From the NCBI GenBank assembly GCA_002269645.1, contig NIVC01002472.1, positions 1-64,000 on the forward strand: DNA of 64,000 nucleotides, written 5' to 3'. Source of the DNA: Macrostomum lignano. Taxonomy: Eukaryota. Position numbers and translations under genes: made by a program. Position 1 is the first letter of the stretch. Each line of letters starts with the position of its first letter. The notes under the pieces are model-generated. The model saw nothing but the letters and a program-made list of their open reading frames with translations, did no database searches and was not told where the DNA came from. Shown here one piece after another: positions 1 through 64,000 of the stretch.

Positions 1-328
1 AATCTCAGTTTTAGAATACATCTTAGTGTCAATTTCGGTTTAGAATACATCTTAGTGTCAGTTTCGGTTTTGTGTAGACATTGTTTACGCGCCCATGAGC
101 ATCGTCAATTAATTGTAGCATGGTGATATTCATTGCGTCACTATCTTCCTTTGAATAAGAGTCTGAAACATTTCTCTTTGCTAACAATAAATTATCTATT
201 TCCTCTCTCTTATATCCTTCATTTTCATTGGTGTATCGATCATCAGCTAACGCTATTGTTATTCCAGGTGCTATATCATTTGAATTTGACGAGTAAACCA
301 AATTGATTGCAGTATTCTTGTAACTCAT
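1..328 (-). CDS. Fibre-like repeat protein (YxKxExD repeats), 3'-truncated by the window edge and frameshifted
   Basis: ORF 29..328 has YKREEIDNLL and YSKEDSD. The roughly 30-nt tandem units at 1-75 read YTK(T)ETDTKM-YSK(T)EIDTKM-YSKTEI once single missing A bases are restored. Confidence 0.55.
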
Positions 329-753
329 TTTAATTGCTGCAAAATTTCATTATAGCTATCTCCTTTATCGATTCGGTGTAAAAAGTACAGCGACATTTGA
401 CCACAAAATTTCTTATCAAAATTTGAATTTGTTCTTCCATGTCTCCACATATTCTATTCTTTGTGTGATTAAACTTTTCCATAATTTCCAGTGTGGGCGT
501 AGTGCATAGGAATCAAAAAAATAAACCTTATCAGGAGCTGAAAATATAGCTGAATGATGTATACCCCGTTCTTTCGAAGTGTGAATATTTGTCATAAAGT
601 AACCATACTGTGGTAAATCAACAATTTCATCTCTCATGCGTAGCGAAATGGTTTTAACTTGAGATATTTTGCCCAATTTATCAGATCAATATTAGTCGTA
701 GTGTCAGTCCCAAACTTTTGTTTAAATGCATTCCATGTCTCAGCTTCGCTCAT
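325..753 (-). pseudogene. Adenain-like (Polinton PRO) cysteine protease, broken by at least 3 frameshifts
   Basis: Joining frames gives MSEAETWNAFKQKFGTDTTTNIDLINWAKYLKLKPFRY / MRDEIVDLPQYGYFMTN..GIHH..YFFDSY / QIQxFDKKFCGQMSLYFL..LK*. Catalytic H, D, Q and C are all present. ATG at 753, TGA at 325-327. Confidence 0.8.
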
Positions 754-762
754 TTTTAACAC

Positions 763-1553
763 TCATATTTGTCGTACGTGTAGATTTATAAATATTTCCT
801 CGCCATCAAAGTCGTATAGAACACCAGACTCATCTTCGATGACAAAGTCGAATGTGCTCAACATGTTTGTAGTTAGTGGTAGGTACACAGGATTTGCAGG
901 CTCTTGAATAATTTTACTTCCCATTGGGACAGAGAACGATGGAATTGAAAGAAGTATTTGCTTATCAATTAAATGATTTCCATTGGCTGGATCAGTGATA
1001 AAACCCCCTTTGATATTGAGACAACGAACCATGATCGCACTTCTAGCTCCGTCTATCCGAGCTGGATTTGGAGCTCTCTCAAATGGTTTCAAGTACACTT
1101 CCGAATTGAATCCTAACAGTCTTCTAAAGTTATTGGAATGTGCATCCCTGAAATCAACTTGATACTCTGTGGCTAACCGTAACTCAACTCTACGCGTGTC
1201 TAGGCTTGCACTGAAAACAATAGCCCCCTCTTTCCAATCATTTGCAGCTGTTAGCAATCTTTGAATCTCGCTTGACAGACTTTTAACTTCCCAGATCCCG
1301 CTTGAATCTTTATTTTTTTTCCATGTTCTACCACTATCCCTCGAGTATCGCAACTCATTATTGCCTCCTTCAATATTGTTAATAGCATCAAAGACTGCAA
1401 ACTTTTTTATACCAGCTTCGTATTCTCGATCTTCATACAAATTTATCGGAGTGCCTAGAGTTTGTCGAAATGGTTTTTAATTGAAAAGAAGTCAAATGTG
1501 CGTTGAAACTTTTTACTCAAGAGGATGTTGACTTTTTCTATTTCTTTTTCCAT
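763..1553 (-). CDS. Minor capsid protein (penton, single jelly roll)
   Basis: ORF 763..1440 carries Polinton penton motifs (INNI..NNELRY, GIWEV, LLGF, PMGSKII.EP.NPVYLP, DFDGEEIFINLH). Probable true start is ATG 1553 (TAAAAATG) with a frameshift near 1470-1480. Confidence 0.82.
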
Positions 1554-1555
1554 TT

Positions 1556-2287
1556 TTAAGCAAGTAATTCTGCTAGCTCTTTATCAACATTGTTATGTCC
1601 CTCTGCTTTTGCGGCTAGTAATGTCAACACTCTTTCACTGAGTCCAGATCCCGGTTTTACTCGATATCCTGGTGGATTATCTTTCAATATCCTTACTGCT
1701 TGCTTATAATTCCCACTTGATTTGGCTGCTGGATTTTTACAGTGTTCAATGAGGTTAACATAATCCTGCAATGTTTGCATCTTGAATTGCTTCAGCTCTT
1801 CACCATTTTCAGTTACTTTAGGCATTTTGAACAACTCTTCAAGATCTTCAGAAAATGGCATTCGAAATTCGTTGACAATGATGTCTCGACCTTGTTCATG
1901 GAATTCAACATCTATTACAGATGATCCAAATATATATCCAGCATCTGTTTTTTGAATTCGTATACTAGGTGCTGGTCTTTGAGTTATTGGAATCTTTCCA
2001 ATTTCTTCAATTATTTTGTCAAATACTTCCAGAGGTTCAAATCGTCCTTTTGGTGTACTTGATTGCGGAACTGGAACTTTTTGATTCTGAAGTTTATCAA
2101 CAAGGTTGGCATTGACACCAATAAATTCATCAAGCTTTTCTGTGACAGGTTTTTGAGCTAATGGAGCCACTCTTGTATATAAACTCTCTTCTCCAATTTT
2201 CAAATAGCGTTGAGCATCATTTCTGGATTTGTACATTTCTCGCTGCTTTGCTAAATTAATGAGTTCTCTTATATATTCATTAGTCAT
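1556..2287 (-). CDS. Conserved Polinton/adintovirus hypothetical protein (243 aa)
   Basis: Intact ORF between ATPase and penton. It has an N-terminal KPVTEKL motif and C-terminal GSGL..VLTLLAAKAEGHNN..ELAELL, resembling conserved uncharacterised Polinton ORFs (from recall). Confidence 0.6.
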   Translation of the reverse strand: MTNEYIRELINLAKQREMYKSRNDAQRYLKIGEESLYTRVAPLAQKPVTEKLDEFIGVNANLVDKLQNQKVPVPQSSTPKGRFEPLEVFDKIIEEIGKIPITQRPAPSIRIQKTDAGYIFGSSVIDVEFHEQGRDIIVNEFRMPFSEDLEELFKMPKVTENGEELKQFKMQTLQDYVNLIEHCKNPAAKSSGNYKQAVRILKDNPPGYRVKPGSGLSERVLTLLAAKAEGHNNVDKELAELLA

Positions 2288-2289
2288 TT

Positions 2290-3064
2290 TTACAATGGGA
2301 TTTTAGTTAGAACATCCTTATACAAATCTTGCTCATCCTCATCAGCTCTTGTATTTATATAGATATAGCCATACTTCTTTTTCCAAGCCTCTCTACATTT
2401 AGCCTTGAATATAGCGGGTTCATAATTCGTTTCTATATTTCTAGCAATGTGATTTCAAGTTTGCATCTTTTTGTTTAAAGATTATGTAACATGTCGTATT
2501 CTCCCTGACAGTATTGCGATCTAGTTTGGTAAAATTTTGAGCTAGATAAAAACCACAACAGTTTCCATGCCTGCCTCTCTGAAACAGACTTTCCTGAAAT
2601 GTTTGATTAGCCTCTCCCAAAACATCGTCCAATATCACACATGTCTTTAGTCCATTATGAAAAATTTCTTCATTTGGAGTATGGGAAAGAGTGACAGGAA
2701 TTTTCTCTATTACTTCTGAATTTTCTGATGTGCTTTGCACTCGACCAGGGTTGGCTGCCTCTCGACAAATATGTCTAATATCTTCAGGAGATGCATCCTC
2801 ACTCACCTGGTAGACATGATAGAGTGAGTTGATAAGAGAAGGTGGGAGACCATTTTCAAAGCCATATTTTAGAAACTGATACTCTGGATCCATTTGAGAT
2901 GCTCTGGGAACATATAAAACTAACTCATTAAAGTCAACTAGTTTTTCAGGACTTGTAAGAATATGGAATAGTAAATATGTTTTACCCGTATTTGTAGCGC
3001 CGATAATACAACATAAAAGAGGATTAGGGAAAATAGGATCATGCTGAAATTTTACTTTGGGCAT
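2290..3064 (-). CDS. A32/FtsK-like genome-packaging ATPase (one frameshift)
   Basis: Walker A GATNTGKT, Walker B CVILDD and LFQRGRH..FYLAQ..VRENT motifs. Removing one base in the AAA run at 2453-2455 extends the frame through HIARNIE..CREAWKKKYGYIYIN to TAA at 2290-2292. Confidence 0.92.
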
Positions 3065-3085
3065 TTAAAAAAAGAAAAAATGACC

Positions 3086-4450
3086 TTATTCGACGCGGGT
3101 CATTTGATATTCACTGGTAACTTTTATTACATTCTTTGTTTGTTCAAGAATTAGTGCAAAAGCAGTCAGCTCAACATTTGTTGACTTCTTGATAAATAAT
3201 TGAATATTCACTCCACTCTTGACCAGAAACTCATCTTGAGCTGTTAGATCAAAGCAAAAGATTGGATAGATGGTTAGAAAGTCTTGTTTATTGAATGGAG
3301 GAGTTACACCGAAACGGCTGCAGATGTCTTCGTACATTTCATACGCTCTGTGAATGTCTTGAGCTACTGGATCAATTTCAACATAATCATTCGGATACAT
3401 CACCTGATTTAATCTGACTTGAAGCTGGGTTATTTTCACTGCATTTGCTCCAGTTTTGTAAGACACATACTTGTGATCATTAACTATATATGATGGGTTG
3501 TTTACGTCATATTTGAAAGCTACAAAGATTGCAAGTGGCATATTGGAGATGTTGGCTATGTTCCATGTATATGGACTTCCTTGAATGAGTTGTGGCGGAA
3601 CCGTTACCCTCTCTGGAAATGATACTGTAATGTCCTTGTTGAGTGATTTTAGAAAAGCTGCTTCAGCACTGGGTGACAAAGTAATAGCAGGGATCCAAAT
3701 CTCAAAGCTATTAATAGTTAACTTAGCTTCCGTCCCGGCAGCTCCAAAGAAAATTTCAGCATCGTTAGTCTTTCTTGTCCATGTGAATTTATATTTAATT
3801 CCTTTGCTAATCTTCTGCCAATCAAGGAACCCAATGAGAGGTGTTAATGATAGTTTGATTGTTCCACCTCTGTTTGGAGCATTAGTGACATTGTTATAAT
3901 TTTCAAGCCTCCTAATGTATCCAGTATTCGAATCCTTCTTATTGAGTCTATTTTTCATAGCGATTGCTGCAGTTCTCACAGCTTCAGCATCTGCGTTGTT
4001 TGCTAGAGGTATATCAGAAACAGTCCCAGCATCTCCAGTGTCTGGAATCCATCCGTATGCTTCTCCAACTTCATTCATTAATTTTGAGTACATTACGGAC
4101 TTTAAGATTGTGTCATACTCTCCAGGATCATTATAGACTTTCTTTGTTCCTCCAATGTCAACTATGAGTTGAGAGAAAAGTCTCATAGGCCAATTATGTT
4201 CTAGAGTAATGTTCGTATTCAAGTCGGTGTTATCTCGTTGTGTTATTGAGTATTTTATACAACCGAATGCCTCTGACATGAGAATGTATGACTCTGTTGA
4301 ATTGACTTCATGAACTATTTGACCTCCTGCAACATTGAGATTATTAGTGCTACCTGGAGTTGGAGAAATCTTAATATAGTCTTCTTTCTTTTTGAAAAAG
4401 CTAAAAGTTTTGTCCTCATATATGCTCAGTATATCCTTTTTGTTCTCCAT
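3086..4450 (-). CDS. Major capsid protein (double jelly roll, hexon-like)
   Basis: Intact 454-aa ORF with Polinton MCP-type motifs: N..RLFSQLIVDIGG, IPA, AIFVAF, LQVRLNQVMYP, AYEMY, YPIFCFDLT. Confidence 0.88.
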   Translation of the reverse strand: MENKKDILSIYEDKTFSFFKKKEDYIKISPTPGSTNNLNVAGGQIVHEVNSTESYILMSEAFGCIKYSITQRDNTDLNTNITLEHNWPMRLFSQLIVDIGGTKKVYNDPGEYDTILKSVMYSKLMNEVGEAYGWIPDTGDAGTVSDIPLANNADAEAVRTAAIAMKNRLNKKDSNTGYIRRLENYNNVTNAPNRGGTIKLSLTPLIGFLDWQKISKGIKYKFTWTRKTNDAEIFFGAAGTEAKLTINSFEIWIPAITLSPSAEAAFLKSLNKDITVSFPERVTVPPQLIQGSPYTWNIANISNMPLAIFVAFKYDVNNPSYIVNDHKYVSYKTGANAVKITQLQVRLNQVMYPNDYVEIDPVAQDIHRAYEMYEDICSRFGVTPPFNKQDFLTIYPIFCFDLTAQDEFLVKSGVNIQLFIKKSTNVELTAFALILEQTKNVIKVTSEYQMTRVE

Positions 4451-4470
4451 TTTTATAAGAGAAATTTCAA

Positions 4471-4923
4471 CTAAGCTTCATGAGGTCTAAGAATTATCCC
4501 ATTACCCTGTTTCTCCTTTTCAACTTTAAACGTCTTTAGCAGCCACTTGACTGCTTCGCTGGGTACTTGTTCGACTCTTTTAGCCGCATCAACTAATACT
4601 CCACTCCCTTGAGCCTTTTTCAACTCTTCTAGTTTTTGCCGTTCAATGCTTTCTATTGTCTTATTATGTTTAGCATTGTTGGCTGTATTAACACTTTTTG
4701 CAATCATTGTACCAACTCCTGAGGCTGCTCCGATACCACCCAAAATTGCTGGTAGTAAGTCTAATAGAGGAATTATTCCACCTTCATGTTCTTTCTGTTT
4801 CTCTTGCAATTCTCGAATCTTCTCTTTAGAAAGATATTGCTTTTGCTTATTTACAGTAACATATCTTGGTTTTCCCTCTCGAACATATCGATTGAGTCTT
4901 GCTTCAGTGTTTTTCTCGCTCAT
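4471..4923 (-). CDS. Small putative virion protein with GG-preceded hydrophobic/amphipathic segment (cupiennin/pX-like class of adintoviruses)
   Basis: HEGG|IIPLLDLLPAILGGIGAASGVGTMIAKSVN motif with a basic N-terminus, located directly upstream of the MCP gene. Confidence 0.62.
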   Translation of the reverse strand: MSEKNTEARLNRYVREGKPRYVTVNKQKQYLSKEKIRELQEKQKEHEGGIIPLLDLLPAILGGIGAASGVGTMIAKSVNTANNAKHNKTIESIERQKLEELKKAQGSGVLVDAAKRVEQVPSEAVKWLLKTFKVEKEKQGNGIILRPHEA

Positions 4924-4931
4924 TTTTAAGG

Positions 4932-5354
4932 TCAGAATTTCTTCAAACCATTGCCTTGTCTCAAAGACACTTGAGACTGTTCTGCTGTTCCTAGAGCCTT
5001 TTTAACAATATCTTGAATAGCCTTATTTGATTGAGAAGCTATCTGTTGCTCTTCTTCCATTCTTTTCTTTGCTTCTTTATCTCTACGTTTCTTTTTAATA
5101 TATTCCAGTTCCTCACCTGCTTTAGACATGTCACTGTATGATTTCTTCGCATCGAATATGTTCTTCGCTGTGGTAGCTGTTTTACCTATTGCATCAGCTC
5201 CACTCACAATTTTACTTCCATGATTTGATAAAAAGTTTGTGACACCACTGATCATATCACCAATTCCTTCACCCTCTTTATCAGCTAGTAGTTGTGAATC
5301 AGACGTTTCAATCTGACCTTTCGCCCGTTTGCAGTTTGTTCGATAGGCGCTCAT
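4932..5354 (-). CDS. Small putative virion/core protein (140 aa) with GEG-preceded amphipathic helix
   Basis: Start reassigned to ATG 5354 in TAAAAATG context (MSAYRTNC...). It has GEGIGDMISGVTNFL followed by a charged coiled-coil-like stretch. Confidence 0.55.
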   Translation of the reverse strand: MSAYRTNCKRAKGQIETSDSQLLADKEGEGIGDMISGVTNFLSNHGSKIVSGADAIGKTATTAKNIFDAKKSYSDMSKAGEELEYIKKKRRDKEAKKRMEEEQQIASQSNKAIQDIVKKALGTAEQSQVSLRQGNGLKKF

Positions 5355-6666
5355 TTTTAGTTGAAAAATTTGCTGGTAGAAGCTGGGATTTGTAAAATGA
5401 TCCAATGATTTCTTCTCCATTCTCATCCTCAATAATGTAGGTTATGGGATTGGAGTAAACTATTTTCTTTATCCTAAACACTTCTGAAATTTTCCAATAT
5501 CCTCTTCGACCCTTTTCAAAGTGCTCCTTATATCTATAGATATGAACTTTGTCACCTACTTTGAAGTTTGGTTTCTCATTTGAATACTCGAAAGTTGGCT
5601 TTGGTACTCGCTCAGGATGTTTAGATGCTTCTGAAGGAGTTATCAGAATCTCAGAATGGATTGTGTTGTTGTATTTTTCAACAATAGCTGGCAATGTGTG
5701 GAGCCACTTCTGATTACCCTGTAGATCAAATTCAAACCAGAGTTTATTTGTGAGAGTACGATTGAACCTCTCAATCATTGCATTCTTGGACTCGCCATAA
5801 ATTGAAAACATCTTGTTAATATATTCACCCCTTTCATCCTTCTTTCTAATGTTGTCTTTTGAAAACGAGTATAGCTTGTACATATGCTGATTATAAAACT
5901 CCTTGCCTTCATCTACACAAAGTCTCTCTGATCGTCTTCCTGATTCCTTAAATACTTTTTGGAAAGCTTCTGCAACTTCCGCTCCCGTCTTTGTTTTCAA
6001 AGGAACTGCCCAGGCGTAACGTGTAAAACCATCTATGATAGTGAGAGCATATTTGTAACCTCTTTCGGGCGGTAGGATAATGATATCTGCATGCCAAATT
6101 GTGTCTTTTGCATAGTGAATCATTTTTCTAAATACTCTTGGCTTTCTGTATTCCCTATGTAATTTTACTGCATCTTCATAGCTAAGACCCTTACCATAAA
6201 TTGTTAGACAGTCTATACAATTGTTGGGGTTGTGAGTATGAATTCCTAATCCAAACCGAACTTTAGCATTGATAATACGCTTTACTAGATTTCTAATGAG
6301 TCTCTCCTTTACCGACAAGTCGCTGGTTGGAATAGCATCTAAATCAGCTATCATTTTTTCATCAGCAATATGCTTCTTTGCTAGGGCTTCCTCTGGAGTT
6401 GAAGACGTCTTTTCAGCATCTCTATAGCTTTTGTCATGATAGTAAGCAGTCCAATCAATTGGATTAATTGGTAGACTATCATACCGAGGCCAGTCTGTAA
6501 TTGGATTGAGTCTCTTGTCTAAATTTGTACCTGGGCCAGTGAAAGAATACCCTGGAATATGAAATTCGCCAGGATATTTTCCAGTGGCGAAGATGGGTGG
6601 TAGTTTTGTTATAGCTGACTGAATATCCAATGCAGAACCTAGAAATAATGGTTTACTGAAGGCCAT
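5308..6666 (-). CDS. Parvovirus-type phospholipase A2 (PLA2X) fused to a Polinton DDE integrase
   Basis: N-terminal PGYSFTGPGT (Ca loop) and AYYHDKSY (HDxxY active site). C-terminal WHAD / CVDEGKEF / MIERFNRTL DDE core, followed by FKVGDKV..FEKG..SEVFRI..GSFY. No chromodomain at the end. Confidence 0.92.
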   Translation of the reverse strand: MAFSKPLFLGSALDIQSAITKLPPIFATGKYPGEFHIPGYSFTGPGTNLDKRLNPITDWPRYDSLPINPIDWTAYYHDKSYRDAEKTSSTPEEALAKKHIADEKMIADLDAIPTSDLSVKERLIRNLVKRIINAKVRFGLGIHTHNPNNCIDCLTIYGKGLSYEDAVKLHREYRKPRVFRKMIHYAKDTIWHADIIILPPERGYKYALTIIDGFTRYAWAVPLKTKTGAEVAEAFQKVFKESGRRSERLCVDEGKEFYNQHMYKLYSFSKDNIRKKDERGEYINKMFSIYGESKNAMIERFNRTLTNKLWFEFDLQGNQKWLHTLPAIVEKYNNTIHSEILITPSEASKHPERVPKPTFEYSNEKPNFKVGDKVHIYRYKEHFEKGRRGYWKISEVFRIKKIVYSNPITYIIEDENGEEIIGSFYKSQLLPANFSTKNERLSNKLQTGERSD

Positions 6667-6699
6667 TTTTATAAAAATAAATTTAAGTAATCTACAGAC

Positions 6700-6870
6700 T
6701 TAGGCTGCGTTAACTGCTGTAGCAATAGAGCCTGCTGCACCTGCCTGTTCTATGAAAGGTAGATTTGTCTTTTACTAAGTTGGATATGGTGCTTATAGTA
6801 TCAAAAAAGACCTTCTCCATTATACTCTAGTGGTTCGCCTATTGTATAGTCTCTTATCTTGCATGATTCT
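6700..6870 (-). pseudogene. Degenerate paralog of the small GxG-motif virion proteins
   Basis: Frame-broken translation GEG(L)FDTISTISNLVKD / NLPFIEQAGAAGSIATAVNAA* resembles GEGIGDMISGVTNFL and GAASGVGTMIAKSVN of the neighbouring ORFs. Confidence 0.45.
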
Positions 6871-6884
6871 GTAACGTGATGCGC

Positions 6885-7375
6885 TTCGTGTCTTTTTAGA
6901 AAGGGGTGAACACAATAGACTAGCATGAGACGCTCCTATTGGTTGCCAATAGCAATGTTCAGTGCTGCGGTTATGTATAGTTAGTTTGGTGAGTTCCTGC
7001 GAGAGCCTATTTGACCATACGCTTCACTCAGTGTGGGTTTCGCACGACGTTAAAGCTGAGTCACAATATAAAAATTGCTTTGAGGAGAATTTCTCCTGCT
7101 ATTTGTTCCATTTTTAAGATACATAATTTAGAAAAGGGTTAGTGAAATCGTCCGTAGGTAGGGTCGCGAGAGCATTGTTCGTTTGTAACTTGCGTGGCCC
7201 ACTTCATGTCTTTTTTTACAGCTAGATAGAGGGTGAACACAAAAGATTTGCACGAGCCACTCCTATTGGATGCCAAAACCAAACACTTTTTGGCAGAAAT
7301 TTTGGCAAAAATTTTGGTTTTGGCAGAAATTTTGGCAGCCAATAGAAATGTTGAGTGCTGCGGTTAGTGCTCTAG
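6885..7375. repeat. Two diverged direct-repeat blocks with inverted repeats at the viral flank
   Basis: Blocks at about 6885-6975 and 7200-7370 share GTCTTTTT..GGGTGAACACAA..CTCCTATTGG..GCCAATAG.AATGTT.AGTGCTGCGGTTA. The second block has a 13-bp inverted repeat TGCCAAAACCAAA / TTTGGTTTTGGCA. Confidence 0.7.
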
Positions 7376-7856
7376 TAGTCGAGTATGCATGTCACGAAAA
7401 ATTTAAATTAGCGCTCCATGTTCTTGAATGTCTTCTATTATCTTTAAGTACAAATCTAGAACAGCATTAAAGCCATTTCAAAGCCTCGGGACAAAGCGAA
7501 TGTGCAGGAGCAAATTATTGACTTTTGTAAAAGCATTGTATGCCTCGAGTGGACAATTTTTATGCATAGATGGTAGCTGACTGATCGTTAAAAGCAAAGC
7601 TAGTAAGATTGGCTTATTGAAGGGCGTTATGCAATGGGAGAAAAGACTATTATTAAATTTGATGCTAGTTTTGAAATGATGAAACCTGAAAATAGGTTAT
7701 TTTAACCCACGAATCAAAAATTTCTTGTGATTTTACTCACGAAATCGCGCAAAAAGCAATTTTTCGAAACTTTTGAAAAATCACTAAAATCACTGTTTTC
7801 AGACAATTTTCACCTGTTTTTAGTCGATTTTTATCTGTTTTTTGTGATTTTTCAAA

Positions 7857-10180
7857 ATGGGTTGCGCTCAAACCTACTTTTCCTATACTACTTGCGTTAG
7901 AGTTGAGAGTTCAACTCTACACGAGCGAATTAGACGTCTGTCTGTGTGCCTGGCAATAGCGGTACTTTCGTTTCTGCTTCTTTCGTTCTGCTCTACGCTC
8001 TCAGCACAGCTCGGTTACCACCTGGAGCAGCTACCGGCCAACTGCTATCTACAGCAGCCACTCCCAAGCAGCCCAGCCTGTGCACCAGCGAGGCCTGCAT
8101 AAGTGCAAGCGCACTGCTGCAGAGCCACATCGACCGTTCCGCGGACCCGTGCCAAGACTTCTACAGCTTCGCCTGCGGCGGTTTCCATAAAAGCCACCCC
8201 TTCACTGCCGAGACCGTGGGCTCAGTACTACAGGAGGACAACTCCATTCAAGGAAATCTATTTGAGATGATGTACTTCAAGAACTTGTCCAAGCCCAGAG
8301 ACGCAAGCGAAGCGCAGCTGTTCCAGACGCTGCGATACATCTACGGGACCTGCATGGATTGGCGCGGCTCCAGCGTTCTGAATTCTAAGAAAGAGGAATT
8401 TCTCCCGAACAGCTGGCAGACTGGAGAACGACCTTTCGACATGAAATCATTAGTGAGACCTTTGTTGGACTTTCTAGAGGGCTACTCAGGCATTGAAGAC
8501 TTCCTAGCGAGACTGGTGATATCCGGTACATCGGATCTGTTCAGATTGTCGCCAGGCTCGGTGGAGCGGAGTCTGAGATTGCACTCGTCACCATACTACC
8601 TATCTACCCTGAAATCCTGGAATCATGTTTTCAATGACGGAATTTCTGCATTAGAAGATTTCAGTGATCTCATAGACCTGAATTTGACTGTTAGTATAAA
8701 TCAGATGAAGCCTGCAGTTCAGCAAATGTTAAACAAAGGCGAATCGTATTTGAAAGTTGGTCCTTACCATCTGGAACAGCTGCAGAATTTTACTCAGGTT
8801 GAGGCAGAAAATCTCAACTTTAACTGGACGGAGTTTTACAGCGCTGTGAGCAAGTATTCAGCCAATAAGTTACCTCCCTCAATGAAAGTTGAAATTATTA
8901 GGTACCCGCTATTATTTTTTGTACTCGAGCAGCTCACAACGGAGCTGGAGCACAGACAGGGACCCTACTATGACTTTATTCGCCTGGACTCTGCACTGTC
9001 GGCAGCAAATTTTCTTCCAGACGAATCGTTTAAATTCTTTAAAAACCTTTTCGGGCAACAAAAGTATCTCATTCATGAGAAAGAAGGCCGGAACAGCTCG
9101 AGACTGTGCATGGACATGATGCTGGGCTCCATGCCGCCAGTGGCTTTGCAGATGTTCAGCAGCGCCTTCGTCACAGACGACTTCAACTCAGTGAAAGTGG
9201 TAATCGGCGACATCAAGGAGGCCATGTGGGAGAATGTGGACAGCGAGGCGTGGATTGAGCAGCCGAGTAAGGCAGCAATTAAGAAGAGAATCGATGCCAT
9301 GCGGAGCACCGTCGGCTACCCCCAGTTCAACATGTCCGAGTTCACCGAAGGCTACTCAAAAGTTGCTGCTCAAGTTAATCAAAGCAGAACATTTGGAGAT
9401 GTTGTTTTGCAGTTTAAAAGCACTCAGCTTCAGAATCGACTTTGGATTGCGACAGCTGACAAACAGGACATGATGCCAAAAGATATGTTTACAAGAATGT
9501 TTACTGTCAACGCTCATTATTCACCATACGACAATTCGATTTTTATCTACTTTGGCCTGCTGCTCAGCAAAATTTACATGAAGGGCTACCCTGACTACCT
9601 GTTGTACGGTGGCGTCGGCTACATAATCGGCCACGAGGTCGGGCACGGCTGCGATAGATTAGTCAGTAAATTTAGTGTTGGAAACAAACAGAAACGTATA
9701 TTTGACAATGTCACAGCGCTGCGGTACGGCAATAAAACTGACTGTCTGGCTAATTTCTACAGCCAGATCATCGATCCTGAGTTCGCGAAATCCGAAATTT
9801 CGGAAGAGGAAACGGAAGCAGAGGTTCAAAAGTTTGATGAAAATTTTGCCGATATTGTTGGCACCAATTCCGCTTTCCTAGCCTACAGAAACAGAGCAGC
9901 AAAATTGCTGAAGTCTGGGAATCGGCCTCAGATGCTTCCAGGAGAGAAATTGGCAGGCCTGACACCTGATCAGCTGTTCTTCATCCAGCAGGCCCAGCTG
10001 CACTGCACCAAGGCGGAAATGGATGCTCTGATTTCTCGACAAAAAAATTATTCTCACTCGCCACCGCATCCCAGAGTGAACGGCCAGGTGATGCAGTCGA
10101 AGGACTTCGCCAGGGTGTTCAACTGCAAGCCGGGAGATCCAATGTACTTGGCTAACGATAAAAAGTGTCACTTCTGGTGA
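7857..10180 (+). CDS. Intronless M13 family metallopeptidase (neprilysin/ECE-like), type II membrane protein
   Basis: CTSEAC, DPCQDFYSFACGG, VNAHY, HEVGH zinc motif, ENFAD, HSPPHPRVNG and F.C..G.PM are present. ATG 7857 plus one restored T near 7980 gives a continuous signal anchor LSVCLAIAVLSFLLLFVLLYALS joining the 744-aa ORF. Confidence 0.93.
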
Positions 10181-11702
10181 AGCAAAAAGGAGAAAAACTG
10201 CAAATTTAATATTCAAGGTTAAACAAATTTTTGCACACTCATTTCCTATTCCGATGTTCTCAAAATAATATGTTTAGAATATTTTGCCCAATAAGCTAAT
10301 CCACCTTTATCTACATGTGCAAGCGGTGTTACCCTTTAGGAATCAATGCGAAGCTGGTGTAACTGTCTCGATTTGTGAGCCCTGATTTCATTATAGCTCT
10401 TTAAAGAATGATTAAATAATGCATGTAGCTCTTGCGAATTCGTTTGGCCCTATATTTCGTTATTTTTGTTAAACTGCGTCGAAGAAGTAACTCAGAAACA
10501 ATATTGATTATTTCTCACATATCCATAAATTTGCCTCAACCTAAATCTGAACTTTCGCTCGTATGCTTATTTTATGCCTAATTTTACAACTTTAATTATG
10601 AGTAGAAAGACGGGGCAATCCTAAATACAATAAAAACGCTACTGAGGGTCTGAGTGGGTAGTGAAGTGATGTCTTAATGATGTCTTAACAACATTTTATG
10701 TAATGATATTAGATTTATGCCCTCATCGAATCAAACCACATTCCATTAATTGATACGTCCCCATTTTAGTTAATATAACTAAAATCAATTTTGTTTGGCC
10801 CAATTTTATTATCTTGAAATCGTATCTAAGGAAGTGTTTTAATTCAACATTTTTATTCATCTATTAGCTTTACTAAGACAGATCTTGAAATACCAATACA
10901 AATGCTAACTGACACGAAGACGGATACTTAAAACTTTCACCGAGCCCCCCTTCCCCCTACTAATTGGTCAATTGCAGCCAGTAAGAAAAGCTGTCTCATG
11001 TCTTGAAAGTGTCACCTTGGCAACTGAACAAAAGTAGAGGAAAAAATAAACAACAGCGGTGGAGAATTTATCTGCAGAGCTTGAAAGCTGATAAAATTGA
11101 GTCGTCTACGAAAGGGGCGATCGCGAATCAGTTCGAGTCCTTTGAAAAACTAAGAAAAATTTATTAAAACTTTTTTGCGCATGTCGAAACTGGCTTTGAC
11201 GTTGATACGAGTACATGTACGCTGGTACGAAGAAAATTAAACGGCATTAACAAGTTCATAGGAATCGCGACTCTACTGTGTTGTCATCTTGCTATCGTCA
11301 GTGGTCAGTCAGCGATCGTCAGTTCTACTGCAATTCTGCAAATTTAATAAACTTTAAATTTATGCCGCTTCCGAACGGTTGCATACAGGACGTCTAGCGT
11401 TTCACTATTTAGTTTACTCGTAATTTCCTCGTTAAATCATAGTAGGTCATGGTAGATCATGGGTAGATATTTGTTGATAATGGTGGACAATGTAGGTCAT
11501 GGTATAGATTATGGGTAGATAATTGTTGATAATGGTAGGCAGCTTAGATCTTGGTAAGATCATATTAGATCATGGCACATCATGATAGGTCATGGTAGAT
11601 CATGGTAGACGACTGTTAAATGCTCCTGAAATATTTGTATATTAGGCATATTTTTATCCTCTCCCATTCGATTTCTAATTTTTACTGAAATTTATGCAGC
11701 AG

Positions 11703-12838
11703 GTTTTGAGCTGGTTAAAGTGCTCAAGAACAAGCCCGTGAAGGCGTCTCCTGTGGTCCCAGGAGTAGCGCAACCGAAAATGATCAACGATGGCCTTACC
11801 GGTGGGATGCTGGTTCACATCAATAATTTGGACCGACAACCCTGGCTGATGCTGGACTTGGAATAGTCGTACGTCATCTTTGGCGCTCTGGTCTGGATAT
11901 GCATATCGTTCAGGAGGATCGTATTTGATAGGGGAGGACACCTTGCGAATCCCATTTTTCAGAGTGGTGCGTCAGCAGCTAGAAATTTCTCCACATGTAA
12001 ATGTAGAGAGAACACTTCCAGAACCACACAAGCTAAAAACCGTACACAAGGTAGAAATTTCATATCCTAGCGGATTGTAACCTGGCGTCGGAGTCACCAC
12101 TGAAAGGTCGAGGTTCGAATCTCGACCAAACTAGTACAATTTGTGTCCTTGTGCAAGACACTTAGCTCAGCGTTGCTTTCAGTTCACCAAGTTGTAAAAT
12201 GGGTGCCAGCATTAGCTGAGGAGCCTGTGGTAATTGAGGGTGTGGGTGGCGACCCCCCAGTCCTTGGACTGAGCAGCTATACGCAGCCTTCAGATTCACC
12301 GCGCAATAGCTGCGGCTGAGCTGTCGGTTGAACATCTGCCCATTAAGTCAGGAGTAATCAATTATTTTCACTATCATTCATACCTTAGATATCCTGATAT
12401 GTTAAATTCAATGAGCTCAAAGACACATAAGAGTCCTACACTAATAATTTATCTACAAAAACAGGCATCACCAACGACCCCTCCGCGTGTGGACTACATT
12501 CAGCAAGGACCTATTTGACATTTGCTAATACTACAATCATTTTTCGACTGCTGAGAAAAACTCAATCAACATCACCTGCACACAGCCCGTTGCCGGCAGG
12601 TACCTCACCATGTACAGGAACGTCACATGAGTTACAAACATCGATCTTTTTTATTCACATTTACGAATTTACGATTTACGATCTTACGACATTTACGATC
12701 TGGTGCGCGAACCTGCAGCCAAACTGCCTCTTCTCTCTGGTCATTCCCGGATCCGGCGACTGCCTGCTGTTTGGACCGGCCGGCACCGCTAGCGGCCTCG
12801 TCGCCAGCAAGTTCGACTTCGACTTCATTGCTGTGTAG
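11703..12838 (+). pseudogene. Degenerate F-type lectin + PAN/apple gene copy
   Basis: Exon-like blocks 11703-11895, 12465-12630 and 12695-12838 are homologous to the exons at 19035, 21789 and 22990. There is an in-frame TAG at 11864-11866, a frameshift plus TAA in the second block, and truncations. Confidence 0.8.
12066..12362 (+). mobile_element. tRNA-derived CORE-type SINE, copy 1
   Basis: B box GGTTCGAATC followed by a MIR/CORE-like block (GTGTCCTTGTGCAAGACACTTA..CAGTTCACC..TGTAAAATGGG). The 3' part matches the copies at 32455 and 61864. Confidence 0.82.
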
Positions 12839-12846
12839 ATTCTCTT

Positions 12847-15800
12847 TGTTAGGGTTAGTTGTGTGCCTGCCAAGCACCCTCTGGTTTGTGTGTACGCTGT
12901 GTGTCCCCCTCCTCAGTGCGCATGGTGGGGTGGTTGTTGCGAGAGACTTAAGTTAAATATACAGTATTACAAGGTATTGCAGACCTCTCAGTAAGCGCTT
13001 AATTGTTGATTTTTTCTTGTTAGCTAAATTGACGGCCCTCAGACTTGTTCAATTTCTTGTTCAGACAACATGGCGCCCGAACTAAAATCAAAGTAAAGTG
13101 AAAGTATTGGCTCTATAGTTCTACAGTGACTCACCCGATTTCTTATCAGTTCAGCATGGGCTCCAAAAAGCGTGGAGTTTTGAGAGCGACGGTCACCAGA
13201 TTAGCCCAGAAAGCCCAAGACCTGCTCAACTCAGGGGCTGCTGAGGAAGACATCGACAGCGTACTGGAAGCCCTGCGCCTCAAGAAGCAACAGCTGCTGG
13301 CAGCGGATAAAGAGCTGTCCGTTGAGATCGACGAGAAAATACTCCAAGAGTAAGTGGAGAAGACGATGGAGTGAGAGCTACTGGCTGGGAAGATGATTTC
13401 GAGTCTTGCCAAGCGACTGCAGAGTCTTCAGGCCGAGCGAGAAAGCCGCATGCAGGCTAAAGATCAACAGCAAACGAAAAAGTCAACTCCATCCACGTCA
13501 CCGCGAGAGAATTCTGCTTTGACGACTACGCCGGCCATTAGGCTGCCGCCGCCAGCATTCAATGGAGATTGGACGCAATGGACTGCATTCTGGGACCGCT
13601 TCAGCTCCAGCATCCACGACAACCCGAGCCTCAGCGTCGTCGAAAAGTTTAGCTACCTGCAATCGTGCCTTTCAGGAGAAGCCAAGAATTCGATCGCCGG
13701 CCGTAAAATCACAGCCGAGAACTACAAGATCGATAAGATCGACAAGATCGATAACCTGCAACGACGGTTTGGATCCCGGAGTGGAGCCGTGCGCGAGCAT
13801 CTGGCGAAGTTCTCGGCGCTGACTTGTTCAGGTGCTTCAGTCCACCAACTCAGAAACTTCCACGATCAAGTCAACGGCAATGTCCGCAGCCTGGAGAATC
13901 TCGGGGTGAGTGTACGTTGCTTCATACGAAGTGGTCCGTCTCGGGATGCTTAGAACTGCCAGGATGGTTGCCTTACGGCCTTTCTATGGTGTCAGTCAGC
14001 TACAGGTGACGGATGAGAACGGCTTAGATTCGATCAAGGAATTCCTCAATGTCTTGGACTTGAAATCCTGGTTAGAGAGGAAGCGGCTTTCGGAGCAGGA
14101 GTTCAAGCAGCCAGTTCATCAGAGGCTTCCACTGTTGACAGGCAAACCAAGGAAGGCACGGTATCTGCTTTGCAGACGAAGGCTACGAAGGTCGCCAGAG
14201 CCAGAGCCTTATTGTGACGCTGAACATGCTCCGGAGAGTTGCAATCGACTGGTGGATGTGCCTGCTAGGCTTCAGTTCTTGAAAGAACAAAGACGCTGCT
14301 TCAGTTGCCTCTCTAAAGGTCATGCCACAAAGACTTGTTATCAAAAGAAGTAGTGTGACTTCTGCAAGTTAAAGCATCATCCCAGTCTCTGCGCTGCGCG
14401 AGTGGAACAGCCACCGAGACCGGCAGACAAGACGCCTAGTTGCAACTTCGATACGGCGGGTTCAGGAAAGAAGAAATTCGAACAGTCGGCCACGCAGAGT
14501 GTCAAGAGCCACGAAGTAAAGACAATGGCGATGGTCACCAAGGTCCAGACAGTGGTTCTTCCCACCGCGGGAGCTGTACTGATTTCACCAGATGGCTGCA
14601 GTGAAACACGGGTTCGAATTCTCTTCGACTCTGCGAGCAACCGTTCGTTCATCCTGTCGGGCGTAGCTGAGCGTATGGGACTCTGTGTGATAGGCAAAGA
14701 AACAATGGAAGTGACGACATTTGGAGGCACAAAGCCCAAGGTCGTGCAAACGGAGAAGATCGATTTCCAACTTCGTAAGCTCGACGGCGTCACTCCCTTC
14801 ACATTGCGCGCCAACACAGTGCCCTACATCTGCTCTCATCAACAGCTTGCGCAGCGATCACTTCCCACATCTGGATCTGGCAGACTGAGACATCGGCAGC
14901 GAGCAGCATCCAGACATCAACATCCTCATAGGAGCTGACCAGTTCTATGACCTTGTCACAGGACAGATAGATCGTTCTGAAATCAGCACCGAGCTGGTTG
15001 CGGTAGCCAGTCAGCTTGGGTGGCTCCTGTGTGGCTCCTTGTCCGACGCCATTTCGGCAGGAGGACTGAAAGAAAAAAAGAGCAAGTGCTTCTCTGCTGC
15101 ACGCACGGAACAACAAAAGCCTTGACAACAGTTGACGACGTGGCATTCGAGAGGCTTTAGAGTAACCTGAGCAGGCTGCGCTGTGAACCCGCACTGCTGC
15201 AGGAGTACCACCGCATTCTGATGAGCCAGAAAGAAGCTGGAATAGTGAGGAGCGAGCAGGAACTTTGACAGCTGCAGAAGTGTCCGAAGCAAAGGAGCGT
15301 TGGCTGAAAGAGGTACAACGAAGGAGTTTCTCTGCTGAGATTGCTCACTTTAAAAGGTCGACAGCATCTACGGATCTTGCAAAGCAGCTGAATCTCTTCC
15401 TCGACAGCAAAGGTCTGCTCCAAAGTCGGGGTCGATTGAGAGAATCAAACGTTGTTGCAGCTGTTGACTGCCCCATCCTCATCCCGAACAAGACTCATCT
15501 AGAAGTTCTCCTCATCCGAGACGCGCACAGCACCCTTTGCAAACTGCATGAGAAGTTTTGGCTGATCCGTGGCAGGCAGCGAGTGAAGGCAATTCTTGGA
15601 AAATGCGTCGTCTGCAGGCGTCTTCAGGGACTCCCGTTCGCTGTGATGCAAGTTCCTGCGTTGCCAGAATCTCGCTTGAAAGCAATGAGAGCGTTCGAGT
15701 GGAGCAGGCTCGACTACTGTGGTCCGGTCAAGCTGAGAAAAGACACTGCTGTCGAAAAGGGCTACATGTTAGTGTTCACCTGCGCAGCAACGCGAGCGCT

Positions 15801-17115
15801 TCATCTAGAACTGGTGAACGATCTGTAAGACCATAATTGCGAGAAAAATCAGCACGAGGGCTCAAAGGCAAAGTTAGTCGATATATATATTTGTCATTCA
15901 CTATGTACGCGCGTACATTCCGATCGATATAGGTTCAGGTGAATAAAAGCGTGTCCAACCCCCCAGAGTAGGCCAACCCCCAAAACAGCCAACACAACGA
16001 ACACCAAAACTCACAGATCTAACAACTGAGACCTTCTTAGAGCCCTAAGGCGATTCTGTGCAAGGAGAGGTATCCCTAGTCTCATTAGCGATAACGCTAA
16101 GACATTCGCCAAAGCCGCGCGGATATTGCAAGCATCGGAGAGTCAAAAGGTTCAGGAGTTCTGCGCCACTCGGAAGATTACCTGGCAGTTTATCACGGAA
16201 CGCGCACCCTGGCAAGGAAGCTTCTGGGAGCGACTGATGAAGGACATCAAGCTGGCACTGCCCAAAACCCTTCTGAATTCAAGTCTAACACTGGACGAAC
16301 TGCTGACAGTGCTCATGGAGGTGGAGGCGGTGCTCAACAGCCGCCCTCTGCTCTACGTGGATGCCGAGCCCGAAGGAGAAGTTCTGACACCGGCACACTT
16401 CCTGGTGTTACAGCGGCTAACGGCGGAGCCTACTTCTAGTTGCGCGCCAGATCTTCTGCTACCGTTGCCAAGACTGCTGAAGCGAATGCGCGCCAGACTT
16501 CATGCCTTCTGGGACTGCTGGGAGCGGCAGTATCTGACCAGCTTGCGTGAACATCGGCTCAATCCTAAGCACGGCGTGATCGGAGAGGCGACGGTCGGTG
16601 ACATCGTCCTGGTGAAAGGCGAAGCTGGCCAACCGAGGCTCACTTGGTGTTCTTGCATTATAGAGGCAGTGCATCCGGGACGAGACGAGTGAGATCGGCA
16701 ACAGTTCGAGTCGCGCAAAGGCCAGGCCGCGGACCCAGGAGATGCTTGATTCGCCGGCCGGTTGAAAACCTGATTTTGCTAGAAGCCGTGACTGAATTAA
16801 CGGTTATTGACGTTTCTAAAGCTGACAGTGACTATTGACGTCTGAGTTCTCAGTCTTTATCCCTCCTTAGTTTCAATCTTCAAGTTCGTATCCTATCGTG
16901 CTCGTGCTCTGTGAGTAAACTTCTCAACGCGACATTTGGTTTTCGCTATGGTACAGTACGCTGGTGATGATGCTTACATTTTTGCTCATTGGCGCCTTTT
17001 GTGTTTCTGCTTTTTCCATAACTTAGTACTTTGGTGATGGTGCGTTACGTTATCAAGTATGTTGTAATGATAAAGCATCATTAGGGGGGAGTGTTAGGGT
17101 TTGTTGTGTGCCTGC
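12847..17115 (+). mobile_element. BEL/Pao LTR retrotransposon, degenerate, RT/RNase H deleted
   Basis: 5' LTR 12847-13070 (TG..CA), PBS TGGCGCCCGAAC at 13071 and DUF1759-type gag (FNGDWTQWTAFWDRF). Zinc knuckle CFSCLSKGHATKTC, protease ILFDSASNRSFI, integrase (DYCGP, SDNAKTF, APWQGSFWERL) and DUF5641-like tail follow. PPT AGGGGGAG at about 17083 precedes a 24-bp remnant of the 3' LTR at 17092. Confidence 0.92.
15824..16015. mobile_element. Solo LTR (192 bp) inserted in the BEL integrase
   Basis: TG...CA ends, GATC 4-bp TSD (15820-15823 and 16016-16019) and an internal AATAAA. Excision restores N-D-L-T-T-E-T-F. Confidence 0.85.
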
Positions 17116-17429
17116 GGTATTTCGGTATTTTGCTTGCGACCTTTTGCAAAAGTTAAACGCTGTGATTTATGGTGTCCATAGGTTTTTTATTCGTAACTTC
17201 GTGGTCTCACAACGTTGTTAAGAATCTTTTTGAGTAATACTGAAGTAACCCCAATAATGTAACAATATGCACTGAAAATATTCGTCATACCCTTAATTTG
17301 TACTATTCTGTCTGACCAAACTTGTTCCAACACTGTCCGCAAACAAATAGTCGGCCACTATTCCGCTTTTGTAAAATTTTCAGTGCAATTATAATAGAAT
17401 AATTTTTGTTCTAGTAGTGGTCGTTCGTG

Positions 17430-18050
17430 TCTCTTTGTGGGCGCTCCCGTCTCTTGGTGGGCGTCCCCGTCTCTTGGTGGGCGCCCCCGTCTCTTGGTGG
17501 GCGCCCCGTCTCTTGGTGGGCGCCCACGTCTCTCATGGTGGGTGCCCCCGTCTCTTGGTGGGTGCCCCTATCTAATTGTGGGCGCCCCTGTCTCTTGGTG
17601 GGCGTCCCAGTCTCTTGGTGGGCGTCCCCGTCTCTTGGTGGGCGCCCCCGTCTCTTGGTGGGCGCCCCGTCTCTTGGTGGGTGCCCCTATCTAATTGTGG
17701 GCGCCCCTGTCTCTTGATGGGCGTCCCCGTCTCTTGGTGGGCGCCCCCGTCTCTTGGTGGGCGCCCCGTTTCTTGGTGGGTGCCCCTATCTAATTGTGGG
17801 CGCCCCTGTCTCTTGGTGGGTGCCCCTATCTAATTGTGAGCGCCCCTGTCTCTTAGTGGGCACCCTCGTCTCTTGGTGGGCGCCCCGTCTCTTGGAGGGC
17901 GCCCCTGTCTCTTGGTGGGCGCCCCTGTCTCTTTGTGGGCGCCACTGTCTCTTGGCGGGTGCCCCTATCTAATTATGGGCGCCCCTGTCTCTTGGTGGAT
18001 GCCCCCATCTAATTATGGGCGCCCCTATCTAGTTGTAGACGCCTGTATCT
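17430..18050. repeat. About 20-bp GC-rich minisatellite (TCTTGGTGGGCGCCCC[C/T]GTC with GGGTGCCCCTATCTAATTGT variants)
   Basis: Direct tandem units visible. The overlapping ORFs are repeat artefacts. Confidence 0.95.
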
Positions 18051-18950
18051 AATTTTGGGCGGCGCCTCCGTCTCTTGTCTCCGTGCTCAATGACCCATAG
18101 AAATCGATATTAATGGACGCTGCACCCGCAAATCGTGCAAATTTCACAGCAAGGTCAGTTTTCGCTGCTCCTACGAGCAAACATGTCCAATTGCATTTAG
18201 CAAGATACGAAGTTTTCCGTGTTTCCAAATCGCAAGAGAAGCTAGCAAGCATGTGCATTTTTTCCCATGGATTTCCCCAAATTGAAGCTGAATAATTTTT
18301 TGGACAAGTGAAAAATAGAGAGATAAAACTATCGCTTCACCAGCTGTCAGTGCTGCCAGTCTCAACTGATGAATAGCAACTGTCGATAATAATTTGGAAT
18401 GTTTTCTAGCTAGCAAAACAAAAGATAAATTGTGAATTGACAGACGAGTTATTTATCGGATGCCAGCGGGTGGCAGCCAGCTGTTTCTGAAGCTTATCAA
18501 GCTATTAAAGCCAAATAACTGAAGAAGAAATTCGACAGCTTTGTCTTGCGGTAGCTATACTTTGTCTAACAGAACCTCATTTTGTGTTAATTAAATCACT
18601 CATAGTGCCACCAATTAGACTAGCAATCAAAAATGCATCTAAAAATGCAAAGACTATTTCTCGTGACTTGGGCTTTGAATTTTTATTCTGCTGCTGTCAC
18701 AGGTAAGAAGAAAGTGTTTGAAAATTTGCATGTACTGCCCACAAGTGCGCCAGGGTGCACACAGCCCCTTTGCCTATAATAAAGTGCCGTTGCCTGTCAC
18801 ATATAAACGTAGCAGTACAGTTCTTATAAAAAAATTCAAAACTTACCTGTTTTAACGATCGAAACCTTTTGAAGTTTCGATATACAGGCATGCGGCAACC
18901 ATGCACAAACTATGAAGCAACTTCTCATTCGAGAACACTTGCAGCTACTG

Positions 18951-21900
18951 ATGGGACCTGTTTTTGTTTATCTGTCCTTCTAATCCATTCTGTAGGATCT
19001 TCAACAGTTAAAAGCAAACTCAAAACCATTTTAGGATTTGAGCTGATTCAAGTGCCAAAACACAAGCCAGCCAAGTCCTCCTCAGTGGACCCACGCGCTG
19101 GGAGCCCAATCGGCATTAATGACGGCCTGACCGGCGGGCCCTTGGTGCACACTCGCGGCGGCGACCCGCAGCCCTGGATGCTGCTTGACTTGGAGCTGCC
19201 GTACGCCATCTTCGGTGCTCGAGTTTGGAATCGGCGGGACAAGTGGGCGCGGCGATTCTCAAAAATCAAATTTGGTAAGCAGTAAGCAGTCATCGGAATG
19301 GGCGGTACTGCCTCAGCGCTGGTTATGGGATGATTTTATCGAAACCGCTGCGCCAATGTGGCCACAACCCTCCTGCGAATATTATTTATTTCAGCGAGTG
19401 CAAGCCTACATGGCTACATGTAGCTACCTAGCAAGAGCAGGTGAGTATCTTAAAACATTCCTAGACTGAGGCGTCTGCAGCAGCAAGTTTCCTTCATAAA
19501 TTTATGAAAGAAAATGATGTGTAAATAAAAAAGCAGCAGCTTTGAAAGCCAGCTACGAGCGTATTTACTAGCCTAATATATCAGCATGCCCTTGTAAGCT
19601 TTGGCTTAAAGCATTTAAGCAACCCCCATAAGCCACATAATTTCAGAAATATTCCCATGAGCCCTGACATCTTAAAATTCTCTCCATGAGCCACAGAATT
19701 TAAGAAGTCCTCTATGAGACTTTATGTCGGATAGCTTGGTCGCATTAGGTCGATTACTAATGACATTGGCCACTCGATAGTTCTCTCTGTTTGATCACTC
19801 GTTTCCGAACTCATAATTTCGCATTGGCGACAAGGATGGCTACAACTGGTAGAATATAGACTCAGACATTGAGATATAGTTGCAGAGGCTTGAACAGTAC
19901 TTCATCTGCAATGATGTCTGAGACGTGGCGAAGGTCGCAACGCTTGTGGCCGCTATCGGAGAGGATGCTTGAACAAGGTTCTTCAGAATTTGTGCTTGAC
20001 AGAAACTGTGGCCTCCAAGTCCTACTCTGACCTAGCAGTTATCCAGAAGGCACATTATTCTACACAGACGCCAATGCTATCCGCCAGATTCCGCTTTCAA
20101 CACCGCTTACAGAAGCCCAGCGAGAGTCTCACTGACTTTTATTGCTGGCCTCGGAGCATAGAAAATTTGAGGCCACTCTGGATGACAGACTGCGCGACCA
20201 GCTTGTCTTCGGTCTCCGCAGCGGCGTGCACCGTGCAAAGCTGCTGGAGGTCGCACAGCCTGACTTCAAGACGCTCGTTGCCAGAGTCGACAAATTGGAG
20301 GCAGCGAAGAGATCGTCGTCGGAAATGGCGCACGGGGCTGAGCAGTTGCCTATCCGCGTCTTCACAAGAATTTCACTGCGCCCAAAGCAAAGGGGTCAAT
20401 AAGCACCTCCCCCGGAAAGCCCTGCCGCCAATCTTGAGCCAACGCTATGCGAACAGCAACTGCCACAGGCGCGTGCGCGAGCTGCGGTAGTGAGCACATT
20501 TGGCGACAGTGTAAGTCTACTGGGGCTAAGTGCCAAAACTGCGGCAAAGTCGGGCACATCCGGAAGGTGTGCCGGACTTCTAAGCTGCACAAGTTGGATC
20601 CAGAGCCTGCTGAGTTACAGGAGCCTCTCTTCAGTATTAGTCAGAGCGGGTCGAGCAAGGGTCTGACGGTCGAGCTGCGGCTCCAAGGCAAGCCATGTCT
20701 CTTCGAGGTAACTGGCTCCGCCCTCACCGTCGTCATCCGGAAGAGCCTTCAGGAGGATAGGTCTCTGTATATCGCCGACATCCACAGTGTTGCGGACCTA
20801 CATATGAGGGAGCTTCTGGAGGCCGGAGCTGTACCCAATGCCGCGCATCGAAGACGTGCTGCAAAGCTGGATGGCGGCTGCAAATGGTCCAAGCTGGACA
20901 GGTCAAACGTCTTCCTGCAGCTGCCGTTGTCTGAGGATAATAGCCCTTCTTGATCATCAACACGCAGCGAGGATTTTACCATCTGAACCAACACCAGATC
21001 GACGCGGACTGCGGCCGCTGACTTGTCCGACCGGGCGAGCTTGGCTGGGTGTTGAACCAGTGGGGCGTGGCTCTTGTGCGATGGTGCGGGGTGGTGTACG
21101 TGCCTAGGTTACGTGCCCCCTGTTTGGGTGCCTTTTTTAGCGCAGGGCCGGGCGGAGCGTACTTTGCCTTGTAGTAACTCGCAATAGCAGCAAGTGCTTC
21201 GTTGTTTTTCCTTTATTCAAGCTGTTTGTGCACGTGCGTAATTTTTTGTCCCAATGTTTATTCCTGACAATGTTCCGTCTTGAAAATACACGCTTATTAA
21301 TTAAATCTAACTATACACAAGTTAATCCTGCGTTCGATTTCTTCTCTACGCAGAGAGAAGTCGAAAATGAGAGACCACTGCTTTGATGTAAGTCGACCAA
21401 ATGTTTGCTAACCGTTTCTGCTACTCCTTCACTGTCCTGCACGATGCCTGAGAAATATTCACCAGAGGGCAATTCTGCCCATTCTTTGACTCCTAAACAC
21501 ATACAGCTCACTCGCAGTAATCAGAACCGGCTTCCGGGTACTTTACTTTGGCGACTCAGCTCGTACTTACTAACCACGGATCCGGGACCTCATCCGTGAA
21601 CCTGTTCAGAGTTTTTATTTAACAGTCAGTGCGCAAAATTAATTCTACACACCAAATACTCGTGCAAAGCTTTACATTCTTTCCTCTCTACCCGCTAACT
21701 CTTTGAACTGATGTTTCGACAGATTATAAGATAAACTTTTGCGCTACAAAACACCTGGTCCTCCATTTATGCTACACTTTCTCTGCAGGCGTCACCAATA
21801 ACCCCTCTGTGTGGACAGCATTCAACAAAAACCTTTTCGGAATTTGTTTCTACTACACCAACGTCCCAACTGTTGAGGAAAACCCAATCAACATCACCTG

Positions 21901-23135
21901 CACGAGGCCCATCGTTGGCAGGTACTTTACGATGTACATGAATGCTTCAGGCATGGACCCGAACCTTCGCTACATCCACATAACCGAGATCGACATTTTC
22001 GCCTGTGAGAGCATGTCAACATGAATATTAGATTTTTTTCTGAATTTTTTTGCATGTAGTTTCCTCTGTACAGCTGTAGCAGAAGGCCTCTAAACTCCCA
22101 AATTGTATCAATTTCGCCTCAAAATGCATTAGAAATATTTAAAATGTTCCAAGTTTTTTTCGATTCAATTGAAAATTTTCGATTGTTTCCATGGTTTTTG
22201 TGGTATACATGAATGTACGATTCATTTTGGCGGTGAACGGCTGAAGACTCGTTTATGGGTCCAGGCCAAGGAGTTCTATAATTAGCAATCTGGAGCCGAA
22301 ACGAGTTTTACCTCATGAGGCCACGCCAGTTGTAAAGAATAAGGAGCTAGCACTGAATGTCTATGGCTCTGTCTGACTCTGTTAATGCTAGTCTGGCCTC
22401 ATGAGGTAAAACTGAAAAACTCGTTTCCACTCCAGGTGCTAATTATAGAACTCCTTGGTCAAGGCAAAGCCGGATTTAATCGTAGCTTATGGGAAAGGAG
22501 TTCTATAAACTCTTATAGAACTCCTTGCTTATGGGTGTAGTTGCGCGACTGAAGCCGTTCGCAGTCATAGATAAGTGAAATAAGCGAGGAATAATGTATT
22601 TAGTGCTCACTTGAGTCTGGCCATAAACTATAAGACGTATTTGTTTGGCCTGATGCAATTTAACTCCAAATAGATACGTTTCTGTAGACTATGGCCGAGC
22701 CGAAGTGGCGAATAAACGCTACAAGAGACGCATCTCGTATCAGACGCATCAGAGATGCAGTTTGGATGTGCGGCCATAGCTGATGCCGAAAATGAAAGCC
22801 AGTTTGCCGAAATTGAATGCAGTTTTATCGAAATAGAACGCAAAAAGGTGTATCATCTAACTGCAATCCAACTTCCAGTGGCCAAGGGTGTCTCGCTCTA
22901 CGCCGACACTCAGTCCAGCATCTCGGCTGCATCTAGCGTCCTGTTGGCTCAGCGGTCTGGACTGCAACTCAGATCTCACATGGAATGTCTGATCAGGTGC
23001 ACGAACCTGCAACCAAATTGCTTCTTCGCTCTGGTCATTCCCGGATCCGGCGACTGCCTGCTTTTCGGGCCGACCGGCACCGCTAGCGGCCTCGTCGCCA
23101 GCAAGTACTTCGAACTCGTCGTTGAGTTTAATTAG
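18951..23135 (+). CDS. F-type lectin (fucolectin/FTP) + PAN/apple domain protein, 3 recognisable coding exons
   Basis: Exons (18951 or 19035)-19274, 21789-22004 and 22879-23135, joined by phase-1 GT-AG introns. FTP motifs NDG..VHT..PWMLLDL..WNRRDKWARR (H-x27-RxDx4R) and C.RPIVGRY..EIDIF. PAN-like ECLIRC..NC..GDCLL. A possible signal peptide MG(T)CFCLSVLLIHSVGS needs one restored G. Confidence 0.8.
19825..20990 (+). mobile_element. Degenerate Ty3/Gypsy gag-pol remnant in intron 1 of the lectin gene
   Basis: PBS-like TGGCGACAAGGATG, gag RFRF..R.QKPSE and RLRDQLVFGL, knuckle CQNCGKVGHIRKVC, protease-like TGSALTVV and RT start MPRIEDVL..SKLD. Many stops and frameshifts. Confidence 0.85.
22267..22457. 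mobile_element. hAT-type MITE (191 bp, about 60-bp imperfect TIRs)
   Basis: Termini CAAGGAGTTCTATAATTAGCA / TGCTAATTATAGAACTCCTTG with an 8-bp TSD GTCCAGGC / GTCAAGGC (7 of 8 match). Confidence 0.85.
22494..22527. mobile_element. 34-bp TIR-only derivative of the same hAT MITE family
   Basis: AAAGGAGTTCTATAA-ACTC-TTATAGAACTCCTTG flanked by a perfect 8-bp direct repeat CTTATGGG (22486-22493 and 22528-22535). Confidence 0.75.
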
Positions 23136-24029
23136 CTCGTGCTGAGTCTTTGTCAGTCACGTTAAGAAAGTTTTTTAACAGCTTATTTGTATACATTCTC
23201 TAGCTCTTTTTTGGAGAGAAACGGGTCTTCACTGCTTGTGTATATTTTATACCGAGTTTTAATCAAGGACCACTAAAATCACTCAAAATTTCAACCATTC
23301 AAGGCTTCTGTAAACGAACTTTTACTTTTATTTAAAGAGGCTGATAATCTATTTAATTTTTTATTAGAGACATGTTTGTGTGCACCCTGGCACACTTTAA
23401 GCGACATTGTCGAGAGGCATTGCAAGCCTCCAATACGTACGCAGTCATACGCACAGGCACACTTTCACACAGGAGTGTACAGTGGCGCTAACTTTATTCA
23501 TCGTTAGGCATGTACACTTCACTGTTCCTTGGGGGTTGGCCCTCAAGGCCGTTAATTGCACGAGCAGAGCCAAGCCGAGATTCCAATTTAGCCCCAAATT
23601 AATGCGACTGCACTTGGAATCGAGCCTGGGCCGCTGGCACACGCACCCAGCAACTTGTTAAATTTTCCACCCCGATGCCAGTGGTCAAAAGTTGGGTGCT
23701 TTAATCCAGCTCATTATGCAAAATGCATCACAACGCGCTCGAGGTCGTCGTATGGCTAGTGAGGAATTAAACTCTTGGATGTGGATTTCAAATCCTCTTC
23801 TGTAACTAAATTTTGTTTAACTGTTTAACTTTTTCTTCGTAAAAGTTTCCAGATACGAGATATTTCGTAAAAATTGTCATTAACTTTTTTAAGCAAGAAA
23901 AATAAGCCAAGTGAACTAAAAACACATTGTTATAAAAATATTGCACTGCACTTTTTTTCCTAAAACGTCTCCAATATTATTTTCTGCTAAATTAGTTTAT
24001 TTCAACACTTTCTGGCACTTTCAACACTT

Positions 24030-24672
24030 TCTGTGTCATGCTTGGGGCCCCTGTGTCATGCTTGGGGCCCCTGTGTCATGCTTGGGGCCCCTGTCTCATG
24101 CTTGGGGCCCCTGTGTCATGCTTGGGGCCCCTGTCTCATGCTTGGGGCCCCTGTCTCATGCTTGGGGCCCCTGTGTCATGCTTGGGGCACCTGTCTAATG
24201 CTTGGGGCCCCTGTGTCATGCTTGGGGCCCCTGTGTCATGCTTGGGGCCCCTGTGTCATGCTTGGGGCCCCTGTCTAATGCTTGGGGCCCCTGTCTAATG
24301 CTTGGGGCCCCTGTGTCATGCTTGGGGCCCCTGTGTCATGCTTGGGGCCCCTGTGTCATGCTTGGGGCCCCTGTGTCATGCTTGGGGCCCCTGTGTCATG
24401 CTTGGGGCCCCTGTGTCATGCTTGGGGCCCCTGTCTAATGCTTGGGGCCCCTGTGTCATGCTTGGGGCCCCTGTCTAATGCTTGGGGCCCCTGTGTCATG
24501 CTTGGGGCCCCTGTGTCATGCTTGGGGCCCCTGTGTCATGCTTGGGGCCCCTGTCTAATGCTTGGGGCCCCTGTCTAATGCTTGGGGCCCCTGTGTCATG
24601 CTTGGGGCCCCTGTGTCATGCTTGGGGCCCCTGTCTAATGCTTGGGGCCCCTGTCTCATGCTTCGGGCTCCC
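24030..24672. repeat. 20-bp minisatellite CATGCTTGGGGCCCCTGT[G/C]T, about 32 copies
   Basis: Near-perfect head-to-tail units with no spacers. Confidence 0.97.
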
Positions 24673-26143
24673 TGTCTCCTAGGCTCTAAGAGGTGCAGCA
24701 GAAGTTGAGCTCCTGTCATGCATCGAAACCTCTGATGAAACGGACTAACTAACCTCTTTCATTCAGTGTTCTTTGCGGGGGACGGTGGAGAGAGGCCGCG
24801 CCCCCTGCGTATGCCTCTGCCTGGATTCATGGTTGTAAGATAATATGTCGAAACCTGGGTTTAAAAATCAGATTAAGAAGATTAAATTCTTTGTTTCAAA
24901 TAAAACATACGCTCGTAGAACTCTTTGAACCACAAAAAGCAGCTTTGAAGCATAAAAAGCATAGCTATAAATTGTTTGTTTGTTTTTAAGTCTTTTTACT
25001 ACTAGTTTAAATACGAAGTAGCTATAGGCACTACTCGCTTCATTAGTAGCTAAGTAGTATAAGTAGTAATGAGCTACATAAACATTGAAATTGTGAGAAA
25101 AATATAGAGGCAATTAATTTTTTTACAATATGTTTTGCGAATATTTTTAACGCTACAATTAGACAAATGATTTTTGGGTTCAATCTTGATAGAGTAGTTA
25201 GTGGAAATTCATAAATATATAAGTAACAGAGTCATAACTTATCCAATATTTTCTGCAATCTTAGAACAGAGTTCAGCTTTTTATTTTATGATTATTGTTG
25301 CTTCCTACACAGACATTCATTTGAAAGGGACTTTTGACTCGTCTGATAGATAGTCTGATAGATCAGTTGCGTGCAATTTATGATAAATCTCTTTTTTTCA
25401 GCAATTCATAGAGCATTCTTTGTTGAATTAATAGGCTCATTCACTGCTGCAAGTTCATAAGCAGAGAATTTGCTCAACAATGTGTGCTCAGAGATTCCGC
25501 TCCTCTCTGTGTACTCACTGCCATGGCGCTGTCATTTCAATTACGACTGCATAGCCATGCAGCTCTTTTTTTAAAATGATTTTTGTCAAGCAGGGAAATA
25601 TTGCAGACGGGCTGAGTCACGGGCTCCATGGCCTGCTCTTAAAACCCCATCAGCTCTTCCAATTCAACCAGCATGACTCCAGCAGCAACTCCTTCGCTTT
25701 GCTCTCTCGCTCTCTCCTTCCCTCTTCATCTCTCACCGCTTTTGTGTACCGAAGCTGCGAGAGCAACGGTCCGTGAGCGCGCACACCCATTCACGATGGT
25801 TGGTTGACTCTCTCTCTGTGTTTTATATTCTCAGCTCCACTCACGCGCACACTTACCGACTCTCCCCGGCTTTGCTCTTCTCTCCTTTGCAGCTCTGGAT
25901 TCTGGCTGCTCGCCTCTAGAGGCAAGGGAAAGGAGAGAAAGGAAAGAGAGGAGAGAAGCCACACTGAGACGAAACTCGCGCGCAGGGTTAGGCATTTTTA
26001 GCTGTTTGCGCCAATCTGTTCCAGTCGTGGCGAGAAGCGAAGGCACCCAGAGCGCGAAGTCGCAGCGTTGCCATTCTATCAATCAAAACTAGCCTCTAAA
26101 ACTGCAGAGAACTCGCCCTGATGGTGCTGTTTTTGCGTAGGGA

Positions 26144-44408
<18,265 letters not shown>

Positions 44409-47400
44409 TTTTTACTTCGAGCCAAGGGATTAACAAACAATTAATGCGAATTTAATCAGCACGCATCAATCTCAGAAATGTTCTTTCTCACCTTTAATCT
44501 ATATTTTAGTTGAATTAGTCGCTTTTCATTGCTTGTAAAATCCGTCCACATGGTTACTTTACTGTGCAAAAATATTTATGCTTGTATTTTACTTACTACC
44601 GACTTTAGTGTATCAAACAGTAGTATGTTTTCAACGGATTCGCTCGATGTAAGTCTGCGATTACTTTTCTATAAAACTAGTAACGATAGGAAGATAGACA
44701 TATATTTTATTTTTCAATTAGGGCACCAACGATTCATGATAATTTTTTAGGTTTCACAATTTGTAGCTGGTCTACAACAGAATTTCGCTATACGTATCAG
44801 AATATTAGTGGGAAATTATTTTTTTATAACAATCGTATTTCATTTAGAATATACGCGATCATGGAATTGCACAAAACTGGAACAGCGCTGTTCGGTTGTC
44901 ACCAGCAGTAGCTGATAGAAAAAAACTTTGTTTTTAAATCAGTTTTGCTTTACTCGTAGTTCGCTCTTAGTATTGGCTCTTGGAAATGTGATAAAAAAGG
45001 CAATTAGATAAATAGCATGCACGATAAGCAATTATTTAGGCCCTAGACAAACCTACTTTTGAAGCGTCAGAGATTTTAAAGCTATTGGCCCTAATCGCCT
45101 ATCGCCTGTCGGCGAGTCCTACCAGTCTTTCTCCAATAGCCGCAGGTACAGTACAAGAAAAGAAAGAACACGAGGGAACACAAACCGAAAGATTTAGAGA
45201 GTGATAATCCTATTTCAAGAATAACTAAACTTGATTGACGGTTTAATTTGACAAGTTATAATAAGTTACAAGGTTCTCAATACGATTCACGGCGCAGATA
45301 AATTGACACTGATGATAACGAGTAATAACGATACAACGATTAGCGATAATAAATTAATAACGCAACTGGCAAGCGGATCCCAGCTGAAGAAGAAGAAGAA
45401 GAAGAACCGAACACAGGACCACGGAGAAGACTCCTAACCCCTGGCCTAAACCAGAACCTACACTCAAACGAGAGCCCTGCCGAATGGACCGTTCAACGGA
45501 GCACTGACTAAGTTCTATCAGCGCTGCCCTTCAGTGTGACACTGAGGCCCTCGGGGTCGAGGCCGCGTACTTGATCAGATCCGACAGTCTCTATCTAAAC
45601 CGCGCTTGATAGCGACGACGTCAGACAAGGATGCCGAATCGTTACGCTACAAGACTGAAGCGGTCGGGCGGGGAACAAAATATGGACCGAGGTGATGAAT
45701 TCAAACGCCTCAAAGCGCGAACCAAAAAGATCGGGCGAACAGCCGGGGAACCGGGACAAAATCAAAACCGGGGAAAGAAAAGGCGAGATCCGATTGCCAA
45801 ATACACTTTCATATATAGTCAGAGTCAGACCCTCAAACCCCCCCCCCCCTCAAGCCTGGTGGTGGTCGTCTGGCCGGCCGCCCGCTAATCCGAATTGCAC
45901 TGTGCCCGCGGCGCCGGGTGGAACTGGAACTTGCCGCGTGCCGGGGTCCAGGCCGGTTCTGATTGGCTGGCCGCGCAAAGCTGGGGTCACAATTGGCGTC
46001 TGACTTCTAGCCTGTTTACAAATTTAGATTTTAACTAACAAGAAAAAGTACACCAAAAACGCATGACTAAACTAAAGCAAAATAATAATTCAATAACAAT
46101 AATGCAAAACCTAACTAATAGAATACGCAAAAGATGCTCACACTACAGAAACATTGCAGAATACACAACTCGCGATCCCAGATATGCTTAAATAGTGATC
46201 CCCGATAACTGGTCAATGGTCCCTAAAACATAATACATGATACTCGATACAAGGTTTCCAATAAATGATCTCCAATACATGCAGACCATACATGATCAAA
46301 TATGATACATGATTCTCAATCCCCGATCATTTCCGAACATCCCCGAATATCTCAATACATGATCCACAATACATGATCTCCGATACGTAATTCCCAATGA
46401 TCAATATGCATGACACTCGATCGATAATTTCCAATACATAATCAGTGTTACATAACCCTCTATCAATTTACATGATTTCTTCAGCAGTCATTATTTTGTA
46501 GCAAACTGTTTCTTAAACCCACGGTTCATAGCTTAGTTGACCAAAGTCGAGAAAAATAAATAGCATCTATTTTTAACCCCAAACATGGCGACTGCCAACT
46601 CAATGGCCGCTGATATCACTGTCAACTGCTTGTGTCGGACAGTCTGCTTTTAGCCCTGGGTGAAGTTGGAGGGCACGATCAATCACTGCCTGCCTGCTCT
46701 GGCTGAGCAAGGAGACGCTCCAGTCTGAGAACCAAAAACGGCTGGGCGGAAGCGTCACCCCAGCTCTGTTTCCAGCCCCGCATGAATGCTTTGAGCAGCC
46801 GGGGGCCGGCACTTCCGGGCAAATACAAGACATATTGGAGAGGAGTTGTTTGAGTTTGCTGGGGTATTGTAAAGTCAGAAAACTCCTTTATCAGACTCCA
46901 GGGGACCAGCCGCTCCTTATGCATGGAGAATAGCTAAAAATAGACGCAGACCCACCAGTGCCAACCTCCTCCCAACTCGACCGTCAGTTGATCCTTTGAT
47001 CCCCTCCAGCGTAGCTCGTTCCTGATCCCCGGAGGCGGCCCGGTTGACAGGGCTTCGGGTTTCCTGGAACCCCAATGGCTCTGCGTGGGCGGTCCGGGTG
47101 TGTTCTTGGATAACTGCAGCTCACTCAGCATTATCTTTTCGGCTGGGGCATTTTCTTGGGAAGCGTCTGAAGCTCGTGGCGTGATACGAGCTCGCGGAAT
47201 GCAGATTAGCGCGCAGCTTTTGCGTGATTCTGGCCCTGGAGTACTATGAAGCCCACATCTGGAATGGGAGATGGAGCTGACTGATGTTACAAACTCGTAG
47301 CTTGTTTCATTGAGGTCCGAATCGTGCGCTAACTCTGTCAAGAACAGAATAAAAATTTCATTTTATTTTTCGTCAGATATTTCGTCAATGAGCTTCCGTG

Positions 47401-47678
47401 TCTAGCGGAAGTCTTGCAATCCAAAATCTACATTCTGCAGGATTAGCGAACTCCTTAAGCGGCCAGCTATTCTATAACGAAGATTTCCCCGCGTTCCATT
47501 CATGGCGTTTGCGTCCCCTGCTCTCTCCCCCCTCTTTCTCCCCATCCCCCCTCCTCGGAGCCGGCAGGATAAAACCAGCAACTCAGCGGCCTCTCCTCAC
47601 TCGCTCCTCTGCAGATCTCCCGCATTCTGACCCAGTGGCTGTTTGCTATTCGAAACTAAAACATTCGAAATATCCAAT

Positions 47679-51319
<3,641 letters not shown>

Positions 51320-53027
51320 AACTGCGCTGATTACCTCAATGATAAAGCACTGTTTCTTTAAAACTTCATATCGATGAATTAAAAATCTGTCCCAGTTAAA
51401 CTGACGAATTGCATCAAAATGTACTTTTACCCACTCGCATGATCCTAATATATAGAGATTATCTGTATTTAGCAGAGATTCATGTTGACCTCATGCGCTC
51501 GGATGTTTTAGTAAACCACTGCCCATCTATATTAGAAGCATAATCATAACTGCCCTTTGTTAGCCTAGTGGTTGGTTCGTGCGCTATGCTTATAAACAAG
51601 AGAAACTTAACGCTAAGTATTTTCATTTACAAAATATTTTCGGAGCAAGAGTATAGTCTACTGCTGGTTAAATGGAAACCGCACAATGACCTCATATAAA
51701 CAAATCAATTACTGCAATTCGTGACATTTTGTTCGCGAATACATGTTATAAATATGTTCGATCGAAAGAAATATTTGTTGTAATTCTAACAAAATCAAAC
51801 CAAAAATAAAAATTTTGTCGAGTTTTTTTATTAGACCTCTGTGAGTAAACAAACAATTAGAAGTGCTTCGGTACAACTGTACTCGCACAGCTCATTCAGA
51901 AGCGAAACTTGGCTTGCATGTTTTATTTTCAACTTTTTTTACACAGCGAATGCAGCACGTGAAACGAAATTACAAAGCGAATGCGTTGGGCGCCAAACTT
52001 CCTAGTAAAGCTCAACCAATATCTATAAATATCGCAATAGTTGAAATTCACTGAAAGCGAATGTAAATAGAACAAATCAAATTTGAACGCTTAAAATTTG
52101 ACCAGCAAATTAAAGCAACATAATTTCTAGGATTTTTAATACACATATTAAAATCACTAATTTAATAATTATACTAGCTTACACTTATAGCGAGGACGGA
52201 AATTTTAAAGGAATATTGGACAAACGAAAAAAAATGTGACTGTTGAAGTGAAGCGTAGTTTGAAAACATTTTAAGTTCAACCTGTACTTAGCCAAAAGAA
52301 ACAATAAAAACCGTCATTAACGGTGTTATGAGATTTTCTTTCAACGATTAACTTTAGTAGCATTTGTTGATTTGTAGCTAAGCTATTATATGCTTATTAA
52401 ATACTCGAGTAAAGACAAACAACATACATAGAGCCTTTAAAAGTGCATTTATGAAGTACGAAAACAGGAAACTTCGATTCTAAGAAATCTTTATGAAGGA
52501 TTAAATCGAAGTGAATTTTCACTTCGATTAAACAAATTGTAAGATGCATCGAGTACAATTTATTAAGTTTTCGAAAAACTTTTGCCTTCAAAAGAATTCT
52601 AACCGTACGAACTGTCCTGTCTTAAACAGAGTTGAACATACTGTAAATTAACAAAAATAAATGTACAAATATGAATTCTAAATTGCGAAATTATTCGAGA
52701 GTAGTTAGAAGAGAACTAAAGCATTTCGCTGAAAGTTGTCTAAGCATGGCAAATCAATTTTTCAGTTGGCTACCGCAGTGTTCCATGCGTCTTCCAGCTG
52801 GTCTTCAACAGTTCTAAAAAAAACAGCAGAAATTAGTTTGTGGAATCTAATTCAATTCTAGCAGATAATATACTCTACTGAAGTAGAAGCGTAGAAAACG
52901 ATACAGTCCTGCATCACACTACTGAACATGCAGTAGTTTTCAGTAGGCAAAATCTTGGAGGTAGGTACAAAGCAAAGTTCTTATTTTTCACAAGTCGGGT
53001 GTGCGGGTCAAATAGTGACATTGTCCT

Positions 53028-53583
<556 letters not shown>

Positions 53584-53789
53584 GTGACATTGTCCTCGCT
53601 AGCGTCCGTCGGAGTCTCTTAAACTACAGGATCGCTCCAGAGATCCCACTGTCACGAATCGATTGCCAAAAATTGTCTTCCGACCAACTCAAACCTTAAA
53701 CTGAAGCGCTGACAATACGCTCGTAATTGCAATGCAACCCGGCCTCCAATCAAGACAGTTTGAGCAAGAGAAATAAATAAAAAACAAAC

Positions 53790-61217
<7,428 letters not shown>

Positions 61218-61242
61218 CTTTTAGAGGCAGTATTTTATTTAT

Positions 61243-61610
61243 TACCAGAATCTCATGATTCTTACCAGAATCTCATGATTCTTACCAGAATCTCATGATT
61301 CTTACCAGAATCTCATGATCCTTACCAGAATCTCATGATTCTTACCAGAATCTCATGATTCTTACCAGAATCTCATGATTCTTACCAGAATCTCACGATT
61401 CTTACTAGAATCTCATGATTCTTACCAGAATCTCACGATTCTTACACCGAAACTCACGATTCTTACAAGAATCTCACGATTCTTACCAGTACACCGAAAC
61501 TCACGATTCTTACCAGAATCTCACGATTCTCACCCCAGAAACTCACGATTCTTACCCCCAGAATATCATGATTCTTACCCCCAGAATCTCACGATTCTTA
61601 CCCCAGAACA
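61243..61610. repeat. 20-bp minisatellite GATTCTTACCAGAATCTCA[T/C]
   Basis: Tandem units. Confidence 0.93.
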
Positions 61611-61863
61611 AAAAGTCGGTGATAATTGCTGAAAAGAACAAAAAATCGCTCAGTTATTTAAAATCGGGTTGGCCCCAATGGCTGTGAATGGCACGAGAAC
61701 CCCCAAATAAATGCTTTTTTAAGTCTTACAGTCTCTCAGTCTTTCGGTGACACCAGGTACGGAACTTTAAAAAGTGATATAAAAGTATAACTAACAATAG
61801 GCTACACCCCCTAGGCTACAGCCCCCTACAACCCCCTAATACCCCCAAGGGGATTGGGGGTTT

Positions 61864-62155
61864 TAGCCTAGTGCTTAGAGCGTCGGACTCACGACTTGAA
61901 GGTCGAGGGTTCGATTCCCGATTCCACTGGAACAATCTGTGCCCTTGGGCAAGACACTTAACTCTGTCTGCATTGCTCCAGTTCACCCAGCTGTAAAATT
62001 TGTGCCAGCATTAGCTGAGGTAATTGAGGGTGCGTGTGCAGCGACCCCCCCCCCCAGGTACTCGGACTGAACAGCCGTACGCAGCCTTCAGATGCTGCGA
62101 CTGAGCTGTCGGCTGCACATCTGCCCATAGTGACAGGTGTAATCAGTTATTATTT
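61864..62155 (+). mobile_element. tRNA-derived CORE-type SINE, copy 3 (most complete)
   Basis: A box TAGCCTAGTGCTTAG, B box GGTTCGATTCC and CORE-like GCCCTTGGGCAAGACACTTAACTCT..CCAGTTCACCCAGCTGTAAAAT. The 3' tail is shared with the other two copies. Confidence 0.86.
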
Positions 62156-64000
62156 ATGTTAAACTAACAAAACACTTCACTGACCTTCTTCACGTCAGCG
62201 TACACTGGCAAGCTCGTGTGCGCTTCTATTGCAACTGAAATAAAGAACAGAAAAAACACTTCTTAATTAGGTTATAAAATTTTAATTTTACTAAATGATT
62301 CAGCGACGCTCACCAGATGCCTCCACTGCTTCTTCAATTTCTTCATCGTCCTCGTCATCCTCTTCCTCATCTTCGGCTGGATTTTGGTTACTGTCTTCCT
62401 CCATCATTGACTGGATTCTGGCATATCTAGTAGGTAATATTGTTATGGAATATGGTATGATAAAATCATTTATTAGTTTTAAAGATGAGCAGAAACATAC
62501 CCCGGTTCATCCATCAACTCGTCAATCGGTTCGGGCACTTCCTCCTTTTTTGCAACGGGAGGATTCTAGAATTTTTCAAAGTTATTTCCAATTGATTCAA
62601 TTCATGGCATAGATGAGGTCAAGTTGCTTTTCTAACAAGAAGATGGGTTTATACTTGAAAGGTTTTTTCATATATTAATTAGGTAACCAACTGTTGTTAC
62701 CCAAATGAGTTAAATACCATATAAACCATTTTTTGGTATGCCTTAAAATGCTTTGACTTATGTATGATATTGGAATAATAACTGTAAACATTTTATTTAC
62801 TATATAACACTTACTATTGAACTTTTTCAAATTTAACATTCAATATTTTTTAAAATCATATAAGCATTGTGTTGCATGTATTACAATTTCTTAAGGATTT
62901 ATATAGTAATTAGTTTGCCATTTAGAGATTATTTCGCATATCTGTTTTTATTTTCACAGTAAAAGATACTAAATGCTAAATCAAGTTATCATATTTGAAT
63001 GCACTGAATTATAGTTGTAGCTCTTGATAATGACATGGTGTATTTAAGGTCAAAGAAAAAGAGTTTAGCATATTTAAATTAAATTATTTATTTTTAAGAA
63101 CCTATTTAGTACACTTATAAATTAAACATAGGCGACTTCTCAAACTATTTTTAATAAATTGATGCATCCTGGGTAACTGCTGTTTGATTTTGGATAACTG
63201 CTGCTTGACTCCAACTAAATAAAGCCCACAAGCTTGATTTTTCACCTAAACCCTATTACTGTGCAATAATTTCTAAGCGAATGGGAATAATCTTTAAAAG
63301 AAACCAATTAAGACTTACTGCTGGTTCGGAAGGCTTCTTATGCCTTTTCATGCAATTGAATGGTGAAAGTTTCTGCGCCATTTTACTGCAGTTAACACAA
63401 AATAAGCTTAGTCACTAGAGCACTTAATGGACAGCATAAACACAGTGATATGCGCGAAAATATTTAAAATCTGGAATGAAGAAACATCTTGTCCTAGTTA
63501 ACAATACAGAAATAAAAAAGAATTCGCAGTTTATTCCTGGTAACTACTCTAAACCGAATAGAAAATTTGTAAACAAGTTACTTTAACTGGTTCTAAACTT
63601 TAGAATAAAAAAATTATTTTAAATTTTATAGCACTACTAAAACAAGAAAGAATCACTCGGAAAATACTAAACAACAAATCGTAATCTGAGGTTTTGTTAA
63701 ACCTCCTTAACAAGATATGCTTCAAAGCCGCCTAAAATTTTAAATATATTACAGTTAAATTTATGATATACACAAAAAAATATGGGAAAAAAAACTTACC
63801 GCTACAACGGATACGAATGATATACAATCTATTTATAACCATGTCCAACAGGAAATGTATAGCTACAGTTTAATCTATGAACACGCCATGTATGTTATTT
63901 ATATACCGGTACAAAATGCATTGAATTCAATTTTAGAAGGCATCCCATATCCTTTAGCATTTTATGTTGCAAAATTGTCTAATATGCTACTTAGTTAAAC

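Follow-up and report, generated by a model that had tools for sequence, protein, structure and literature searches.

The closest described relatives of the element analysed here are the Polintons or Mavericks (Polintoviricetes) and the adintoviruses of the Alpha class, whose virion module has been described (Starrett et al., PMC8502044). As far as that account sets them out, they have in common with our element a protein-primed DNA polymerase (pPolB), an rve integrase, a double jelly-roll major capsid protein (MCP), an A32 ATPase and a protease, as well as terminal inverted repeats (TIRs) ending in AGTAGT, a 6-bp target-site duplication (TSD) and a PLA2-like gene. In the flatworm Macrostomum lignano, by contrast, PLA2 is fused to the integrase and serves as an intron site. 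The M. lignano MCP is at most 63% identical to any other that we found, and our literature search found no paper on Macrostomum Polintons.

Replicon swaps of the sort reported below are already known, from nematodes. In the C. briggsae pPolB1/pPolB2 swap, as described in PMC10748475, near-identical morphogenesis genes accompany different replicases in one genome, as they do in M. lignano, and the replication-module mosaicism outlined in bioRxiv 10.64898/2026.10.13.758929 likewise places near-identical morphogenesis genes on different replicases. Unlike in the C. briggsae case as described, the TIRs, primase–helicase and accessory genes of M. lignano travel with the polymerase, both types (A and B, below) are multi-copy, and the break between them falls at a start codon; the two polymerases are 47% alike, against 16% in C. 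briggsae. Mavirus, for its part, is described as having a pPolB with an exonuclease remnant and a separate SF3 helicase (PMC11161782). The type A polymerase has likewise lost its Exo I–III motifs and is paired with a primase–SF3 helicase gene, but it sits in an animal Polinton, derives from a local lineage (family C) and is accompanied by 100-nt hairpin ends.

The sections of the overview drawn on here (PMC3984707) record group I introns from bacteria, phages, viruses, organelles and the nuclear rDNA of fungi, plants and algae; the animal cases are confined to some mitochondria. In the polinton-like viruses (PLVs) of protists, RF00028 introns of about 300–380 nt lie in small double-stranded DNA virus elements of nuclear genomes, as in M. 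lignano; the portion of that report drawn on names Paulinella, Desmodesmus and Rhodomonas only, found by scan, with the endonuclease unassigned (PMC12220804). M. lignano differs from the PLVs so described in its bilaterian host, in the PLA2–integrase target and in the coexistence of empty, ORF-less and nuclease-bearing states. Phage collaborative homing and composite introns, as covered in PMC3984707, likewise combine a free-standing nuclease beside an ORF-less intron with a nuclease of the same family inside an intron; here the setting is endogenous viruses in an animal nucleus and the candidate homing enzyme is Eco47II-like. We found no report in the literature of such introns in an animal’s nuclear elements, and what appears to be new is that the PLA2–integrase of animal Polintons holds a group I intron which is predicted to encode a homing endonuclease.

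We analysed a window of 64,000 nucleotides of M. lignano DNA (contig NIVC01002472.1), the first 7.9 kb of which are the right part of a multi-copy Polinton of about 17.4 kb. Position 1 is the contig start and, by contig comparison, lies inside the Polinton. As the original prediction had it, the virion genes and integrase run head-to-tail on the minus strand (the ORFs are 2–21 nt apart), and the MCP, the integrase and three smaller ORFs (164, 150 and 243 amino acids) are fully open; the ATPase, penton, protease and fibre genes are frame-broken in this copy. The 5′ part of the fibre-like gene (positions 1–328), for which sibling copies show two F5/8 type C domains, is also cut off by the contig start. 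It is followed by a gene (325–760; 143 amino acids in a sibling copy) that we take to encode an adenain-like protease on the strength of a His/Asp/Gln/Cys motif and its position, and that had no match in profile searches (Pfam, PHROG). The putative penton gene (763–1550), broken near its 5′ end and 263 amino acids long in a sibling, again had no Pfam or PHROG match; its Atlas neighbours at 0.98 are nameless viral proteins, mainly of the Preplasmiviricota. Beyond the 243-amino-acid ORF (1556–2287), which matched no family, lies the gene for an A32-like packaging ATPase (2290–3064), broken near its 3′ end and 257 amino acids long in a sibling, the whole ORF of which scores above the Pfam cut-off for Pox_A32. 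Open-frame counts for the 243-amino-acid gene and the fibre are left out, because they hinge on strict marker motifs.

The MCP (3086–4450, 454 amino acids) matches the double jelly-roll profile PF21738 above the cut-off (E = 1.9e-13); a sequence search of the PDB returned no match. The MCP has 100% identity to an NCBI protein that carries the name Macrostomum lignano, in agreement with the flatworm host that had been surmised, and the expectation of a poorly sampled lineage is likewise upheld, as the best of its other matches reaches 63% and the rest at most 45% (12 matches in all). All 40 scored genomic matches to the MCP lie at 90–100% identity. Two small ORFs of 150 and 164 amino acids (4471–5426) with GxG motifs matched no family in profile searches and are likely to encode virion core proteins. 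The fused PLA2-like and retrovirus-type integrase gene (5308–6666, 452 amino acids) matches Pfam rve (E = 7e-10, above the cut-off) and Phospholip_A2_4 (E = 1e-8); the integrase call was thus right, whereas the fused PLA2 domain had been overlooked. A search of viral contigs with the integrase protein found no match. For a 246-amino-acid gene the sole profile match was SLATT_1 (E = 0.03), and we dropped the working label ‘gasdermin-like’ as unsupported.

The right end of the element, previously placed at 7380, is at 7892, where the 902-bp right TIR (6991–7892) ends in ACTACT and is followed by the TSD TGCGTT (7893–7898). The element has landed near the 5′ end of a host gene for an M13 peptidase (neprilysin-like; 7893–10180, plus strand), and the TSD sequence is single in the empty host site on another contig (C591), so that the element is joined to host DNA. 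Gene set, TIRs, TSD and the pPolB of sibling copies together support the assignment to the Polinton/adintovirus type. The stretch was found in 20 of 24 sequencing runs, none of which is recorded as RNA.

We call the window’s type, defined by the 902-bp TIR, type B; type A is a second replicon and family C a third, distant family. In most type A copies a group I intron of about 880 nt splits the PLA2–integrase gene between window positions 6535 and 6534 (minus strand), at a Gly/Pro codon boundary of the PLA2 motif, and encodes a PD-(D/E)XK nuclease. In family C the intron at this codon is 300 nt long and ORF-less, and a nuclease gene stands free beside it. The window is an intron-less allele, and every type B copy examined is also empty. 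Older type A copies without the intron (two on C273, one each on C944 and C3589) have a type B-like site, and an intron-less family C allele (L202) also occurs. Removal of the intron in silico gives a PLA2–integrase frame as in the window. A reading of the cassette next to the integrase as a restriction-like gene with a duplicated promoter was rejected: the ‘duplicate’ is the first exon.

Both a covariance model and covariation point to a P3–P9 group I core. RF00028 scores were 88.9, 82.6 and 72.1 bits against the Rfam cut-off of 50, and in a genome scan all 28 scored matches exceeded it; the fast Rfam filter gave only 3 matches in 20 loci and missed 7 family C introns although in sequence they are near those that it detected. 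Within the core, 98.3% of cells pair, as against 33–52% in slid controls. Compensatory changes on both sides affect 10 of 51 pairs, in 8 of 11 helices and including three P7 pairs, a count that 52 of 500 shuffles also reached and that reflects mostly one A-versus-C contrast between related sequences. The last base of the 5′ exon is U, opposite G in P1; the terminal base is G in every type A intron examined, and in family C it is A in eight of ten introns and the canonical G in two. The junction motif occurred in no viral contig and in one metagenomic contig, where the match, in a GC-rich stretch of bacterial genes, is due to chance and the top hits show no similarity to the intron.

The type A intron nuclease matches Pfam RE_Eco47II just short of the cut-off (E = 1e-5). 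Its D-E-K motif is at least 90% conserved in 82 sequences, and dN/dS is 0.27 between A1 and A2 and 0.11 between A and C. We predict that it is a PD-(D/E)XK homing endonuclease. A free-standing nuclease lies directly upstream in all 12 family C loci, six of them PD-(D/E)XK and six HNH/EndoVII-like, and three unrelated metagenomic homologues (43–63%) share with the type A nuclease the read-through tail that the intron core encodes. A single-sequence structure model was unusable (pLDDT 34), and a search of the PDB gave one weak match (E = 1.2).

The intron likely splices itself out of the mRNA, which would restore the PLA2–integrase frame. In two of four runs, from two studies, contigs have a joint that begins at the predicted 5′ splice site and shortens the sequence by a net 880 nt, equal to the length of the intron; the joint is missing from the run that resembles DNA, and the RNA status of the runs is a guess. 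In the joined contig two of the first four bases of the 3′ exon differ from the reference, and this exon start occurs in none of 45 genomic matches. The joint could instead come from the DNA of another strain with an intron-less allele; the family C copy L202 has the same 5′ exon end and no intron.

We infer that the intron likely spreads into empty copies by endonuclease-driven homing, in which the PD-(D/E)XK enzyme would cut the intron-less PLA2 site and repair would then bring in the intron and a few bases on its flanks. The same codon is occupied in families whose MCPs are only about 26% identical. The A1 and A2 introns are 92.9% alike and the following 300 nt of exon 99.7% alike, and over its final 9 nt the type A 5′ exon agrees with an intron-bearing family C copy and not with type B. 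The nuclease may have begun as a neighbour of an ORF-less intron (collaborative homing) and been taken up into it later. The window’s allele, which differs just before the site from intron-bearing alleles, may be resistant to cutting; such resistance would account for the emptiness of every type B copy examined.

We consider it unlikely, by comparison, that this real group I intron is a passenger, acquired a single time by way of an ancestral virus, passed down and then lost by type B, and that the nuclease serves defence or restriction-like functions and not homing. Because sequence change in ribozyme cores is slow, the higher A–C identity of the intron (83–86%) than of the exon (62–65%) is no proof of transfer, and the terminal A of most family C introns would also suit a passenger. 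Restriction-like nucleases are, moreover, described as frequent in such viruses (bioRxiv 10.64898/2026.10.13.758929). Against this, the older copies of type A have a type B-like site and no intron; three features are as homing predicts, namely a short change in the flank of the site, the divergence of the A1 and A2 introns and the alternation of two unrelated nucleases in one slot next to the site; and the tail encoded by the intron core recurs in the three metagenomic homologues.

Type A combines the capsid–integrase core of type B (about 97–99.9% identical) with other TIRs and with a pPolB that has no proofreading motifs, is 46.6% identical to that of type B and derives from the local family C lineage (polymerase tree, support 0.997). 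The median A–B distance is 0.5–1.8% for six segments of the core and 2.8% for the integrase gene; between the window’s MCP and those of type A it is 0.07%. The MCP tree intermingles the two types, perhaps partly as an artefact, because the assembly swaps flanks of near-identical copies, and TSDs disagree within five contigs. For A1, A2 and one B derivative, TSDs match within a single contig. Left and right ends are concordant in all 22 typed copies (13 A, 9 B), for which a Fisher p of 2e-6 is an overstatement because some contigs duplicate one insertion. As to the direction of the swap, the older partner would be B by synteny with family C and A by polymerase kinship. We hypothesize that two elements replicating in one nucleus recombine within the common core, by which capsid genes would move between replicons.

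It is very improbable that the common core is an artefact of assembly or polishing, or that a contaminating or symbiotic protist, and not the worm, is the source of the contigs. Flank swapping is evident, and the closest introns and HNH genes that our searches found are in giant-virus and other viral contigs. But the host gene into which the element inserted also exists as empty alleles, some contigs that hold copies reach 1.5 Mb, short-read contigs from four independent studies show the two kinds of right end diverging from a single common core, and not one of the 22 copies is an A/B end hybrid.

The original prediction, which saw no pPolB, allowed that it might lie beyond base 1 or be absent, and the evidence strongly favours the former. 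The left end of the same insertion was found on two contigs, C2071 and C3035, adjoining pPolB and with a matching TSD. Sibling copies with the window’s TIR encode a pPolB of 1,275 amino acids with all exonuclease and polymerase motifs, a frame of 1,275–1,276 amino acids is open at five genomic places, and each of the nine type B copies for which both ends could be typed has the B module on its left (pPolB or a neighbouring small ORF). We therefore reject as highly implausible a polymerase-less, integrase-bearing capsid element, for which there speak the lack of pPolB in window positions 1–7892 and a 7.9-kb deletion derivative on C1095 (itself without capsid genes and most of pPolB), since pPolB is missing from the window because base 1 is an assembly break, and left ends with the same TSD and host flank run on into it.

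In the established Polinton cycle, pPolB copies the excised element from its TIRs, the copy is probably packaged, and the integrase inserts it anew; an element of the window’s type would follow this cycle. Overall, we hold with considerable confidence that the window contains the right 7.9 kb of a Polinton of about 17.4 kb, with pPolB in its siblings, and that its PLA2–integrase is the intron-less allele of a site filled in sister Polintons by a likely self-splicing, likely homing group I intron. We give even weight for and against to a broader proposal: that Polintons have brought active, mobile, self-splicing group I introns into a bilaterian nuclear genome, where they would splice from a protein-coding mRNA and home between endogenous virus copies, and that one genome keeps the whole path from empty site through ORF-less intron with free-standing nuclease to composite mobile intron, together with resistant empty alleles such as the window’s.

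Filled and empty alleles in a laboratory flatworm make the function of a ribozyme intron in animal mRNA testable, as well as homing between endogenous viruses and the manner in which nuclease and intron join. The enzyme is a candidate new site-specific nuclease. Because homing and module exchange both need two elements replicating in one nucleus, they would also be indirect evidence for an active extrachromosomal phase of Polintons.

The Polinton of the window is new but belongs to a known class of elements, its MCP recurring in the genome in at least 40 copies at 90–100% identity (the best 40 of 56 candidates scored). A 100% identical protein named for Macrostomum lignano identifies this flatworm as the host. 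The original prediction placed the element at positions 1 to 7380; the element stands, and its right end moves to 7892, at the terminus ACTACT. The expected TIR and TSD are both present: a 902-bp TIR occupies 6991-7892, with ends 100% identical to each other on contig C2071, and the 6 bp after 7892 also precede left ends on C2071 and C3035. The insertion site is present once on contig C591 and as a one-base variant on C2236, where it falls in the 5′ coding part of the frame of an M13 peptidase, a single-exon gene with several paralogues (window 7893-10180). Besides the insertion, the window's copy of this gene has a frame difference from the empty alleles near the membrane anchor. The rest of the window holds a 2.7-kb purine-rich simple repeat (27700-30450), a fragment resembling an LTR-retrotransposon integrase (16030-16692), and an exon similar to GTP cyclohydrolase I, followed by an ATCT repeat (48678-50500).

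The suggestion that this might be a polymerase-less capsid element is refuted. Base 1 of the window is the contig start in this 764-Mb genome, the full-length element is about 17.4 kb, and type B copies (those with the window's TIR) encode a 1,275-aa pPolB that has every exonuclease and polymerase motif, with an open frame of that size at five places. Reduced and variant relatives also occur. Locus L067 (C1095:9713-17574) is a 7.9-kb type B internal-deletion derivative that keeps the integrase, both TIRs and a matching TSD and has no capsid genes. Non-autonomous elements of 12.6–13.6 kb with long inverted arms (L063/L064 on C1157, L065/L066 on C3314, L061/L062 on C1638) have TIRs 95–96% like the window's, and ORFs in one of them resemble CACTA-type transposase fragments. 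A B2 subtype with diverged TIR comprises L075, L128, L130 and L112, three of which carry an insert of ~215 bp in pPolB. The same ~5-kb non-LTR retrotransposon has inserted beside pPolB in one copy of type B and one of the distant family C (L033:2902-7810, L116:7998-9437), and two metagenomic pPolB homologues, P0032 and P0034, contain LAGLIDADG-domain inteins.

Across the AT-rich positions 1-7892 (GC 34–39%), ORF reading recovers the predicted minus-strand gene array. By Pfam, the ORF at 5308-6666 combines a PLA2-like domain with an rve integrase (PLA2-integrase), the one at 3086-4450 encodes a double jelly-roll MCP, and a further gene is an A32 ATPase. MCP, integrase and ORFs of 243, 150 and 164 aa are uninterrupted, also as predicted; the reading frames of the ATPase and of the putative penton, protease and fibre are broken. 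Among copies, frames are open in 17 of 29 for MCP, 19 of 30 for ATPase, 21 of 30 for protease and 11 of 31 for penton. Because break positions vary between copies (C2167, which shares the window's right flank, is broken at other places) and most of the window's breaks are absent from short-read contigs of four runs, many are likely to be assembly errors. CCAAT-rich repeats of 150–170 bp (6542-6684, 6731-6902, 7193-7366) occur repeatedly, both at module junctions and within TIRs, possibly as promoters and recombination points.

The same core occurs on a second replicon, type A, which has ~585-bp TIRs, a different pPolB (46.6% identity) and a PriCT-2/D5 primase-helicase, with the replication block in either orientation (A1, A2). 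The terminal 100 nt of type A TIRs form a hairpin whose stem is 25 bp long (L032:7874-7973; −34.8 kcal/mol), whereas the type B end forms no such hairpin (−5.2 kcal/mol); the hairpin ends may reflect a different priming mode. Median A–B distance is 0.5–1.8% in six core segments and 2.8% in the integrase gene, whose 21 A/B-diagnostic columns all fall within codons 45-174. In the MCP tree, A and B interleave in one young and one older clade; the left break of the core exchange coincides with a start codon. Left and right end types agree in 22 of 22 copies, and A1, A2 and one B derivative each have matching TSDs within a single contig; TSDs disagree inside five contigs, which indicates that the assembler swaps flanks among copies. 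Type A pPolB groups with family C (MCP about 26% identical) and has Exo I and II altered and Exo III absent; among 60 aligned homologues of 196 identifiers, 59 retain Exo II and III and 50 retain Exo I (of the other ten, 9 are truncated and 1 is changed). Its dN/dS of about 0.23–0.34, against four diverged copies, shows that it is still under selection. The pairing of exonuclease loss with helicase gain resembles that published for mavirus (PMC11161782, available text), and the A/B swap is a known process, replication-module swaps on one core being in print (available portions of PMC10748475 and bioRxiv 10.64898/2026.10.13.758929).

In type A, an insert of 837–895 nt in PLA2-integrase separates the Gly codon of the PLA2 motif from the Pro codon that follows (window 6535|6534); removing the insert restores the frame. 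Against the group I intron model RF00028 (cut-off 50 bits), these inserts score 83–89 bits and one copy of family C reaches 72; genome-wide, at least 28 candidates exceed the cut-off, all of those scored. The terminal U of the 5′ exon lies opposite G in P1, type A introns have a terminal G, 98.3% of cells pair in the fold of 15 natural copies, and both sides changed in 10 of 51 pairs, three within P7, mostly as one A-versus-C contrast. The motifs resemble those of subgroup IC1. The 3′ exon start has 45 genomic matches, 25 on contigs with intron matches and 20 with the window's start; among sequence-checked copies, all type B and four older type A are intron-less, and the window's share in this story is an empty allele. 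At locus L200 (C441) the site is filled by a divergent insert. Its P1 is altered but can still pair, and its 3′ core differs, so that it may be a chimera or a second type of intron. In literature that was mostly open-access and mostly judged by listing entries, we found no report of Macrostomum Polintons, nor of group I introns in Polintons or in the nuclear genomes of animals; the available text of PMC12220804 places such introns in three protist groups of Polinton-like viruses, on scan evidence.

The type A intron encodes a 228-aa ORF that begins between P2 and P3, runs through the ribozyme core and matches Pfam RE_Eco47II just below cut-off. It has 190 relatives at E ≤0.001; motif residues D, E and K are conserved in 90% or more of the 82 sequences aligned (the first and 81 others, including 80 of 150 listed matches), dN/dS is 0.27 (A1/A2) and 0.11 (A/C), and the intron-encoded tail occurs on three unnamed homologues. 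Among family C loci, 12 of 12 examined have a predicted nuclease gene as the immediate upstream neighbour of PLA2-integrase, six of this family and six HNH/EndoVII-like. At the codon of the type A intron, 10 of the 12 have an ORF-less intron of about 300–340 nt, ending in A (8) or G (2); one has a divergent insert and one is empty. In three truncated loci, a first exon resembling that of family C runs into the start of a nuclease-bearing intron.

These states fit the phage model, in the accessible part of PMC3984707, in which an ORF-less intron and a nuclease encoded outside it have a common target; the two would later fuse into a nuclease-bearing intron. Collaborative homing appears only as an analogy in the portion of PMC11296320 available. 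Homing is suggested by one site common to families with very different capsids, by A1 and A2 introns 92.9% alike next to exons 99.7% alike, and by the final 9 nt of the first exon in type A, which are as in an intron-bearing family C copy and follow mostly type B-like bases, like a short co-conversion tract. The window allele differs from type A exactly within these 9 nt and may escape nuclease cutting.

A hint of splicing comes from runs mapped on a type A copy (4 of 24 listed): X2 and X4, but not X1 or X16, contain a joint that begins at the predicted 5′ splice site and lacks a net 880 nt. Another joint corresponds to the allele of the window type. Two of the four bases past the 880-nt joint deviate from the reference, and none of the 45 genomic 3′ exon starts has them, so the joint may instead be the intron-less DNA allele of another strain. 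As to the origin of the intron, the closest introns among the matches listed (122 loci) lie on contigs of giant viruses and other viruses, in some cases close to related HNH genes, and such viruses are a likely source of the Polinton intron.

Follow-up and report, generated by a model that had tools for sequence, protein, structure and literature searches.

In animal Polintons, particle formation and the carriage of integrase are still largely inferred. Within a window of 64,000 nucleotides of Macrostomum lignano DNA (the whole stretch analysed, from contig NIVC01002472.1), one stop-free reading frame of 452 codons joins a parvovirus-type phospholipase A2 (PLA2) in frame to a DDE integrase. 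Is the joint genuine, how widespread is it, and what might be served by having the two enzymes start life as a single chain? The sequence-only reading that drew attention to the frame described it correctly. Both domains score above their Pfam cut-offs, Phospholip_A2_4 (PF08398) over aa 34-110 (E 1.3e-8, 35.4 bits against a cut-off of 23.9) and rve (PF00665) over aa 186-262 (E 7.1e-10), and the linker is as it had been quoted, RFGLGIHTHNPNNCIDCLTIYGKGL. The parts are as follows.

5308-6666, minus strand: PLA2-integrase fusion frame P0001, 452 aa, beginning with the TAAAAATG motif
6247-6567, minus strand: parvovirus-type PLA2 domain (aa 34-140; PF08398), all-helical in the predicted model
6529-6543, minus strand: Ca-loop motif FTGPG (aa 42-46), read in the translation
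6424-6438, minus strand: catalytic HDxxY (His77, Asp78, Tyr81; HDKSY, aa 77-81), from the alignment of fusions
6361-6363, minus strand: Asp102 of the PLA2, conserved in the alignment
6352-6354, minus strand: Met105, where translation might start internally ahead of the integrase, in the context GAAAAAATG
5365-6180, minus strand: Polinton RVE integrase (aa about 163-434), with catalytic core (Asp194, Asp252, Glu299) and C-terminal beta domain and without chromodomain, from Pfam, alignment and model

The hallmarks of a PLA2 of this type are an aromatic-x-G-x-G Ca-loop, HDxxY and an Asp downstream. FTGPG, His77-Asp78-Tyr81 and Asp102 are all present and, in the alignment of relatives, invariant or nearly so, with HDxxY kept in 31 of 33 fusions. 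The DDE triad of the integrase (Asp194, Asp252, Glu299) is also intact in the alignment. Read in this way, the catalytic residues are intact in both halves of the protein. With the whole 452-aa model as query, the closest fold match of the PLA2 is a weak one to rice sPLA2 2wg7 (Z 7.3, rmsd 4.3, 96 residues aligned, aa 31-147), in the noise range for helical bundles, and AAV VP1 sequences match it only at E 0.28 or worse. The predicted integrase half aligns with PFV integrase (Z 18.8, rmsd 4.0, 232 residues aligned), its top viral fold match is MELD-virus integrase (E 6e-19), and in the model its retroviral-type fold is clear. It shares the DDE core and C-terminal beta domain with the Polinton/Maverick RVE integrases (PF00665) and differs from them in its N-terminal PLA2 and its lack of a chromodomain. 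That lack, which had been noticed from the letters, is confirmed by the failure of Pfam to find a Chromo domain in the frame, whose last conserved motif is only 23 residues before its end; just four of 21 fusions scored have a chromo-sized tail.

Among the first 200 codons, in-frame ATGs are at 1, 105 and 182 only, so there is no start between the end of the PLA2 and LHREYRKPR, the first integrase-like motif, as had also been claimed. Met105 is inside the PLA2, in its second helix, and its A-rich context, GAAAAAATG, is one base (the T) off the start motif TAAAAATG. The latter occurs eight times on the minus strand, and not at all on the plus strand, of window positions 1-7200, and marks seven gene starts.

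An assembly artefact or chance read-through can be ruled out from other copies, in which a stop or frameshift between the domains, together with an independent start for the integrase, had been the thing to look for. Thirty loci from the same genome make up the near-copy set (40 scored of 314 candidates), L001 being the window itself and L002, a match to it over 1500 flanking bases, perhaps a duplicate of it. In 28 of the 30, no stop or frameshift interrupts codons 130-175, and the domains are not split. The full 452-codon frame is present in nine loci, window included, though some of these may be assembly duplicates. Of 238 candidates for the junction peptide 150 were scored, and just six have a stop within the match. 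The 150 comprise 56 near copies and 94 members of a second family, in which identity is about 52%. All six loci read of this second Polinton family (L067-L072) are fused, at about 57-60% identity over the protein.

How far does the architecture extend? Both domains are present in 30 of the best 150 matches (10,998 in all) among 50%-identity cluster representatives, one of them in reverse order, a count that is partly circular as it rests on a profile built from those same matches. Independently, Pfam detected the pair in 21 of 36 matches picked by hand, and also in P0117, P0025 and L065. The identity of fused relatives to the window protein falls to 31-35%. A fused query favours fused matches, and so the 20% share is an upper bound. 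Of the 120 unfused proteins in the best 150, 103 have an intact integrase start without a PLA2 and the other 17 are fragments. With these counts the fusion is a recurrent minority architecture, and the contrary prospect raised at the outset, that it is the common state, did not materialize. Its distribution among relatives makes the fusion an old architecture that recurs, and not the usual state.

Behind the PLA2 the integrase N-terminus is of two kinds, and in P0117 the order is reversed (integrase-chromodomain-PLA2), which points to the fusion having arisen more than once. On a quick integrase tree (144 of 154 rows, 10 short rows being left out) the fused/unfused state needs 18 changes, with starred branches forcing at least six, and 24 of the 30 fusions are within one weakly supported group of 50. 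A single origin is not supported by this weak tree, over which the fusions are scattered; origins are not to be counted from it, since its 'unfused' class includes the 17 fragments. A metagenome-contig collection yielded two loci, one a full fusion, and a word-index search just three near and three shorter relatives. No relative of the fusion, or of the intron nuclease considered below, was found in a viral-contig collection.

The two parts are known ones. In alpha-adintoviruses PLA2X has a gene to itself and a pX-like domain at its C-terminus (PMC8502044). Like the PLA2 here, it is parvovirus-VP1-like, is found in a Polinton that also has genes for a DJR capsid, an ATPase and an integrase, and has a proposed role in entry; unlike it, the PLA2 here is followed in frame by the integrase in place of the pX-like domain. 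The main text of PMC8502044 makes no mention of a fusion, and separate PLA2 genes are noted in PMC3671162, PMC5803895 and PMC11296320. No PLA2-integrase fusion was found in the running text of the literature searched, including PMC11071296, PMC11131425, PMC11161782 and bioRxiv 10.1101/2023.08.22.554363, though a map may carry such a label. The combination of the two is apparently an undescribed domain architecture.

The element in which the gene lies has a DJR major capsid, an A32 ATPase and an integrase, the gene set of a Polinton or alpha-adintovirus.

7887-7892, plus strand: element terminus (..ACTACT), where similarity to sister copies stops, with GC-richer host DNA beyond
4471-5354, minus strand: two small downstream frames, putative core proteins rich in Gly-x-Gly/Gly-Gly, from the ORF list; the first begins at TAAAAATG within the tail of the fusion frame
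3086-4450, minus strand: DJR capsid frame (PF21738, E 1.9e-13)
2441-3064, minus strand: A32-like packaging ATPase (Pfam), shorter than its counterpart in a sister copy (257 aa)
325-753, minus strand: cysteine-protease-like gene, frameshifted in the window copy, with His/Asp/Gln/Cys order seen by eye

The fusion is the first gene in from the end at 7892, and after it come the two small frames, the capsid, the ATPase, a penton-like frame and the frameshifted protease-like gene. Only this one terminus is in the window, as the contig begins inside the element and the other is beyond the contig start. In sister loci L031 and L032 the protease-like gene is a 143-codon frame, recognized by motif order only, and no Pfam, PHROG or PDB match to it was found. 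Sister loci also have an 819-aa frame that is PolB-like on motif reading; Pfam has no match for either PolB or the protease. By eye, the replication ends differ, L031 having a minus-strand PolB-like frame at 5828-9361, and L032 plus-strand PolB-like pieces at 6105-9899 with an opposite primase-like fragment. The 300 bp upstream of the ATG in L001-L030 are of at least three unrelated types (about 55% identity) on near-identical integrase cores. The ends of the element are mosaic. A single-frame M13 (neprilysin-like) peptidase adjoins the element end at window positions 8267-10180, and further on, at 13393-16692 and 20074-21107, are broken LTR-retrotransposon-like frames with gag, protease and integrase motifs recognizable by eye.

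What could the joining of the two enzymes be for? In retroviral Gag-Pol an enzyme enters the particle within a precursor, and parvoviral VP1u ties a PLA2 to a second virion protein. Here, in a dsDNA element, the PLA2 is tied not to a capsid protein but to the integrase. A polyprotein logic is plausible, with an experimental analogue in mavirus, and the fusion is probably a virion-packaged precursor that is cut at Gly-x-Gly by the element's predicted cysteine protease to release lipase and integrase. The full-length chain would be packaged into the virion, where the predicted protease would cut it at KVRFGL↓G (the arrow marking the cut) and, in the subclade of the window element, a second time at IYGK↓G. 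The freed PLA2 would then attack the endosome membrane as a lipase, and ready-made integrase would be delivered with the genome, one molecule per lipase. All beyond one chain with two intact enzymes we infer. Plain transposition has no use for a PLA2, and that dozens of lineages have tied one to their integrase speaks for a stage in which virions carry packaged integrase. If true, a dsDNA virus would have a Gag-Pol-like strategy with entry enzyme and integrase in one precursor.

The nearest counterpart is mavirus. Integrase MV02 is present in its virions along with the predicted lipase MV13, which occurs there as two fragments divided near GK↓G, and the mavirus protease cuts GG↓X and GX↓G (PMC6048507). 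As in the model proposed here, an rve integrase and a lipase are in the particle with a protease of that specificity; unlike it, mavirus has separate genes and an alpha/beta-hydrolase lipase, whereas the present case is of one chain with a PLA2 (PMC6048507). Polinton PLA2s have been proposed to be packaged, for entry (PMC4642659). The retention of catalytic residues in both halves, the mavirus analogue and this proposal are why the packaged precursor is favoured over its rivals. Counting against it are two mavirus GxG sites that stay uncut (PMC6048507), the fusions whose linkers lack Gly-x-Gly, the assignment of the protease by eye only and its frameshift in the window copy, and the potential of Met105 to yield an integrase-only product.

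Much turns on the linker.

6244-6264, minus strand: KVRFGLG (aa 135-141), conserved Gly-x-Gly at the PLA2 C-terminus and main candidate protease site, from alignment and linker counts
6208-6240, minus strand: H-T-H-N-P-N-N-C-x2-C linker peptide, of which only H-x3/4-C-x2-C is kept, in a subclade only; low-confidence in the model
6187-6201, minus strand: IYGKG (aa 156-160), the other Gly-x-Gly, which matches the adenoviral (M/I/L)xGx↓G; in the subclade only

Gly-x-Gly is present in 27 of the 33 linkers of forward fusions and missing from six, and in 24 of the 33 the PLA2 ends in basic-x-hydrophobic-G-x-G. The reversed fusion P0117 also has a Gly-x-Gly (QKGDG) between its halves. Linker length is 0-64 residues in most fusions, several having fewer than 10. 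In the predicted model aa 139-158 have a pLDDT below 50, between two confident domains. The linker is flexible in most fusions. In same-length windows of the integrase parts the expectation for Gly-x-Gly is 0.0, against 27 of 33 linkers, but this is a soft control and weak evidence, since Gly at other spacings is scarce there as well (GxG 0 against 8.5 when shuffled; G-x2-G 6 and G-x3-G 2, also low). GG or GxG motifs are present in many PLA2 N-termini and in the small frames of the element.

The adenoviral protease consensus is (M/I/L/N/Q)xGG↓X or (M/I/L/N/Q)xGX↓G (PMC6048507), and a strict match to it is present anywhere in the linker in only 5 of 33. KxRFGLG fits just the looser mavirus GX↓G rule and breaks the strict adenoviral P4 rule, whereas IYGK↓G, the cut site that the sequence-only reading had put forward, does fit the adenoviral rule. 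That site also recurs in the subclade, where H-x3/4-CxxC is followed by a second Gly-x-Gly (IYGKG, SYGNG, NFGNG and LYGSG, with LSGSG in the second family), so that a peptide of about 19 residues would lie between two candidate sites. As a general site, however, it is rejected, being kept only in the CxxC subclade; the general candidate is of the KVRFGLG type. P0002, though 79% identical, has neither the linker cysteines nor IYGKG. A free PLA2, P0156, ends with KARFGLG, the same motif as at the PLA2 end of the fusion, and KxRFGLG is for this reason possibly not a working site; it may be a helix or structural cap, a vestige or an inherited processing site. The fusion offers a single-protein test of Polinton protease specificity.

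These linker features bear directly on an uncut chain, in which the PLA2, a module for packaging and entry, is never detached and the integrase works as a fusion. The six linkers without Gly-x-Gly, the several shorter than 10 residues, the violation of the adenoviral P4 rule by the main motif and the same motif at the end of free PLA2s would all suit it. It is nevertheless unlikely given that Gly-x-Gly is at the junction in both domain orders, that a second one has been gained in the subclade of the window element and that the linker is low-confidence in the model.

Another possibility is that gene compaction gave rise to the fusion incidentally, adjacent genes having lost a stop and a start, with the working integrase made from Met105 and the long form dispensable. 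Met105 is in its A-rich GAAAAAATG, Met is frequent in that alignment column, in intron-bearing copies Met105 opens a 348-codon frame, and the scatter of fusions across the integrase tree (18 changes) is what compaction could give. But Met105 lacks the T of the TAAAAATG seen at gene starts, its column is often Ile, Phe or Leu, and in no near-copy is there an independent start between the domains. Further, the PLA2 half has 12 synonymous against 5 non-synonymous codon differences between alleles (exon 2), and HDxxY has been retained in all but two of the 33 fusions. Compaction is accordingly improbable as the explanation.

A further suggestion made from the letters was that the H-x-H-x4-C-x2-C linker might form a small zinc-binding domain at the integrase N-terminus, comparable to the retroviral HHCC. 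This is very improbable: H-x3/4-CxxC is kept across the subclade (P0003-P0005 and the second family) at 52-60% identity, and so is probably under some constraint, but the first His of H-x-H is absent from all relatives and altered in near-copies L013 and L014, CxxC is in only 4 of 33 fusions and H-x-H..CxxC in one, P0002 is without the peptide altogether, the pLDDT is below 50, and the peptide is upstream of the second Gly-x-Gly, cleavage at which would remove it from the integrase. On the alignment it is a subclade extra between the two sites and no integrase HHCC domain.

To return to the fusion gene, it has a further peculiarity in being the target of a group I intron that carries a restriction-like nuclease. 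In 10 of the 30 same-genome loci an insert of 864-891 nt is present between codons 44 and 45 (window site 6535/6534), in the Ca-loop codons of the PLA2; the window copy is an empty allele. Inserts in L026, L021, L063, L056 and L055 match Rfam RF00028 (group I) at 88.9, 82.6, 88.1, 84.7 and 74.3 bits respectively, against a gathering threshold of 50. P1 folds with a U-G pair at the splice site in nine of nine loci, the intron-terminal G is in place as cut in eight of the nine, the ninth being shifted one base, and exact removal of the intron would preserve the frame. An intron search, in which 40 of 189 candidates were scored, gave 28 matches of near full length. Intron-exon junctions number 27 and empty sites 29, and over the intron-bearing loci L021-L030, L053-L056, L061, L063 and L064 the intron is 863-891 nt long. 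By these signatures the intron in sister copies of the fusion gene is of group I and putatively self-splicing. In the contig sets of four runs two joints across the intron were found, both matching genomic intronless alleles (the window type and the C293/C1178 type), which explain them and make them uninformative on splicing.

Group I introns are, according to a review, absent from animals except non-bilaterian lineages and five sharks (PMC10964413), and they are present in protist Polinton-like viruses (PMC12220804). Shared with the protist case is an RF00028 intron that interrupts a protein gene in an integrated Polinton-like element, here in sister copies only; unlike it, the intron here is in PLA2 Ca-loop codons and has a PD-(D/E)xK restriction-enzyme-like frame (PMC12220804). 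This frame, of 211-228 codons, starts at the element's own TAAAAATG motif and resembles type II restriction enzymes, with Pfam RE_Eco47II at E 1.4e-5, just under the cut-off, and model matches to EcoO109I (E 1.3e-4) and AvaII. Ten homologues of the nuclease (47-60% identity) are in other assemblies and run into the same intron core. P0003 and P0004 start with the translated 3′ end of the intron, so these relatives carry it too; annotation pipelines will split or mislabel such genes, as these two illustrate.

The sites of EcoO109I and AvaII are of GGNCC type. GGNCC is present once in window positions 1-6700 (6.2 expected), at 6533-6537, in the Gly44-Pro45 codons. It is absent from 9.4 kb of L031 (9.4 expected) and 8.8 kb of L032 (7.8 expected), copies that are not independent, and occurs 95 times in 19 kb of adjoining host DNA, where 50 would be expected. 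A tentative picture that takes in all of this, and that we hold to be somewhat short of probable, is of a widespread, repeatedly evolved Polinton class with a protease-processed precursor of entry enzyme and integrase, the indispensable gene for which would be gated in this host by a self-splicing group I intron whose restriction-like nuclease cuts GGNCC, a sequence that would have been purged from the element except at the Gly-Pro codons of the Ca-loop, where it is unavoidable.

Intron-bearing and empty alleles share 90-95% identity close to the insertion site, against 99.8% over the integrase core, and allele mosaics run in both directions, a pattern as compatible with ordinary recombination as with homing. 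In the second family the corresponding site holds inserts of 303-333 nt in five of six loci; some of these end in A, and two have different ends. The short inserts gave no Rfam match though they can be aligned to the same intron core. A trace of the nuclease gene is also left in the window itself.

7073-7130, minus strand: remnant (58 bp) of the intron nuclease gene's 5′ end, lying upstream of the fusion gene (76% identity by blastn, E 7e-6), with TAAAAATG at 7111

At the matching upstream position, L072 has a fuller nuclease gene.
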